Shown here one piece after another: positions 1 to 64,000 of a stretch of DNA of 64,000 nt. The first letter of the stretch is position 1; each line of letters opens with the position of its first letter. Where the stretch lies: positions 1-64,000 of IMG/VR virus record IMGVR_UViG_3300020471_000004; one strand, written 5' to 3'. A program made the translations under genes and the position numbers. Under the pieces are notes generated by a model. It saw nothing but the letters and a program-made list of their open reading frames with translations. It did not search any database and was not told where the DNA came from.

Positions 1-209
1 AAAAAATCAATAAATCCTAATGGCTTAGAATCTATGCTACCGTATAGATTATAGTAAACGGAATTTTCTATAAGAGACATGTAACTTAATTCAAAGGGAA
101 GGTTCTCTAGACTTTGAGGTACACTACCTTGAAAGAAGAAAGCATCGAACCAATCGTAGTCAATAGACAATTCAAATGCCGCTACTTTGTTTAAGTTAAT
201 TCCTTGCAT
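1..209 (-). CDS. hypothetical protein, truncated by the window edge (MQGINLNKVAAFELSIDYDWFDAFFFQG...)
   Basis: Manual translation: ATG at 209, open frame to position 1, directly after the terminator at 221-250. Absent from the ORF track because there is no stop in the window. Confidence 0.6.
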   Translation of the reverse strand, partial: MQGINLNKVAAFELSIDYDWFDAFFFQGSVPQSLENLPFELSYMSLIENSVYYNLYGSIDSKPLGFIDF

Positions 210-220
210 AAGTAAAACCT

Positions 221-250
221 AAAAAAGGGAGGGGCGTGAGCCCTACTCCC
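221..250 (-). terminator. intrinsic terminator
   Basis: Minus strand reads gggagtagggc-tcac-gcccctccc-tttttt, overlapping the stop of 243..659. Confidence 0.75.
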
Positions 251-659
251 GAATTACCGCTAAACAAGCTTTACCTAGTATAGGCAGGCTCGTAAAGCTA
301 ACTTCAATAGTGTTTTCATCTATCTGAGTAATTTCATCAGGCGATACTACTTTGCCTGTTTCATCGAAACACTGAAGGATAAATGTAGTACTATTCATGT
401 TATGCGCAATAGTCCAAGTGCTTGAAGCACTTTCTTGAACATGTACATAGCTGTCGGTATTACCGGTAACATCGTCCAGAACCACTGCTTGAAGGCTACC
501 GCCGACATTCATCAAGATTTCGCCTTCGCCTAGTGTTATACCTGTAAGCTGACGAGGACCTGAACCTTGCCTAACGATAACACTGTTAGCAGGAACATCA
601 CTAGGTAAATACGGACGAAGAGGAAGTTCCGTCTGAATAAAATCAGTAAACGCACTCAT
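243..659 (-). CDS. putative virion/tail-fibre-associated protein
   Basis: 138 aa, coupled to the upstream gene. C-terminal YVHVQESASSTWTIAHNMN resembles the Q..AS..W.I.HN motif of phage fibre-associated beta domains. Confidence 0.5.
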   Translation of the reverse strand: MSAFTDFIQTELPLRPYLPSDVPANSVIVRQGSGPRQLTGITLGEGEILMNVGGSLQAVVLDDVTGNTDSYVHVQESASSTWTIAHNMNSTTFILQCFDETGKVVSPDEITQIDENTIEVSFTSLPILGKACLAVIRE

Positions 660-2314
660 TATTCAGTCTCCTCAAATTCAAGAACCAGTGTGCCTGATGT
701 GTTAGAACCAGCAAAGGCACTATCAGAAATCCAAACATGAGTACCATTTGGATCTAAGTTGCCTTCAGAATCTACAATAGTAAATCCTTTCTGCACATCC
801 CGCTTATCTGGGTAATAGGTAAGAACGTCCGCGCCTTTGTACGAAACAATAACGTTTGACACATCGTATACGCTAGTACCGATAGCAACGAACTGTTCTA
901 GAGCAGGAACAGTAATATCACGCTTAACAATACCTGCAACCAGATACTGGTCACCGCTTGTGATAGTAGAGCCGTCTACGTCTGCCAAGTTAGTAATAAC
1001 CAAATCAGCAAAAGTATAGGTACCACGAGGAACAGAATCGTCTACAGTAAGAGTAGTTCGCCAAACTGTATCTGATATGCGATTCCAGTTACCGCTTAGT
1101 GTACCACCTGTTGCTGTCAAGCTTGTAGGGGCACCAAGAAGTTTCTGGTCAGCACGTACTTCTACGTTGTATACCTCACCTGCTGCACTTGAACGAAGGC
1201 TATCAGGATTACCAGGTATAACAATTTGCGCATCAGGTACATCGTCTGCAACGCTAACACGCCAGCGAGCTGTAGATACCGCACCGTTAGAAGAACGAGT
1301 AGCAGTAATCGTTACGTTGTTGGTATCAACTTGGTAACCGATAGTTTCATCTACGCGACTAACTGTTTTGGTAGCTGCATAGTTGTTAGGATCTGTAACA
1401 CCTAAACCAGCCGCAGCAGAGTAATCAACAACGTCAGCATTGGTAACAGTCATAGAGACATTAACGCTTTCGTTGTCTTTGATTGCTTGTTGACCTGCAG
1501 GGTAGCTATAACCAATTGCACCAAAAGTAGGCTTAACTTGCGATACGTCCATAGTATCTATAGATGTGAACGGGTCACCGTCTGTACCAAGTAAGTTAGT
1601 AGCAATTGCACGGATAGGTAAGTCACCAGTACGATTAGATACAACAAACGAGCCTGTGAACGCTTTGAAGCCTGCACCTGCGGAGTCATCAGCACCTAGT
1701 GTAAGCTGTTTTTGTTGACCGCTAACACCGTAGTCAAGAAGTCTGACTTCTTCGGCATCGTTGCCTACTACACCGCTTACGGTAACAGTATCGCCCTGTT
1801 TAACCTGTGTCTGTGAACCAGGGTAATCACCAAGCGAAAGTTGAGAAATCTCAGGGCCGCCTATCAAAACGTCAAGGCTAAACGAGTACTCGTAACCTGT
1901 AGAACTTACTACAAGAATAGTCTGTTCTGTGACTTCTGGGTCCAAAGTTAAATCAACGTAACCTGTGTAAAGACGCGGGTTAGCAGGGTCTGCGGTAATG
2001 TTTTCAATTTGAGCAGCAACACCGTTAGCGGTAACTTCAACACTTGAAGCGCCCATGTTAGGCTCTGCAAGAAATTGAACACGCACATTCTCGGTATTAG
2101 TAACTGCATGTGACAAGTAGAACTGAGAAGGGATAGTATTAGGCATGTATTCTTTAAGACCTACAATACCTTCTGATACAGGAACTAGATCGGTAACAAA
2201 TATACCACCAGCAGTTCTCAAGTCCACATATTGCTTAGGTACGGCATGCAATGCATCTACTGGATCACCAGATAGCAAAGCATGACCGACAACCTTGGGA
2301 GAGTGGAGTTTCAT
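659..2314 (-). CDS. putative tail fibre / Ig-like virion protein
   Basis: 551 aa, acidic and T/V/S/G-rich beta composition. N-terminal DPVDALHAVPKQYVD fibre-type motif. GAGG SD; preceded by the candidate late promoter. Confidence 0.55.
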   Translation of the reverse strand: MKLHSPKVVGHALLSGDPVDALHAVPKQYVDLRTAGGIFVTDLVPVSEGIVGLKEYMPNTIPSQFYLSHAVTNTENVRVQFLAEPNMGASSVEVTANGVAAQIENITADPANPRLYTGYVDLTLDPEVTEQTILVVSSTGYEYSFSLDVLIGGPEISQLSLGDYPGSQTQVKQGDTVTVSGVVGNDAEEVRLLDYGVSGQQKQLTLGADDSAGAGFKAFTGSFVVSNRTGDLPIRAIATNLLGTDGDPFTSIDTMDVSQVKPTFGAIGYSYPAGQQAIKDNESVNVSMTVTNADVVDYSAAAGLGVTDPNNYAATKTVSRVDETIGYQVDTNNVTITATRSSNGAVSTARWRVSVADDVPDAQIVIPGNPDSLRSSAAGEVYNVEVRADQKLLGAPTSLTATGGTLSGNWNRISDTVWRTTLTVDDSVPRGTYTFADLVITNLADVDGSTITSGDQYLVAGIVKRDITVPALEQFVAIGTSVYDVSNVIVSYKGADVLTYYPDKRDVQKGFTIVDSEGNLDPNGTHVWISDSAFAGSNTSGTLVLEFEETE

Positions 2315-2366
2315 TTGACTTCCTCAATAAGGATTTATTTAACCAGTTAAATAGGTTTATTGCAAC

Positions 2367-2380
2367 CTAGTATTAAATTA
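2367..2380 (-). promoter_or_regulatory. candidate late promoter (TAATTTAATA)
   Basis: 13/14 identical to 17164..17177. Lies between a terminator and a virion gene, followed by hairpin taggtt-gcaata-aaccta. Confidence 0.6.
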
Positions 2381-2390
2381 GTATCAAATA

Positions 2391-2419
2391 GAAACAAGAA
2401 AGGGAGCATTATGCTCCCT
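2391..2419 (-). terminator. intrinsic terminator
   Basis: agggagca-taa-tgctccct followed by ttcttgtttc on the minus strand, at the stop of 2418..2735. Confidence 0.7.
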
Positions 2420-2735
2420 ATATACGGCAAGATAAGATTTTTAAACGACGGGCGCGAGATCTGTCATGCGCGCTGGATACAATAACAGCGGGATAGTTTG
2501 AAAGGATAACTTCATCTACACATGACCAATTAAAGCCATGTAGATTGGAAAAGGTCTTGAAGCACTTGAATAAAGGACAGCCTTTTTCAAATTCAAATAC
2601 AACACCTGCATGTTTTATATGAGGAAAGTGCCGCAAAGCAGCACTACGCAAGTTATTAAAGGCATCTTCAAAATAAGTTTCATTAGAAGACCTTACTCTG
2701 TAGTCGCCTGATACTACACCTATTTTTATATACAT
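2418..2735 (-). CDS. hypothetical protein
   Basis: 105 aa, TAATG-coupled to the upstream ORF. Confidence 0.6.
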   Translation of the reverse strand: MYIKIGVVSGDYRVRSSNETYFEDAFNNLRSAALRHFPHIKHAGVVFEFEKGCPLFKCFKTFSNLHGFNWSCVDEVILSNYPAVIVSSAHDRSRARRLKILSCRI

Positions 2736-3040
2736 TAGTCTGCCTTGGTTTTAGGCTTATCGGGTAATTTTATTTTATAGTAACCTAGTTTACGCTCTAA
2801 TGCTTGGATGTAAAGTTTTAAGTCTACATCGTTGTTTTCGGACAAGGACTTTATGTCGTTCTCTTTTCCATCAAGTAGGTGAAGCACTTCAACCAACCTA
2901 CGATTTGTAGATAGTGCAATAGTGCGCAAGTCACTAGGAGTTTTTGATACAATAGTGTCTTCTTGGTCTTCTAAAGATTTTACCTCAGACCAGTACTGAC
3001 TATTTTCTGTTAAAGGAACTTCAAACCTACGTCGAGACAT
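2735..3040 (-). CDS. hypothetical coiled-coil protein
   Basis: 101 aa, abuts the QueD-like stop. Confidence 0.65.
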   Translation of the reverse strand: MSRRRFEVPLTENSQYWSEVKSLEDQEDTIVSKTPSDLRTIALSTNRRLVEVLHLLDGKENDIKSLSENNDVDLKLYIQALERKLGYYKIKLPDKPKTKAD

Positions 3041-4000
3041 TTAACGGGTACCTACGTCTGCAATACCGCCTTTTTCAAGGCCTTCACTAACATACACTTT
3101 AGCAATACCTAGGCTTTCTAGAATATCTCGGTAACGGTCTGCTACAAATTCAGCTAGGTGCTCTACTGTAGTTTCGCAATCCAGTATGATGCAGTCTTGC
3201 TCTTTTACTTTTTGGAGCATTGCACCACGAGAGCTGGTGTACTTGATAGTAACCCAACCGTCTGCAACTTCGGTAACGTTTTCTGACCAAGCAAACACAA
3301 CACCGTCTAGCTCATTCACTATCTTTCTGACTTCATCTGAATAAAGTTCTCTAGAGCCGGGCCAGAAGCTAGTAGTTTCCCAAATAGAAGGCGATTCTTC
3401 AAAAGCGATATAGCTTATGTGACCGTGTGCTATGTTCTGGCAACCGAATGACGTTGAGTTTTTAAGACCATGTGTGTATCGGAAAACAAAACCGTTAAGT
3501 TCAGGCACACAGAACGCAGGATAACTCATGTTGTTGGTAAGCTTGACTTCTATTTCGATAGCTTGACCGTCTTGTGCAAACTTTTCTACCAAGTAATCAC
3601 CAATAGCATTTTCCCAGGCATCAATTAGATTACACATGTTTAGAGTCTGCTGTTCTTCAACTTCGAGAATTCTAAAACAGTTCGAAGGTGCAATTACAGT
3701 AGTGTGAGGAGTAGTTACTTCAACAACATCATTATGGAAGCGGTTAACTTCAATACCCATTTCAGGATGAACTGTAACCCAGCATTTGTGGTCAAAGCCC
3801 TGACCTTCGTGATCGTCAATCCAGCTTTTGATTCTTTTCTTGGCAGTACTGAAATCAATTAGTACCGCTTCTTCTGGATCTTCGGTACCTGACATTTTAA
3901 CATGTAGGTTAAAGCTGTCACCTCTTAATTTTCCCCCAGGTACGAACATTGCCAGATCGATGTTCGTAAGATTTGCGTAATACATTTGTACTTCTTTCAT
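3041..4000 (-). CDS. QueD/6-pyruvoyl-tetrahydropterin synthase-like protein, tandem T-fold type
   Basis: 319 aa with IDFSTAKKRIK..FDHK and YTHGLK..GCQNIAHGH and TTVEHLA motifs of long gammaproteobacterial QueD-like proteins. Confidence 0.75.
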   Translation of the reverse strand: MKEVQMYYANLTNIDLAMFVPGGKLRGDSFNLHVKMSGTEDPEEAVLIDFSTAKKRIKSWIDDHEGQGFDHKCWVTVHPEMGIEVNRFHNDVVEVTTPHTTVIAPSNCFRILEVEEQQTLNMCNLIDAWENAIGDYLVEKFAQDGQAIEIEVKLTNNMSYPAFCVPELNGFVFRYTHGLKNSTSFGCQNIAHGHISYIAFEESPSIWETTSFWPGSRELYSDEVRKIVNELDGVVFAWSENVTEVADGWVTIKYTSSRGAMLQKVKEQDCIILDCETTVEHLAEFVADRYRDILESLGIAKVYVSEGLEKGGIADVGTR

Positions 4001-4034
4001 GCTAGGTCTCTTGTACTGTGGATTTAGTTATTGT

Positions 4035-4367
4035 TTACAGTTTTTGTAACTGGTCGCGTATACTTATTAAGGTATTGAACGAGTCTTTTGCACCTAAAGG
4101 CAAGAACTTAGGGGAGTACTCGCTATGCAACAAAAGAATAGAATCAAAGGTTTCTTTGTCTTGGTACCAGTTCAAACAGAGCATATCCCATTCCTCTTCA
4201 AGTTTTACGTCTTCTAAGGGAATAAGAATAAAATGTTGATTATTGCTTGTGGTAACACGATCTGAACCAGATGCTAGCTTTCTAAACCTTTTGGGGGCTA
4301 GACCTGTATGGTGCGAGATTATTTCCCAACCAATTTTGCATACACGTTTTGTTTTTTCGTCAGTCAT
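4035..4367 (-). CDS. hypothetical protein
   Basis: 110 aa, starts 3 nt after the spike stop. Confidence 0.6.
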   Translation of the reverse strand: MTDEKTKRVCKIGWEIISHHTGLAPKRFRKLASGSDRVTTSNNQHFILIPLEDVKLEEEWDMLCLNWYQDKETFDSILLLHSEYSPKFLPLGAKDSFNTLISIRDQLQKL

Positions 4368-4370
4368 ATA

Positions 4371-5198
4371 TCAATTCAGGTTAATTGTTCCTGCCTTAGC
4401 GTTTATAGTAGAGCCTGCTTTTAGGTCCATGCTTGAACCTGACTTATCTTCAATCTTACCACCTACAGTACGTTTGAATTTGCCTGCAATCTTTTCTTCA
4501 ACGTTACCGTCTACCTGTACTGTCATGTGACCTTTTACATAAGTGTGGTAGTTACCGGCATCGCCACCCAACAGACCTTCAAAAGGTATCTTCTTTTGCG
4601 GATGTGCTGCTAGGCTTCCTAGTACACTGTCAGGAGCGTTAGCAAGATAACCAGGTATACCACCTGTACTGTTTGTTATTTTTTGTTGTAAGTTACCTAC
4701 AACCGTTTGATTAACGTCCCCTAGAACTGTAAGGTTAACATCACCAGGGTTGTGTACGAATATCTCGTTTGTCTTGGTGTCTATTACTACAGCATAGCCG
4801 TTGTGCAAAACAACGCCTTTTCTATGAGGATAATTAGTTTCGAATTCAGGTAAAATATTTTCTACATCGATAGGGACAGAAGTATAACTAGGGTTGTTAG
4901 CATCACCTCCGTGCCTAAAGTACACTGCAACCTTGTTACCTCTGCGTGGAACACCTGCAAAACTACCAGTGCGTTGCTCTACATCACCGCCAAGTAATCC
5001 GAACGGATGGAAGTTTTCTTCTGGTATGCACCACGGTAAATCTTCATCAGGTATACTGTCTTGAAATATGTCTAGTCGAACTCTAATCCGACCTAGGTAC
5101 TCAGGATCATTATCATCGACTACTACACCTACGTAAGGAGTATTAGGGTCTAGACCTTTGCGGTGCAGTATCTTGTTTAGGTCGATAGTGCTGTGCAT
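4371..5198 (-). CDS. baseplate central spike (gp5/VgrG OB-fold plus short beta-helix), no lysozyme domain
   Basis: GVVVDDNDPEYLGRIRVRL..LPW..VPRRGNKVAVYF OB-fold signature, V.G repeats, C-terminal INLN. Confidence 0.85.
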   Translation of the reverse strand: MHSTIDLNKILHRKGLDPNTPYVGVVVDDNDPEYLGRIRVRLDIFQDSIPDEDLPWCIPEENFHPFGLLGGDVEQRTGSFAGVPRRGNKVAVYFRHGGDANNPSYTSVPIDVENILPEFETNYPHRKGVVLHNGYAVVIDTKTNEIFVHNPGDVNLTVLGDVNQTVVGNLQQKITNSTGGIPGYLANAPDSVLGSLAAHPQKKIPFEGLLGGDAGNYHTYVKGHMTVQVDGNVEEKIAGKFKRTVGGKIEDKSGSSMDLKAGSTINAKAGTINLN

Positions 5199-5200
5199 AA

Positions 5201-5500
5201 TTAAATCCTAACCTCTGTTATAAGAAATAAAACCATAGTACCTACCCAAGCCAGTGCGCAAAGTAAAGTAAACATGGTATCTTGAAAAAAGGATATTTGA
5301 ATATCCCAATGCGCAAGTATTCGCCTGTTTTTAAAATCACTTAAAGGGAAAAGAGCGAAACTTGCCCCTACCAAAACAGCACTGGTCAAAAGTGCTTCTG
5401 TACAAGAGTCTAGTACCCAAACAAAAATAGATACCAATACTGCAAATACTATCTTAGCGCTAATACTAAGATAAATACTCAGATACTTAGGATTAAACAC
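5201..5500 (-). CDS. small membrane protein (about 3 TM)
   Basis: 99 aa, GTG start with GGAG SD, three hydrophobic segments. Confidence 0.6.
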   Translation of the reverse strand: MFNPKYLSIYLSISAKIVFAVLVSIFVWVLDSCTEALLTSAVLVGASFALFPLSDFKNRRILAHWDIQISFFQDTMFTLLCALAWVGTMVLFLITEVRI

Positions 5501-5526
5501 TTGTCTCTCCGAACTACTTGGAATAC

Positions 5527-5563
5527 AAAAAAGGCTATACGCGTGTTTACGTATAGCCTTTTT
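5527..5563. terminator. bidirectional intrinsic terminator
   Basis: aaaaaa-ggctatacg-cgtgttta-cgtatagcc-ttttt. Confidence 0.8.
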
Positions 5564-5569
5564 ACAGTT

Positions 5570-5854
5570 TTACGCCATGCTACTTATGAACCAAACTACT
5601 AGAGTTACCAGCAACATTATTGCCATCAACAACCACCTAGACACAAAGGGCCTGTGATACCCTGCAACAGGTGTATTATGAGGCAAACTTTCATAAGGTA
5701 TAGCAGCAACAATACCTAAGCATACTGCAAAGCCTAATGCGCCTACAAAAGAAGATACACTAAGGCTCAGGGGTATGAATGAGTTTATTACCCAAACAAG
5801 TAAACCTCTAATAAGTATATCTGCAATAACAAGTAGAAAGTAAAGTCCGTACAT
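5570..5854 (-). CDS. small membrane protein (about 3 TM)
   Basis: 94 aa, AAGGAG SD, three hydrophobic segments. Confidence 0.65.
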   Translation of the reverse strand: MYGLYFLLVIADILIRGLLVWVINSFIPLSLSVSSFVGALGFAVCLGIVAAIPYESLPHNTPVAGYHRPFVSRWLLMAIMLLVTLVVWFISSMA

Positions 5855-5863
5855 AGTTTCTCC

Positions 5864-7870
5864 TTACACGTTGGTTGTTGCTGTCGTTCCGTTAGGTCCG
5901 TTCAGCGTTGCACCTGCTGATGCGCCTTCTCCGTTAGCACACAGCATGTCATTGATCATAGACTCAAGCCTTCTTAATCTTCGAGCCAGATCGTTTTGGG
6001 GTAAAAACAATTTTGCAAGAGCTAGTCTGTCCATACAGTTAGTAGGTATATCGAGACCTTGACGTTTTTCATTAATGCGCTCTTGTATTTGTTGACACGT
6101 AGAGTTTACTTTGGCGTTGTTCAAATAGCTTTGAGGTATGTCTCCGTTGGCAACCAAAGCGTTTAGATCGTCTTCGAACTCTCCTGAAAGTTTGTCTATC
6201 TGGCTAACTCTTCCTGCTAGCATTCCTAGTACAGCACCTATGTTAGGACCGACTAGGCTTAATGCTGCAAGTTCGCTAGGGATTAGTTCACCACACAGTT
6301 CATCTAGTTTTTGTATAGCAGATTGAAATTCCCTACCTACTGCCTCTAAGTAGTCTTTGCCTTCGCCATACTTTTTGACTATAGCACTATCTGCAAATTG
6401 TTTGCCTTCTGCTTCAAAATCATCTAAAAGTTTCTGAACCTTGGCTTGTTGAGCTTCCACAAACTTATTAAAAGTATCAAGCTTACTGGTTTCTTCTGCG
6501 TCTGCATCATGCTCACCTAGCTCTCGTGCAAGCTGCTCTTGCTCTGTCTGCTCTGTAGTCTGTGTCTTGACCTTAGGATTTGTGGCACGTTCAATTTCTT
6601 TGGTGTTTCTAGGGTCACCAGGGTCTACTGCTGTAGGCGCCTTGTTAGTCTTTTTGGGAGTAACAGAGCTGGTGTTTTCAGAACCTACAAGAGGCGTAGA
6701 ACCTGCTTCGTTTACATAACTACGGTATAAGGTATACACTTCGGTAAAGTGGCTTTCTCTGAATACAGTAGTACGGTTACCGATGATATACTTACCGCTA
6801 AATGCCTCGTTCTTGGTAGCTTGCCTGCTGTCTGTGTTAACATGCTCGTACTCTACACACGCAAGAAGGGGAAAGTGGTTGAACGAATCGCATAGACCCC
6901 TAACAGTCTCGGTAAATAAACCTAGGTGACGCATGTTCAAATACTGAGCTTTGTAGTAATTCTCATGCATGTTAGAGGCACCTAGAGGAGCAGTACCGCT
7001 ATCAAAGAATTTACCGCCTGTAAGGCTTGTGAGGTCTATAGAGTTTTTAACGTCCTCGTTTATTGGTATACCTTTTCCGAATACAACAGGTTTAGCTTCT
7101 TCGTACTTGAACAATGACCCGTCTATAGAGTGCTGAACATGAGTATGACCGTAGTTGGTAAGCTTGTTAAAGAAACCGCTACTGGTATCTATACTAGACT
7201 CTCTTAAAGACACGGCACCTTCTTTGTTACTTACGTTTGCAACATTAAACATTCCGATTTCAGGTTCTTGTTTTAGTTCCTGAAACAAATCGTTTATATA
7301 AAAAGTATCCCAGTCTAAAGCTGCTTTGACGCAAGTTTGAGGCCCTGAATATGCCTTAGATACAATATCTTTTACAAACTGTATCTGTGAACGTCCTATA
7401 TTTCGCCAAGTCATAGAGTCTTGGCAAGTCAAAGCTTGACCTTTAGAGACTTCTATACTGTACTTGCCAAATATTTCAGATAAAACAGAATCGGAAGTAC
7501 CTGTGTATGCCTCCCTCTGAACCTCTAGGATATATTCAGGTAAATCAGGAATAAGAGTAGCTGTTCTTTTGTAACCTTGAGATTGTGCTTCTGTTTTTAC
7601 TTTACCTAGTATTCGGGTTTTTATTGTACGAGGTTCTGCTTCATCATTGCCTTTACCGAATGTTATTTCAATCTTAGACCCGTCTACAAGAGCAAGGTCA
7701 CCAGTATTGAACATATCGTGCATATCGTTGACTTCAAGAATCGCTACAGGAATCTCGAAACCTATGCCGCTATGCATAGTAAGGCTTCTGAACACGTTGT
7801 TGGCAGGCGGTAGCTCTATATCATTAATTTTTATTTCAAGATACACACCACCGCTTAGACTTATAGCCAT
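5864..7870 (-). CDS. baseplate hub (gp27/VgrG-N-like) with C-terminal helical extension
   Basis: Positioned between a gp53-like gene and the spike. A.LEVND..D, KIEITFG and FSGKYIIG..T..F motifs typical of hub proteins. Confidence 0.6.
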   Translation of the reverse strand: MAISLSGGVYLEIKINDIELPPANNVFRSLTMHSGIGFEIPVAILEVNDMHDMFNTGDLALVDGSKIEITFGKGNDEAEPRTIKTRILGKVKTEAQSQGYKRTATLIPDLPEYILEVQREAYTGTSDSVLSEIFGKYSIEVSKGQALTCQDSMTWRNIGRSQIQFVKDIVSKAYSGPQTCVKAALDWDTFYINDLFQELKQEPEIGMFNVANVSNKEGAVSLRESSIDTSSGFFNKLTNYGHTHVQHSIDGSLFKYEEAKPVVFGKGIPINEDVKNSIDLTSLTGGKFFDSGTAPLGASNMHENYYKAQYLNMRHLGLFTETVRGLCDSFNHFPLLACVEYEHVNTDSRQATKNEAFSGKYIIGNRTTVFRESHFTEVYTLYRSYVNEAGSTPLVGSENTSSVTPKKTNKAPTAVDPGDPRNTKEIERATNPKVKTQTTEQTEQEQLARELGEHDADAEETSKLDTFNKFVEAQQAKVQKLLDDFEAEGKQFADSAIVKKYGEGKDYLEAVGREFQSAIQKLDELCGELIPSELAALSLVGPNIGAVLGMLAGRVSQIDKLSGEFEDDLNALVANGDIPQSYLNNAKVNSTCQQIQERINEKRQGLDIPTNCMDRLALAKLFLPQNDLARRLRRLESMINDMLCANGEGASAGATLNGPNGTTATTNV

Positions 7871-8181
7871 TAGATAGTTACCTCTACACTAGAGTTCTTT
7901 TTAAGCTGTGCAAGAACTTGGCTACTGTCAGGAATCTCAATAACTTGCCCTGAATAAAGGCTTTGTGCATCTACAATCCCGTTATACGCAAGAATAAGAG
8001 GGTAAAGCTCTACTGTACCGTAGTAATCATAGGCAATAAGTTGAGGGTTTCCCTCTTCACCTGGTTTAACTGTGTGCTCTACTGTACGTGTAACCGAGTC
8101 CAACTGTTGGTACATTAAATTTTTAAAAGGGTCAAGTCCTAAACTATCTCCTTTGGTGAAACGCATAGGATCTATTTTCAT
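7870..8181 (-). CDS. baseplate wedge protein (gp53/LysM-like)
   Basis: HTVKPGEEGNPQLIAYDYYGTVELYPLILAYNGI..GQVIEIP. Confidence 0.8.
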   Translation of the reverse strand: MKIDPMRFTKGDSLGLDPFKNLMYQQLDSVTRTVEHTVKPGEEGNPQLIAYDYYGTVELYPLILAYNGIVDAQSLYSGQVIEIPDSSQVLAQLKKNSSVEVTI

Positions 8182-8183
8182 AA

Positions 8184-8912
8184 CTATATCCCGAATGTTT
8201 CAGTTTTAAACCAAGTATCAATGTCGTCCCTACTTACGGGCCAATACGATTGGACGTCTACATTCATTGTGCTGCTGATAGGTAATCCGCTGTCATGCTC
8301 GAACTGTCCGTCTACAGCTACCTGCACATCGGTAATAATGCAAGGGCTCATAGAAAAGAAATTACCTATAGTACATTTGAATATTCGGTTTTCGATCAAA
8401 CTTGATACGTCTTGGTTCTGTCCCTTAGAATACGCGTCAATTGCCGTAAGTATAGGACTAGGCCCAGGTACCCTTGTTCTGCCGAAATCATCTAACTCTG
8501 GCGTTATGAGCCTAAGCATGTTAACCATAGGCTTGTGTACGTCCTGCGCACCTGACTTCCACGCACTTAGTTCAAAAGGCAAGGAAATAGAAAGATAGCT
8601 AGGGCCAGACCATGTTTGCGGGCTAGCGTACTTGACTTTCTGGCTTCCACCTAAAGACCTTTTGGATATTGAGTCAACAAGCTGCGCAACATTCGCTACA
8701 CCAGGTACTGCTTCTGCAAGACCTCCCATAGGGTCCCAATTGTTTGCAAGACTAAAACTAAAGTCTTCTGGTATATAACCCTCAAAAACATCGACACCAT
8801 CAAGCGACTCTATTCGGGTTTTGTACATACCGTCTACATGAATAAGACCGTCTTGACTTTGACCTACATCAGAGCCGTCTGGTCTACCAAAGGCAGTAGT
8901 TAGATAGTTCAT
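8184..8912 (-). CDS. baseplate/tube-fold protein (gp48-like)
   Basis: Position; TWSGPS..ISLPFEL and CIITDVQV..G.P.S motifs of tube-initiator proteins. Confidence 0.55.
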   Translation of the reverse strand: MNYLTTAFGRPDGSDVGQSQDGLIHVDGMYKTRIESLDGVDVFEGYIPEDFSFSLANNWDPMGGLAEAVPGVANVAQLVDSISKRSLGGSQKVKYASPQTWSGPSYLSISLPFELSAWKSGAQDVHKPMVNMLRLITPELDDFGRTRVPGPSPILTAIDAYSKGQNQDVSSLIENRIFKCTIGNFFSMSPCIITDVQVAVDGQFEHDSGLPISSTMNVDVQSYWPVSRDDIDTWFKTETFGI

Positions 8913-11650
8913 TAGATATATCCCAAATTAATCAAAGTAAAGGTAGGGTCATCTACAATCACAGGAACGTTATTTAAAGAAGGTCTATTGTTGAACACAG
9001 AGGCTTGCTTAGGCATATCTTTAGGTTTAGCAGCTTTTTGTGATACAACAGAGTTCTTTTTCTCAGGTTTAGGCTCAGGTATATTAACAATGACCTCAGG
9101 CGGGTCTTGCTTTTCAAAAGGGCTAAACCTCTCAGGAACATTAGACGGCATAGTGCTGTCTATCATTGGGCTTATGTTTTGCTCTATAGGAGAGTTGATA
9201 AAACTTGAATAACTTTGTGATACTGCATCGACAATCTCTGCCTGACTATCTAGATTACGGTAGTCAAACACAGGTTGGTTAGTAGACAAGTTATACTCTC
9301 GAGAGCTAGGCTCAGGACTTAGACCGTGTTTGGTTCTGACAATCTCCTGTGCCCTAGCATAGCTTAAACCAGGGCTAGTACTTTTAATGCTTTCTATCTC
9401 TGCCTCTATCAAAGCATAGTTTGCTACATAAGTACGCTCTTTAGCTTCTTCGCGCTCTTTTTCCAGAAGCGCTCGTTCTTTTTTGTTTTGCCTAGATCTG
9501 TTTGCAAGATGCGATTCAACGTAGTTACTAGACCTTCTTAACTCGTTTGCGCTCTCTCTTGCGCTTTCTACTATAGGATTACTGTCAAAAGTTTGAGAAA
9601 TTATTTCACCGTTTCTTAGTCGGGCACTACCATCAATAATATTGCCTGAGGCATCCATCAAACCTGCCTGTCTTGCAGAGTTGTTTATAGACTCTTCTAA
9701 TTCGGCAAATTCTCTATCTTGAAAAGTCATATCTGATTCGGTATATGCTTTAGATTCAGGCTCATCTTCTCCCATTATACTAGAGACAATTCCCTCTACA
9801 GCCTCTTCACCTAACCAGCCTCCTGCCATTGCGCCTAAGAAACCTCCTACAGCAGTACCTGCAAAAGGTAGTATCATTGTTCCTAAAGCTGCACCAGCAG
9901 AACCGCCTGCTAAAGCACCTCCTAGTCTACCACCTGCGCCTGCATACTCTACTGTCTTTTCATCGTCAGAAAGAGTAGCATCGTTGTAGGTGCTGTACAC
10001 ATCAGCACCTGCAAACAAAGGTTCAAGAATAGGCACACGACCTAAGGTACGAAGCAAACCTGCTTTAGGAACACGAACTGCGCGTTCAGGAACATCAGGT
10101 GCAGAAACAGGAGGCATAGGGTTTGCTCTTGCTTCTCTTACACTGCGTAGTTTATTTACGCCCATGTAACCTAGACCACCAGCACCTGCAAGAGCGAGAG
10201 CTGAACCCATAGAAGAATCAGGTTGCTCGTAACTTGCGTTCAGTTGTTCTAGTTGCGGTTCAGGTATAGATACTTCTGAGGCATCAATTTCGTCATCATC
10301 ACTACGAAACATATCTAAAGCAAGAAGTCCGCCAGTAGCAAGTAACGCATATTTACCTTTACCTTTAGCACCCTCAGTTATTAAATTCTTGGCACTGTTT
10401 CGGAGATTGCTAAATAAACCCCCTCTTGCACCTTGGTTAGGCTGTGCGTTAACAGGACGCTGCGTAGTCGATTCTTCGACAAAAGTAGGAGTAGACTGTC
10501 TGCCTTGTATAAACTTTTTAGTAGCGTAACCTGCACCGGCTACACCTAAGGCAGTAGCTACTGTGCCTGAACCTGTGTCATATACAGCACTTGCGGCATC
10601 AATGCTATCTTGACCTACAGCATCACCTACGGTTTCCCGTAATGTCCGAAAGCCAGGTATCATATCAAGAATGTTAGTGAAAGCTTCACGAATGGCAGTA
10701 CCTACACTGCGTACCACATCACCTAGCATACCAGGTAAGTCATTAAAGGCAGCGTTTAGCTTTTCAAAGGCTTTGTCTGCAAGGTTGTTCCAGTTATCTT
10801 TAAGATAAGTAAAACCGTCTTTGACCATCTTTATAAGGTCTACACCAAAGAAAGCCTGTAGAACATCATATGCAAGGATAAGTCCTGTTACTACTGCGCT
10901 GATTATTTGCATACCTTTACCAAGTACACCCATAATTCGCCCTAGCTTACCTCCACCAGACGTGCCTCCGAATCCACCGAAGCCGCCTAGCCCACCTAGA
11001 CCAAACATTCCACCCAGACCTCCCATCATGCCTCCGAACGGCATAGTAGGTGCTTTAATATCCTCAGACTGTTCACCTAATTCAGGTTCTTTATCTTTAG
11101 AAAGCTCTTTCTGGTCTTGATCAAAGTCTCTGTCTTTTTGATAACTAAACTGGTCTGCGTATATGTCACGAAGATTACCGATAAGGTTATTGCCTTTATC
11201 GATAGTGTCTATTTGCCTGCGCGATTGCATATCAACCGTATCAGTCAGTGCATCTAGTTTTGTTTCGGTAATAGAAGCAAGAGCATTCACAGACTCTTTT
11301 ACTTTACTATCGCCTTCTACGTAAGGAACTAAGGCAGCAGTTTCAGGTGGTTCATTATACTCAATGTTTACGTTACGCTCTGTGCCTGCGAATTCAGTAA
11401 GCACACGTTGTAACCTATCAGGAAAGCTTGACAGGTCTAGTGAAGCATTAGAATCTCCAATAGCTACAGCATCAGGTCCCATTACATACACATTATCAGG
11501 ATAAAAGCTTGCACCTGTACTGGGGTCTTTGGGAGGATTTGGAGGAATTACAGGTCCTCTGGGTCTGCGTTTAGGTCGATCGGCATTGTCAGCTCTTTTG
11601 GCAGCTAACCTATCTGCGGTATCACCTAAAAGTTCTTCAACGTTTACCAT
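8912..11650 (-). CDS. putative tape-measure / gp29-like hub protein
   Basis: 912 aa, helical, Gly-zipper and hydrophobic segments (GGALAGGSAGAALGTMILPFAGTAVGGFLGAMAGG), follows two gp26-like genes. Confidence 0.55.
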   Translation of the reverse strand: MVNVEELLGDTADRLAAKRADNADRPKRRPRGPVIPPNPPKDPSTGASFYPDNVYVMGPDAVAIGDSNASLDLSSFPDRLQRVLTEFAGTERNVNIEYNEPPETAALVPYVEGDSKVKESVNALASITETKLDALTDTVDMQSRRQIDTIDKGNNLIGNLRDIYADQFSYQKDRDFDQDQKELSKDKEPELGEQSEDIKAPTMPFGGMMGGLGGMFGLGGLGGFGGFGGTSGGGKLGRIMGVLGKGMQIISAVVTGLILAYDVLQAFFGVDLIKMVKDGFTYLKDNWNNLADKAFEKLNAAFNDLPGMLGDVVRSVGTAIREAFTNILDMIPGFRTLRETVGDAVGQDSIDAASAVYDTGSGTVATALGVAGAGYATKKFIQGRQSTPTFVEESTTQRPVNAQPNQGARGGLFSNLRNSAKNLITEGAKGKGKYALLATGGLLALDMFRSDDDEIDASEVSIPEPQLEQLNASYEQPDSSMGSALALAGAGGLGYMGVNKLRSVREARANPMPPVSAPDVPERAVRVPKAGLLRTLGRVPILEPLFAGADVYSTYNDATLSDDEKTVEYAGAGGRLGGALAGGSAGAALGTMILPFAGTAVGGFLGAMAGGWLGEEAVEGIVSSIMGEDEPESKAYTESDMTFQDREFAELEESINNSARQAGLMDASGNIIDGSARLRNGEIISQTFDSNPIVESARESANELRRSSNYVESHLANRSRQNKKERALLEKEREEAKERTYVANYALIEAEIESIKSTSPGLSYARAQEIVRTKHGLSPEPSSREYNLSTNQPVFDYRNLDSQAEIVDAVSQSYSSFINSPIEQNISPMIDSTMPSNVPERFSPFEKQDPPEVIVNIPEPKPEKKNSVVSQKAAKPKDMPKQASVFNNRPSLNNVPVIVDDPTFTLINLGYI

Positions 11651-12599
11651 AGTGTTTAGCCAAAGTTGGAGACATAGAAGAGCTTTTCGATGCAGCCTGT
11701 TTACGTCTTTCTTCTTCTTGCTTCTGTTTGTCTTTTACTAGACAAGAATGCCAATAAAGAAGTTTCATAACAGGAGTATCTTCGGAAATAACAGCACCTT
11801 GGAATTGACCAAATATGTTGTACTGCAAATCCATTATCTTCTGCTGGTCTATAGCTGGTAGTATTTCAAATATGTCTAGGTCTTTATCAACGGTGTACGG
11901 CTTGTCGCACCTGTTGCATTTTAGATCATACATGATTCGAGTGCCGTAAGGCAATGCCTGAAAACGTTCTATATCACCTGCGGTCTTTTCGTAATCATCA
12001 TACCAATCAAATAACTCTAAAGCTTCTTTTAAGGTATCACAATCTAACCACATAAGATAGGGAACAATGTGTTCGTACTCAGGTTCTTCTAGCAGGTCTT
12101 CTGCTTCAAGCAAGTCACGCACAAGAGGAAATTTATAACCTTTAGGTAACTTAAACCCTACTGGAATCTGAGTAGTTCGGGTACGTATATTGTACACCAA
12201 GGTAGTGTTTTTACGTTTACATGCAGCGCGTTCATACCCAAGTTGTTCTAAACTGGTACTGTTTAGTTTCTCTAGATAAGGAACATCCTTTATCACACGT
12301 TCTATACCTATTGACTGAATAGGCCAGTTAGTGCAGGTCCATGTTACAGTCATAACGTTTTCAGGATAACTTTTTTGTTTTAACCAATGTAGGATATATT
12401 TAAAATCAAGTACTCTAAGTTGGGTAACGTCTATGTCAACATGAGACTGAATCAAGTTAACTAGTGTACCTACGCTTCGGTGCTGCGTGGCATTAAATAG
12501 AGTAAGCATATCCCCTACTTCAAGAGGTTTAAGGCGAATACGGTCGAAGGGATAATCGGAATAATCACTAATTATCCCTCCTATTTCAAGCATACTCAC
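11637..12599 (-). CDS. baseplate hub assembly protein (T4 gp26-like), paralogue 2
   Basis: IRLKPLEVGD..LRVLDFKYILHWLKQKSY..C and C-terminal CNRC. Confidence 0.6.
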   Translation of the reverse strand: MSMLEIGGIISDYSDYPFDRIRLKPLEVGDMLTLFNATQHRSVGTLVNLIQSHVDIDVTQLRVLDFKYILHWLKQKSYPENVMTVTWTCTNWPIQSIGIERVIKDVPYLEKLNSTSLEQLGYERAACKRKNTTLVYNIRTRTTQIPVGFKLPKGYKFPLVRDLLEAEDLLEEPEYEHIVPYLMWLDCDTLKEALELFDWYDDYEKTAGDIERFQALPYGTRIMYDLKCNRCDKPYTVDKDLDIFEILPAIDQQKIMDLQYNIFGQFQGAVISEDTPVMKLLYWHSCLVKDKQKQEEERRKQAASKSSSMSPTLAKHYGKR

Positions 12600-13363
12600 G
12601 TTTGTCTAAAGAAAGACTCTGCACCTAGAGAAATTCTTTGTCTTACTGCGGTTTTGCAGCAACGGCATTCAGCAATAAGCATATTACTAGGGCCGTGTGC
12701 GTAGTCGTGGTTATACTGGTCACCTTCGTCCAGTATATCTACATCACGTTCGCCTTGTGCCGCAACCCACTCTAGTTTTTCTTTAAGCGTTCTGCCGTGT
12801 TTAACCCATTGAAGACCTGGCAGCAATTGTGCCATGTTATGGTCTTTAACCAGTCGCATGTACTCAGGCAGCAAAGTAGCGTTAGGAATCTCGAAGTCTT
12901 CACCTAAAACAATTTCTTGTTCAGGCAAATATACAACAGGAATATCATCAAGCTTATACACTTGCGTATTGTCTGTTCCGCAACTTACAGGCACAAGGGT
13001 CTGGTCTTTGAATTCAGGATCCATCATAAGACGTTTGGCATCAGGGGCACTAATGCGCTCTTGATTGTCTTTTGTGTGATACCAGAACCCATCACAGGTC
13101 CAGCTTAGAGAAAGAGGAGTACGTAGACTGCATCTAAGGTAAGTTACAACATAATAGAAATCACCTACAGTTAAGTAGTTAAGCGGTACGTTAACTGAGG
13201 TACGAATTGCTTCTACAAATGCCTCTGGGCTACTTTTAGATACTGCGGTACTGAATAGCTGCATCTGTTTTAAGCTCAAGCGTTGTATATTTAATTGAGG
13301 ATACTTATCCTTAGGAATTAATTTACCACGAGAAGGTAAATCGTCTAGTGCTACTGTTTTCAT
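12596..13363 (-). CDS. baseplate hub assembly protein (T4 gp26-like), paralogue 1
   Basis: LPSRGK..LTVGDFYYVVTYLR..WTC and C-terminal CRCC..FF. Confidence 0.65.
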   Translation of the reverse strand: MKTVALDDLPSRGKLIPKDKYPQLNIQRLSLKQMQLFSTAVSKSSPEAFVEAIRTSVNVPLNYLTVGDFYYVVTYLRCSLRTPLSLSWTCDGFWYHTKDNQERISAPDAKRLMMDPEFKDQTLVPVSCGTDNTQVYKLDDIPVVYLPEQEIVLGEDFEIPNATLLPEYMRLVKDHNMAQLLPGLQWVKHGRTLKEKLEWVAAQGERDVDILDEGDQYNHDYAHGPSNMLIAECRCCKTAVRQRISLGAESFFRQT

Positions 13364-13369
13364 ATTTTC

Positions 13370-13894
13370 CTATACTGGTAAAGGCACGAATGCGTCACAT
13401 GCCACGTTAAGGCTTAGTTTATGCCTGTCATTTGATGCGTAAGTTAATTGCAGAGGTTGGATTCCTAGGGGCCATGCATTACGAGCTATTCCTTCCAAGA
13501 TAACTTCATTCTGGTCATTAAGAAGAAGAAACTTTAGGTCACGCTTGTAGAAAGATGCAGGGTAGTAACCGCCTGTTGAAGGGTTCTGTATTTTGGACTG
13601 CCAGTTCAGTATGTATCTCATAGAACGGGCTTTTTGATCCTCGTAGAGAACCATATCAAAAGGCTGGACTTGACTTCCGCCTGGAAAGAAAATGTTGGTT
13701 GCTGCAATAGTTTTTGATTTTTCAGCTATCTGAGGAAAAGGTAACGAGGCTTCTTCACAATAATGAGGCTGTATAGTTTCAGCACCGTTAAATGTAGGGA
13801 ATGCATCTACAATCCACTTCATTTGCATTAGAGGAGCGCCAGTATCTTTGGTAGCCTCGTATAACTCCTGAATTGTTATTTCTCTTTTTGCCAT
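13370..13894 (-). CDS. tail tube-like protein (gp19/gp54 family)
   Basis: CEEASLP..YED..W..I..G.Y..YKRD..NAWPLGI tube-fold pattern. Confidence 0.7.
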   Translation of the reverse strand: MAKREITIQELYEATKDTGAPLMQMKWIVDAFPTFNGAETIQPHYCEEASLPFPQIAEKSKTIAATNIFFPGGSQVQPFDMVLYEDQKARSMRYILNWQSKIQNPSTGGYYPASFYKRDLKFLLLNDQNEVILEGIARNAWPLGIQPLQLTYASNDRHKLSLNVACDAFVPLPV

Positions 13895-13916
13895 ATAGAC
13901 CTCGACACAGTGGACT

Positions 13917-14603
13917 CTATTCCAAGTCCACTACCATCAACAAATGTTTAACTTCGCCTTGAAGCCGTGTCGTGCCTACTTCTACGTCAATACCGCGAAT
14001 GGAACTTTCAACCGTTTCTTCTAACTCTTCTGCCCAGTCACCGAACTCACCTACGCGCAAATGGTTACGCCTACGGTAAGAGCGCAATGTACTAGATACA
14101 TCATAGAAGTGATAGAATTCCCCAGGTAACATTTCTTGTGTCTTGATGAACTTGATACGGTTCATTCCTGGGTATTTAACTTTTGAAAGACGGGAAGTTA
14201 ATCCAGTATTTTCTTTAGGTGCTTTTAAATCTTTAACACGAACCTCTACAGTCTTGGTCCCTTTGCTAGGGTCAAGCTTGTTTTGTTTATCGTGTCCTGC
14301 AGGTGCACCTCTTAAACTATCTTTAACAGACTTACCATCTACCTTACCAGTAAATGTGCGTGAGCGTTTAAGTAAAGCACTCAGTTCTCGTTGAGATATT
14401 TTGAACTTTAGGTCCAGTGCTTCTGCATCGATTAAATAGAAGTTACCGCCACGAATAGGCTTAACTCCAAAAACATGACCTGCTTCTAGAATTAGATCGT
14501 AACTACGGTGGTGTTGTAGAAACTTTGCAGGTCTTTTGCCTAAGAACTTATACCAAGCGCAGCTTTTAACGTCTACAGGTTTTGCCGATAGACTTATAAG
14601 CAT
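13917..14603 (-). CDS. basic hypothetical protein, tagged putative head cargo
   Basis: Starts MLISLSA; N-terminal domain similar to 40585..42285 and 27881..28819. Confidence 0.7.
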   Translation of the reverse strand: MLISLSAKPVDVKSCAWYKFLGKRPAKFLQHHRSYDLILEAGHVFGVKPIRGGNFYLIDAEALDLKFKISQRELSALLKRSRTFTGKVDGKSVKDSLRGAPAGHDKQNKLDPSKGTKTVEVRVKDLKAPKENTGLTSRLSKVKYPGMNRIKFIKTQEMLPGEFYHFYDVSSTLRSYRRRNHLRVGEFGDWAEELEETVESSIRGIDVEVGTTRLQGEVKHLLMVVDLE

Positions 14604-14606
14604 AAC

Positions 14607-14936
14607 TTATCTTCTTTTAGGTTTAGGTAAACGTTGAAGCATCTGTATTTTGCGCTTGTACTCCATATAGAAAGAACGCGCTTCTTTACGTGCTTCTTGA
14701 ATCTCCTGAGGAGAGCCTTCACGATACTTAACTTTATCCAGGCGCGAAAGAATTTTAGAGCGCAAGTTACGAGCTTCACGCTGCATAACTGAATAACGAT
14801 CTTTTTTCTGGATACGCTTACGGTAAGGCCCCCGGCGACGGCGAGGTCGAAAGCGGCGCATACGTCTTTGTGCAGGGTCTACACCTAAATCTTTGTAGTC
14901 AACAGATTCAGATGAAAGGTCAAGATTGATTTTCAT
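14607..14936 (-). CDS. Arg-rich putative DNA-binding internal head protein
   Basis: MKINLDLSSES followed by RRMRRFRPRRRRGPYRKR; AAGGA SD. Confidence 0.65.
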   Translation of the reverse strand: MKINLDLSSESVDYKDLGVDPAQRRMRRFRPRRRRGPYRKRIQKKDRYSVMQREARNLRSKILSRLDKVKYREGSPQEIQEARKEARSFYMEYKRKIQMLQRLPKPKRR

Positions 14937-14986
14937 AAGTAAGAATCCTTTAAATCGGCCTTCCTTGGCCCTACTTCACGGCTAAA

Positions 14987-15499
14987 TTAGGCAACTTCTT
15001 TGTAGTAGTCGAAGCTGAATTCAACAGCAACAGGAAGAGCTTGCGAACTAGAACCGTCAAAAGAAAGATCAGGTACAGTCTTGGGCCAGACACCGAAGAT
15101 TTCATAAACAGCGGCTTCACTACCGTCCTGTTTAAAGATTCGGAAAGTGCCTGTGACTGCGTAGTCTGCTTTAAAGTTACCAAGCTGAGATTCATGGTCA
15201 CGGCAATAATTAACCCACTGTTCGAGAGGTTTATAAATTGCCATTTCAGAGTTTTCAGCAAACTCTGCACTCATGCTTCCTGTAACGGTATTCTTACCTG
15301 CGTGCCGCACAGTATGACCAAATACTTCTATCAATACTTCTTCGATAGTCATACCAGGCTTAGTAGCAGTACGGCACTGAATACGCAAAGCTTCTCCAGC
15401 ATTTATACCATCAGGTAACTGCGGAAAAGAAAGCTCGTAGTTGTCTGACAATAAAGGATCGCCGATACTTATAGCATCGTCAAGTGTTGGTTTAGTCAT
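14987..15499 (-). CDS. tail tube protein (T4 gp19-like)
   Basis: Immediately after the sheath; CRTATKPG..HAG..GVWPKTV..VEFSFDY. Confidence 0.85.
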   Translation of the reverse strand: MTKPTLDDAISIGDPLLSDNYELSFPQLPDGINAGEALRIQCRTATKPGMTIEEVLIEVFGHTVRHAGKNTVTGSMSAEFAENSEMAIYKPLEQWVNYCRDHESQLGNFKADYAVTGTFRIFKQDGSEAAVYEIFGVWPKTVPDLSFDGSSSQALPVAVEFSFDYYKEVA

Positions 15500-15510
15500 A
15501 TTAAATTACC

Positions 15511-17130
15511 TTATGTCCGGTCGAGATATTCGATAGCTGATTGAATCTGACCCGTTTTCGGAACTACTGCGGTCAAGTGAATTCGTTTGGTATAACGAGT
15601 AGGGTCAAGATAAACATCAACGATTAGATCGCCATTAGCAATAGTGTCATTGGTGTTATTACGACGGTCACAAATAACTTCAAACCAGTACAGGCCACGA
15701 CCGCGGCGCACAGGTTCAAGTAAGTTTGTTAATGTAGTTTTTTGTTGGTCCATCAGCAATTGCGTGATAGGTTTGAACACAGCATATTGGTTATTAAGCT
15801 GTACCGCGGCATGAAGCATAGCAAGCATACGGCGAACACCAACATCCTGTACAGCACTTTTCACAGTGTATAGCGTATCAGCACCCCAAACAACTACACC
15901 GTAGCCTGTCATGTTACGCACGATATTGATTTGGTTTTCAACTAATGCGTTACGGTGACCTTGCTTGTAATTCTGATTAAGATTCAGAATACCATTAAGC
16001 GTACCGTTTTGGATACCTGCAGGTGCAAACCAAGGCGCTTCGTTTTCATCAGTACGAGCATATACCGCAGCTACGTGACCGCTAGGTGGTACCCAAACGT
16101 CAACACCGTTACCTGTATCTCTAACCAATAAGTCAGGGCCGTAGATTGCACTGTGGCTAGAATTCAGGTTCAAGATATTGCGTCTGTAGTCAATAGCTGC
16201 CTGTGTTTCTTGCATATCGCTAGGTAAGTCTAGAACTGCAATACAGTCTTGGCGTACAGTGCAGATGGTATCCATCTTTAATTGAATTGCAGGGTCAGAG
16301 TAGCCTGCATTAATCAAGATGTTTACATCAATTTCTTCTGGGTCCATATAACGATCCCAGGCATTGATAATGTCACCTGTAGTTATTGGGTTACCGTCAC
16401 TACCTTGAGTAAGCTGACCGTTAAGCTCGTTGTTAACGTCATCGCGCATACCTCCACCGATAGCATTAATTAACTGAGGCTTATTGGTATTTGCAAACTC
16501 GTAATGCTGAGTATTGAAACGAATACTCACAAGATTACTACGTTTGTTTACCTGGTCTTCGATATACATTTGACGACCAGACTCGTCTACTTTACGGAAA
16601 CAAGTACCTACGTATTCTTCAAGAGGTATTGTATTTGAACCTTCGTAAACTCGGAAATAGAAGCTATCGCCAGAGTCATCTGCGGTGTTAGGGAAGAACT
16701 CTATCCAGAGATTATTGTTCCATTCACCTTCGTCACGACCGTACACGAGCATAATATCATCTTGTGTTAGTGTGACAGCGTTAGGGTTAGCAAAGCCTGC
16801 ACCTAAGCTTCGAGTATCGCTGTAGTTATTGTCTGTGAATACGATTACGCCGCCGTAAAGGGCATCACGCGCAACACGAGTAAAATATAGGCGATTAGCT
16901 TCTGCTAGAAACGCCTCGGCGCAGTAGTGCGCTTTGTTTTTAACAGGATCTTTCGTGCCGAAAATTCGGCGAAAGTCTTCGTTGTCAGTTGCTAGTGTAG
17001 GTACGCCGATAGGTCCGCGTGTTGAGTACCCTACCATGCCACCAATAGAGGTAGCAGCGGCAGTAATACGCTGGTCACGCAAATTCTCGGCAGTATATAC
17101 ACCCGCTGACGAATTACTGGTAGCAAGCAT
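15511..17130 (-). CDS. tail sheath protein 1
   Basis: AGVY, GPIG.P, LYFTRV, DCIAVLD, VPPSGHVAA, PWFAPAG, VWG, VRR motifs. Confidence 0.92.
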   Translation of the reverse strand: MLATSNSSAGVYTAENLRDQRITAAATSIGGMVGYSTRGPIGVPTLATDNEDFRRIFGTKDPVKNKAHYCAEAFLAEANRLYFTRVARDALYGGVIVFTDNNYSDTRSLGAGFANPNAVTLTQDDIMLVYGRDEGEWNNNLWIEFFPNTADDSGDSFYFRVYEGSNTIPLEEYVGTCFRKVDESGRQMYIEDQVNKRSNLVSIRFNTQHYEFANTNKPQLINAIGGGMRDDVNNELNGQLTQGSDGNPITTGDIINAWDRYMDPEEIDVNILINAGYSDPAIQLKMDTICTVRQDCIAVLDLPSDMQETQAAIDYRRNILNLNSSHSAIYGPDLLVRDTGNGVDVWVPPSGHVAAVYARTDENEAPWFAPAGIQNGTLNGILNLNQNYKQGHRNALVENQINIVRNMTGYGVVVWGADTLYTVKSAVQDVGVRRMLAMLHAAVQLNNQYAVFKPITQLLMDQQKTTLTNLLEPVRRGRGLYWFEVICDRRNNTNDTIANGDLIVDVYLDPTRYTKRIHLTAVVPKTGQIQSAIEYLDRT

Positions 17131-17163
17131 GTATGTTACTCCTATGGATTTAACTCTACTTAA

Positions 17164-17177
17164 CTAGAATTAAATTA
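17164..17177 (-). promoter_or_regulatory. candidate late promoter (TAATTTAATT)
   Basis: Intergenic, upstream of sheath 1; 13/14 identical to 2367..2380. Confidence 0.6.
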
Positions 17178-17181
17178 TTGT

Positions 17182-17577
17182 TCAAGCATAAGAAATTTTG
17201 ATGCTTTGTTCGATTTCAGACCGTATTGTCAGACGTCCGCTAAACTGTCCTGCAAAACAAAACACACGTTTAATATCCAACGCAACGGTGTTGTACAAAC
17301 TAGAGTCACCTAACTCTAATATAAAGTTATAAGGTGCTTCTAACAACAGAAAATGTTTTTGATTATATTCAGGTAGTAACCAAAAGTCTGTAGGTGAAAC
17401 CATACGAGACTGACGAGTTAAAGTATCTGAATGAGGAACAAGGGCACTAGTAGACTGCCGAGAAACTACACTGGTAGTCCATACAGTAGCACTTGAGATA
17501 GCTACATCGAAAGTATAGGTAACACCTACGTCTTTGGGCCGATGTATTGTGCTGTTTACTTTAATTGGAGTTCTCAT
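17182..17577 (-). CDS. hypothetical (probably virion) protein
   Basis: 131 aa, TAATG-coupled, upstream of the sheath. Confidence 0.6.
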   Translation of the reverse strand: MRTPIKVNSTIHRPKDVGVTYTFDVAISSATVWTTSVVSRQSTSALVPHSDTLTRQSRMVSPTDFWLLPEYNQKHFLLLEAPYNFILELGDSSLYNTVALDIKRVFCFAGQFSGRLTIRSEIEQSIKISYA

Positions 17578-18230
17578 TAAGAATCCACCGCTTTGTTAGG
17601 TACTAGGTTATAAGTAATTTCACCTTCGTTATTAAACTTAGGTACGTCTTTACTTGTTCCTATATATCCATCAATACGAAAAGACATTTCTAGACCAAAG
17701 TTACCAGGACTAGATTCATCTTCTAGGGATGCCTCAGGAAAAGGTACGCTATTATCTTCGGTATAAATACGGTTAACAAAGTCCACACCTTGATTTCCTA
17801 TTGGTATATGAACTTTTACGTTCAGCGCCTCAGTCTGCATAAGAATAAGCCAGCGCTCTATCATAGCAAGCGTATCTTGAATATTGTTGGAAGTATAGTG
17901 AAAGGTACAGTCAACAGTACAAGGGAAGTAGTAACCCATTGAGTATGCTGTGTTGTCTGTGGCCCCTGCAAGCGCAGTACCGTGCCTACGATGCGTCTTA
18001 ACATTACCCATATCTCTACGTATCTGAACAGTGGTTATTTTCCAGTACTGATATGGATAAGCAGAAGACGTTATGTTACGATCTTTTTTAACAGCCCCCT
18101 TGTGGTCATCGTTTGTGACTAAAGGAAAACTATCAAAATTAAACCGTTTGATGAATGCTGTCTTGGTTGCATGTAAAGAAGCATACAACGGAGCATTGGT
18201 TTGTTTAGTCCCGCCTAGTAAATCTTTCAT
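17577..18230 (-). CDS. putative tail terminator / neck protein
   Basis: Position before the sheath; P..VD..F.Y and F.IDGYI pattern. Start moved to MKDLL (18230) because the ATG at 18257 is inside the terminator stem. Confidence 0.5.
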   Translation of the reverse strand: MKDLLGGTKQTNAPLYASLHATKTAFIKRFNFDSFPLVTNDDHKGAVKKDRNITSSAYPYQYWKITTVQIRRDMGNVKTHRRHGTALAGATDNTAYSMGYYFPCTVDCTFHYTSNNIQDTLAMIERWLILMQTEALNVKVHIPIGNQGVDFVNRIYTEDNSVPFPEASLEDESSPGNFGLEMSFRIDGYIGTSKDVPKFNNEGEITYNLVPNKAVDS

Positions 18231-18244
18231 TGTTTTCTCGAAAC

Positions 18245-18292
18245 AAAAAAGCCCCATGTAATGCTAGAAATTCCAACATTATCACAGGGCTC
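18245..18292 (-). terminator. long G-U-rich intrinsic terminator ending the head operon
   Basis: Minus strand gagccc-tgtg-a-taatgttgg-aattt-ctagcatta-catg-gggc-tttttt. Confidence 0.7.
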
Positions 18293-18298
18293 GGTGAT

Positions 18299-18694
18299 TT
18301 ATTTAAGCTTTAAGCTTAAAGGGGATTTGATTGCCTTAGGCGCACTGTTTGATACAGTCTCAATATCGCCATCATCAAACAACTGTGAGCTAAAGTCAAT
18401 AGCATCTTCGTCATCGCTACGTAAGTCACCTCGGCGTAGAACCCTATGGTTTTCTTCCATTATCTCAGCCATTGCGCTGCTAATAGAATTAAGGTCACCT
18501 TCAGGTGCAGAGTAGGCAAGACTCTGTGCAAGCACTTTACCAGTGTAGTTGTCCTCAAGCAAAGAATCAATAAAGTCTTCGCTATCGGCATTGCTCATAG
18601 CAAGAGCAAACAAATAACTGGCATTTTTAAAGTCTTGTTGTTGATAGGCTATACATGATAAAGCAATCAAGTCTTTTGCATTGTTTTCTTTCAT
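18299..18694 (-). CDS. small acidic head-associated protein
   Basis: 131 aa directly after the MCP; GGAG SD; contains S-x-S sites (LNSISSA, TVSNSA). Confidence 0.7.
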   Translation of the reverse strand: MKENNAKDLIALSCIAYQQQDFKNASYLFALAMSNADSEDFIDSLLEDNYTGKVLAQSLAYSAPEGDLNSISSAMAEIMEENHRVLRRGDLRSDDEDAIDFSSQLFDDGDIETVSNSAPKAIKSPLSLKLK

Positions 18695-18710
18695 GCCCTA
18701 TCTCCGTGCT

Positions 18711-18733
18711 GAGGGAAGACCTAGTCTTCCCTC
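18711..18733. promoter_or_regulatory. perfect 10-bp hairpin after the MCP stop, no U-tract
   Basis: gagggaagac-cta-gtcttccctc. Confidence 0.65.
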
Positions 18734-18746
18734 GGTTAAACGAATC

Positions 18747-19826
18747 TTAGATACGCTTACCTTTAGCAACAGAGCGAACGTTACCTACCAAGAAGCTAAT
18801 GCTTTGGCTAATTAACCAACCTTTGTTAGTTTCGCCTTGGTTAGCACCGTCAGTAGGAGTAGAACGGATACCGCGAGTCGAGAACGCTGCGTGGTGTTCA
18901 GGATCAGATACAACGTAGATTTCACCTTTATCAAGAACGCGTTGGTTCTCAGGACGGAAACCGTCGGTCATAAGTTCCATACCGATTAGTGTACCGATTT
19001 TACCGTTCATTACTAGGTCGTACTTAGATACTGGATCTAAGAAAGCGCTGAACTCGCTGTTACCGATAATGTCTTTCCAGAAGTCATTAGAGATAATCGC
19101 TTTAGTAGCTGGTAAGTTCCAACCAGATACTTGTTCAGAAAGTGACGCAAGCATTTTAGGCGTAAGTTCACCAGAAATGTATGAAATGTCGTTAACGCGA
19201 CCAACAGTTGCATCAACAGCACGTTTCCAAATGCGGTCTTCTGCAACCATTACTGCTTCCATTGCCTGGTCGCGAATGTCACGTAGAAGGTCGCCAGATG
19301 ATTGGTCAAGCTCAAGTTGCGATACGCGTACCGCAGACTTAACTTCGTATTCAGCAGGTGTGAACTGACGGTCACGAATTAGCTGGTAACCCATCTGAGT
19401 TGGTGATGTTGATACAACAGCTTGAACTTCGTGGCGGAACATAGGGATACGCGGGTATTCACCTTGTTTAAGGTTGTTACCTACTGCTAGGTTACGCATG
19501 AAGCCTGCACGGTCTGCTTGCTCAACGATACGATCAGAAATCGCAGCACCAAGAGCAGCCCAGTCATCTAGGTTAGAGTTAGCTTGAGCGATCAAATCAC
19601 GGAATTCCTCAGAAGTCATTGCGTCTTCTTGAGGTGCTTCAACGATTTGTCCAGCAGAAGCCATTGACATTAACTTACCAATGTTTTGCATTAGTTCGTT
19701 ACGGTCGTGTGCGTTGATTTCACCGTTTGATGAAAGCGCCTTCATGCCGGAACCAGGTAAAATTAGGTTGTCTAGCGATTCGCCGTTTGCCATTACGTGG
19801 CGGAAGTTACGAGCAGAATGTTTCAT
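18747..19826 (-). CDS. major capsid protein (HK97-fold)
   Basis: 359 aa in scaffold-decoration-MCP order, GGAG SD. R.GFMR.L..L.QG, A.EA.MV.EDR and G.IGTL.G..L pattern typical of jumbo myovirus capsids. Confidence 0.75.
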   Translation of the reverse strand: MKHSARNFRHVMANGESLDNLILPGSGMKALSSNGEINAHDRNELMQNIGKLMSMASAGQIVEAPQEDAMTSEEFRDLIAQANSNLDDWAALGAAISDRIVEQADRAGFMRNLAVGNNLKQGEYPRIPMFRHEVQAVVSTSPTQMGYQLIRDRQFTPAEYEVKSAVRVSQLELDQSSGDLLRDIRDQAMEAVMVAEDRIWKRAVDATVGRVNDISYISGELTPKMLASLSEQVSGWNLPATKAIISNDFWKDIIGNSEFSAFLDPVSKYDLVMNGKIGTLIGMELMTDGFRPENQRVLDKGEIYVVSDPEHHAAFSTRGIRSTPTDGANQGETNKGWLISQSISFLVGNVRSVAKGKRI

Positions 19827-19876
19827 ATGAGAATTACTCCAAAATTGGGTTCAATAATGTTTCTTGAAGACCGGTA

Positions 19877-20587
19877 TTACTGAACCGATTCAAGAGTAAG
19901 GAAGGCATTGCCTGCAACAGGAGCAGAAACAACAACCCAGTTAGTTAGTTTTGTACCAGTGCCGCCAACAGTTACAGTACCGTTAGCGCCTAGGCTTGGG
20001 TGCATTGCGCCTGACCAGTCAACAGATGCATCGAAGTTTGAAATCGATAGACGAGTACAAGAAATCAAACGACCTGTACGACCTAGCGCAGCGCCTGGTG
20101 AACCACCGATAGGGCCGTCACCGTGGTAAAGTGAAGCTTCCGATGCAGAAGGCTCGTAAGTGTACTGGATGTAAACTGATTGACCTTCAACGTCTGTGTG
20201 GAACAATAGACGGTCACGATCAATGACAACTTTACCTTCGTTACCAGAGCCAGTAGGTGCAGTGCTACCAGTTGAAATATCGCCAGAAGCAACAACAGAA
20301 CCGTCTAGCTTGATAAGGAAGTTAGAAGGATCTGGAGTGTGACCCATTGCGAAAGCGCCGTTAGTAACAGTACCTTTGTCAATTGCAGGTAGCTGACCAA
20401 CAGGCATTGCTGTGTTGATAGAGAAGCCTGCAAATACTTCGTCGGCTGCGCCAGTTGAAAGACCTAAAAGGTTCTTGCCGTCAACGTTTTTGAAAACAAG
20501 AGCCATACCTTCATCGTTAATTTGTTCGCCAGGTACGTGATCACCTTCAGCAGTTTTAACGATCATAGTGTTTGAATATTGAATCAT
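19877..20587 (-). CDS. putative head decoration/cement protein
   Basis: 236 aa Gly/Ser/Thr-rich beta protein between scaffold and MCP; FAGFS and C-terminal V.SAP....FL motifs. Confidence 0.55.
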   Translation of the reverse strand: MIQYSNTMIVKTAEGDHVPGEQINDEGMALVFKNVDGKNLLGLSTGAADEVFAGFSINTAMPVGQLPAIDKGTVTNGAFAMGHTPDPSNFLIKLDGSVVASGDISTGSTAPTGSGNEGKVVIDRDRLLFHTDVEGQSVYIQYTYEPSASEASLYHGDGPIGGSPGAALGRTGRLISCTRLSISNFDASVDWSGAMHPSLGANGTVTVGGTGTKLTNWVVVSAPVAGNAFLTLESVQ

Positions 20588-20619
20588 TTTTAATTCTCCG
20601 ATATATCCCGAGCGTTACC

Positions 20620-22599
20620 TTAGAAGGATTTCATTGCTCTAGAAAGTTTTGATTGGAAGTCAGAAGTTGAAACCGCAGTTGATTGCGACTCCAAAGTTTT
20701 TTCTTTTGGTACAACACGAGGTTGTAAACGTTGCTCTACAGAACTAACAGATTCCTGTCCGTCTTTACGAGCAAAAGAACTAGCAGCAACCATTTCGGCA
20801 ACTTCGTTTTGGAAGTCAGCGGACTTGCTGATAAGTTCCATCGTCTGGTCAACCAACAGCTTGTTGAATGCACCTGCGTTAGCTTCAAACACGTTATCAA
20901 TAAGCTCACGAGCATTATCAATACCTGCAGCCTTCAAGGTACTGGCCAAGCTTGAAATGATTGGGTTAGACTTTCCACGGAACACACCGTTATTCAGTCC
21001 CATGATAGAAGTAGCAAGGGCAGCACCCAGGCGTTCCATCAGTTTAGCATCGCGGTCTTTCTGGGCTTGTTCGTAGCCTGCAATTTTTGCATCCGCTTGT
21101 GCAACGATTTCTTTAGAGATAACCGTTTGCATTGTTTGTTCGTCAAAAGCAATTGACTCGAAACCGAACTGTTTAAGACCTGACTCTACGCCATCGTTAG
21201 CGATTGCTTTTAAGCAAGCTTGGCGGTAAGTAGGTTGATTAAAGATGCCACGTAGATTACCTTCGACATTTGACTCTGATGCAACTGCAACAGGAGTAGC
21301 GCCATGGAAAGCAACCCAACGGTTTTCACCAGCAACAACAGATACATTAGCTAGGCTAACTTGGTCTGCTTGTAAACCGCCTTCGGTAGAAGATGCAACC
21401 GCAGTCATAACGTCAAGAGAAGCAGAAACAGATACAGAGTCAGATTCAAGCTCTTCATCGTCATCGTCATCTTCTTCATCTTCTTCGTCATCTAGACCAT
21501 CAACGTCTTCGTCTTCGTCAGAGTCATCTTCGTCAGAGTCATCTTCGTCTTCGTCAGAGTCATCTTCGTCTTCGTCTTCGTCTTCGTCTTCGTCTTCGTC
21601 AGAAGAAGAGATAACTTCGAAATCATCGTCCAGGTCATCGAACTCGTCATCGTCCAGGTCCGAATCAATGTCGTCAAGGTCGTCAAGGTCGTCATCGTCA
21701 TCTAGATCCATATCCATGTCGTCATCCAACATAATATCATCTAGGTCATCGTCTTCATCCATAAGAAGATCATCGTCCATGTCCATAGAGGCATGTTCAA
21801 GTTCATCTAAAACTTCTGGATCGACAACGGCGGTAGAACAGCTAGGGCACACTGTAATGTCTTCGCTAGAAGAAAGAACGTGCATACCGCATTCTTCTGA
21901 ATCAGCACAAACAAAGTAATGCGCATCAGTTCCGAAACGGTCAGCAGCATCTTGCACTGCACTAGAGTTAGACTCTAATTCCTGCGCTGCAACTTCTTCA
22001 CCGTAGAAAGGACTGTAGTGAACAGAACCGCTAGAGTTAGAAATAAAGCTAACTTGGTTTTCGGTGTCTTCGTAAGCAGAAACAGGAGAATCGCCTGCTA
22101 GAATAGCCAGGTAGTCTTCTTTGGCTTCTTCAAAAGAAGAGGCAACGACAACGATACCTTGCTCGCCTTCAAGCTCTTGAACAAGAGCGCTTTCAGACTC
22201 TAGCTCGTCTTCTAAATCGCGGTCGAAATCTACATCGGTACTGCACGAAGGACAGTTAGATACAGACTCGCAAGCATCTGCGATAATGTGCGTGTTACAT
22301 TCAGAACACATGGTGTAATGAACTGACACTTGGTCTTCTTGGTCGGCACTGCTGGTAACTTCGAGATCAGTATCTAAAACCTTCATTGAGTCTCTGTTAC
22401 CAGACAGAGGATTCAAAAAAGATTTATGCGCACCAGCAACAGTAGCGATAGCAAAAGAACCGTCGGCAGAAGAAAGAACTTCTAGGGACTCTTGTTTAGC
22501 AACCATTGCGTAGTTACGGATAGCTTGTTCTCGGGTACCTGCAGTAACAACAATACCGCCAAAGCTAGGCTGAGTCGGTGATTTTTGTTTTACTGTCAT
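20620..22599 (-). CDS. putative prohead scaffold/core protein
   Basis: 659 aa, very acidic with a D/E tract of about 110 aa, two repeated Cys-containing modules, many S-x-S sites; first gene of the head operon with GAGGAG SD. Confidence 0.65.
   Translation of the reverse strand: MTVKQKSPTQPSFGGIVVTAGTREQAIRNYAMVAKQESLEVLSSADGSFAIATVAGAHKSFLNPLSGNRDSMKVLDTDLEVTSSADQEDQVSVHYTMCSECNTHIIADACESVSNCPSCSTDVDFDRDLEDELESESALVQELEGEQGIVVVASSFEEAKEDYLAILAGDSPVSAYEDTENQVSFISNSSGSVHYSPFYGEEVAAQELESNSSAVQDAADRFGTDAHYFVCADSEECGMHVLSSSEDITVCPSCSTAVVDPEVLDELEHASMDMDDDLLMDEDDDLDDIMLDDDMDMDLDDDDDLDDLDDIDSDLDDDEFDDLDDDFEVISSSDEDEDEDEDEDEDDSDEDEDDSDEDDSDEDEDVDGLDDEEDEEDDDDDEELESDSVSVSASLDVMTAVASSTEGGLQADQVSLANVSVVAGENRWVAFHGATPVAVASESNVEGNLRGIFNQPTYRQACLKAIANDGVESGLKQFGFESIAFDEQTMQTVISKEIVAQADAKIAGYEQAQKDRDAKLMERLGAALATSIMGLNNGVFRGKSNPIISSLASTLKAAGIDNARELIDNVFEANAGAFNKLLVDQTMELISKSADFQNEVAEMVAASSFARKDGQESVSSVEQRLQPRVVPKEKTLESQSTAVSTSDFQSKLSRAMKSF
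21563..21600. repeat. (tcttcg)x6 in-frame microsatellite encoding (ED)n
   Basis: Read directly; part of the larger D/E low-complexity tract at about 21450-21790. Confidence 0.85.
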
Positions 22600-22675
22600 T
22601 CTGAATCTCCTCAGGAGGTACGTTTTAACGATACAAAGATACTATTTGCATAGAAAAACACTGTAGTTCTTTGCA

Positions 22676-22688
22676 TACTATAAAATTA
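22676..22688 (-). promoter_or_regulatory. candidate late promoter (TAATTTTATA)
   Basis: 13-nt tactataaaatta identical to 59020..59032; lies between a terminator and the head operon. Confidence 0.65.
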
Positions 22689-22805
22689 ATGAAAACAAGA
22701 AAAATCGTGTAGAAATAGCAAGATTTTTCAAAATATTTTTTATACGCAAAAATCAGCTATTTTTCGCTATTTTCAGCGAATCTTAGGTATGTGAAAAGGA
22801 GCCAT

Positions 22806-22834
22806 AAAAAAGCCCCGAATTAACGAGGCTTTTT
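22806..22834 (-). terminator. intrinsic terminator (possibly bidirectional)
   Basis: Minus strand aaaaa-gcctcg-ttaatt-cggggc-tttttt. Confidence 0.8.
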
Positions 22835-22907
22835 GTATTACTGGAAACTAACCGAAATACCTACCAATAAGCACAGCTTTCTGCATAGCAGTATTATTAC
22901 CTGCAGA

Positions 22908-24278
22908 TTACTTTGCATCTAAGTCAAGCGAGTAGTAGTCTACTAGTTTGCCTTTAAGTTCTGCGGATACTCCTGATGAAGGCACATCATAGGAAACAAA
23001 CTTAACGCCTCTACCGTAAGCTTTGGTCACAGAAGCTTTCCACTCATTGTAGCTTTGACCTTTATTCTGGCTAGGGTTATCTAGGCGCGAGCTTTTGCCT
23101 GTATTCTTTGTGTCTGGACTACTGCTTTTTGTGCCTGAACGTTTTTTAGCCTGTTCGACTTTTATTTGGCGACTAGTAGGTGTTTTTTCTATAAGCTTTT
23201 CTGCTTTTCTAAGATCCCTTTGCAAAGGACGTATCTCGGCATTTAAGTCTCTAGCCTGTTGGGCTAATTCTTTTTTCTTTTCCTTGTTATCTGTGTTGTC
23301 CATGCGCTGCTTTATGCGCTCTACTTTTTGCTGCAACTTAACTATGTTCTTATACATTTTATAAGTATCAGGCGCTTTTACTGGAGCCTTAGGCTCCCTA
23401 GTTACTCGTGCTTTGCGTGTCTTAGAAGCAGTTTCATTAGGAGATTTCTTGCGTCCCTCAGGCACTTCTTCACCGTTCATAATACCTGCAATACGGCGTG
23501 CAGCTATACGAGGTCCTGCATAGTACTTGCGCATAGGTCCACCGCTAGCAGGCTGGTGGAATACATGCCAGCCAGGTGCAAGCATACCAGGTGAGCGTTT
23601 CTTGCGTCCCATTTTAGAACCTACGTTGCCTTTACCTCTAGCAGGAGCCGCCGATTCAGATTCAATACTTGATACTGAAATAAACGCTTCGTTGCCTCTA
23701 GAACCGTCACCGCGTGAGCTTCTACCGCGAGAATAGTCTACAAGGTCTTGAACAGCTAAAGGTATAGCACGTACATCTGAACATTCGCGGAAAGCAACGT
23801 GAACATTAGATTTAGTTAGTTCAAAAGAGTAGACACCGTCTTCAAAACCGTCATAGTTTATAGAGTAACCGCTAGGTAGCCGCGCTTGTTTAATAGCTTT
23901 ATAGGCGGCTTGGTTGCCAACGTTTGAATTTGAAGTGCTTTCTCTCTCAAAGTCTTCCTCAAAGCTTAGTGCCTCTGCTTCAAGGTCTGTAATAGACTCT
24001 GAGTAAGGACCGTCAGGGTCAATATCCCATAAACCGTCACTTGCTAGTGCCTCCATTTCCCGTTGTGCGAACAGGCGATTCTTCATGCTAGGGGTATACT
24101 TGGCTTCTTTAGATATGCGGAAAATACTAAATAGACCTGTACGGCTTTTTAATACGTAACGTCCTGGTTGAGCAAAAACTACTCGTGCTTTAGGCTTTAC
24201 TGTAGCAAGAGCCTTTTCAATAGTAGCAGGAATAGGGTGCTTAGAACGTGCGCTTTCTGAAAGTATTTGAATATACAT
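22908..24278 (-). CDS. basic multi-segment protein, tagged putative head cargo
   Basis: MYIQILSESA; internal ERESTS and IESESA sites; Lys/Arg-rich coiled coil. Confidence 0.7.
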   Translation of the reverse strand: MYIQILSESARSKHPIPATIEKALATVKPKARVVFAQPGRYVLKSRTGLFSIFRISKEAKYTPSMKNRLFAQREMEALASDGLWDIDPDGPYSESITDLEAEALSFEEDFERESTSNSNVGNQAAYKAIKQARLPSGYSINYDGFEDGVYSFELTKSNVHVAFRECSDVRAIPLAVQDLVDYSRGRSSRGDGSRGNEAFISVSSIESESAAPARGKGNVGSKMGRKKRSPGMLAPGWHVFHQPASGGPMRKYYAGPRIAARRIAGIMNGEEVPEGRKKSPNETASKTRKARVTREPKAPVKAPDTYKMYKNIVKLQQKVERIKQRMDNTDNKEKKKELAQQARDLNAEIRPLQRDLRKAEKLIEKTPTSRQIKVEQAKKRSGTKSSSPDTKNTGKSSRLDNPSQNKGQSYNEWKASVTKAYGRGVKFVSYDVPSSGVSAELKGKLVDYYSLDLDAK

Positions 24279-24293
24279 AGTTAATCCTTTGGT

Positions 24294-25271
24294 CTATTTA
24301 CTACGCTTAGTGCTTTTAGTGCTTTTAGTGCTTTTAGTACTACGGGTGCTTTTAGTACTACGCTCTTTGCGGGTTTTAGACTTAGGGCTTAAAGCATCAA
24401 TCTGTTTTTGGACTTTTTCTTGTAAAGCTTCCCACGCATCAACTGCCTTATCCATTTCTGCTTCAACCTTGTCATACTCTTTATTGAGTTTGTCCAGCTT
24501 TTGTTGAATTTCTTTTTTCTTAGAGCCTTCAGCGTCTCTGAGTTCGTACTCAAGATCATCAATATCATCGGCTAGGTCAATGCTTTTGTCTTCAAGCTCG
24601 GCGACCTTTTCAAACTCCTTGCTTGACTCAACACTTTGGCGCAATTCGTCTATTTGTTTTCTAGCTTTTTCTTTTTCTTCTTTTTCTTTGTACTTTTGAG
24701 GATTGTTGGCTTTATCGGCTTTCTCAAGTTCCTTGTGTTCAGCTTCAAGCTTCTTATATTTCTTTTCGAGCTTCTTCTTGGTCTTTTTAGCAGCAACTCT
24801 TTCTTCGTCTACTTCTTTTTTGTAATACTCGATTTCTTTTTTAGCGTCAGCCACTTCTCCCTTGGCGTATTCTATTTCACTTTCGTCTCCGTCCTCTTCG
24901 GCCTCTTCAAGCTCTTCTTGGGCATCTTCAAGACGTTCTTGGGCATCTTCTAACCTACGTTGGTTTTTAGTATCACCTTCTAGGGCATCTTCGGCTTCAT
25001 CTAACTCGAAACCAAGGTTTTCCATTTTAAGAGCCACAGAATCCAAGCGCTTTTCAATTGATTTAGCAGACTTATCTTTTGTAGTAGAAGCATTGTCCTT
25101 TTGAGCTTGCTTCTTGGTAGTGTTGTCACGTTCTGCCTTTGGTTTAGCTAAACGTTTGGCATGGCTGCTGTTCGGGTACTTTTTTAGGTATTTCTTTTTC
25201 TCAGAAGAACCTAATTTTGCAAACTGCTCAGCAGACAAGCCTGCACTTTCTGAATTAAGAGTAATAATCAT
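24294..25271 (-). CDS. K/E-rich coiled-coil protein, tagged putative head cargo
   Basis: MIITLNSESA; KKYLKKYPNSSHAK motif; (STK)n tail. Confidence 0.7.
   Translation of the reverse strand: MIITLNSESAGLSAEQFAKLGSSEKKKYLKKYPNSSHAKRLAKPKAERDNTTKKQAQKDNASTTKDKSAKSIEKRLDSVALKMENLGFELDEAEDALEGDTKNQRRLEDAQERLEDAQEELEEAEEDGDESEIEYAKGEVADAKKEIEYYKKEVDEERVAAKKTKKKLEKKYKKLEAEHKELEKADKANNPQKYKEKEEKEKARKQIDELRQSVESSKEFEKVAELEDKSIDLADDIDDLEYELRDAEGSKKKEIQQKLDKLNKEYDKVEAEMDKAVDAWEALQEKVQKQIDALSPKSKTRKERSTKSTRSTKSTKSTKSTKRSK
24307..24360. repeat. 9-nt tandem repeat (ttagtgctt-like, about 6 units) encoding an (ST[K/R])n tail
   Basis: Read directly. Confidence 0.8.
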
Positions 25272-25279
25272 GTTTTTTC

Positions 25280-25753
25280 CTAGATTGTTTCATACAAGCG
25301 TTTAAGACCAGCCATCTTTCCTGGGTAACCTTTACGCTGTAACAAATTAAAAAAGTCTACAGGCTTCATGTTGTGCAAGGGATTACTATCTCTAGCAGTA
25401 CCGCGCGGGTGAATATAGTCTTTGACAAATTCATCAAACTCTATTTCGTACTCTACCATACTGTCAACAAACTCCAAGAACTGTTCCCAAAGTTTATCTT
25501 CGTCAGGAGTATTCAGATCCACAAGTTCAAAGGATTTGACCTCGGCAATAGGTAACGCTCGGGGGTATGCCAGTATACCGTGCCTATAGTTTCGAGAGTC
25601 ACGAATACCTGCAAAGCGTTTATCTTTTGCAGCTTTTTCTGCATCGATAAACTCTACAGGCTGGGGGTTTGTAGGCTGTGCCCCTATAGAATAAGGTCTG
25701 AATTTCAGTCCGTAATAGAACTTTTGGTTACTTAATGAAATTAGAAGTTTCAT
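25280..25753 (-). CDS. DarA C-terminal-like domain protein, tagged putative head cargo
   Basis: YYGLKFRPYSIGAQP...RHGILAYPRALPIAEVKSFELV matches my recollection of the DarA_C (defence against restriction A) consensus; starts MKLLISLSN. Confidence 0.65.
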   Translation of the reverse strand: MKLLISLSNQKFYYGLKFRPYSIGAQPTNPQPVEFIDAEKAAKDKRFAGIRDSRNYRHGILAYPRALPIAEVKSFELVDLNTPDEDKLWEQFLEFVDSMVEYEIEFDEFVKDYIHPRGTARDSNPLHNMKPVDFFNLLQRKGYPGKMAGLKRLYETI

Positions 25754-25760
25754 AGATACC

Positions 25761-27434
25761 TCAAATAAGCTTTTCTATGTTAGCTGGCATTCTTAAACCT
25801 AGGCGTTCATAGAAGTCTGCCAAAATAGCAGGGTCAATATAGTTAGCAATAGCAGTAGATATAGTAAGCTTACCGTTATTAAAATGGCCAAGCTCTTTGG
25901 CTACTTTTTGTAAAGCACCTTTTAACCAAGTCTCTGCGTCTTTGTTAGTTACCTGGCGTTTACGAGTAAATAAAGGACACTTTTCAATAATATCTCTTGC
26001 TAGACGTGTACCTTTAAGAGTACGGAATTTGTGAGCAGTAACCCCTTCAGGTAACATAGACTTCAAATATTTGTTTACAGCATTGGCTGTTATACGTCTG
26101 TTACCGAAAGTAAATAGAGGGTCTTTGCGCTTCTTGCCTTCGCTAAGTTGGTCAAGCAGTTCTATAATCAATTTGTTTGTGACAGAATTAGGTTTAAGCA
26201 CATGCTTTTGGACCTGTGCTTTCTTGGCTTCGTACTTTATTTCTCGGTTCTGACCTTTCTTGTAATAGTGACCTGATTGCAGTACAGTCAAACCGTATGT
26301 GGTCTTATCACCTGTCTTGCCTTCACGGGTACCTATACGCGCACTGGTTTGGTACATAACTTCTATAACAAGACACAGCAAGCCTTCTTTGGTTGATATG
26401 CCTTCTGATTTTAGTTTCTGCAACCAACGTCTTCTTACACCAGGCGCTACTTTTTCAAATTCTTCTACAATCTTAAACTTTTTGCTACGTTGCTTAGAGT
26501 TCCACCTTTCGGTGTATACCTTTAGATAGTTTTCAGCAGCAGGGGCCTTATATTCTAAAACATAGGCGTTATCTTTTTTAGGATCGTAGTTAGGATTCAT
26601 GCGAACATCGCCTGCTATACCTTTATTGCTTAACAACAAACCTTTTGAGGTATAGTAAGAAAGAGTATCGTCAATGTAACCAACAAACTGTTCAGGTAGA
26701 TTGTGATGGCGTATGCCTGCATCTTTGATAGCATCAATTACTTCACGGATGTCCAGATACGGCTTACCTGATTGGCGTACATAGTTTACAACAAAGTTTT
26801 TCCATGCTTTATTTACTTCTAGGCTAGCTTTTCGGAATTCAACATAGACAGGATTGTCTTTGTGTTTCTTGCGGAGTTCTTGACTTAGGTGGATAGTGCC
26901 GTCACCACCTAACTTGGTGCTAAGTTTAGAAACCTTTTTAAGTAAACTATCTTGGTCACTTACTTCTAGTTCAAACAGACTTGAAAGAGCTACATCGTTT
27001 AAGTCACTTACTTTGGTCTTTAGAACGTTAATCGCATTCTGCCTAGAAGTTTCTTTAGGAGACGTAGCAATTGTGTAGAACTTTTTGATTATGTCTAGTC
27101 CTGACCTAGATATAAGAGTTTCGTTCTCTATTTTAGCACGTACCTTTTTGTCTCTTACCTGCTTGGCTACTTCATACGCAGAACCTAGAAAGTCTTCGTC
27201 CTCTTCGTGTAAGGTATACCCTTTTAAGAAAAGGCTTGTCATTTCATCGTAAGCTTTTAGGTTAAACTTGTAGTGGGCCATAAACTCACGCCCTTGCTTA
27301 ACCCACTCACGGATGTCGCCAGCTAGGTTATGAGGGAATTTGTATTCAGGACTATCTGAATATGCGACAAGCAGCACCACTTTTGTAAATGCCGTTGCTA
27401 TGTCAGAATTAATTTTTGATAAAGATACTAACAT
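25761..27434 (-). CDS. type IB DNA topoisomerase with long N-terminal extension
   Basis: Catalytic pentad R (SARIG), K (YEAKK), R (AHKFRT), H (ELGH), Y (ANYIDP). Start MLVSLSK at 27434 inferred from the TAATG overlap with the upstream stop. Confidence 0.88.
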   Translation of the reverse strand: MLVSLSKINSDIATAFTKVVLLVAYSDSPEYKFPHNLAGDIREWVKQGREFMAHYKFNLKAYDEMTSLFLKGYTLHEEDEDFLGSAYEVAKQVRDKKVRAKIENETLISRSGLDIIKKFYTIATSPKETSRQNAINVLKTKVSDLNDVALSSLFELEVSDQDSLLKKVSKLSTKLGGDGTIHLSQELRKKHKDNPVYVEFRKASLEVNKAWKNFVVNYVRQSGKPYLDIREVIDAIKDAGIRHHNLPEQFVGYIDDTLSYYTSKGLLLSNKGIAGDVRMNPNYDPKKDNAYVLEYKAPAAENYLKVYTERWNSKQRSKKFKIVEEFEKVAPGVRRRWLQKLKSEGISTKEGLLCLVIEVMYQTSARIGTREGKTGDKTTYGLTVLQSGHYYKKGQNREIKYEAKKAQVQKHVLKPNSVTNKLIIELLDQLSEGKKRKDPLFTFGNRRITANAVNKYLKSMLPEGVTAHKFRTLKGTRLARDIIEKCPLFTRKRQVTNKDAETWLKGALQKVAKELGHFNNGKLTISTAIANYIDPAILADFYERLGLRMPANIEKLI

Positions 27435-27874
27435 TATTCTACCATATGGGCCGGAGCTTGCTTTAACCAAGCTATTGCTTCGTCTTGGCTATCAAAAGAT
27501 TTAAAATTGATACCTGACTCGTTAAATACACGCTCTATTTGGATTCTTGAATTCTTAGACATTTGAGGATCGAAAATAACAGCAACAAAACAAGGATAAT
27601 CACGAGTGCTATTTAACCATTTACGAAAGCGAACGAATTCTTTAAATTTTGTTTCGGCATCTGTACTGGACACAGTGCCTTTATCCGCGTATATGCAGTA
27701 CTTCCAATTTGTATCTCTGCTTTGCGATATAACCTTATTTATTCCATCGATTATACCACAAGCATTATCTATTCCAATAGTTCTTAGAAGTACAAGGGTA
27801 ACTATGCTAGATAGTTCCCTGTAACACACAGCGTAAGTCCCTTTAGGGCAGCTTATTGCTGCATCGTCTTGCAT
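27434..27874 (-). CDS. STAS/SpoIIAA-like protein
   Basis: Alpha/beta pattern with VAVIF and C-terminal FDSQDEAIAWL. Confidence 0.55.
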   Translation of the reverse strand: MQDDAAISCPKGTYAVCYRELSSIVTLVLLRTIGIDNACGIIDGINKVISQSRDTNWKYCIYADKGTVSSTDAETKFKEFVRFRKWLNSTRDYPCFVAVIFDPQMSKNSRIQIERVFNESGINFKSFDSQDEAIAWLKQAPAHMVE

Positions 27875-27880
27875 AGTGCC

Positions 27881-28819
27881 TCACATTGATTTGTAGCTAC
27901 CTGAATACTGACCGTCAACTAGGTATTGGTTAACAAAATATTTTTCAGCTATTTCCCAACCTACAGGGGTAGTAAATCCTCTAACAGATTGACCGTGAAC
28001 CATAGCTTCTACCAGTATAGCAAAAGCTTCATCCCACCAAGGGTTAGCATACCCAGGGTGGTTGAATTGGTCTTTGTGTAGGCGCTTGGCAGCTACTTGC
28101 TTCTTGAACTTTATTACATCGCTATTCTTCAACACATTCTTTATAGCATAGTGCGCAAGTTCGTGAGTTAGAACCTGTGCAATACCGTCTACAGAAAGGC
28201 TTCCGAATATACGAGTTAACTGACCTGGGTTCAGTATAATATAAATATCATACGTACCTCGAGTACGGTTCATGCTGTGAGCAATACAGCTACCTATCTC
28301 GTTAGAAATGCCTAAGCTGATTGGGTACTTGAACTTTATTTTAGTACCTAATCGACCTAGAGCAATTTCTATGTTTCGTCTAATGCTACCGCTTGCAGGC
28401 AATACAGTACCTACGAATATAGAAGTAGGTTTCTGTATAAACTGAAAGTTAACTTTAGCTGAGCCTGCAATAGTAGGTGCTACCTTTTTAGGTGACGGAG
28501 CAGTCACCTTAGGTTTAGGTTTTATATCAGATGCAGATTTAAAAGTTTCATCAAAAGATGAACTCCCTGCCAGCACGTCTTTACCTTGTATTTTGCCTAA
28601 ATAAGGCTTAGACGTGGTTACCAGCTCTCTTGCTTTCTGCTCACTAATAGGAACTAAAGCAGCTACTTGGTTATCAACCAAAATAAACTGGTCTTTGTTC
28701 TTGACCAGACCGTATACGGCCCTGCCTTCTAAATTAATTCGAGTAGTAGCACCGTCAACACTGATAGGGTTGCCTAAATACCTATACCAACGCCCAGCAT
28801 GAAGTACATCAATTTTCAT
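27881..28819 (-). CDS. zincin-like metallopeptidase with N-terminal shared beta domain
   Basis: VLTHELAHY (HExxH) plus downstream DEAFA third-ligand motif. Confidence 0.7.
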   Translation of the reverse strand: MKIDVLHAGRWYRYLGNPISVDGATTRINLEGRAVYGLVKNKDQFILVDNQVAALVPISEQKARELVTTSKPYLGKIQGKDVLAGSSSFDETFKSASDIKPKPKVTAPSPKKVAPTIAGSAKVNFQFIQKPTSIFVGTVLPASGSIRRNIEIALGRLGTKIKFKYPISLGISNEIGSCIAHSMNRTRGTYDIYIILNPGQLTRIFGSLSVDGIAQVLTHELAHYAIKNVLKNSDVIKFKKQVAAKRLHKDQFNHPGYANPWWDEAFAILVEAMVHGQSVRGFTTPVGWEIAEKYFVNQYLVDGQYSGSYKSM

Positions 28820-28834
28820 GGCTTTTCCTTAATC

Positions 28835-30763
28835 TTACGACCAGATACTTACGATACCTGACTGTCTAAAACCTTCTTTGTCAACAACTACTCGGAACTC
28901 TGCTGAACGAGAGATAGGCGAGTAGTAACCAAGTATTTCGCCACTTCCGCCTAAGCCAGTTACAGTTACAGACCCTTCTTCCTCAGCATCGATCCAGTCA
29001 GGCAGATTGTCTTCTTCTTTCAAGGTAGAAGGTAACGAATCAATAAGTTTTTTGATCTTGGCGTAACCTAGACCTTTAACACTGGAGCCTGCACCTTCTT
29101 CTGCTTCATTCATTATCTTTCTACCTAAGGTAGGAGTAATTACAGAGTCCAGCAGTTTAAAAGTATTTTTCGGCAATACATTAGTATAACCTCTTGCTAG
29201 AGAGACCCCTGACTTTAAGCTTATTGAATCAACCTTTAAGCTCTCTACAAAAGCAGTTGCTTTTTTGATTCCAGCAGGAGTAAAGTTAAACTTGTTACCA
29301 GCAACGTAAATGCCTTTTAACCCTTTAGCAGCACCTGGTTTAGGCAAAATTACGTAAGGGCTATCTCCGTCGATATTTACTTTCCAAGTATAGCGCTCTA
29401 CCTCTCTGCTATTGTAATAAGATACATTACCTGTGCCGAAAACAGTAGAAAGAAGTTTTATGGTATCTTCCTCAGAAGTGCTACCTCTTTGCTTAGAGGT
29501 AGCCAGAGGCTTTTTTGGAGAGTTTATTATTCCCTCTTCTCTTAAAGTAACTAGTAGTTTTTTAACAGAGTTTACTAGGCCTTTATCAAACACTCTTATT
29601 AAAGAAGGGCTAGAGTCATTTAATAAAAGAGCCGCTACTACCTGAGCGTACGGGTCATAGTTTTCTAGATCGAACAGTATGCTCTTGGCCCGTTTTTGAG
29701 TAAGGCCGGTGTCAGTCATTAGTTTTGTAAGACCTTTTTCTACAGAAGTACGACTACCGTTAGTAAGCATAGCTCTTAAGGGCTTAACGTCAGCAGGGCT
29801 TGCATCGTTGCCTCGAGAATCAGTAAGACTAACAGTATCATCACCATCCAGGTATTCGTAAACGTCACTTATTTTAGAATTTGTTTTGTCTGCTATAACA
29901 ATAGCTCTTAAGGTTTCTTTGACTGACTCTTGGTTAAAAGTAAGTCCCTTACCGATAGAAGCCTCTAATACCTTCTGGTACTTGGGACTTAGTTTCTTTG
30001 CTACTAGACCCGCGACAGCCCCTACCTTTACAGGCGCAGAACCAGGCTTTTGTGTTCGCATATTAGGAGTAATAGTAGCACCAGAAAGCTTTTGTAAAGC
30101 AGCGTTAGGCTTGATACTTTTGATGTTTGACATGATTGCAGAGAAGGTTTTGGCACTAGCCAGCTTTTTGACATTGGCAACCATCTTCTTACCGGCAGCA
30201 GAAGCAGCGTACTTTTCTAACGCTGCGGTATCTTTGGTTTTTAGAGCACCGATTAGGTAATCGATACCCTTGGTGTTTAATTGTTTTTCTTTAGAGTAGT
30301 CTTCTAGCTTAGACAAGATAGAAACACCTTTTGATCCGAAAAGGATCTTGGCATTTTCTTGTTGCTTTTTAGAAGCCGATTCAGACTCTAGTCCGTCTTC
30401 AAGGCTTGCAGAAGCAGAAGCTTTTACTTCCATCATAAACTTAGAACCTGGCCCTCCGACCGGTTTAACTCCACCTACTTTTAAACCTGCATCTTTCAAA
30501 GCTGCCTTAAAAGAACGTGAATAGTTTTTCTCGTTCTGGAAGTCGGCACTCATAGTTTTAGGATGGAAAGCAGATCGAACAACTGCGCCTTTTTCACCAG
30601 GCGATACACTAAACATAGCAGTAGGTATGCCTGCATCTTTCAAAGCAGCACGTACTTGTTTACCAATACGGCCTGCTTCGGCTTTTGTGATAGTATTGGA
30701 AGCTTTTTTAACCGAGCCGGAAAGAGCCGGCATGTCTTGGGTGTTAGAAACATCAATCTTCAT
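28835..30763 (-). CDS. large Lys/Ala/Ser-rich protein, putative head cargo
   Basis: MKIDVS..ALSGS; internal KASASASLEDGLESESAS. Confidence 0.7.
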   Translation of the reverse strand: MKIDVSNTQDMPALSGSVKKASNTITKAEAGRIGKQVRAALKDAGIPTAMFSVSPGEKGAVVRSAFHPKTMSADFQNEKNYSRSFKAALKDAGLKVGGVKPVGGPGSKFMMEVKASASASLEDGLESESASKKQQENAKILFGSKGVSILSKLEDYSKEKQLNTKGIDYLIGALKTKDTAALEKYAASAAGKKMVANVKKLASAKTFSAIMSNIKSIKPNAALQKLSGATITPNMRTQKPGSAPVKVGAVAGLVAKKLSPKYQKVLEASIGKGLTFNQESVKETLRAIVIADKTNSKISDVYEYLDGDDTVSLTDSRGNDASPADVKPLRAMLTNGSRTSVEKGLTKLMTDTGLTQKRAKSILFDLENYDPYAQVVAALLLNDSSPSLIRVFDKGLVNSVKKLLVTLREEGIINSPKKPLATSKQRGSTSEEDTIKLLSTVFGTGNVSYYNSREVERYTWKVNIDGDSPYVILPKPGAAKGLKGIYVAGNKFNFTPAGIKKATAFVESLKVDSISLKSGVSLARGYTNVLPKNTFKLLDSVITPTLGRKIMNEAEEGAGSSVKGLGYAKIKKLIDSLPSTLKEEDNLPDWIDAEEEGSVTVTGLGGSGEILGYYSPISRSAEFRVVVDKEGFRQSGIVSIWS

Positions 30764-30800
30764 AGTTTTATTTCCGTTGTTTATCTAGTTACTTTGTATA

Positions 30801-30829
30801 AGTATAGCAGAATTTTGCTATTATTTATA
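30801..30829 (-). promoter_or_regulatory. candidate promoter region (TATAAATA; palindrome; extended -10 TGcTATACT)
   Basis: Only sizeable gap in the cargo block; minus strand TATAAATA-atagcaaaattcTGcTATACT. Confidence 0.4.
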
Positions 30830-30862
30830 GACCGACTTTTGTACCTTAATGTTAAAGATAGG

Positions 30863-31411
30863 TTAACTCTTGTTTCGCGCTACCTTTAGTAAGGCTTTGG
30901 CAGATTGCTCCAACATTTTCAGTCGGTCAGCCTGTGTCAAGCCTAGGTGTTTGTTTTTAGAAAAACTAGCCTGCCAAGAAGCTAGAAAACTATTTGTAAG
31001 GTCTTCTTGGGCTTCTGATAGACGAAGTTTTTTATCTTGCTCAGCTTTGGCAGATTCTATGCCTGCTTTAAAGAAAGCAAGTATTGAATTCTTTCCTCTG
31101 GAAGATAGATAAGTATCTATGATTTCAAATAAATACTCGAAATCTTCACCCATCTCAAAGTAACGGTCTAATACAGTTTCGTTACGGTCAAGGTATTCTG
31201 AAATTTTAGGTACAGCAGTACGTAACTGGCGCATATTTGTAATGCGTAGCGTAGAGATAATTTCCTGTAGTCCTAATAAGAAGTTGCTTTCGTAAGCAGG
31301 AGTAAACCGTTTACCGCTATACATCATCAAGCTCATTATATTACACAGCTTGGCAACTTTAGGCTTTTCGAACAAGGAACTTATTGAACGCTTAGTTAAA
31401 TCAATTTTCAT
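30863..31411 (-). CDS. hypothetical helical protein, putative head cargo
   Basis: MKIDLTKRSISS; GAGG SD. Confidence 0.65.
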   Translation of the reverse strand: MKIDLTKRSISSLFEKPKVAKLCNIMSLMMYSGKRFTPAYESNFLLGLQEIISTLRITNMRQLRTAVPKISEYLDRNETVLDRYFEMGEDFEYLFEIIDTYLSSRGKNSILAFFKAGIESAKAEQDKKLRLSEAQEDLTNSFLASWQASFSKNKHLGLTQADRLKMLEQSAKALLKVARNKS

Positions 31412-31413
31412 AG

Positions 31414-32217
31414 TTACCTCATTACTGCCATGACTTGGTTATGGTTACTATGGTTTGAAACATAGGCAGGATCTTCTACAGCGCTGTTTTCAAAACCAGT
31501 TATTTGGTGCACATACCTGAAAGCGATCTGGTTTGCATCGTTTACATAAGTAGGCTTTTGTAGAACAGTATGACTACATACATTACGTAAATTATCTTTA
31601 TATACCGTATGTCCACAAATGCTACAGGTGTAAGCTTGATACCACATACCAATACTGAATGTATTTAGGTCCTCTGTTAGAATGCGGTTAGCAAGAACAG
31701 GGTCTTTGGTTCGGTCAAAAGCAAGTAACTGAATAATACGAGCATGGTTGCCACGGAACTGAGGTAACGACTTCATGTATACGTCAAGAATAACACCTTT
31801 AGCTTTGGTAATATCCTTGTTGTCATGCTCTTGGTGAGTAGGTTTTCCTTTCCACGTTTTGTATGCCAGCATACCTAAATCAGGACGAAAGCGTAGTGCC
31901 TCTTGAGTAGACAAACAATCACCGTTGGTGTTAGGTACGTCAGTTATAACACTAGGCACAGGCACCATCACGTAGTCACGAAGATTAGGGCTTATCTGAT
32001 AATGTTCAGATGCCATTGGTAACCAAGTGTTTGCATCTATTACCATGCTTTCTGAGGCGCCTGTTGCACTAGGCTTAAAAGTGATTTCGTTTGATTTACC
32101 AATGTCTTTTAACTCGATAGCTTTGTGGCGTACGTCACGTTTGGTAACATCGAAACTAGAGCTTTCAAAGCTGTTCTGTTCATTGGGAATAATAATGTCT
32201 TTTAAATCAAGTTTCAT
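31414..32217 (-). CDS. prohead maturation protease (HK97/assemblin superfamily) with Zn-ribbon insert
   Basis: NTNGD, GKPTHQEH (His), KGVILD, FSIGM (Ser), CSICG..CSH, FENSAVEDPA. Confidence 0.75.
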   Translation of the reverse strand: MKLDLKDIIIPNEQNSFESSSFDVTKRDVRHKAIELKDIGKSNEITFKPSATGASESMVIDANTWLPMASEHYQISPNLRDYVMVPVPSVITDVPNTNGDCLSTQEALRFRPDLGMLAYKTWKGKPTHQEHDNKDITKAKGVILDVYMKSLPQFRGNHARIIQLLAFDRTKDPVLANRILTEDLNTFSIGMWYQAYTCSICGHTVYKDNLRNVCSHTVLQKPTYVNDANQIAFRYVHQITGFENSAVEDPAYVSNHSNHNQVMAVMR

Positions 32218-32219
32218 AA

Positions 32220-33461
32220 TTAACCTACTCGGGTTACTTCTATAACTAACTGGTTATTAGCGTTACGACCTGCGTTAACGTTAATATCTTGAGTAGAAAC
32301 TCTGCCACCGCGCGAAGCACCTTTGTTTACGAAAGTGAAAGAACCTACTTCACCTTTCTCGAAATCAGGAGTTGGTTTTGACGTAAGAGAAGACAGACTG
32401 TTTGTACTAATAGCTTTGGCTACTTTCTTAGCTATAGCTGCACTAGTATTGTATTCAACAGAGAATGAAGTATTGCCTATACTATAAGAAGAAGGCAATC
32501 TTTTTGAATTGGTTATCTTTAGGTATAGCTGACCTTTGCCTTTTGAAAATCTGCCTGCACTTTGGCCTTTTCTGCTAGGTCTAGGCTTACGAGTAGTAGG
32601 ATCTCTGGTAATAGTTTCTTTACGAGCAGGCACATCGTAATCACCTAGTTCTACGTCACCGCTAGTTTGGGCATTACGTATAAGGTCTAGTGAGAAACGA
32701 GTAGGTTGCTTAGGTTCAAAAATTGAAGTGATAGCAAGAGGAGTCTGTTTGCCTGACTTGAGCATACTAGCAGCCTGTTTAGGTGTAACTCGGATCATGC
32801 GACCATCACCAAACGTGCCACCACGGCTCTTGAATGCAGTACCTTGCTTCCAGCCGTCTGTAGAAAAGGCAGGAGATGCAAAATCAATACCGTATTTAGA
32901 TTTGATAGAACTAACAAAGCCAAGTTTTTTGCTTTCAAGCAACGACACTAGGTCTTTTATCAAATCATTCAGGTTGAAAGGATAGCGCTGACCAGGTTTA
33001 AGCGTCTTCAAGAATTCTTCGGTTGCTGCCAAGTTAGAAAGAATTTGGACATTCTTTTTGGTCATGCTGGTACGAGTGTTTGCACCGAACAAGGCAATAG
33101 CCGCCAACTTAGCCAGATCCGCAGAGTTGTCTTGGGCAACCTTCTTGGGGCTAGGTTTGCGTGTAGGCTTTTTAGTACCAGTAGCTGCATCTTCCGATAA
33201 GATTTTATGGTCACGTTTAAGTTGGTTAAACTTGTTTCGCGTTATCTTGAACTTCCAGTACTTGTTTAGCTCCTCGTCAAAGTCAAACAGGAATATACCT
33301 TTAGGTGAATTAGAAAGGTAGAAAATATCGCCACGTCTTAGAGCCAGTTCGTGAGTAGCATCTTCTATTTCAATTTTCTTTTTAGCTTTCATCTGAATAG
33401 ACCCTTTAATAGGCGCTTTAACTTTAGTTGCAGATGAACTTTCTAGTAGATTTATTTTCAT
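32220..33461 (-). CDS. basic protein, tagged putative head cargo
   Basis: MKINLLESSSA; Lys-rich. Confidence 0.7.
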   Translation of the reverse strand: MKINLLESSSATKVKAPIKGSIQMKAKKKIEIEDATHELALRRGDIFYLSNSPKGIFLFDFDEELNKYWKFKITRNKFNQLKRDHKILSEDAATGTKKPTRKPSPKKVAQDNSADLAKLAAIALFGANTRTSMTKKNVQILSNLAATEEFLKTLKPGQRYPFNLNDLIKDLVSLLESKKLGFVSSIKSKYGIDFASPAFSTDGWKQGTAFKSRGGTFGDGRMIRVTPKQAASMLKSGKQTPLAITSIFEPKQPTRFSLDLIRNAQTSGDVELGDYDVPARKETITRDPTTRKPRPSRKGQSAGRFSKGKGQLYLKITNSKRLPSSYSIGNTSFSVEYNTSAAIAKKVAKAISTNSLSSLTSKPTPDFEKGEVGSFTFVNKGASRGGRVSTQDINVNAGRNANNQLVIEVTRVG

Positions 33462-34828
33462 AACATGTTCCTGTTAATCGTATGCTTTACCCAAGTGCAA
33501 CATTCTGAATAAGTTTGCCTAATAGGGTTAATTAAAGTAAGTTGGTTAGAGTTTACTACAGTATACGGTTCTTTTTCGCTGCGACCTGTCCGGAAAGCAC
33601 TCTCAGTAAAACCGTCATAAAGTTTCGCTACCCAGCTACGTGTGTTTGCTCCTGTACCCTTGATTTTAGGGTCAGATTCAATACGACCAATATGGTCACC
33701 GCCATACATTATATCGTACTTGGTTCTTTCGGCATCAGTCAGCTTACGTTGAGAAGGACATACTCTAAAACTAATACGGGGCCTAGTGGCCGATTCAGAA
33801 TCGAGGCTATCTAGTTCACTAGGTATATCTATGTATTCTTCTTTGTCATCCTCAAGAAACTTATCAATATCTTCTTTACTAGGAACAAACTTCTCCTGTT
33901 CCATATCGTGACGTATCTCCAGTAGACCTATCTTTTTGGACAAAGTATCAAAGTCTATGCCTGTTAACCAATCCATGTAGTGTTTGACAAAACGTTCCAT
34001 GGTAGGGTTTGTTTCAGGGTCAGACAAGTCTTCTTCGTATTCTTCATCCTCTTCTTCAGGTTCTTCTGCACTAAGGCTTGACCATCTAGAAAGAGATACA
34101 CGATCTAACCAAGCATCAAATTCCTGCTTGTACTCGTCTTGGGGAGTAAGTAGGCGTGATACACTGTTAGACTCTAGTTTTTGCTTGGAATACTCTTGAA
34201 GGTCTTTGTAGTTAGAAGGGCCTAAGAAAGCACTTAGCAATACTTTGCTTACGCTTTTGCCAATCTTTTTCCAGCGACCTTGTCCTAAAGTATTCTCATT
34301 GACAGCATCTAACAGCTTTAACGCAGAGCGACCGCCTCTGCGGTCACTGTCTTGTGCATCTTTGGCACTATATTTACCTTTAAGAATCTTACCGGCAAAG
34401 CCGTTGAACTCTCTACGACCTTGTGGTGAAAACTTGCTGTCCATAACCTGGACAACTTTCGTAAAGCTATCTTTTATTTTCTTAAAGTTTTCTTTCATGT
34501 CCATGCGTACAGCAGGAGCGTTTACTTCAAGACGGTCAGTTTCTTCCTGTACAAGAGCTGCTTCTTGGGCTCTAATCTCACGAGACTTAGGTAACTGCTC
34601 TTTCTTAACAGGTTTCGCAGGTTTCGCTTTAGGTCGAGCAGCTTTACGAGTGGTCTTGTTAGAAGGTTTAGCTTTAGGCTTTTTAGGCTCATTGATTCTA
34701 AGCTTACCTGATTTAACACCTTTAGCGTATTTGCTATTAGGGTGCTTTTCTATGTAAGCTTTTCTTCTAGCTGGACCTGCCTTTTTCCACCAGTTAGATT
34801 CTTGTGCAGATAAGGATATAAGTGTCAT
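33458..34828 (-). CDS. multi-segment protein, tagged putative head cargo
   Basis: Start MTLISLSA at 34828 from the ATGA overlap with the upstream stop; WWKK..YIEKHPNSKYAK; internal LESNS, SSLSA, LDSESA. Confidence 0.7.
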   Translation of the reverse strand: MTLISLSAQESNWWKKAGPARRKAYIEKHPNSKYAKGVKSGKLRINEPKKPKAKPSNKTTRKAARPKAKPAKPVKKEQLPKSREIRAQEAALVQEETDRLEVNAPAVRMDMKENFKKIKDSFTKVVQVMDSKFSPQGRREFNGFAGKILKGKYSAKDAQDSDRRGGRSALKLLDAVNENTLGQGRWKKIGKSVSKVLLSAFLGPSNYKDLQEYSKQKLESNSVSRLLTPQDEYKQEFDAWLDRVSLSRWSSLSAEEPEEEDEEYEEDLSDPETNPTMERFVKHYMDWLTGIDFDTLSKKIGLLEIRHDMEQEKFVPSKEDIDKFLEDDKEEYIDIPSELDSLDSESATRPRISFRVCPSQRKLTDAERTKYDIMYGGDHIGRIESDPKIKGTGANTRSWVAKLYDGFTESAFRTGRSEKEPYTVVNSNQLTLINPIRQTYSECCTWVKHTINRNML

Positions 34829-35967
34829 ACTTTTTCCAATTTCGTTTGCAGCCACATCAAGTTATTACCTATACGAAGTTTGTCTTTCTCAGGAATATAA
34901 GCTTCTTTCTCACTAAGCAACTGTCCGTATATAGTAAATGCCTGTCGGTAATCACCGAAGATATTCAAAGAATACGCGGCTAAATCATAGAGTTTCCACT
35001 CTAAGTACCCTTGTTTATTATAAATTACATTTTGTTGGGTATTTTCAATATCAGAAAGCAATTCTATACCGTGAGTTGCCCAGTAGAAACAAGACTGAGC
35101 ATCTTGTTTTTCGTAGTAGTGTTGAGCAAAAGTATACGCGGCCTCTACAGAAGTAGGCTCGATAGAAAGCGCACGGTACAAACTCGCTCTAGGATCTATT
35201 TCTAGTTTAGAGCAGGCGTCTGCTTGCAATAAATATGCATCTACTCTTTGCGCCTCGGTTCCTTCACATTTCTCTATGTCTTGCAAGATATTATAAGTTA
35301 TTTGCCAGTTCCCTTCATAGCTGTGCTCTCTTGCTAGGTAATACAGGGTTCTTAAATCAGTAGGGTTCTCTACATGCTGCTTAGCCAAAAGAGGCATGTA
35401 ATCACGAGGCTTACTATTATCTTTAAGGTGTCGTACACCTATGCCTGAATATATGTAGTCAGGCTCACCTTCTAAACTTACCAGAATTTCATGGCAAGAA
35501 TACTTCCATCTAAAACCTCTAGCGGTATGTATTTTATTCTGGCTATAGGTCATGAGTTCTACACCGTTATTTTCGGCAAAAATCATTTTTGTTTGTAAAA
35601 CCAGATAGCGTTTTAAATCGATGCCGTTATCAACAACAAGTTTAGCTAGCTTTTGGTACCAGTCAGGATCAATACGCTCGTCTAGGTCTAACCACATAAG
35701 CAAATCGTAAAAGTCACAATGCTTTTGGGCTTGTTCCATTGCCATGTTACGTGCAATAGAGAAATCAAAGGGATCTATTAATGCCTGGTGCAACTCTATC
35801 TTACCAGGGTATTTGTTTTGCATTTCTTTTATTAAGCTTACAGAGCTGTCTTCACTGCCTGTATCAAGTAGAACTATTTGGTTAACACTTTTGACCAAGC
35901 TTTCTATCCAAGGCACTACGTTGTTTTGCTCATTTTTTAGAATAGAGTATGCTACGATTTTAAACAT
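34825..35967 (-). CDS. GT2 (GT-A) glycosyltransferase with C-terminal TPR repeats
   Basis: ILKNEQ, LDTGSEDSS, FDFSIARN, WLDLDE, CHE, YYLARE motifs. Start MFKIVAY at 35967 is more likely than the track start. Confidence 0.85.
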   Translation of the reverse strand: MFKIVAYSILKNEQNNVVPWIESLVKSVNQIVLLDTGSEDSSVSLIKEMQNKYPGKIELHQALIDPFDFSIARNMAMEQAQKHCDFYDLLMWLDLDERIDPDWYQKLAKLVVDNGIDLKRYLVLQTKMIFAENNGVELMTYSQNKIHTARGFRWKYSCHEILVSLEGEPDYIYSGIGVRHLKDNSKPRDYMPLLAKQHVENPTDLRTLYYLAREHSYEGNWQITYNILQDIEKCEGTEAQRVDAYLLQADACSKLEIDPRASLYRALSIEPTSVEAAYTFAQHYYEKQDAQSCFYWATHGIELLSDIENTQQNVIYNKQGYLEWKLYDLAAYSLNIFGDYRQAFTIYGQLLSEKEAYIPEKDKLRIGNNLMWLQTKLEKV

Positions 35968-36892
35968 AGAGAATATTTCCGCTTTCCCACCATTTAGTTC
36001 CATAGTCTTGTGTTATACGGAAGGTGTAATCAGTATAACGGTTATAATCAAGACCATTGTTGATGTATCTGTAATAAGGTACGCCGTTTCTATAGCCACC
36101 GTGTACTCTTCTTACACGATGATGGAAATATAGACGTTGTACCAATTTAAGAGTATAATTCTTACCTGTAGGTCTATAAGGTACAAGGGACTCTCCTTCA
36201 TAGCCTTGCATATCTGAATCATTTTCTGCAACGAAGCCGCTAAAGCTGTTTGCAGGATCTCTCACACGGGGATAATAGCCTGTGGCGTATCCAGAGACAT
36301 ACTGGGTTTGATGCAAAAGCTTATCCTGCGAAAATATTTTAGTGCGACCATCTTCTTTTTTGGCGTATTTGTAATCTTCCCAATACCAGAAGTAACGAGT
36401 GAATAAAGGAACAGGCTCACCTACAGGAGTGTATTCGAGAAGATCTACAGAGTAAGTTTCAGATTGTTGGTCAAAGGTAAGGTTAGTAAACTCTGCTCCG
36501 TACCATCTGATAACATCAATAAGAACCTGAGCCATAAGACTGCGTTGAGTACCGTTGGATAGAATATAAGTCAGGCAGTCTTGTCCTAAGTACCCAGGGA
36601 TAGACCGATATATGATAGAAGGTTTTATTTGGTCGGTAGTTGCTGTACCGTGAGCAGGAGGCTCTGTGAGGATAGGACGCATACGCCATCCCCTCTGTAC
36701 TGCCATTCGGGACATTACTTCTGGGTCAGGCGATGTGAAGTCTTCAGGGTCACGGGCGCCTTGAAGACGCCACTCTGATAAATCAATAGTAAACGGCTGC
36801 CCTGTACGAGCAGTTACCGTTAAGTCAGGAGCAAATGGTACGTAGTTTCTCCACGTATCAAGAGATATTAAGTTTCCGTATAACATCGTCAA
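35960..36892 (-). CDS. virion protein with Ig/cadherin-like (Big_9-type) domain
   Basis: PPAHGTAT..IIYRSIPGYLGQDCLTYILSNG. Confidence 0.6.
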   Translation of the reverse strand: MTMLYGNLISLDTWRNYVPFAPDLTVTARTGQPFTIDLSEWRLQGARDPEDFTSPDPEVMSRMAVQRGWRMRPILTEPPAHGTATTDQIKPSIIYRSIPGYLGQDCLTYILSNGTQRSLMAQVLIDVIRWYGAEFTNLTFDQQSETYSVDLLEYTPVGEPVPLFTRYFWYWEDYKYAKKEDGRTKIFSQDKLLHQTQYVSGYATGYYPRVRDPANSFSGFVAENDSDMQGYEGESLVPYRPTGKNYTLKLVQRLYFHHRVRRVHGGYRNGVPYYRYINNGLDYNRYTDYTFRITQDYGTKWWESGNILYV

Positions 36893-37124
36893 ACCCTTGT
36901 TGGTCTAACACGCTAGGACATGCACTGAGTACAACTGGTGCAGTATCGTTACGAGCTAGAGATAACATTCGTTTGAAGATACCTGTAGTATAAGCATAGT
37001 ACTGGTCATCGTCAGGACTAAAGCGCTTTGTTGCCAGAGTCTTGGCTCGTTCCCATACCTTTTCTACGGCGGCGATCTTCATGTTTCTTTGGTCAGATAC
37101 TTTTTTTAAGTAATCATTCGGCAT
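36858..37124 (-). CDS. small helical phage protein (possibly ChaB-like)
   Basis: MP..EKVWERAK..A..YAYTTGIFKRM pattern; starts 2 nt after the ligase stop. Confidence 0.5.
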   Translation of the reverse strand: MPNDYLKKVSDQRNMKIAAVEKVWERAKTLATKRFSPDDDQYYAYTTGIFKRMLSLARNDTAPVVLSACPSVLDQQGFDDVIRKLNIS

Positions 37125-37126
37125 AA

Positions 37127-39142
37127 CTAGATTCCATACTCTGATTTGAACTCGTCTAAGGTCATTACGGGAATACCTGCGTTTTCTGCTTTATCTACTT
37201 TACTTGATGTGTAAGCTTCATCTTTGATGACAAGAATAGTAGTATCAGATTTCATAGACTGAACTTTACCGCCTTGCTGTTCTATATAACGAGCAAGGTC
37301 TTTGTCTCTTACGCCAGTAAACGTTATTCGCTGTCCTTCAAACTCGTTCCCTTGTGCCTGTTCAGGTTCAGGTATAACTAGTTCTACGTTTAAATTACTA
37401 GCAAGTTTGAAAACACGCGGAAGACTTTTGGCAAATTCTCCAGCTAGCTTTTTGAAGCCTTTAATTTGCTCTATATCTTCTTGAACGTCCTCCACTTCGG
37501 CATCTTCCCAATAAAGTACATCGTCACCGTATTCGTCTACAATCTTTTGAACACGTTCTTTACCGAAACTAGGCATATAACCAGAAGCCACACAAAAATC
37601 AACAAAGGTTGGATCAGTCGTGACTTCACGTATGCGAGAAATAAAATCTCTAATAGACTTGTCTGCCCATCCGTCTACTCCTTTTAGGTCACGCGGTTTT
37701 ATTCGCATTACTTTTCGGGGAGTATTATAACCTAGTGCAATAAGCTTTTCGAAAGTGCTTTGTTTGAATCCTTCAAGACCTAGCGTTACAAAAAAGTGTG
37801 TAAGTTTCTTGGCGCGAGACTCTCCGCCTTTACTTGTAGATACTGCGTGTACTCCTTTTACCTTGTAGGGAAACGGAGGTTCAGCAGCTTTACGTGCAGG
37901 TTTAACAACTTCTACAATATAAGGTATAACACCGCCTGAACGAACAACTTTTATTTGAGCACCTACGTTAATGGGTTTCTGGTCTAGATTCTTTTTAGCA
38001 TCTGCTTTCTTGAAACCGTTCTGTATATAAAATAAAGAGTGTGCCAAGAAGTTTGATACCGTAACACCACCTAACCTAATAGGGTCAATGCTGATAGTAG
38101 GTACTATAATATTGTTCCGAGATATTTCCCAATCAACAGATTTGACTGGAACTACTTTCATTGCAGCCTCAGAGTTTTCTTTAAAGGCAGCAGCATGTTT
38201 AGCATAAGACTTTTGAGGAGTATAAGCCACGTCTTTGGCAACTATAATACCATCTATCTCATAAGAAGAATTTTCAATGCGGTTGTTGTATATCTGACTT
38301 AAAGAGTTGCTAGGGTCATCTGCAATAAAGTTATCAGTGGTAATATGCCATACCGTAGTAAACTTTAGCTTTTTAAGAAGTTGCAGTTGCTTAGAGATAG
38401 GTCCACCTGCTGTTCTACCTTGTTGAACTTCATAGAAAACAACGTCAATATCTCGCATGTGTCGTTGGTACTGCTTGAAGTCTTTAGAGCCTGCCAACTT
38501 GTTAAGTACTCCACCTGCCATGTTACGCGCAGCCTTGAAAGTACCTTCGGTGTTCTTAGTCTTGTCGTGCTTTGTGTCAAAAGTAGATGTTTTAACGATA
38601 GCCTCAGCCCGGGCTATGAACCGAGTTTTAATTGGTATCCTTTTAGGTATGCGAAGATAAGGGATCCAATGTGATACGTCTTGACCTACAGTACCGTCAC
38701 CTCTGGTTGCTGCTTGAACACATACGCCCTTTTCATATACAACTTGCAAGCTAATACCGTCTAGCTTATCCATTATAGTGTAAGCAGACTCGGGGTCTAA
38801 GAATTTAGCAAGTGCCTTGGTATTAGGCTTTATCTTGGTCATGCTAGGCATATAGACAGGAAGTTTAACTTCGATTCTGCCTTTAGAAACAGCCGCACCT
38901 ACTTGTTTCCATATCTTGTTTCTAGGCTGCATATCTTTGACAATATCTTCGATAACATCATAATGGCTATCAGGTAGCAGCTCTTTAGAGTTAGTGTAGT
39001 ACTCTCTTAGTACTTGGATCACTTCTATTTGCTTTCTTTTAGGCAAGTCTTCTACTGATTCTGGCTCTGCCAAGAGTTGGCTAATGGTTCGTTTTAGGTC
39101 AGCGTTCAACTTACTTCGAGCAATTCGGGATCTATAGTTCAT
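37127..39142 (-). CDS. ligA: NAD+-dependent DNA ligase
   Basis: YY..D..YD (domain Ia), KLDG, TRGDG, RNMAGG, IDGII, OB-fold VRSG.VIP, HhH, C-terminal BRCT (ITFTG); no Cys4 zinc finger. Confidence 0.93.
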   Translation of the reverse strand: MNYRSRIARSKLNADLKRTISQLLAEPESVEDLPKRKQIEVIQVLREYYTNSKELLPDSHYDVIEDIVKDMQPRNKIWKQVGAAVSKGRIEVKLPVYMPSMTKIKPNTKALAKFLDPESAYTIMDKLDGISLQVVYEKGVCVQAATRGDGTVGQDVSHWIPYLRIPKRIPIKTRFIARAEAIVKTSTFDTKHDKTKNTEGTFKAARNMAGGVLNKLAGSKDFKQYQRHMRDIDVVFYEVQQGRTAGGPISKQLQLLKKLKFTTVWHITTDNFIADDPSNSLSQIYNNRIENSSYEIDGIIVAKDVAYTPQKSYAKHAAAFKENSEAAMKVVPVKSVDWEISRNNIIVPTISIDPIRLGGVTVSNFLAHSLFYIQNGFKKADAKKNLDQKPINVGAQIKVVRSGGVIPYIVEVVKPARKAAEPPFPYKVKGVHAVSTSKGGESRAKKLTHFFVTLGLEGFKQSTFEKLIALGYNTPRKVMRIKPRDLKGVDGWADKSIRDFISRIREVTTDPTFVDFCVASGYMPSFGKERVQKIVDEYGDDVLYWEDAEVEDVQEDIEQIKGFKKLAGEFAKSLPRVFKLASNLNVELVIPEPEQAQGNEFEGQRITFTGVRDKDLARYIEQQGGKVQSMKSDTTILVIKDEAYTSSKVDKAENAGIPVMTLDEFKSEYGI

Positions 39143-39582
39143 TTTATTATTAAACCTATTGAAATCTTTTCAGGAGCATACGCAAATAAAACATCGAACA
39201 TCCCTGATACAGAGTTATAAAGAACCTCTACATAAGATACTTCTCGGTCGTCACCTGAGTATTCCTCTATCTGAAAAACAGGCAAAAGGTCAGAGACAGT
39301 AACAGGTTGTCCAGTCAGGCAGAAGCGTACTCTGCCGTTAACGTCTTTTTTGGTTACTTCTACATCAGGCTTTCTTTTTAGCAAAGCGCTCCAATCTAAA
39401 ACTTGTGTAAGAACAGGTACAGGTTCACTAGTAGACAAGGTAGGCTCCTTAACAGCTATAAGATCATCTTTGTCGTAAAATCCTACAATGTATTGAGTTT
39501 CCTCAGGCTTCTGAGCTTTGCATAACACACCATTTTTATAGACCAGCGCGTCTCCAGGTCTTATATCTAAATCAACCATCAT
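39139..39582 (-). CDS. hypothetical protein
   Basis: 147 aa, packed between neighbours. Confidence 0.65.
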   Translation of the reverse strand: MMVDLDIRPGDALVYKNGVLCKAQKPEETQYIVGFYDKDDLIAVKEPTLSTSEPVPVLTQVLDWSALLKRKPDVEVTKKDVNGRVRFCLTGQPVTVSDLLPVFQIEEYSGDDREVSYVEVLYNSVSGMFDVLFAYAPEKISIGLIIK

Positions 39583-39583
39583 T

Positions 39584-39913
39584 CTACGCTAGTTGGATTA
39601 TTACGTAAGACTCTGCCTTTGCTTGGTCATACACGACATTGAGTACAGGTCGTGTCAAGGCAGTTTGGGAATAGCCTACAAGGTCTTTACCTATTGCTTC
39701 AAGCACTTGCTTATAAATAGGCTTTTGCTCTACATTAGAAAAATCCCAAGTAGTCTTTGAATTCTCTGTAGTTACCTTCGGATAAAGTTTTTCATCTACT
39801 GCACCTTCATCCAAAGCTGCCTGTACTTGGTCTAAGCAGGATGCAACATCAGTACCTGTAGTAATATCGGCATCACAAGAGCCTGATATAATACTGTTTA
39901 AGTCTAAATTCAT
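39584..39913 (-). CDS. hypothetical protein, possibly tagged
   Basis: Start MNLDLNSIISGS at 39913 has a GAGGA SD. Confidence 0.6.
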   Translation of the reverse strand: MNLDLNSIISGSCDADITTGTDVASCLDQVQAALDEGAVDEKLYPKVTTENSKTTWDFSNVEQKPIYKQVLEAIGKDLVGYSQTALTRPVLNVVYDQAKAESYVIIQLA

Positions 39914-39946
39914 AGAATATCCTCTTTGTTGCATCCTATTTACAGT

Positions 39947-40582
39947 TTAGTAAGGCAAACCTGCTAAACTTCTACCAGTAATGAACTTGTAGAATTCTTT
40001 AGATGGAGGTACGCCTGCACGTAGGTAAGTTCTAACGCCTTGCGGCCAGCGCCATTTATCTAAAGAGTATTCTCCTGAACCTGCATTGCCTCCTGTCCAG
40101 CGATTGTGGGCATCACCTTTATTACGGGTTAAGCGAGCTTCTTTTTGCTTTAAAGTAAGCTGACGTAAGAAATCTGCTTTGTCGTAGCCTCTAACATCCA
40201 TTGCAACAGGGAAAGGCAGTTTACCTCTTGCAGAAATCGAAGGTCTCCAGTACCCGAAGACTTTTCTAGGGAACGCTTTGCCTGCATTAAGCTCTTTAAA
40301 CAGTGCTTTACTGTGCGTACCAGGCTTACGTGCAAGTTTTATTGAAGCAGAATCATCTTTTAGCTTCTGGGCTTTGGCTTTACCTACAGCCTTCTTCGGT
40401 TTAAACTTGACTGTTATCTGCACTTCACCACCAAGGTTGTAACCTACCTTAAAGTTCTTGGCAGTTAAGGAACGTGGAAGCTCTGTTTTGTCACCTAATG
40501 CCTCAAGCAACGTAGTTTGAAACTGTTCTGTGCTTTTGGCTATTTTGTCTACAGCACTATTGGATTGTAATTGTACCTTCAT
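39947..40582 (-). CDS. basic protein, tagged putative head cargo
   Basis: MKVQLQSNSA; C-terminal GSGEY..WRWPQG..Y..VPPSKEFYKFI domain. Confidence 0.7.
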   Translation of the reverse strand: MKVQLQSNSAVDKIAKSTEQFQTTLLEALGDKTELPRSLTAKNFKVGYNLGGEVQITVKFKPKKAVGKAKAQKLKDDSASIKLARKPGTHSKALFKELNAGKAFPRKVFGYWRPSISARGKLPFPVAMDVRGYDKADFLRQLTLKQKEARLTRNKGDAHNRWTGGNAGSGEYSLDKWRWPQGVRTYLRAGVPPSKEFYKFITGRSLAGLPY

Positions 40583-40584
40583 AC

Positions 40585-42285
40585 CTAACTCGCAATTGGT
40601 TCATTTGACTTATCGTACATATCACGTTTGTTGTAATACTCGGTAAATTCTTTAGGGTTAAGTTTACGCAAACGTTTAGCTTGCTGCTCTATTGTTGCTT
40701 TTTTCCGAGTATCGAATCGGATAGTCTGGTAGTTACCATCATCGGCGCCTATGTCATAGACTTTGTATACTGTGATATTCTCGTTCTTTTTAAGAGGATA
40801 AATATCTAAGATAACAAACTCTCTTTTTTCAGTTTCGTCTTTATCAAACTGAATAACATCGCCTTCTTCAAACGGTTCCTCTTTTTCAGGTTCTTGTTCA
40901 TCCGAATCTTCCTCTGATTCCTCTTGGTCGTCTTCATCTTCGGATTCCTCCTCAGTTTCTTCCTCAAGGTCGTCTTCGTAATCTTCGTCATCCTCGTCAT
41001 AGTCAGCAGAGTCTAAAGCTTCTTCTTGTTCAGCTTCTTCGTTTGCTTCTTCATAGGTAAGGTCTTCTTCGTCCTCATCCTCTTCATCAATGTCGAGTTC
41101 ATCTTCTTCATCGAGGTCATCTAGATCTAGGTCATCGTCTTCGTCATCGTCTTTTGCGATTTGGACAGAACGACCTTTCCTCCGAGCTTCTTCCAGTTCT
41201 TCATCAAATATCTCTTCTACTGCTTTGGTATCAGCCTCAGGATCTACAATCTCATCTTCTTCTACCTCAGCATCCTGGTCCTCGTCATCTAAGTCAACGT
41301 CATCGATAGTATCAACGTCAATATCAAAATCGTCATCTTCCTCTAGATCAATGTTATTGAACTTACGAGCAGCAGGAGTTTTTTGTTCCATTTGATCACG
41401 TAAATACTCTTCAGGATTCTTCAAGTCTACAGGAGCATAGTCTTTAGGAACAGTAGGTTCTTGTTCAAGAACTTCACGTATTCTGCGTTTTTCTTCTTCA
41501 CGTTCTTTGCGTAGGCGTTCCTTTTCTTTCTCGATTGCCTGACGTTTTTCTTCGCGTTGCTTTTCTCTAAGAGCTTTAGCTTGTTCACGTTGCTTGGCTT
41601 TAGCACTTGATACTTTGCGTTGTTGCTCTTGTGCAATTTCTTCAAGGGTTACTTTACCTCTTAACCAATTTGCACGAGGCAAAATAGCACTTGCTTCTAC
41701 CATAGCATCGTAGGTATCTGAAGGTATATTCCAAAAAGAACCGTCATCGAATACAACTACACCACCTCGGGCTTGTTTCATAAAGCGAAGACCGAACTTT
41801 GTACCTTTAGGAATTTCAAAGCCTTTCTTGCTGGTCTTGTTGTACTTGAACCTAGTATCTTTGAGTTTACGCCATTGGTAATTACTGAAATCAACTCCGT
41901 TCTTAGACTCTTGTTTGACTTTGTTTTGAGGCTTAAACCTCTGAGCCATATAGTCCACAGATTTAGGAACGTTAATTCGTATAGCGCGTTGTCTGCCTCC
42001 GCCTCTCTTGTCTTGAATAGGAGGCATACGGCGTTTTTTCTTAGAGCGTTCTTCTAAGTAATTCAAGTCGCGCTCGTCAATAGTATGCGCGTAATTGTAA
42101 GTATCAGGAAAAATAAGATAGAACTTATTACCTCTAATAGGTTTAATTCCGAATACAGCACCCCGTTCTACACGAGGCGCCTTTTTGTTGCTTACTAGAG
42201 TTCTAGCTCTAGGGCCGTTGTATTCGTACCACTTGTAATTAGGTAAATCACTAAAAACAACAGTAGCACTTTCTGATATTAGCAT
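40585..42285 (-). CDS. bipolar basic/acidic protein, tagged putative head/core protein
   Basis: MLISESA; two copies of the shared beta domain, coiled coil, long D/E tract. Confidence 0.7.
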   Translation of the reverse strand: MLISESATVVFSDLPNYKWYEYNGPRARTLVSNKKAPRVERGAVFGIKPIRGNKFYLIFPDTYNYAHTIDERDLNYLEERSKKKRRMPPIQDKRGGGRQRAIRINVPKSVDYMAQRFKPQNKVKQESKNGVDFSNYQWRKLKDTRFKYNKTSKKGFEIPKGTKFGLRFMKQARGGVVVFDDGSFWNIPSDTYDAMVEASAILPRANWLRGKVTLEEIAQEQQRKVSSAKAKQREQAKALREKQREEKRQAIEKEKERLRKEREEEKRRIREVLEQEPTVPKDYAPVDLKNPEEYLRDQMEQKTPAARKFNNIDLEEDDDFDIDVDTIDDVDLDDEDQDAEVEEDEIVDPEADTKAVEEIFDEELEEARRKGRSVQIAKDDDEDDDLDLDDLDEEDELDIDEEDEDEEDLTYEEANEEAEQEEALDSADYDEDDEDYEDDLEEETEEESEDEDDQEESEEDSDEQEPEKEEPFEEGDVIQFDKDETEKREFVILDIYPLKKNENITVYKVYDIGADDGNYQTIRFDTRKKATIEQQAKRLRKLNPKEFTEYYNKRDMYDKSNEPIAS

Positions 42286-42294
42286 AAGTGATCC

Positions 42295-45200
42295 TTAACC
42301 ACCTTGGATATAACCTGTACTTGGACAACCGTAACATGCATTAACACACGGTAATTTTTGTGACCAAATCCAACACCCAGGAGAAATTTCAGCAGGCTTA
42401 ACTACAACCAAATGTAATCCCCATACCTGTGTAGCGTTTTCAATAGCAGCTTGTTCGGATTCAAAGTAACCGTTATCTAAGCAAGCCTCGTTTCCTAGCT
42501 CAACACAATCCGATTCGTTAATAACAACTGTTTTAGATCCTAAGCTAGAGAAACTAAAGGTATCTAACGAAACAAAATTAGGTGCGTAAGTAGAGACTTC
42601 TTGGTGTACCAGTCTGTCTGATATTAAATTACTTGTTTCTGTTCTATATTCATTAGGGCTTGTTACCTTAACAGTATACGACAGGGTATAGTCAATATCA
42701 AAGTAAAGGTCTTTCACCAATCGCATTGGCTCTATTTGTTCGTAGTGAGAATACTTAGAAGTGTTTACCTTTAACCAAAAGTCAGTAGCGTTGACACTTC
42801 TGTGGTGCTTAACCCATTCACGGTCTATATTAGTGACTAGGTTAGAGTATTCTTTTTCAAACTCTCGGTCAATAGTAACAGAGTTGATTTCTTTTTTCTT
42901 GATAAACCCACTATATAAAACTTCATTATAGGTTGCCTGGGACTTTTCAAAGTCTTGAATGAACCACTTACCTATATCATAGTAGCTTCGGTCGTATTCA
43001 TATTTAACAAAGCCGTTGTCAGGATAAACATAGTAACCGAAAGCTCCTTCAGTCTCGTAGAAAGAGTAACCATAACGGTCTGCTTCTGTACCGAAAGTAG
43101 GTTGTTCAAACTCGTTACGTGTATATTCCCATTCAGGCTCAACTACGTGTGAAGGGTTGGCAGACTTGGCATACTCAAACTCTTGTGAGGCTACGTTCAA
43201 CGTTCCTGACTTTTGCGCCTTTGGTTCTTGATGTATTTGACGAATACCGCTATTAGACTTACCATATCCAAAAACACTATTACTAACAATAGAGGAAATA
43301 GGATTATAGATATGACCAGGACTTTGAACACCAGTACCATCAGAAAAATAATATTTAATATAATCCCGCTCTGTCTCGGATACTCTTGGGCTGTTAGCTT
43401 TCGAGTAGGCTTGATCAAACATTTGCGCAACATAACAGTTCGCCTGTTCAGGTATTGGTGAACCTGTAGTAAACAAGTTAACTACGTTTCCTAAAGTTTC
43501 AGATTCTCGGTCTAGGGAAATGTCTACAGCATTGTTTTTGGCTATATCAGTTCCTTGACGCAACACATAAACTTGCGCAGCCTCTACAAGTTCTACAGGG
43601 CCTCTTGCAACTACAGGCACTAAGTCTCTTGCTTTTATAGCCTGGTCTACAGAAATAGATTGTATAGTCCACGCACCTTTAGATATGCCGGAGGTGACCA
43701 AGTGGCCAGTTGTCGAACCGTAAGGACCTAGTGCGTACCCTTCTAGGAAGATCTGCGACTGACCTTTTACCTTTATAGGAGTTCGTGAACGTAATACCCC
43801 TCTGTAATTCAAGTTGCCTAAAAGTTCAGGAGCCATAACTCCGTCAACATAAGCTACTGTGTTTCTAGGTATACTAATCTCTATTGTATAAGTAGAGCCT
43901 ACAGTATCGAGGTCAACTACGTCTGACCTAACACGATCACCTAAAGTGAGACCAGACATAACACCGAAGTTTAAAGGTACTTGGTTTATACCAGGTAATG
44001 TAGTAACTATCCAAGTAACCGAAATACCGCACATTGCTAAAACTATTTGATGCTCAGTAGCAAATACAGGTTGAGTAGTTAATGCAAGGCTAACCGAGTC
44101 ACCGTCATTAATAGTGGCGTTTAGACCTGCGTCTTGACCGTTGATTATCAATCTAGCTGAGTAATCGTTGTTGATTTGTGCATAAACTGGATCGGCAGTA
44201 CTTACCACAATAGGTTCAGATATAAATTCTTTGCCTAGCTCGGCATAGTTAAGATCTACAAAATCAGCACTGTAGGAAGGAGCTTCAAAGTCAGGTTCAC
44301 TACTTTTAGTAGCAATAGACCATGTGCTATCAAACAAGTTACCCCAAGTGACAGTAGCAAAAGAGGTAGCACAGTACTCAGCCTCGCTTACTGATGCAAG
44401 ATAAACTTGATCGCCGTTAGACACGCTGGTAGATGTGCCTACGTCTTCACCGTTTTTATAAATAATTGCCCCTTCGGTTACTTCCATTGTACAAGAGTCT
44501 ATCTCAAGACCTTGAATGTCGATAACGTTTGAAACGTAACCAGTGTCAGGTTCAGCATCGTAGATAGGAATCCACGTAGTTTCAAAAGGAATAAGTCTTT
44601 TGAGTTCAGGAGTGGCAGCAAAAGAGTAAACGCTTTGTCCTAAAACAAAGTTTACGTTTCGAGCTTTACCTCCTTGCAAAGATACCTCAAAGCTGAACTC
44701 TTGATCAGGGTAGATTGTTTTTCCTACTGACCAGCCTTCATCGTTGACCCAGACACTTACACTAACATCATCATCGTCAGGATACAAGTACAATACAACA
44801 GGCTCTCTTACGCCAGTCAGAGTATAAGAAGGGCTTTGCTTAGATCCGCTTACAGGTATATCTGTTACCGAATGGTACTCTTGGGCATCAGGGTCATTAT
44901 CTGATAAAATAAGACGTTCATCAATATCTGGATATAAAGAACTTGCTATTATCTTAGTACCAGCAGGGTTCACATGCATTTCATAAACGTGAGAGTCTAG
45001 AGCTATCTTACCTTCATACCTAAGATCTGTATTGTAGAAAACTATCTCTTTATTTACTATGTCACTTGCATATAAAAGATTTTCTGCACGATTAAAGCTT
45101 AGTGCATCTAAGTACCCTGTACTAAAGTAGAACTTGTTTGCAACTACAGAGTGTCCGTTTTCGAAATCAACTTTTACTTTAGATAATCTACGTTCGTGCC

Positions 45201-46173
45201 TGTGCGAGATAAAAATGTTAGCACCTACCGAGTCGTAGTAAAGGCTTGAAGCAAAAGCTGGAACACTTAGCGTTTGGGTTATGGTTGCGTCTGCAACAAA
45301 AACCAAAGACGTTTCTGTAAGAACCACACATTCGGTACCTACAGTGTACAACCTGTGAGGCTTTGTAGCAGTGGAAAATGTTTCAGTGCTTGAAACAGAA
45401 CCATCATCGTTTATAGTAGCAACTGTGATAGTGTTTGAGTTTTTATGTGCAATATAAAGTTTGTTTAGCACTGAGGTTAAAGCAATAGGTTCAGGTATAT
45501 CAATACTTCCAATTTCGGTATACGCATTGGTATAAAAAACAACTTTATTGCTATCTAGGAAGGCGAAAGCAGAAAAGATACGTCTTGAACTTAAGGCTGA
45601 GAAAACAGTTACGGAATCTACAGGCCCTTGATAGTCAGGTAAAAACCTACCTATAAAGTCACCTTCGAAATTAAAAACACTTATGTAGTGCAGGTATCTG
45701 TCTAATACATGAATTCGGTTTCTTAATATAGATTCATCATTTGTATCTATATTTTTGTCCACTAAAGGGACTTGAGTAACTACATCAGAATCTATTACAG
45801 TAACAGAGCCGTTGTCACTTGCTGTCCATGTAGATTCAGGGAGAACTTCCCAGGCGTATTTACCGTTTAGAGCATCGTTGTACTCAAAGGTTTCGGTGGG
45901 TTTATTGATAAGGACAAATGTGCCTTCTAACACGTTGTCTTGAAAAAGCTGAATAAATCTAGGTACACCTGCTTGGCTAGAAGAAGTGGCCTTTATTTGT
46001 AAAGTATCTCCTAAAAGAGCATTTGTCGAAGAGCCTCGGTCAACTCCGTTTATTAATATTGAGCCGTTAGCTACGCTTAAAGACACAAGGCTTTCAGCTA
46101 TAATTGAAATAGGTTGACTTATTTCCTGTGTGTTTGGGTCTAGACCTGACTTGTAACCAAGATCGTATAACAT
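42295..46173 (-). CDS. large virion protein (beta-propeller plus Ig-like repeats), putative tail fibre/baseplate
   Basis: 1292 aa; propeller-like N-terminal half, repeated ING..G..GD.V.L units, Cys-rich C-terminus. Confidence 0.6.
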   Translation of the reverse strand: MLYDLGYKSGLDPNTQEISQPISIIAESLVSLSVANGSILINGVDRGSSTNALLGDTLQIKATSSSQAGVPRFIQLFQDNVLEGTFVLINKPTETFEYNDALNGKYAWEVLPESTWTASDNGSVTVIDSDVVTQVPLVDKNIDTNDESILRNRIHVLDRYLHYISVFNFEGDFIGRFLPDYQGPVDSVTVFSALSSRRIFSAFAFLDSNKVVFYTNAYTEIGSIDIPEPIALTSVLNKLYIAHKNSNTITVATINDDGSVSSTETFSTATKPHRLYTVGTECVVLTETSLVFVADATITQTLSVPAFASSLYYDSVGANIFISHRHERRLSKVKVDFENGHSVVANKFYFSTGYLDALSFNRAENLLYASDIVNKEIVFYNTDLRYEGKIALDSHVYEMHVNPAGTKIIASSLYPDIDERLILSDNDPDAQEYHSVTDIPVSGSKQSPSYTLTGVREPVVLYLYPDDDDVSVSVWVNDEGWSVGKTIYPDQEFSFEVSLQGGKARNVNFVLGQSVYSFAATPELKRLIPFETTWIPIYDAEPDTGYVSNVIDIQGLEIDSCTMEVTEGAIIYKNGEDVGTSTSVSNGDQVYLASVSEAEYCATSFATVTWGNLFDSTWSIATKSSEPDFEAPSYSADFVDLNYAELGKEFISEPIVVSTADPVYAQINNDYSARLIINGQDAGLNATINDGDSVSLALTTQPVFATEHQIVLAMCGISVTWIVTTLPGINQVPLNFGVMSGLTLGDRVRSDVVDLDTVGSTYTIEISIPRNTVAYVDGVMAPELLGNLNYRGVLRSRTPIKVKGQSQIFLEGYALGPYGSTTGHLVTSGISKGAWTIQSISVDQAIKARDLVPVVARGPVELVEAAQVYVLRQGTDIAKNNAVDISLDRESETLGNVVNLFTTGSPIPEQANCYVAQMFDQAYSKANSPRVSETERDYIKYYFSDGTGVQSPGHIYNPISSIVSNSVFGYGKSNSGIRQIHQEPKAQKSGTLNVASQEFEYAKSANPSHVVEPEWEYTRNEFEQPTFGTEADRYGYSFYETEGAFGYYVYPDNGFVKYEYDRSYYDIGKWFIQDFEKSQATYNEVLYSGFIKKKEINSVTIDREFEKEYSNLVTNIDREWVKHHRSVNATDFWLKVNTSKYSHYEQIEPMRLVKDLYFDIDYTLSYTVKVTSPNEYRTETSNLISDRLVHQEVSTYAPNFVSLDTFSFSSLGSKTVVINESDCVELGNEACLDNGYFESEQAAIENATQVWGLHLVVVKPAEISPGCWIWSQKLPCVNACYGCPSTGYIQGG

Positions 46174-46508
46174 TATTCACCTACAATGCTAACTCTGCCG
46201 CATCGGATAACTTCTTTGATTGCATTACTTACAGCTATCGCTTTGTGTCTAGGCCCTAATATTTGGAAATCTCTATTATCGAATTTAGCTAAGTTTTCAG
46301 AGACAAACCTATACACTGCATTTCTTTTGGCAGCAGCAAAAGAATCAGAAGAAGTACTAACGTGCATTGAAAAATTTCGGTACTGTACTTTAATCCTAAA
46401 TATTTTAAATGTTTTTCTATCCCTAGGTATTTGTTGAGCCGTAAGCTTATACGACTTAGGTTTACAAAGAGGGCTCAGAGAACCCTCTTTATAGATAGAA
46501 GAAAACAT
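46173..46508 (-). CDS. small basic hypothetical protein
   Basis: 111 aa, TAATG-coupled to the next gene. Confidence 0.55.
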   Translation of the reverse strand: MFSSIYKEGSLSPLCKPKSYKLTAQQIPRDRKTFKIFRIKVQYRNFSMHVSTSSDSFAAAKRNAVYRFVSENLAKFDNRDFQILGPRHKAIAVSNAIKEVIRCGRVSIVGE

Positions 46509-46516
46509 AAAGACAC

Positions 46517-47557
46517 TTATCGCGCCACTGTTACGCCTACACCTTCTACCTGAAAGTAAATACGCATCCCTTTGTTATCAGGGTGGTTAGCATTTAGCGC
46601 ACGGTACTTTCTAGGCTGGGCTTCACCGTATACGTCAACTTCATGTGTTGCATATTGCGAAGTAACGTCTGCCGAAGCAAAAGCAATAATATCAATCTCT
46701 TGTGAGTAGCTGTACCGTTGAGTATTTAAGCCACGCAGGAAGTTGATAATGTATTTACCGTTCTCGTATATACTTGTCTGTTGAACAGAGTTCATAATAC
46801 GCGTAGAGTCGGGAGTATCTGTAGATGCCGATACAGGGAAAGTAGGCGCGTTAACATCTTTTTCTCGCACAACAAACTTCTGGATACCTAAAGGCTCAGG
46901 AGAGTTCAGGTCACTGCCGCCTCCGCCATTTTGAGAGAAGATACAAAATAAAGGTTCTTTTAAAGTAGTGTCTAAAGCACCTGTACTGTCAACCATACGC
47001 GAAATAGCAAACCATGCAAACTTATCACCCTCACCATCAAAAGACTCTGCCCACATGCAGAAAGCAATGCCGTGGTCGGTTACTGTAAGGAAATAACTAA
47101 GAGGTACAGACTCTTCATCGTTACCTGAGAAACCCCAGTTTTCATAAGAGAAAAAGTGATTTCTGTTTCCGCCTGTTAGAACTTGGCTGTCTTTAAACAT
47201 AAAGCCTGACTTAGAGACATTTGTGTTGTCACCGCTAGTTCTTGAAGTAGCCACAGTAACTGAACCCGAGTTACCCAGAATTAACTGAGTAGGAGTAAAC
47301 GCATAAAAGTCTAAACTATCGTCATCGTCATCAGCCTCTATATAAAGTAACCAAGGCTGATTACCTTCACCGCACAAAGGGTCTACATCAACTGTAGGTT
47401 GAAGCAAAATATTCTTGTGAGTAGAGGCTAAAGTTAAATCTGAATTTTGTTGGTCTACTGACAAAACAGTAAAGCCGTTTGCAGTTAGGTTTATAGCTAA
47501 GTCTGCTGCAAGTGCCTCGACACTTATAAAGTTATTCTTTTCTATTGTAAAACCCAT
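46517..47557 (-). CDS. virion structural protein, paralogue 5 of 5
   Basis: Shared DHG..WAESFD, PLFC.F, FVVRE.DV.APT, TQRY, SADV.SQ, N.GMR motifs. Confidence 0.75.
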   Translation of the reverse strand: MGFTIEKNNFISVEALAADLAINLTANGFTVLSVDQQNSDLTLASTHKNILLQPTVDVDPLCGEGNQPWLLYIEADDDDDSLDFYAFTPTQLILGNSGSVTVATSRTSGDNTNVSKSGFMFKDSQVLTGGNRNHFFSYENWGFSGNDEESVPLSYFLTVTDHGIAFCMWAESFDGEGDKFAWFAISRMVDSTGALDTTLKEPLFCIFSQNGGGGSDLNSPEPLGIQKFVVREKDVNAPTFPVSASTDTPDSTRIMNSVQQTSIYENGKYIINFLRGLNTQRYSYSQEIDIIAFASADVTSQYATHEVDVYGEAQPRKYRALNANHPDNKGMRIYFQVEGVGVTVAR

Positions 47558-48753
47558 TAGATAATTCCTTCAGCTTCGGTGATCATAAGCATACGCATTC
47601 CTCTATTAAAAGAAGCGTTTGCGCCTAGACCGACATATTTTCGAGGAGTACTTTCGCCGTAGAAAGTAAGTTCAATTTCATTATTTTGAGATACTGCATC
47701 AGCACTAGTATATGCAATCATATCCAATTCATGAGGGTACCCATAACGCTGAGTACTTAGACCGTTAGGGAAGTGTATAATGAATTTTTCGTCTTCACCT
47801 ACAGCTACCTGTTCTTTGTTATTGATAATACGAGTAGAGTCCGCGGTATCAATAACAGCGCTACGTGGTAGAGTAGGCGCTGTTACATCGCTTTCGCGTA
47901 CTACCAAATACATGATCTGGTCATGCTCGTCCTTAGGATCTAGGTCTCCGTTACCTGCAAGAGAGAATACGCAAAATAGAGGACTAAGACCGTCAACTAT
48001 TACAGCACCTGTATCTTTATCTACCATACGCTGAACACAGAACCAAGCTTGGTCTTGTCCGTCGCTGTCATAAGCTTCTGCCCACATAGCAAAAGAAATA
48101 CCGTGGTCTGATAAGGTAATTCTATAGCTAAGAGGGTGTGCAGAGAAGTCGCCTACTTTGCCCCAGTTTGGCTGATTCTTCTGAGTGAAATCTTTTTCTT
48201 GGTTTTGTGCATCGTCATTGAAACAATAGAAGAAACCGTTAGTATAAGTCTTAGCAGTACCAGAACCGCCCTTAACGTCTATGTACTTACGAATCAAACT
48301 ATCGTAGCTTAAAAAGCCTGCACCTTTTTCAATTCTTTCGCGAGTACCGTTGCCTGACGAACTGTAAGGCATAAAGTCTTTAAAATATTTGTAAGCAATT
48401 CTCCAGGTACCATCTTGATTCTTTATAATTTGGGTAGGTGTACATACCCAAATACGTAACCAGTTTTGATGACCTTCATTGAATCGGTAAGACAGCTTAC
48501 CAGAACCATCGTCACCTTCAGTAGATTGTGCTGTAATAAACACAACCCAAGGTTGATCTTCATCACCTGCTAGCGGGTCTACAGATGTAGTTGCTTTTAA
48601 ACAAACAGCAGTCGTCTCTCCATCCGGTATAGAGTTACTTGCTGCCCCGTTGTGGTATATGGCTTCAAAACCATTAGCGACCATGTCTTTGCTAAGAGCA
48701 TTAAGAAGCTCTGTAGCTTTGGCAAAGCCTTCGCGTTTTGTAGTAAAACCCAT
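47557..48753 (-). CDS. virion structural protein, paralogue 4 of 5
   Basis: Same motifs; start MGFTTK at 48753 with GGAG SD. Confidence 0.75.
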   Translation of the reverse strand: MGFTTKREGFAKATELLNALSKDMVANGFEAIYHNGAASNSIPDGETTAVCLKATTSVDPLAGDEDQPWVVFITAQSTEGDDGSGKLSYRFNEGHQNWLRIWVCTPTQIIKNQDGTWRIAYKYFKDFMPYSSSGNGTRERIEKGAGFLSYDSLIRKYIDVKGGSGTAKTYTNGFFYCFNDDAQNQEKDFTQKNQPNWGKVGDFSAHPLSYRITLSDHGISFAMWAEAYDSDGQDQAWFCVQRMVDKDTGAVIVDGLSPLFCVFSLAGNGDLDPKDEHDQIMYLVVRESDVTAPTLPRSAVIDTADSTRIINNKEQVAVGEDEKFIIHFPNGLSTQRYGYPHELDMIAYTSADAVSQNNEIELTFYGESTPRKYVGLGANASFNRGMRMLMITEAEGII

Positions 48754-48773
48754 TGTTATCTCCAAAAATTAAA

Positions 48774-49781
48774 TTAATCGCCGCCTGCTGTCCAGAACAT
48801 AACACGCATACCTGCGTTATATTGTTTATCAGCCGTCATGCCTTGATAAGTACGCTCATTACTTTCACTGTAAGGATTAGTCGTTAACGTAGAGCTTTGG
48901 CTCAGTACGTCACTTGATATAATCCCTACTAGGTCAAGCTCTGTGTCGTAACCATACCGCTGAGTGCAAAGGCCGTTAGGAAAAGTCAGTACAATCTCAT
49001 TGCCTTCTCTTATAGACACCTGCTGCTTGTTGTTTATGATCCTGTTTGAATCTGCTGTATCTTCTACTGCGGTTACAGGAATAGTAGGTGCATTAACATC
49101 ACTTTCTCTAACAACAAACTTTTGAATAGCATCACCATCCGAAGAACTTGGATTGTAGGAAAATACGCAGAACAGAGGACTTTTGCCTGTTGTAACAGGA
49201 ACACCTGCAGGTGTAACCATTCGCTGACACACAAACCATAAAAACTTATCGCCATCGCTGTCTGCACTTTCAGACCAGATACCTACAGAAATACCGTGAT
49301 TGGTTTGGTTAAAACACAAACTAAAAGGATATGCCTGGGTATCTGAACCTGCAAGTCCCCAAACTTCATAGTCTAAAGTTCTTCGGTATTCACTTTCTCG
49401 GGAACTGTCGAAGTGAACACTGCCGGGAGTAAGTTTACCAGATGCAATACTTTTAGAGTCCTCTTGTTTTTTAAGAGCTATACGCCAGTTGTTATTTGAC
49501 GGATCTACGATGATTTGTTCAGGAGTGACTATATAGATATCCATCCACTGTTCAGATTCGTTGAACTCAAGAACTATACCCCAAGGTTGACTACTAACTA
49601 TAGAATCTATAGTAGAAGTCGCCTTAAGGTAAATCTTTTCTTGAATATTGTCGATATTTCCTGGTTCAGTGTCATCAACTCGAACTACTTCAAAAGAACC
49701 GGAGTCTTTAAAAGTAGAAGCAATCTGGATAACTAGGTCCCGAAACGTCACAATGCCGTTATATAGGAAACTAGAAGACAT
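48774..49781 (-). CDS. virion structural protein, paralogue 3 of 5
   Basis: Same motifs. Confidence 0.75.
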   Translation of the reverse strand: MSSSFLYNGIVTFRDLVIQIASTFKDSGSFEVVRVDDTEPGNIDNIQEKIYLKATSTIDSIVSSQPWGIVLEFNESEQWMDIYIVTPEQIIVDPSNNNWRIALKKQEDSKSIASGKLTPGSVHFDSSRESEYRRTLDYEVWGLAGSDTQAYPFSLCFNQTNHGISVGIWSESADSDGDKFLWFVCQRMVTPAGVPVTTGKSPLFCVFSYNPSSSDGDAIQKFVVRESDVNAPTIPVTAVEDTADSNRIINNKQQVSIREGNEIVLTFPNGLCTQRYGYDTELDLVGIISSDVLSQSSTLTTNPYSESNERTYQGMTADKQYNAGMRVMFWTAGGD

Positions 49782-49783
49782 AA

Positions 49784-50797
49784 TTAAATACCTGCGCCTT
49801 TAATAAGACAAAACATACGCATGCCTGTATTCCTAGGGAAGTTCGCCTGCATACCAATATATTGTCTTGGTTCGTCTTCACCATATAAAGGTACATCAAT
49901 GGCTTGGTTCTGCGATATAACATCAGCGCTGGTGTAAGCAATCATGTCCAATTCATAGCTATAATCATACCGCTGAGTATTAATACCTTGAGGAAAGCGT
50001 ATAGTGTAGTTATTGTCTTCTGACAAAGAAACTTGTTGCAGAGGATTAATAATAGCACGGCTATCAGGTCCGACTTTAACAGCACTTTCAGGACGAGTAG
50101 GTGCATTAACATCCGTTTCGTAGACTACGAATTTAAGAATAGCTGATTCTACTGCATTAATATCCTCAGAGTCGGCAATATTTGTACTACCTCCACCTGC
50201 TGTGGCAAATACGCAGAACAGAGGACTTTTGCCTGTTGTGACTACAGTACCATCTTTTTGTACAGGTCTTTGAATAGTAAACCAGCTAAAACAGTCACCT
50301 GCCTTATCAAAAGACTCTGCCCACAAAAAGAAACTAATTCCGTGGTCACTGATAGACAGGCGATAGCTAATTGGTATAGCGCGAGGGTCTACACCGCCTA
50401 TATTAAAACACGACCAGTTAGAGTCTGTTCTACTCATGAACTTAGAGTTAGGTTCACCTACTTCATTGTCTAAAAATAAATGACCTGATTGAGAGCTAGT
50501 GCCATTAGCGGCTACCGTATATGTATCACTAAGCTGAGTAACATGGCAAGCCCAGAAGCGTATAAAGCCTCCGTCTGCATCAGTCGCTTCTAATACAAGT
50601 CGCCAATCTTGACCTACAGGATCTACATCAGTAGTAGGGGCAAAAACATAGTGCGTTGTGCCGTCACTAGGAACAGGACTTGAATCACTACCGTTAGCTG
50701 CAATTAAGGTATAACCGTTCGCAACAAGGTCTTGAGCTAGTTCTTTTCCAAGCTTCTGCACAGATACGTAACTATTACGTTCTACAGAAAAGCCCAT
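49784..50797 (-). CDS. virion structural protein, paralogue 2 of 5
   Basis: Same motifs; AGGAG SD. Confidence 0.75.
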   Translation of the reverse strand: MGFSVERNSYVSVQKLGKELAQDLVANGYTLIAANGSDSSPVPSDGTTHYVFAPTTDVDPVGQDWRLVLEATDADGGFIRFWACHVTQLSDTYTVAANGTSSQSGHLFLDNEVGEPNSKFMSRTDSNWSCFNIGGVDPRAIPISYRLSISDHGISFFLWAESFDKAGDCFSWFTIQRPVQKDGTVVTTGKSPLFCVFATAGGGSTNIADSEDINAVESAILKFVVYETDVNAPTRPESAVKVGPDSRAIINPLQQVSLSEDNNYTIRFPQGINTQRYDYSYELDMIAYTSADVISQNQAIDVPLYGEDEPRQYIGMQANFPRNTGMRMFCLIKGAGI

Positions 50798-50806
50798 TTC
50801 GTTCTC

Positions 50807-51241
50807 CTATCTATTTCGAAACTTATGGAGGTTTCTTTCACTTTTAAAATGGTTCAGAAGCACATGATGTTCAGGAGTACCTGGTATCATCCAAGAGCTA
50901 GGAGGCTCTACGTGGTTCTGGAATTCTTTGTTAAACAGTTTGTAACCTTCGCCCAACTCTTTATCAGAGTTTAAGGCTCTTTGCATTATCTCTCCGTCAA
51001 TTGCATTCTGCCTAGTAAAAGCCTTTACCATCCTTTCTTTGACTTTCGAACCATATACAAACGTATACAATTCAGGAGTAGGCATCTTTAAGTATAAACG
51101 AAATGCCTTAAAGAACCCTCTTGCTACTTCCAGTATATGGTCTTTTTCAATATCAAGATAGTAGATCAAGTTCATCACATCATGCAGTTCCCTAGCTAAA
51201 CCTATCTTGGGAATATTGTTTAGAGAGATAAGCATTCTCAT
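50807..51241 (-). CDS. hypothetical protein with tag-like N-terminus
   Basis: MRMLISLN; TAATG-coupled; unrelated to the flanking paralogues. Confidence 0.65.
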   Translation of the reverse strand: MRMLISLNNIPKIGLARELHDVMNLIYYLDIEKDHILEVARGFFKAFRLYLKMPTPELYTFVYGSKVKERMVKAFTRQNAIDGEIMQRALNSDKELGEGYKLFNKEFQNHVEPPSSWMIPGTPEHHVLLNHFKSERNLHKFRNR

Positions 51242-52269
51242 TAAAAACCTTTACCTTGAGTCTGGCATAAAAGACGCATACCTGTATTATTAGGAAAGTT
51301 CGCATTGAGAGCTTTATACGTTCTCATAGAAGACTCACCAAATACAGTGAAGCTAGGTTTAGACCACTGGCTCAATACGTCAGCACTGGTATACGCGATC
51401 ATATCCAATTTGTAGTCGTACATGTAACGGTCAGTAGTGAAGCCTTGCGGCATTCTGATAACATAGTTGCTATCTTCCATAAGAGCAATTTGCTGGATAG
51501 GATTAATAACAGGATAGTTATCAGCCGTAGGTACTATTGCAGTTACAGGGATTGTCGGTTTATTAATGTCTTCTTCTCGTACCACAAACATTTGAATAGT
51601 ATTTGTGACTTTAGGAGACACTGCATTGTTAAGTAAACCTATATCGTCTATACCGTTTTGAGAAAACAGGCACATCAGCATAGCCTTTCCGTCGGTTACA
51701 ACTAGACCTGTATTGCAATCTACAGGTCGTTGAATCAGAAACCAACAAAAGCAGTCACCTGCCCCGTCAAAAGACTCTGCCCACATGTGAAAGAAGACAC
51801 CGTGGTCAGTAACCGATAAGTGGTAACTAAGCGGAATATTCTTTTCATCTACACCGTCTGGTTTGTAACAAGACCAGCGTGTATTGTCTTGAACCCTGCT
51901 CCAAAAGAAACTGCCATCGGCATCAGCCTCAGCAACATTCCCTAAGCTAAGCCGTCCGCTGTCGTAGTCTTCCTTGTATTGAGTAGGACTGTTAGTGTCG
52001 TCAATCTGTGTAGGCGTAAGGGCCCATACATTTATATAGCCTGAACTTTGGTTAAACTCTAGCATAAGACGCCAAGGCTGATCTTCTATCAAAGGGTCAA
52101 CACTGTCGTCAGGTTCTAGAATATAGTGGTTTGTAGAAGCTTGATAAGAACTGGTATCAAGCTTATCGGCAGCAATAACTTTAAAGCCTGTAGTCTCTAG
52201 ATCTTTTACAATCTGGAAACCCATAGCAGTAATGTCAGTAAAGCCGTTACGTTCTATACTTAGACTCAT
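51241..52269 (-). CDS. virion structural protein, paralogue 1 of 5
   Basis: Same motifs. Confidence 0.75.
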   Translation of the reverse strand: MSLSIERNGFTDITAMGFQIVKDLETTGFKVIAADKLDTSSYQASTNHYILEPDDSVDPLIEDQPWRLMLEFNQSSGYINVWALTPTQIDDTNSPTQYKEDYDSGRLSLGNVAEADADGSFFWSRVQDNTRWSCYKPDGVDEKNIPLSYHLSVTDHGVFFHMWAESFDGAGDCFCWFLIQRPVDCNTGLVVTDGKAMLMCLFSQNGIDDIGLLNNAVSPKVTNTIQMFVVREEDINKPTIPVTAIVPTADNYPVINPIQQIALMEDSNYVIRMPQGFTTDRYMYDYKLDMIAYTSADVLSQWSKPSFTVFGESSMRTYKALNANFPNNTGMRLLCQTQGKGF

Positions 52270-53072
52270 TATTCTTGCACCAAATATGTTAACGTCATTT
52301 TGGGACGTATAGGAGCATCACCAACATTAGTGAACCTGAAATGCAAAGTACGCTCTACAGGATCATCTAAGTTGGCAAGAAAACTGTAACGACGGAATCT
52401 TTTATAAGAACCGTCGTCTTGTACTTGTATACCTTCATCAACCAAAAGGTTAACATCGGAGATATAAGTATAAGGATTTTTATCATCCCTAGCAGCCGTA
52501 GTGAATCCCTCTACTTTTAAGTCTAAAGCATTTACCTCTAGCTTTAGTAGCATAACCACTTTACCTACATCAGGTAAATCAAAGTCATGCAGATCGCCAG
52601 ACTCAAGAGATTCTTCCATTTCATATTCAACAATACCGCGTGTACCTGAGTTAGATACGTAGTCGATCCAAACAGGCTTTTTGTTTGCATCAAGACCAAG
52701 TATCTGCCCAGGAGTCCCAGGCACAGGTACAACTCTATCAGGGTCAATACTTATAGTAGATTCACCTATTACTTGAATAGGAGCCTCGACTTGGTAGTCT
52801 GTACCAAATTTAAGCTCCTCCCAAGTTTCTTTATCTGCGGTAAGTTTATAGATTACTGCATCTTCAACCACATAGGCAAGTTGCCCTTCTTTACGTGCAT
52901 CGAATTGCTCAATCAAGCCATTAAACGATTTGCCAATGGCATCCTGAACCCACTGATCACGGTCAGAAATAGTTTTGAAAACACGATACCCGCCTTTTAA
53001 GTAGGTATCTTCTATAATGAAAGGTACGTTAGAGCTTGCTGGGAGAAAATAACTGGTTGCGCTTAATGGCAT
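52269..53072 (-). CDS. putative tail-fibre-associated protein
   Basis: GGYRVF.T..DRD..RKEGQLAYV and GTPGQILG...PVW fibre-type motifs; AGGAG SD. Confidence 0.55.
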   Translation of the reverse strand: MPLSATSYFLPASSNVPFIIEDTYLKGGYRVFKTISDRDQWVQDAIGKSFNGLIEQFDARKEGQLAYVVEDAVIYKLTADKETWEELKFGTDYQVEAPIQVIGESTISIDPDRVVPVPGTPGQILGLDANKKPVWIDYVSNSGTRGIVEYEMEESLESGDLHDFDLPDVGKVVMLLKLEVNALDLKVEGFTTAARDDKNPYTYISDVNLLVDEGIQVQDDGSYKRFRRYSFLANLDDPVERTLHFRFTNVGDAPIRPKMTLTYLVQE

Positions 53073-53084
53073 GTTATACTCCTA

Positions 53085-55577
53085 TTACGGGTTACCTGAC
53101 CCTTCGTTACTTGAACCATATGTGATAGCAAAGGTCTGTGTAGGACCATACGCAACGTCAGTACGGTAAATATAATATTCAGTGCCGCCAACTGTAACTT
53201 CTGCAGGAGATCCAAATGAACCATCTTGCCAAGTATGGCGACCCATGTCCCAACTACCTGCGGTATTATTAGCAGTATTAACAATGTACAAGTAGCCCCA
53301 TTCTTTCGGATACATAATAAAACCTTGTTCGGTATTATTATCATTCAGAGGTCCTACTGTAATTTCTTCACCGTTAGTTCCTTCTAGGCTACCTGTAAGT
53401 AAATCGTAGAACGCTGGGCTTGCGTAGTCTGCAATGTAGTCTTGAATAGGTGCAATACCCCATCTAGGTGATACATCGCTATCTGCAACATTGAGCGTAA
53501 GGTTACCTGTAACAGTGGTTCCGTTCTCAACATAAGTACCACGTACTGTAACAACTTTATTGCCTGTAACGTTACCGAGCAATACATCATTAGAGTTAGA
53601 ACCTGCGAACGTGCTGCCGTATGCATTGTTAACAAATGACGGAGTAAGGTCAGGACTTGCTTTAACGTCTGCGGTACTACCATCATTATAAGTAACAGTG
53701 TAGGCAATAATTGCAGTCTCACCTTCAGTGTAGTCGTTGTCAGGGCTTGTGGTTAATGCAAGCGATACAGGAACTAGTGCAGCCGCGATAATATCAACGT
53801 TTTTAGTCGCACTCATTTCAACACCGTTAATGGTATGAGTAGCACTGATAGTAACCTGTTGATCGTTTTCAATATCACCTGCTGTTAGTCTACCGCTACC
53901 ATTTATAGAACCGTAGGTGTCACCTGCGGTTAGTGACCAATCAGCATCTGCTGTGTAGGTCTGAGTAGTAGAATTATCAAACGTTACACGTAAGCTATAA
54001 TTGCTGCTGGTTTGCTCGTTGACAGAGTTAGCACCGATAATAGTTGCAGACACAGGAACAGGCGGATTATTAGTAAGAGTAACATCTAGTGTACCTGTAA
54101 TAGTCTTGCCGTATTCGGTAAACTCTGCTTGTAGCCTAACAGTACGGTCTTGATTGATTGAGTTAGCAGTAAGCTCGTAGCCATTAAGAGTACTATAAGC
54201 GTTAGACAGTTGCGTAAAGGTATCTGGGGTAAACGGATGTTCTTCACTGCCGTCATCGCGCACAAGCCTTACAGTATACGTAGCGCTTTCACCTTCTGCG
54301 ACTGACGTTGGTCCAACTATTTCAAGAGACTGAATAAGAGGATCTGTATCTACTACTGTAACGGTTTTGGTTGCTGAAACCTCAGTACCATCGTAAGTAT
54401 AGGTAGCAGAAATAACAACAGGCTTATCGCCGCCGTTAACCTCTTTGGCACTTAGCAATGCTGCACCGGTGATAGTTGCGTGAGCAGTAGAATCTAGGCT
54501 AATCGCGTCTGCTACAACATCTTGAGTAGAGTTATCACTAAAGGTAGCTCTAATGATATACTGAGAGTCAGTGTTTTCATCTACCAAGTTGTCACCGACT
54601 ATTTCAAGTCTAGTTATCTCCAGACCTGCCTGGATTTCAATACTGTGGTTATCTGTTGCAGTAACACCATCTTCGGTATAGCTTGCATTAAGAACAACCT
54701 GAGTATTAGAAGTAACGTTGTTGGTAACAAAGTTGCCTGCAGTATTGATACTTGAAACAGTATTGTTAGAAGTGGTAAATGTATTAGGTGTAACAATACT
54801 TGTTCTGCCGTCTGCGTAGAAAGCAGTAACGGTCATTTGTACAGATGATTGTTCAGGTATAGACGTAGGTCCGTTGATCTGAATAGCAATAAGAGAAGTA
54901 TCTACTTCCACCAAATCGTCCTGTGTAGGGAAACGCCAAATAGCAATCCATTCATTAGAATTGTCTTCGCTTTGTCCTATAAGAAACAGCATCATTCCTT
55001 GTTGAGGAGGCGCACTATTAGAAACCAATGCGTATTCATTGGCATTAATTTTTATTTTGGTACGCGGCTTATCTGGGTGCGTATGGAATACAGGATAACG
55101 TGGATTAGAGTTTCTAGGGTCTTCAATAGAAACAACACGTGCCTCAGGTTCAGGACCACTAAGCAATCCGAGTCCGTGTTCAGATACAGTGGCAGGTCCA
55201 GTAGGTTCTGAGTTAGTAGATATACCATAAAGTCTAGGGTCTTCAACAACTGGAGTATAATACTGCGCTTCTACCCATAAGTCTGCGTAAGCGGTCAACT
55301 CTTCCCAAGAATTATCATAAAAGCCGCTGTCGCTGTGGCTAATACGTTTTAAAACTTTCTTGTAAGCAGGATGATCACTATCAGCAGGGATCCAAAGAAC
55401 GTTATAAGGCAACTGACTAAAAGTAGGCTCTAGATAAGATACTACAACAATAAATGTTTTGTTAGGGTTGCTTCGTTCAGGTTGTACCGTAAACTGGATA
55501 GGATTTGTAGGCTCAATGTTACGATACCCTGCAAGTGCAAGGTAATTTTCAATAAAGTCTATTAACTGTTGGTCCAT
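53085..55577 (-). CDS. tail fibre-like protein with tandem Ig-like repeats
   Basis: About five repeats of I.G...V.E...Y.V...(Y/F).DG....A.YT..G; N-terminus paralogous to 55924 and 56661. Confidence 0.7.
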   Translation of the reverse strand: MDQQLIDFIENYLALAGYRNIEPTNPIQFTVQPERSNPNKTFIVVVSYLEPTFSQLPYNVLWIPADSDHPAYKKVLKRISHSDSGFYDNSWEELTAYADLWVEAQYYTPVVEDPRLYGISTNSEPTGPATVSEHGLGLLSGPEPEARVVSIEDPRNSNPRYPVFHTHPDKPRTKIKINANEYALVSNSAPPQQGMMLFLIGQSEDNSNEWIAIWRFPTQDDLVEVDTSLIAIQINGPTSIPEQSSVQMTVTAFYADGRTSIVTPNTFTTSNNTVSSINTAGNFVTNNVTSNTQVVLNASYTEDGVTATDNHSIEIQAGLEITRLEIVGDNLVDENTDSQYIIRATFSDNSTQDVVADAISLDSTAHATITGAALLSAKEVNGGDKPVVISATYTYDGTEVSATKTVTVVDTDPLIQSLEIVGPTSVAEGESATYTVRLVRDDGSEEHPFTPDTFTQLSNAYSTLNGYELTANSINQDRTVRLQAEFTEYGKTITGTLDVTLTNNPPVPVSATIIGANSVNEQTSSNYSLRVTFDNSTTQTYTADADWSLTAGDTYGSINGSGRLTAGDIENDQQVTISATHTINGVEMSATKNVDIIAAALVPVSLALTTSPDNDYTEGETAIIAYTVTYNDGSTADVKASPDLTPSFVNNAYGSTFAGSNSNDVLLGNVTGNKVVTVRGTYVENGTTVTGNLTLNVADSDVSPRWGIAPIQDYIADYASPAFYDLLTGSLEGTNGEEITVGPLNDNNTEQGFIMYPKEWGYLYIVNTANNTAGSWDMGRHTWQDGSFGSPAEVTVGGTEYYIYRTDVAYGPTQTFAITYGSSNEGSGNP

Positions 55578-55915
55578 TATTCTTCCCCTACTTGAAAAGA
55601 TTGGACAACGTCTGCGGTAACCACATCGTCTGTAAATATACAGCGTAGCTCTACAAGTCCGGGAGTGTCAAAAACTACATCAAAGTATTCAGATGCAGTA
55701 TGCGAAGGCAAAGTCGGCAAAGGATAGTTCTTGATAGGCCCTGGTTCAAGAGTTGCATTAGCAGTAACTACCATCACCTCTTTAGGTACAAACCAGCCTG
55801 CAAAGACTATCTCGTTGTTATTATTTTCTGCCCAAATCGGCATAAGAATTCGTTTTCGGGTATTCAGAGGAATAATATCCTCATGAGGTACACCGTATCG
55901 TGTAACTGTAGACAT
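55577..55915 (-). CDS. hypothetical protein in the fibre cluster
   Basis: 112 aa, coupled. Confidence 0.6.
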   Translation of the reverse strand: MSTVTRYGVPHEDIIPLNTRKRILMPIWAENNNNEIVFAGWFVPKEVMVVTANATLEPGPIKNYPLPTLPSHTASEYFDVVFDTPGLVELRCIFTDDVVTADVVQSFQVGEE

Positions 55916-55923
55916 ATTAGCTC

Positions 55924-56649
55924 CTATACCAAAACAATATCAGCAGAGACCAAAGTCAGGCTGTTCATTGCATCTTGGTGAAGTCCGTTATCTCGGTCAG
56001 GTTCAGTAACAGAAGGATAAACGTGATTAGAAGTCAAGTCTCCCCAACTGGCATCCCCTAGGTGGTCAGTGAGCAAGGTATTACCTTCATCAGAAGTACC
56101 GTACTCGATAACTACTGCTCTACCTGTAGTCGCTAAACGTGTAGCAGGAACTTCATCATGCATTTCATCATGCGGAAGAGGATCACGCGCATCTGATAAA
56201 GTAGGGTCACCTTCACCGATAGCTACAGGGTCACCTGGATTTGTAGGAGTAACAGTAAGCGTAACCATACCGAGTGCGTCCGTAGAAGAATCAGGAGTGC
56301 TAGGAAGAATATCGTCACCAGAATCCCAAAATTGGTCTTCCCAAAGGTCAACGTACTGAGTAATTTCAACCCACGTATGTACAGTATTGCCACTTTGAGG
56401 AGTAGCTTTTGACTCTCTTCGGTATACTGTCAGGTAATCTGACTTAGACGAATCAAATTGGACCCAAAGAACGTTAAGAGGTAACGTTAAATCGTGCGGC
56501 TCTGTTTTTGCAGCAACTACAGTAGTGGTTTTAGCAATAACAGGATTTGTTCGGCGTACAATAACAGGTTGAGTGTGGCTCTCAATATCTGCGTAATCTC
56601 TAATATCGTGAACAAAGTCACGAAGTTTTTGTGCTTGCTCAGTAGCCAT
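55924..56649 (-). CDS. putative fibre/attachment protein (paralogue)
   Basis: EP..L.LPLNVLW, Y..V.RR.SK, D..LSDAR.P..H motifs. Confidence 0.65.
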   Translation of the reverse strand: MATEQAQKLRDFVHDIRDYADIESHTQPVIVRRTNPVIAKTTTVVAAKTEPHDLTLPLNVLWVQFDSSKSDYLTVYRRESKATPQSGNTVHTWVEITQYVDLWEDQFWDSGDDILPSTPDSSTDALGMVTLTVTPTNPGDPVAIGEGDPTLSDARDPLPHDEMHDEVPATRLATTGRAVVIEYGTSDEGNTLLTDHLGDASWGDLTSNHVYPSVTEPDRDNGLHQDAMNSLTLVSADIVLV

Positions 56650-56660
56650 AGGATGCTCCT

Positions 56661-57305
56661 TTATGCAATATCATCTGGTGTAATTTTACGCCATTCAAGG
56701 TCACCTGAAGGAGTAAACATCAAAGCAGCGCTAACCTGTGCAATACTATTTAGAATATTACCGTGACCTGCCGAGTGTGCTAACATAGTAGCAGGTTTCT
56801 CTACGTGCGTGTGTGACTTAGGTACTCGGTTATCGCTCATTCGGGGGTCATCAGACACAATGAACACAGGCTGGTTAGGGTCTGTAGGGTCAACACTGAT
56901 TCGTGCTTTACCTGGGCCTTCTACACTAGCGTAAGGTACTGGTGTAACACCTACCAGTGCCAGATCAGAAGGGTCATAAGTTTGGTCTTCAAGAATATCC
57001 TCATAGAAGTAAAGAACTTCCCAATCTTGAGTAATACCTTCCGAACCGAAAGAACCTGGTGATTTAGATACTCGACGTAATGCTTGTTTGTACAAAGGGC
57101 TATCTGCTCGATAACATATCCATACAACGTTTAAAGGGAGAACCATATTAATAGGTTCTCCCTGGCTGCAAACAATCGCAATAGTACGATTGGTGTGTAC
57201 GTCAGTATGCCTCATAACTATCGGTGTATCTTCGGAAACGTTTTTAACATCTGATAGTTTTTCAAGAGTGTTAATTAGTTTCTCTAGTTTTGATTCCATA
57301 CCCAT
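56661..57305 (-). CDS. putative fibre/attachment protein (paralogue)
   Basis: EP..MVLPLNVVW, YK.ALRRVSK, DPRMSDNR.P..H.H motifs. Confidence 0.65.
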   Translation of the reverse strand: MGMESKLEKLINTLEKLSDVKNVSEDTPIVMRHTDVHTNRTIAIVCSQGEPINMVLPLNVVWICYRADSPLYKQALRRVSKSPGSFGSEGITQDWEVLYFYEDILEDQTYDPSDLALVGVTPVPYASVEGPGKARISVDPTDPNQPVFIVSDDPRMSDNRVPKSHTHVEKPATMLAHSAGHGNILNSIAQVSAALMFTPSGDLEWRKITPDDIA

Positions 57306-57316
57306 AATATTTTACC

Positions 57317-58963
57317 TTACGCGTCTGTGGCTGTAGAGCCAGTAGGGTTTACATTAAAGACAACGTGAATACGCTTGGCTGCAATAACAGGATCCATATA
57401 CATGTCCAGAATCACATCACCGTTAGCAATAGTGTCGTTGGTGTTGTTACGCGAATCACAGATATTTGTAAACTCGTAAACACCTTGACCTCTACGGATA
57501 GGCTCTAGAGTGCTATCAGCAATAGCTTTCATTCTGTCACGCAATAACTGGTCATTCGGACGGAATACTCCAATCTTACTACTGCGTACCATTGTTTTAA
57601 GTACGTGCTTGACTAGTCTAACAACGTTAACGTATTGGAAAGACGTAGCCTGTGTTTGAGTAGTAGACTGACCCCAGATAACGTTACCTTGACCTCGAGG
57701 CATTTTGCGAATCGGATTGATTTGCGCCTGGTCTAGTGCGTTACGTGCGCCTTGGTCATAGTGGACTCGCATACCTAAAACACTTAAAGAGCCTAGTTCG
57801 ATACCTGCAGGAGCAAACCATAAAGCACGGTCATTATCTGCTTTTGCAAATGCGGCAGCTACGTAACCTGAAGGCGGCACATAGATTTCTAAGTCATTAG
57901 CAGAGTCATATACCAACACATCACTTGAATAGATAGCACACGCATGGCTAGACATATTAAGGATGTTTTTCTTGTAGTTGATTGCATCGGCAACTTCTTG
58001 CATGTCGCTAGGCATATCAAGAATTGCTATACAGTCATTACGGGCTAGCGCAATTTCGTTCATTGCATGTTGCACAGTATGGTGAGTGTAACCACCGTTA
58101 ACCATAATATCAATATCGATTTCTTCCGGGTCGCTGTAATTTTCTTGCCACGCTTCAATGATTTGGTCATTGGTAACAGGTAGTCCGTCAGTACCTCCAT
58201 CGAGCTGTACACTAGCGGTATTGACAATATCAAACTCAGGACAAAGAGTATTGTTTCGACAACGAACGAGATTAGATTTCTTGTTGATTACTTCTTCAAT
58301 ATGCAACTGGTTACCAGCTTCATCTGATTCGTAATGGCGAGTAACAAGGAAACTTTCATCAGGCGCAACGTTACCTGTAGGTTTAGTACGGTAAACATCG
58401 ACATAGAAGTATAAGGGGTTATGACCGTTACCGCGTAAAGCAACACCGATAGGGTTAGATGGGCGTACAACGATAGTAATACCGTTGTTCCATTGACCGG
58501 GGTCTATTGCGCAGAAGTAGCAAGGTAAGCTCGTAACACCAGGCGTAGTAGGAGTAAATCCGTAAGTATTAAGCGGATCATCTTTACCTTGAGCATTGCC
58601 TGTGGCAGAGTCTTTGAATACAGTAAGGGCAAGTTGAGGATTTTGTGCGTTAACGTCATCCACACTTAACATTGCGCCTGCTGTGAGAGCGCCGTTAACT
58701 ACGCGAGTAACGTAACACATGCTTGATTGGTTTAAGAAAGGTTCAACAGAGTATGCCATGTAACCGTAGCTAGGGTCACCAAAGCCGAATTTAGCTTTGT
58801 ATTTTGCAAAATCTGTTACCAGGGTACGTTGACCAACAGGGCCACTAGGAGCAGCACCTACAAATGCAGCAATAGAGCTTGGCGCATTATCAGGTCTTTC
58901 GCTGAGGTCTTTGATATAACTGTAGACCCCGTAAGCTGGATTTGATGGGTTTATTGTAGACAT
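57317..58963 (-). CDS. tail sheath protein 2
   Basis: GVY, GPVG, YVTRV, DCIAILDMPSD, VPPSG, WFAPAG, IWG, NNTNDTIANGD motifs shared with sheath 1. Confidence 0.92.
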   Translation of the reverse strand: MSTINPSNPAYGVYSYIKDLSERPDNAPSSIAAFVGAAPSGPVGQRTLVTDFAKYKAKFGFGDPSYGYMAYSVEPFLNQSSMCYVTRVVNGALTAGAMLSVDDVNAQNPQLALTVFKDSATGNAQGKDDPLNTYGFTPTTPGVTSLPCYFCAIDPGQWNNGITIVVRPSNPIGVALRGNGHNPLYFYVDVYRTKPTGNVAPDESFLVTRHYESDEAGNQLHIEEVINKKSNLVRCRNNTLCPEFDIVNTASVQLDGGTDGLPVTNDQIIEAWQENYSDPEEIDIDIMVNGGYTHHTVQHAMNEIALARNDCIAILDMPSDMQEVADAINYKKNILNMSSHACAIYSSDVLVYDSANDLEIYVPPSGYVAAAFAKADNDRALWFAPAGIELGSLSVLGMRVHYDQGARNALDQAQINPIRKMPRGQGNVIWGQSTTQTQATSFQYVNVVRLVKHVLKTMVRSSKIGVFRPNDQLLRDRMKAIADSTLEPIRRGQGVYEFTNICDSRNNTNDTIANGDVILDMYMDPVIAAKRIHVVFNVNPTGSTATDA

Positions 58964-58967
58964 TAAG

Positions 58968-59049
58968 TAACTCCCTAAAGGAATAAGGCTTTTTATATAA
59001 AAGACCGTGTAAACAGCTTTACTATAAAATTATTAAACTTAGGGAGTTA
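58968..59049 (-). promoter_or_regulatory. candidate late promoter (59020..59032) nested inside an 11-bp anti-SD/SD inverted repeat
   Basis: taactccctaa (58968..58978) and ttagggagtta (59039..59049) are perfect complements; the first is the sheath-2 SD. Confidence 0.7.
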
Positions 59050-59067
59050 TTAAAGAGCGGAATATAA

Positions 59068-60165
59068 CTATCGAGCGCCAACAGCTCTACGAGCCATCAA
59101 CATCATTGTGCTGAATCGGTGGTGCAGTAAAGTTTTTACAGTAAGATTAGACTCCATCAAATGTTTCAACTTTTCTAAGTCAGTAACAGAGCCGTCCATT
59201 AAGAAAATGTCGTGTCCCATTACTAACTCAGGATGGCTGCAACGGTTTGCTAGTAAAGGTAAACAATCGTAATACATAGACTCTGCAATACAGTATCCGA
59301 AGTTTTCTTCTATTGAATGAGAAATCATTACCTTAGATTCAGCAAGAACTTTGTAGTACTCTTTCTTAGAAAGTCCTGCCTTTATTGTTACTAAACCTTT
59401 GGCGGCTAAAGCTTCTGCTTGACTTATCAAAGAGGGGTTGTTGCCTCTAAACGAAGACCTGCTGGTACAGATTACAATTTCACAACTGGGGTCTATATTG
59501 TTTTTGTAGTCTAGTGCTAGGTAAACACTTTGCATTGGACGTTTTTCAGTATCAAATCGATTAGGTAAAACAATTTGATTCTTTTTGGCTTTAACTTCTA
59601 CGCCCACATCAAACTGATCTTTAAACAGCGGGTTACCTGACACATAGATAATCTCAGAGATTGTTTGTTCAAGTGCCTGATCACCTATTGGTTTTACCCG
59701 TCTCTCAATAAAGGCGTTTTTATGGTACATACTACCAACAAATACCTGGTCACAAGCAAGAACCCAGCCTAGCTCAGTATAACGCTGATAAGACTCTGCG
59801 ATACTAAACGCATCTTCTACGGTGTAAGATGCTGCGTGAAGAAAGCCTGTGATTCTAACATTAATGCCGTTCATCTGGGACATTAATCGTACAGACTCTA
59901 GACCCCAGAACTCTATATCCCCGAAGAAAAAAGAATCTCCTTCGCTTACTTGACCTGAATTAAATAAAGCGCTTATCTTTTGCAACTGCACCATCTTATA
60001 GTGAATGGTACTGTTAATATCAAGGAAAGTACCTACAACAACTTCATCTTGCAAGGGAGTGCCGTCAATAATAACACAGTCATCAAAATACCCAGGTATT
60101 AAGTCATACCATTGTTGGGTGTACCGCTCTTCGAGAGGCTCTATAGGCACATAAAATACTGTCAT
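59068..60165 (-). CDS. GT-B (GT4-like) glycosyltransferase
   Basis: NRFDTEK and EENFGYCIAE (E-x7-E) motifs. Confidence 0.82.
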   Translation of the reverse strand: MTVFYVPIEPLEERYTQQWYDLIPGYFDDCVIIDGTPLQDEVVVGTFLDINSTIHYKMVQLQKISALFNSGQVSEGDSFFFGDIEFWGLESVRLMSQMNGINVRITGFLHAASYTVEDAFSIAESYQRYTELGWVLACDQVFVGSMYHKNAFIERRVKPIGDQALEQTISEIIYVSGNPLFKDQFDVGVEVKAKKNQIVLPNRFDTEKRPMQSVYLALDYKNNIDPSCEIVICTSRSSFRGNNPSLISQAEALAAKGLVTIKAGLSKKEYYKVLAESKVMISHSIEENFGYCIAESMYYDCLPLLANRCSHPELVMGHDIFLMDGSVTDLEKLKHLMESNLTVKTLLHHRFSTMMLMARRAVGAR

Positions 60166-60566
60166 AGCTCTTGGTCTCCTTCAAAATCCTCAGGAACTGT
60201 TTTGTATGCGCTTTCTACAGCAAAAGCATTTACATGTAAATCGCGATGAAATTTAATCTGGTCTGTAGGTTTAAGAAACCAGTAAGAGTCAGATTCAACG
60301 TGAAGCATTATAGATACCTCGTCAGGCCATTTCTCTGTAACCTGAGTAACTTCAAGAGTTATAAACATGCCTTGGTCTATTAGCCAAGCTAAATCTGAAG
60401 AAGAAGGATCAAGAGTGTTATCGTGGTCGCTTACGTAAATTGCTTTTACGCTAGATAATGTTTTATCATCTGCAAAAAGTGCTCTAGCACCAACTAGCTC
60501 TTGTGCATCACAAAAAAGAGTCTTAATACCTTTTAAGCGCCCTTCTACTTCTATTCCGATTTTCAT
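60162..60566 (-). CDS. hypothetical protein of the glycosyltransferase cluster
   Basis: GIEVEGRLKGIKTLF N-terminus; ATGA-coupled to the GT-B gene. Confidence 0.7.
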   Translation of the reverse strand: MKIGIEVEGRLKGIKTLFCDAQELVGARALFADDKTLSSVKAIYVSDHDNTLDPSSSDLAWLIDQGMFITLEVTQVTEKWPDEVSIMLHVESDSYWFLKPTDQIKFHRDLHVNAFAVESAYKTVPEDFEGDQEL

Positions 60567-60574
60567 AATGTACC

Positions 60575-61237
60575 TTAGTAATTGTATGTTAGTTGTTCTT
60601 TGTTGTAAGTAACGCTAAACCCTGAGAAAGGGTAGCTATTCAAAAAGAATGCCGCTGCCTGGTCAAGATTGGTTACTTGTTGTAGACCTGTGAAGTCATG
60701 TTTAGTTCCTACCGGACACTTTACAGAAAACGTAACCATATCTCCTGAGTGTGTCATTATGCGGCTTGAATACGCATAGATCATATCACTGGGTACGCAA
60801 GACTCGAACAACCAATACTTTTCGTCTTCAAACAGAGAAGCCTGACTAGGATATAACTCTAGCAAAGCTTCTCTCTTTTGTTTTTGTTGATCAGGTTCTA
60901 GCACATCAAACTCTACATTCATATCGATAGAGTAATACTGAATGTTAGAGAAATAACGCTTGGCAATATTGTTTACCATCTTGTGGTGAACGTGATTATC
61001 GCCGATGTTAGGGGCAAGAACAGGAGTTTCTGAATCAAAACGACTTCTTATAAACTTCTCAGGATCGCCGTCTGAAAAGTAAATAGGTATGCTGTACTTG
61101 TCCGAGAAAGTTTGTGCTTCGGCTATTCTGTCTTCAAACAAATCAAAGAAGTAAACTACGGCAGTTACTTCTTGATTAACTATTTGTCTCCAACAGCCGA
61201 TAAGCTCGTCATCAACATGAGGTGCTAGAACTATCAT
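60575..61237 (-). CDS. PIG-L/LmbE family N-deacetylase
   Basis: LAPHVDDELIGC, DNHVHH, YPSQ motifs. Confidence 0.85.
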   Translation of the reverse strand: MIVLAPHVDDELIGCWRQIVNQEVTAVVYFFDLFEDRIAEAQTFSDKYSIPIYFSDGDPEKFIRSRFDSETPVLAPNIGDNHVHHKMVNNIAKRYFSNIQYYSIDMNVEFDVLEPDQQKQKREALLELYPSQASLFEDEKYWLFESCVPSDMIYAYSSRIMTHSGDMVTFSVKCPVGTKHDFTGLQQVTNLDQAAAFFLNSYPFSGFSVTYNKEQLTYNY

Positions 61238-61791
61238 TAAAATACCTTAATAAGGTTATGCTCACCTGTATATTCAGGAGTAAGATAAATGCCTTGTGAC
61301 TCTAGGTAATCAAATACGTCTTGGTCAGTCCAGTCGTAAATAGGATAGACAAACGTAAGACCAAACATAGAATTCTCTAAAACAGGAGGCATATCTTTTC
61401 TGTTAATGTCTTGTCCATCTACCATCACAGTAGTGCATTTAACAGTACGGTCGTACTCTGCTCTGCGTGAACCGTCAATCTGCGCTTTGTAACCACAACG
61501 GTCAACATGGTCTTCCATGTGACTGCGGTGTACAAAGTTTACGTCCTGACCTTGAACTGCCATAGCATAAAGCAAGTTAACAGTATAGGGGTGTGTGTCA
61601 GGATAACCTTTAGCGTTGTGTACCCATTCAATTGAATTAGGGCCATTTTCTTGTTCAAACAAGTGTCGGACACATACGCTATCTTTTCCGCCTGATGTGC
61701 CGCCGTATATAGCAGATAATCCGAATCTGCCTACCGCTTCTGCAATAATAGCTTTTGCATTCTCTACCTTAGCTGCAAGTTCTTTATTCAT
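61237..61791 (-). CDS. PAPS reductase family (PP-loop) protein
   Basis: SGGKDS, GSRRAE, PIYDWTDQDV..Y. Start MNKEL at 61791 inferred from overlap. No C-terminal ECG motif. Confidence 0.8.
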   Translation of the reverse strand: MNKELAAKVENAKAIIAEAVGRFGLSAIYGGTSGGKDSVCVRHLFEQENGPNSIEWVHNAKGYPDTHPYTVNLLYAMAVQGQDVNFVHRSHMEDHVDRCGYKAQIDGSRRAEYDRTVKCTTVMVDGQDINRKDMPPVLENSMFGLTFVYPIYDWTDQDVFDYLESQGIYLTPEYTGEHNLIKVF

Positions 61792-62575
61792 CAGAATTTC
61801 CCCAAGTTTTTCCCGGAACGTCTTTTGTCCACAGGTCATTGTTTAAGTGAGAACCGGTACGGTCAGTGTGATAAGCATTTGCTACCAAGAACTCTAGGTC
61901 GGAGTCAAACAGCGAGCATATAAATACATCTACTCCTCTTTGACCTTTAGGCCAGCTTTTTAGTTTAGCCATTGCTTCTGCATTATTCTTTACAGATTTA
62001 GCAGACACCATAAAAGAGCCGCTGCTTAGACCTCGATTAGAAATATCGATAGCTACGTTGTGCTCTGTCTCTACATAATGCTTGTGTAGATAAGGCTTTG
62101 CTTGAGACAAACTGGTTGCCTTTTTTATCGCGTGTCCTATATCGAAGGGTTCATGTAAATAAGGATCCCAATCTGAATATTTTCTACGGTTAATCACTTC
62201 GTAAAATCCGTATAGGCATGCGCTACGTCCGTACTCTGCATGTTTAATCAAAGCATTACTTGTGATAGCAGGGACCAAAGAATCGTCATCTACACTTATC
62301 CAGTAATCTGCATCTGTACATTCCAGCATGTGGTGGTACATGTAAGCAAGAGACTTATCAGAAGAGTGTTTATGTACCACAAAGTCACTATCTCTACAAT
62401 GTGCTAGTGCACCTAGAGTATTCAAATAGTGGTCTATCGTTTCTGTTTCAAGAAAGTTAAGATTCATAACAAACTCGATACCGCCTTGATTGGTAAGTAT
62501 GTTGGTTGCAGCAGCATACACATCAATAAAACGGTCTACACTTGCACAAGAGGTGCTAAACATTATTCTGTTCAT
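61784..62575 (-). CDS. putative GT-A glycosyltransferase
   Basis: ADYWISVDDDS (DxD), GSFMV, GVD, late His; cluster context. Confidence 0.6.
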   Translation of the reverse strand: MNRIMFSTSCASVDRFIDVYAAATNILTNQGGIEFVMNLNFLETETIDHYLNTLGALAHCRDSDFVVHKHSSDKSLAYMYHHMLECTDADYWISVDDDSLVPAITSNALIKHAEYGRSACLYGFYEVINRRKYSDWDPYLHEPFDIGHAIKKATSLSQAKPYLHKHYVETEHNVAIDISNRGLSSGSFMVSAKSVKNNAEAMAKLKSWPKGQRGVDVFICSLFDSDLEFLVANAYHTDRTGSHLNNDLWTKDVPGKTWGNSDE

Positions 62576-62579
62576 ATGG

Positions 62580-62939
62580 TTATTCCCAAGTAAAGTCTAC
62601 ACGCGAACCGCATTCGCCGTCTTCTGAAACATCAACATAGAAGTTTCTTCTAGGATACTTTTCAGAGATATAAAGACCTAGGTCTTTGCACAACATTTCA
62701 CAGCTTTTGTGGTTTATGTCAATAGCGCCTGAGTCTAGTTGAGATTCTAGTTCTTCTTGGAACATGTGAAACTCTATCTCACGGTCATCGTGAAATACTT
62801 CGATACCGATTTCAAACTTAAACAAGTGTCGGTGTCGGGACTTCAAATACTCTACTTGATCAGGAGCATCAGGGTAGAAGTGAAAACCTTTACGTTGAAA
62901 GCGAACATAAATGGAAGTCTTTTGTTTTAAAATAGGCAT
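62580..62939 (-). CDS. QueD-like single T-fold protein
   Basis: GFH.YP.AP, HRHLF, HDDREIEF, SCEM, VSEDGE.G motifs. Start MPILK at 62939, 1 nt after the upstream stop. Confidence 0.7.
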   Translation of the reverse strand: MPILKQKTSIYVRFQRKGFHFYPDAPDQVEYLKSRHRHLFKFEIGIEVFHDDREIEFHMFQEELESQLDSGAIDINHKSCEMLCKDLGLYISEKYPRRNFYVDVSEDGECGSRVDFTWE

Positions 62940-62940
62940 A

Positions 62941-63747
62941 CTATTCCTCGAATGTGAATTCATCACTGTCTGTAGGCGAAACAAAAACACCAGAACGGTG
63001 CATTTCTATTTTGCGTTTATATATTGCTATCTTTTCTTTACAGAATTCGATAGTGGCGTTGAGCATGTTAAGATAAAACACGCTAGCTACTCTAGACCCA
63101 TGCAAAGTATACATGGTCATAACAGGATAGAATTCATCCTTCTTTATGTCTTCTATCTGATATTCAATTTCTGAGATTTTTATTTCTAGTTGTTCTTTCT
63201 CTACTGCTCTTTGCTCAAAGTCAGGACGGTTCTTTAAGTCTTTAAGGTAATCGGCTCGTGCTTTCTTATCAAAGACCAGTTTATAGATAGCTTTTAATTC
63301 ATCTAGGTCAAGCAGTTCGTATGCTTCAACAGCACGATGGTAAAAGTCTACCTTGCCTGAATCCCCTACTTTATCTGGATGTGTTTCGTTAACTATCTTT
63401 CGGTAGATCTCTCTGCAAATAGACTGGTGTGCTTTTGATATATCCCTTTCGTCTGCTTTGAAATCGTTTCCTTCCTCGTTAAGGTAATCGTCTTCATCTT
63501 GGTCTAGATCAGAACGCATCTGGGCACTGGTAAGTCTATCGAACTCTTCGGATATATCACTAAGCTCTGCCATCAAGCGCTCTTTTTCGGCAGCTTCCTC
63601 AATATTAGCACTGTCTACAATATCTAAAACTTCTTCATGGAGAACATTTAAAGCTTTAAGCTCTTTTTGTGAAGAAGCCAATAACTTTTTAAGTTTCGAA
63701 ATTTCTGAAACACTGACTTTGTAGGGATCGTACAGTACAGGTAACAT
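62941..63747 (-). CDS. J-domain (DnaJ-like) protein with flanking coiled coils
   Basis: YRKIVNETHPDKVG..F..A.EAYELL. Confidence 0.78.
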   Translation of the reverse strand: MLPVLYDPYKVSVSEISKLKKLLASSQKELKALNVLHEEVLDIVDSANIEEAAEKERLMAELSDISEEFDRLTSAQMRSDLDQDEDDYLNEEGNDFKADERDISKAHQSICREIYRKIVNETHPDKVGDSGKVDFYHRAVEAYELLDLDELKAIYKLVFDKKARADYLKDLKNRPDFEQRAVEKEQLEIKISEIEYQIEDIKKDEFYPVMTMYTLHGSRVASVFYLNMLNATIEFCKEKIAIYKRKIEMHRSGVFVSPTDSDEFTFEE

Positions 63748-63766
63748 GTTTAACGCCTTTTAGTAG

Positions 63767-63788
63767 AATAGGGGCATTTGCCCCTATT
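63767..63788. terminator. intergenic hairpin, possible terminator
   Basis: aataggggc-attt-gcccctatt; U-tract weak on the minus strand. Confidence 0.45.
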
Positions 63789-63794
63789 TATTAT

Positions 63795-63992
63795 TTAACA
63801 AGTTTCTTTAACTAAAGAACTAATGTCTTTTTGAATCAAATCTTTTATGTGGTCAGGCACAACATTGCGTGTACACAGATGCTTTCGCAACCAAAGTAGG
63901 TTACATCCATGTTTATCAACAACCCGTCTATTTTTAGGAAGGTCTAAAGATTTAGATTCTAAAAACTCATTTAGTTGGTCAAGCTTAGTCAC
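63795..63992 (-). CDS. hypothetical protein
   Basis: 65 aa, same strand as its neighbours, GTG start. Confidence 0.55.
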   Translation of the reverse strand: MTKLDQLNEFLESKSLDLPKNRRVVDKHGCNLLWLRKHLCTRNVVPDHIKDLIQKDISSLVKETC

Positions 63993-64000
63993 AATTTTTC

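Follow-up and report, generated by a model that had tools for sequence, protein, structure and literature searches.

Phage 7-deazaguanine DNA modification systems combine the guanine-exchanging enzyme DpdA with FolE, QueD and QueE and with QueC, Gat-QueC, QueF, DpdL, DpdM or DpdN (Hutinet 2019; Cui 2023; PMC10516641), and none of the eight bases described for these systems carries a sugar. Sugars on 7-deazaguanines are found in other settings. In eukaryotic tRNA, mannosyl- and galactosyl-queuosine are RNA modifications built on the queuosine cyclopentenediol, and in the actinomycete secondary-metabolite pathways of huimycin and dapiramicin, which act on free bases and have no DpdA, the GT4-type HuiG uses UDP-GlcNAc to place GlcNAc on a 7-deazaguanine and HuiC is a methyltransferase (PMC7439116). 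In roseomycin biosynthesis, likewise an actinomycete secondary-metabolite pathway acting on free bases without DpdA, the QueC-like RoyL makes amides on the carboxyl of 7-carboxy-7-deazaguanine (CDG) in an ATP-dependent reaction through AMP-CDG (bioRxiv 10.64898/2026.04.15.718813). The glycosylated DNA bases known so far, namely glucosyl-hmC of T4, base J and glycosylated 5-hydroxycytosine (PMC13326640), are pyrimidines whose sugars serve as anti-restriction hypermodifications, and to our knowledge a glycosylated purine analogue in DNA has not been described. In mycothiol and bacillithiol biosynthesis, a GT4 glycosyltransferase (MshA/BshA) is followed by an LmbE deacetylase (MshB/BshB) and an ATP-dependent ligase (MshC/BshC); PIG-A/PIG-L in GPI anchors and BtrM/BtrD in aminoglycosides follow a similar scheme.

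Here, we describe a six-gene cassette in a marine jumbo phage that shares the precursor pathway, a TGT-family DpdA and the lack of QueC with the published DpdL subgroup, but adds a conserved set of enzymes not mentioned in that work: a GT4 GT-B, an LmbE-fold hydrolase, a CysD-like PP-loop enzyme and a cluster-less QueE-like domain, plus a GT-A here. The window analyzed comprises 64,000 nucleotides (positions 1 to 64,000 of IMG/VR record IMGVR_UViG_3300020471_000004), and the cassette occupies positions 59068-62939. A sequence-only reading had proposed six contiguous or coupled genes with clear catalytic motifs at this position, and this observation was confirmed: six consecutive minus-strand ORFs (g1 to g6) are separated by gaps and overlaps of -8 (or -56) to +8 nt, and thus are translationally coupled or nearly so. 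The cluster is more than 99% identical, with no indels, in contigs of several marine and coral-reef metagenomes, and all six genes have dN/dS values of 0.04-0.11 against a diverged relative with the same gene order, indicative of purifying selection on functional genes.

The first gene, g1 (62580-62939, minus strand), starts with an ATG at 62939, one base after the stop of the upstream gene, and encodes a protein of 119 aa, the length also given by an independent gene call in a relative. The sequence-only reading labeled it QueD-like; it has no Pfam hit, but carries LKSRHRHLF, matching the published LxxxHRHxF signature of DpdL (PMC10516641), and is therefore identified as DpdL, a T-fold QueD/PTPS paralogue predicted in the literature to be a CDG decarboxylase, rather than QueD. 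It hits phrog_17812 (E 1e-27), is 47% identical to the gene next to QueE in Acidovorax phage ACP17 and 51-55% identical to the genes of phages X1 and BCSR5, and has a dN/dS of 0.04. The fourth gene, g4 (60575-61237, minus strand), encodes a metallohydrolase of the LmbE/PIG-L fold (residues 1-150) followed by a 70-aa C-terminal beta-beta-alpha-alpha-beta-beta extension; the sequence-only reading had called it an N-deacetylase. The Pfam PIG-L profile matched only weakly (E 0.06), but a structural model (pLDDT 87) compared with the PDB using Foldseek returned only LmbE/PIG-L family members at the top, namely BshB (6ull, E 1.6e-5), TT1542, BC1534, chitobiose deacetylase and teicoplanin Orf2. The fold also houses non-deacetylases, with GalB hydratase among the hits. 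The APHxDDE and HxxH motifs are invariant (P6, H7, D9, D10, H82 and H85), and D80 is present in at least 90%.

The third gene, g3 (61237-61791, minus strand, with an alternative start at 61839), encodes a PP-loop ATP pyrophosphatase of the PAPS-reductase/CysD/FAD-synthase superfamily (PF01507, E 1e-6). The motifs SGGKDS, HN and QxDG, along with an E, an R and a W, are invariant in the family; the C-terminal ECGLH-type redox Cys of CysH is absent, as the sequence-only reading had stated, and no Cys is invariant. The family profile hits CysD (1zun, E 1.7e-9, over its full length) and FAD synthase (E 8e-9), whereas QueC is matched only at E 0.72; DndC, which the sequence-only reading had cited as a PAPS-reductase-fold precedent, is ruled out as the identity (TIGR03183, E 0.13). 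The fifth gene, g5 (60162-60566, minus strand, 134 aa), which the sequence-only reading left as unknown, is a truncated QueE-like domain without the radical-SAM cluster, there being no CxxxCxxC motif. Its model (pLDDT 93) placed three QueE structures on top in a wide structural search with VIA-align (Z 6.6, 5.9 and 5.8), and a shape search of the Atlas put a QueE cluster on top (TM 0.67, 133 of 134 residues aligned). Profile-profile comparison with hhalign linked g5 to cluster-less QueE-like domains (Prob 91.6%, E 8e-7), and those domains to canonical QueE (Prob 92.7%, E 4e-7). Among its conserved acidic residues, E6, E8, E23, E72 and D131 are invariant, and D47 and D102 are present in at least 90%.

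The sixth gene, g6 (59068-60165, minus strand, 365 aa), is the signature gene of the module and encodes a GT4-type (retaining) GT-B glycosyltransferase (PF00534, E 6e-8) with an invariant EX7E motif (E287...E295), whose profile hits GT4/GT5 GT-B enzymes including MshA. In metagenomes, at least 408 protein clusters of this family were found, none with a specific name, and one pattern scan of 185,579 prokaryote genomes did not find the family. In contrast, g2 (61784-62575, minus strand, 263 aa), a GT-A-like glycosyltransferase, is a lineage-specific accessory and not part of the conserved core. Its support from sequence is weak (PF00535, E 0.084), but in a search of the Atlas with language-model features (scores 0.96-0.98) every named neighbor is a GT-A family, and a VDDDS (DxD) motif is present. 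Only two close homologues were found among 5.8 billion proteins, and none in BCSR5 or X1, although the gene is conserved in relative L056 (L numbers denote related phage loci) with a dN/dS of 0.11.

The sequence-only reading correctly stated that no DpdA, QueC, QueE or FolE lies in the window, and had proposed, as a test, a search of the rest of the genome for these genes or for hydroxymethylases. This search located FolE at 64915-65604 of the genome, starting only about 900 nt beyond the end of the window, QueE at 71354-72193, and a TGT/DpdA homologue at 113551-115128, whereas no QueC was found. The DpdA homologue is 53% identical to the protein of phage NCTB, the nearest relative, that passes Pfam TGT; its family profile hits only TGTs in the PDB (best ArcTGT, E 1.5e-14), and DSGGFQ is invariant. 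Within the window, a tandem-domain QueD (CPH4 synthase, 319 aa) is encoded at 3041-4000 on the minus strand, matching PF01242 in two stretches (E 2.9e-8, 34 bits against a cut-off of 22.4) and TIGR03367 (QueD) at E 1e-6, below its cut-off; it is 58% identical to its NCTB orthologue. NCTB shares FolE, QueD, QueE and DpdA at 53-58% identity, and its gene between a DnaJ-like gene and the tail sheath is queC (PF06508, E 6e-10), exactly where the cassette sits here. These findings bear on the possibility that DpdL alone serves the DNA pathway, giving dDG, and that g2-g6 are an unrelated glycosylation unit acting on a host surface glycan, a virion protein or another DNA base, in line with the alternative protein or glycan acceptors that the sequence-only reading had left open. 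The cluster does lie next to tail genes, and GT4 plus LmbE pairs normally act on small molecules or lipids. However, the neighborhood of the tail sheath is merely the variable slot that holds queC in NCTB, the only thymidylate-synthase-family gene is an ordinary ThyA shared with NCTB, so there is no hydroxymethyl-pyrimidine acceptor, and g3-g6 travel with FolE, QueE, DpdA and DpdL in unrelated phage backbones, with two of them fused to deazaguanine-pathway domains. We consider this explanation highly unlikely.

Homologues of g6 were identified in 35 phage loci, comprising 32 IMG/VR loci plus Xanthomonas phages X1 and BUDD and Burkholderia phage BCSR5, nearly all inside 7-deazaguanine clusters. 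Within 8 kb, LmbE is encoded in 31 of these loci, DpdL in 27, g5 or a QueE-like domain in 25, FolE in 24, the PP-loop protein in 22, and QueD and QueE in 20 each; no QueC was found in 560 kb of flanks. LmbE is fused to DpdL in 18 loci, and the PP-loop protein to a cluster-less QueE-like domain in L030, L038 and L046. A subset of loci (L028, L033-L036) lacks the PP-loop protein and g5, so the core chemistry cannot depend on them. DpdA lies directly adjacent in at least 11 loci, and in ACP17 a g6 homologue lies directly beside DpdL and DpdA is likewise adjacent to the module. This adjacency, together with the replacement of queC in a phage whose relative has the full dPreQ0-type DNA pathway, argues against the cassette making a diffusible small molecule, such as a huimycin-like glycosylated 7-deazapurine or a glycosylated pterin (as in biopterin glucoside or limipterin), for host take-over or as a cofactor. 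This alternative draws on the huimycin cluster, which combines FolE, QueD, QueE, a SAM methyltransferase and a GT4-type GlcNAc transferase acting on the free base, on the methyltransferase between LmbE-DpdL and the GT-B in L033-L036, and on the descent of DpdL and the QueE-like domain from enzymes that bind free pterins or deazapurines. It appears unlikely, given also that radical-SAM QueE argues for a deazapurine rather than a pterin, and that the family, unlike natural-product clusters, was not found by one pattern scan of 185,579 prokaryote genomes.

Another possibility is that the sugar is only transient, with GT4, LmbE and the PP-loop enzyme building and removing a handle that enables the difficult decarboxylation or amidation of CDG, so that the DNA ends up with a known, non-glycosylated base such as dDG or dADG. 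The DpdL-bearing Cellulophaga phage phiST has dDG in its DNA, and DpdL alone with DpdA did not give dDG in E. coli, leading the authors to raise the possibility that other enzymes are required (PMC10516641); the LmbE-DpdL fusions place a hydrolase next to DpdL, and DpdA resembles that of the QueC-bearing relative. However, no g6 homologue was found in Cellulophaga phages (E<=1e-10), so the phage shown to carry dDG seems to lack the module. We know of no precedent for such a route. Extra glycosyltransferases recur in the clusters (GT-A here and a second GT-B in L017 and L024), which makes sense for building a glycan rather than a leaving group, and this reading, too, is considered unlikely.

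The interpretation favored here, with moderate confidence, is that the cassette is an uncharacterized tailoring module of the phage 7-deazaguanine DNA-modification system that branches from CDG and probably produces an amino-sugar-decorated base. The core inference of the sequence-only reading, a DNA-hypermodification operon tied to the QueD/7-deazaguanine pathway in which a sugar is added and de-N-acetylated, is thus supported, and the acceptor pathway that it called unproven is encoded by the same genome; the protein and host glycan acceptors now look unlikely. The gene identities and folds, the queC slot swap, the conserved neighborhood, the fusions and the purifying selection rest on direct evidence from this analysis, whereas CDG as the substrate, the sugar, the linkage (C7-carboxamide or exocyclic N2), the final base, the order of steps, and whether tailoring occurs on the free base or on DNA are inferences, no chemical or expression data being available for any member of the module. 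As in mycothiol and bacillithiol synthesis, three fold classes are combined in one operon: a retaining GT4 with EX7E, an LmbE-type metallohydrolase with BshB as its best structural match, and an ATP-using nucleotide-binding alpha/beta enzyme. This suggests GlcNAc transfer, de-N-acetylation and then acylation of the freed amine, although the similarity is at the fold level only (15-18% identity), the ATP enzyme is a PP-loop protein rather than an aaRS-like ligase, and the acceptor and acyl group would be deazapurine-derived, not inositol, malate or cysteine. HuiG and RoyL provide precedents for the glycosylation and amide-forming steps, but homology to either was not examined.

In this view, the genome makes CDG with FolE, QueD and QueE and carries a DpdA that swaps guanine in DNA for a 7-deazaguanine, and where NCTB converts CDG to preQ0 with QueC, this phage has replaced queC with the cassette. 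At 53% identity to that of the QueC-bearing relative, however, the DpdA gives no sign of a pocket remodeled for a bulky base. The PP-loop enzyme g3, working with the QueE-derived ligand-binding protein g5, would activate CDG with ATP, a role analogous to that of QueC or RoyL, although g3, being closer to CysD and FAD synthase, may adenylate something other than a carboxylate, and a structure-based test of a g3-g5 complex yielded no verdict in either direction. The GT-B g6 would then transfer an N-acetyl-hexosamine, although GT4 enzymes use many donors and the donor sugar here is unknown, and g4 would de-N-acetylate that sugar. DpdL would bind or process the deazapurine moiety; if, as proposed, it is a CDG decarboxylase yielding plain 7-deazaguanine, the carboxyl handle needed for an amide-linked sugar is lost, and DpdL and the PP-loop step cannot both act on the same carboxyl. 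The GT-A g2 would probably add a further, lineage-specific sugar. The end product would be a sugar-bearing (amino-sugar) 7-deazaguanine in virion DNA that blocks restriction and other nucleases.

The window is the first 64 kb of a 232,692-bp contig of a marine jumbo myovirus whose tail sheath is 73% identical to that of Phage NCTB and 43% identical to that of Pseudomonas phage PaBG. At 59068-62939, six minus-strand ORFs (g1 to g6) follow one another with gaps or overlaps of a few bases, between a DnaJ-like gene (62941-63747) and the tail sheath gene (57317-58963). The DnaJ-like gene, upstream of the cassette, encodes a J-domain protein of 268 aa that scores PF00226 at E 1.8e-5, just under the cut-off, and is conserved in NCTB (33% identity) and 99% identical in a diverged relative (L056, an ENA contig). 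Downstream of the sheath lie two adjacent paralogous genes (55924-56649 and 56661-57305), both of which hit phrog_13325 and a PHROG annotated as HNH endonuclease or tail protein; the first is annotated as a structural tail protein in PaBG. Megablast of the cluster against 50,697 phage records found no match, but the cluster recurs at more than 99% identity, without indels, in contigs of marine and coral-reef metagenomes from several studies. L056 has the same gene order, and against it the six genes give dN/dS of 0.04-0.11, like the sheath gene. The operon observed in the sequence-only reading is thus confirmed, and the genes are functional. A scan for promoters and terminators found nothing above the shuffled background.

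The first gene (g1, 62580-62939), previously called QueD-like, has no Pfam hit but reads LKSRHRHLF, the LxxxHRHxF signature, in place of the CxxxHGH of QueD, by which Cui et al. (NAR 2023, PMC10516641) defined DpdL, a QueD paralogue that they proposed, without proof, to decarboxylate 7-carboxy-7-deazaguanine (CDG). As in other DpdL-bearing phages, the gene occurs together with DpdA, FolE, QueD and QueE but no QueC. It is 47% identical to the gene beside QueE in Acidovorax phage ACP17, one of the two phages whose dpdL was expressed in that work; decarboxylase activity was not demonstrated there and was not assayed here. The second gene, g2, looks like a GT-A glycosyltransferase, given a weak match to PF00535 (E 0.084), a DxD motif, and Atlas feature-search scores of 0.96-0.98 with only GT-A families among the named neighbours, although it has just two close homologues in 5.8 billion proteins and none in related clusters. 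We first suspected that the 263-aa g2 was the orthologue of the equally long NCTB gene in that slot, but it is not, and the NCTB gene is QueC.

The third gene, g3, encodes a PP-loop enzyme (PF01507, E 1e-6) with an invariant SGGKDS, the family profile of which matches CysD over its full length (E 1.7e-9) and FAD synthase (E 8e-9), but QueC (3bl5) only at E 0.72. The absence of the redox Cys noted from the sequence alone was borne out, as no Cys is invariant in 16 family members, the C-terminus ends before the ECGLH motif of CysH, and the CysH NCBIfam models score far below their cut-offs; g3 is therefore neither a CysH nor a thiolase. It is not a DndC either, the example of a PAPS-reductase-fold protein named in the sequence-only reading, because TIGR03183 scores E 0.13 (11 bits against a cut-off of 290) and the neighbors are deazaguanine and glycosyl genes rather than dnd genes. 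The protein may work like QueC, but it is not a member of that family.

The fourth gene product, g4, was modeled with pLDDT 87, and the top 25 Foldseek matches in the PDB are all LmbE/PIG-L family members, with BshB (E 1.6e-5), TT1542 and BC1534 first, in line with its earlier assignment as an N-deacetylase. Residues P6, H7, D9, D10, H82 and H85, the metal and catalytic residues of the family, are invariant in 23 homologues, and TT1542 matches both the (A/P)HxDD and HxxH motifs. However, g4 does not reach the gathering score of PF02585 (E 0.06, 14 bits against a cut-off of 28), and the profile of its N-domain against PDB sequences was only marginal (TT1542 at E 0.033, with a His-tag artefact on top), whereas a canonical PIG-L in a related locus (L041) passes the Pfam threshold at 33 bits. 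The C-terminal 70 aa of g4 (60575-60784) are predicted as beta-beta-alpha-alpha-beta-beta (strands 152-161 and 167-175, helices 182-187 and 191-201, strands 208-211 and 216-219; pLDDT 60-76), which is the topology of a T-fold unit. This extension aligns to the place where relatives carry a fused DpdL domain but lacks HRH, and may be a decayed DpdL domain that still docks onto the separate g1.

The fifth gene product, g5, left as unknown in the sequence-only reading, was modeled with pLDDT 93. QueE came top in two independent structure searches, a wide VIA-align search (Z 6.6, 5.9 and 5.8 for three QueE structures) and an Atlas shape search (TM 0.67 over 133 of 134 residues), and profile comparison links g5 to a family of cluster-less QueE-like domains (Prob 91.6%) and those to canonical QueE (Prob 92.7%). 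The link holds only through the intermediate family, as direct hhalign of g5 gave Prob 1.6% against canonical QueE and 9.9% against the single paralogue of locus L029. An Atlas feature search was uninformative (at most 0.84), and Foldseek against the PDB gave only weak RibD/DHFR-like hits (E about 0.01, TM below 0.41), which were set aside in favor of the QueE matches obtained by three other routes. The protein keeps the N-terminal E-x-E-G...G-x-x-T-L-F region that corresponds to the QGEG motif of QueE, but has no CxxxCxxC motif or other cluster cysteines, so that it is QueE-derived and is not a QueE. The sixth gene, g6, encodes a GT4-type GT-B glycosyltransferase, with PF00534 above the cut-off (32.9 bits against 26.4), an invariant EX7E (E287 and E295), and profile hits in the PDB including GlgM, WbaZ, MshA and TreT. 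No structures were predicted for g2, g3, g6 or DpdA.

A search of the rest of the genome for dpdA, folE, queC, queE or hydroxymethylase genes had been proposed at the outset as a check on the hypermodification reading, and it recovered most of the pathway. FolE (64915-65604 of the contig; PF01227, E 3e-45) lies about 900 nt beyond the end of the window, and QueE (71354-72193; phrog_2076, E 6e-55, with QueE NCBIfam models as best hits below their cut-offs) lies next to the DNA polymerase gene. A tandem-domain QueD (PF01242, 34 bits, above the cut-off) is inside the window at 3041-4000. A Pfam TGT search and a search with the DpdA protein of Xanthomonas phage X1 both found nothing in this genome, but the NCTB orthologue led to a 525-aa TGT-superfamily protein at 113551-115128. 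This protein gets no Pfam hit on its own, but it is 53% identical to the NCTB protein, which passes Pfam TGT at E 1.5e-8, and a profile led by it hits only tRNA-guanine transglycosylases in the PDB (best E 1.5e-14), with DSGGFQ invariant. A 306-aa ORF overlapping FolE (64005-64925), just outside the window, was first suspected to be DpdA, but it has no Pfam, PHROG or PDB hit and is left unassigned; it is conserved in NCTB (BN7874_255, also 921 bp) and in L056, and could be a further pathway component. QueC (PF06508) was not found in the genome. This absence is not absolute, because a GT-B 99% identical to g6 sits on a 250,004-bp contig and NCTB and PaBG are about 258 kb, so that the present record (CheckV estimate 93%) probably lacks some 17-25 kb. 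The only thymidylate-synthase-family gene (220921-222330) is an ordinary ThyA whose core is shared with NCTB, with an N-terminal extension of about 95 aa and an internal insertion that splits the Pfam match in two; there is therefore no sign of a hydroxymethyl-pyrimidine acceptor, and a pyrimidine hydroxymethylase as an alternative acceptor source is rejected. With these genes in the same genome, the interpretation of the cluster as a DNA hypermodification operon tied to the 7-deazaguanine pathway is supported, although no nucleosides of virion DNA were measured, as only metagenomic contigs are available.

NCTB shares FolE, QueD, QueE and DpdA with this phage, at 53-58% identity for QueD, QueE and DpdA. 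Its single gene between the DnaJ-like gene and the tail sheath is QueC (PF06508, E 6e-10, above the cut-off), and the present phage has the six-gene cassette in exactly that position and no queC. PaBG has neither QueD, QueE nor a TGT hit. The simplest reading is that an enzyme consuming CDG (QueC) was exchanged for another set of enzymes consuming CDG. A weak QueC-like match (E 6.6e-4, below the cut-off) is present in phage X1 at 107011-107325, far from the module; if it is real, module and QueC are not strictly exclusive.

Homologues of g1, g3, g4, g5 and g6 are collinear, at 30-55% identity, in Burkholderia phage BCSR5 and Xanthomonas phage X1, in both of which they lie between FolE, DpdA and QueE, and they also occur in phage BUDD. 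A scan of IMG/VR with g6 returned 32 loci, and the addition of BCSR5, X1 and this phage gives 35. Within 8 kb of the GT-B, LmbE is found in 31 of these loci, DpdL in 27, g5 or a QueE-like domain in 25, FolE in 24, the PP-loop gene in 22, canonical QueD in 20, QueE in 20 and an X1-type DpdA in 11, and no QueC was detected in 560 kb of these flanks. In 18 loci, the LmbE domain and DpdL are one polypeptide. In loci L030, L038 and L046, the PP-loop domain is fused to a roughly 190-aa cluster-less QueE-like domain, which is a separate ORF in L032, L037, L039 and L042, and in L029 a cluster-less QueE paralogue occupies the place of g5. More distant g6 homologues (25-27% identity) sit directly beside DpdL in ACP17 and in Sinorhizobium phage Phosso. 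The fusions, the DpdA adjacency and the queC swap argue against two alternatives, namely that the product is a diffusible huimycin-like or pterin glycoside, which we consider unlikely, and that g2-g6 act on an unrelated acceptor, which we consider less likely still.

Variable extras of the module, seen across loci L033-L036, L027, L032, L039-L041, L017, L024, L006, L029 and L031, include a SAM methyltransferase between LmbE-DpdL and the GT-B (L033-L036), small radical-SAM proteins of roughly 250 aa and of 456 aa, a second GT-B (L017 and L024), an AAA_28 NTPase, the canonical PIG-L of L041 and, in L031, a second complete QueE with its cluster, which suggests a family of different end products. 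The recurring extra glycosyltransferases, together with the apparent absence of the GT-B from the phage shown to carry dDG, argue against a further alternative, that the sugar is transient and the final base is a known one such as dDG, a possibility that we likewise regard as unlikely. The g6 family has at least 408 protein clusters at 90% identity in public metagenomes, many on contigs of 100-300 kb, and none carries more than a generic name. A scan of 185,579 prokaryote genomes for g6 relatives found none, but it used a single degenerate pattern and is weak negative evidence.

While the gene identities and folds, the slot swap, the conserved neighborhood and the fusions come directly from the analysis, the mechanism is inferred. 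The module consists of two remodeled queuosine-pathway ligand binders (DpdL from QueD, g5 from QueE) attached physically or genetically to two catalytic partners (LmbE and the PP-loop enzyme), plus a GT4. The fold trio of GT4, LmbE and an ATP-using alpha/beta enzyme is the logic of mycothiol and bacillithiol synthesis, in which GlcNAc transfer and de-N-acetylation are followed by ATP-dependent acylation of the freed amine; BshB is the best structural match of g4, and MshA is among the profile hits of g6. Two precedents exist for deazapurines: the GT4-type HuiG transfers GlcNAc to the 2-amino group of a 7-deazaguanine (PMC7439116), and the QueC-like RoyL makes amides of CDG through AMP-CDG (bioRxiv 10.64898/2026.04.15.718813). 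In our preferred model, g3 with g5 would activate the CDG carboxyl, g6 and g4 would provide a de-N-acetylated amino sugar, the two would be joined, or alternatively the sugar would be placed on N2, g2 would extend the glycan, and DpdA would put the base into DNA either before or after tailoring. A structure-based prediction of a complex of g3 with g5 returned no verdict and counts neither as support nor as evidence against; candidate bases were not docked into DpdA of this phage or of NCTB, nor was a DpdA phylogeny compared with the presence of the module. The role of DpdL is the weakest point, because decarboxylation of CDG, as proposed, would compete with an amide route, whereas its frequent fusion to LmbE suggests instead that it binds or processes the sugar-deazapurine conjugate. 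Some loci lack the PP-loop gene and g5, so that GT4 with LmbE-DpdL is the minimal core. We have moderate confidence in the general statement that this is a CDG-branch tailoring cassette giving a sugar-bearing 7-deazaguanine in DNA, and clearly less in any particular linkage.

With DpdA, FolE, QueD, QueE and DpdL all present, the system belongs to the phage 7-deazaguanine DNA-modification systems, but the GT4, LmbE, PP-loop and QueE-like tailoring set is not described in the defining papers, and full-text searches on DpdL, on 7-deazaguanine with glycosyltransferases, PAPS reductase, deacetylases or sugars, and on phages ACP17, BCSR5 and X1 found no description of this module. It is possible, although somewhat less likely than not, that the module installs a new hypermodified DNA base, a 7-deazaguanine carrying an amino sugar, extended by a second sugar in this phage, and made from CDG by recruited paralogues of the queuosine enzymes (DpdL from QueD and a cluster-less QueE) together with the GT4/LmbE/PP-loop trio. 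The module is present in hundreds of uncultured phages, many on large contigs, and in the cultured phages X1, BUDD and BCSR5; because these and ACP17 are cultured, the hypothesis can be tested directly. Eight 7-deazaguanine derivatives are described in phage DNA, none of which carries a sugar, and a sugar-bearing version would extend DNA glycosylation from pyrimidines to a purine analogue, apparently for the first time. Such a base would entail new enzyme chemistry, with a radical-SAM scaffold reused without its cluster and a T-fold fused to a deacetylase, and would help explain why DpdL could not be reconstituted alone. It would also matter for the evasion of restriction and other nucleases, for sequencing and cloning of such phage DNA, and for choosing phages for therapy against Xanthomonas and Burkholderia.
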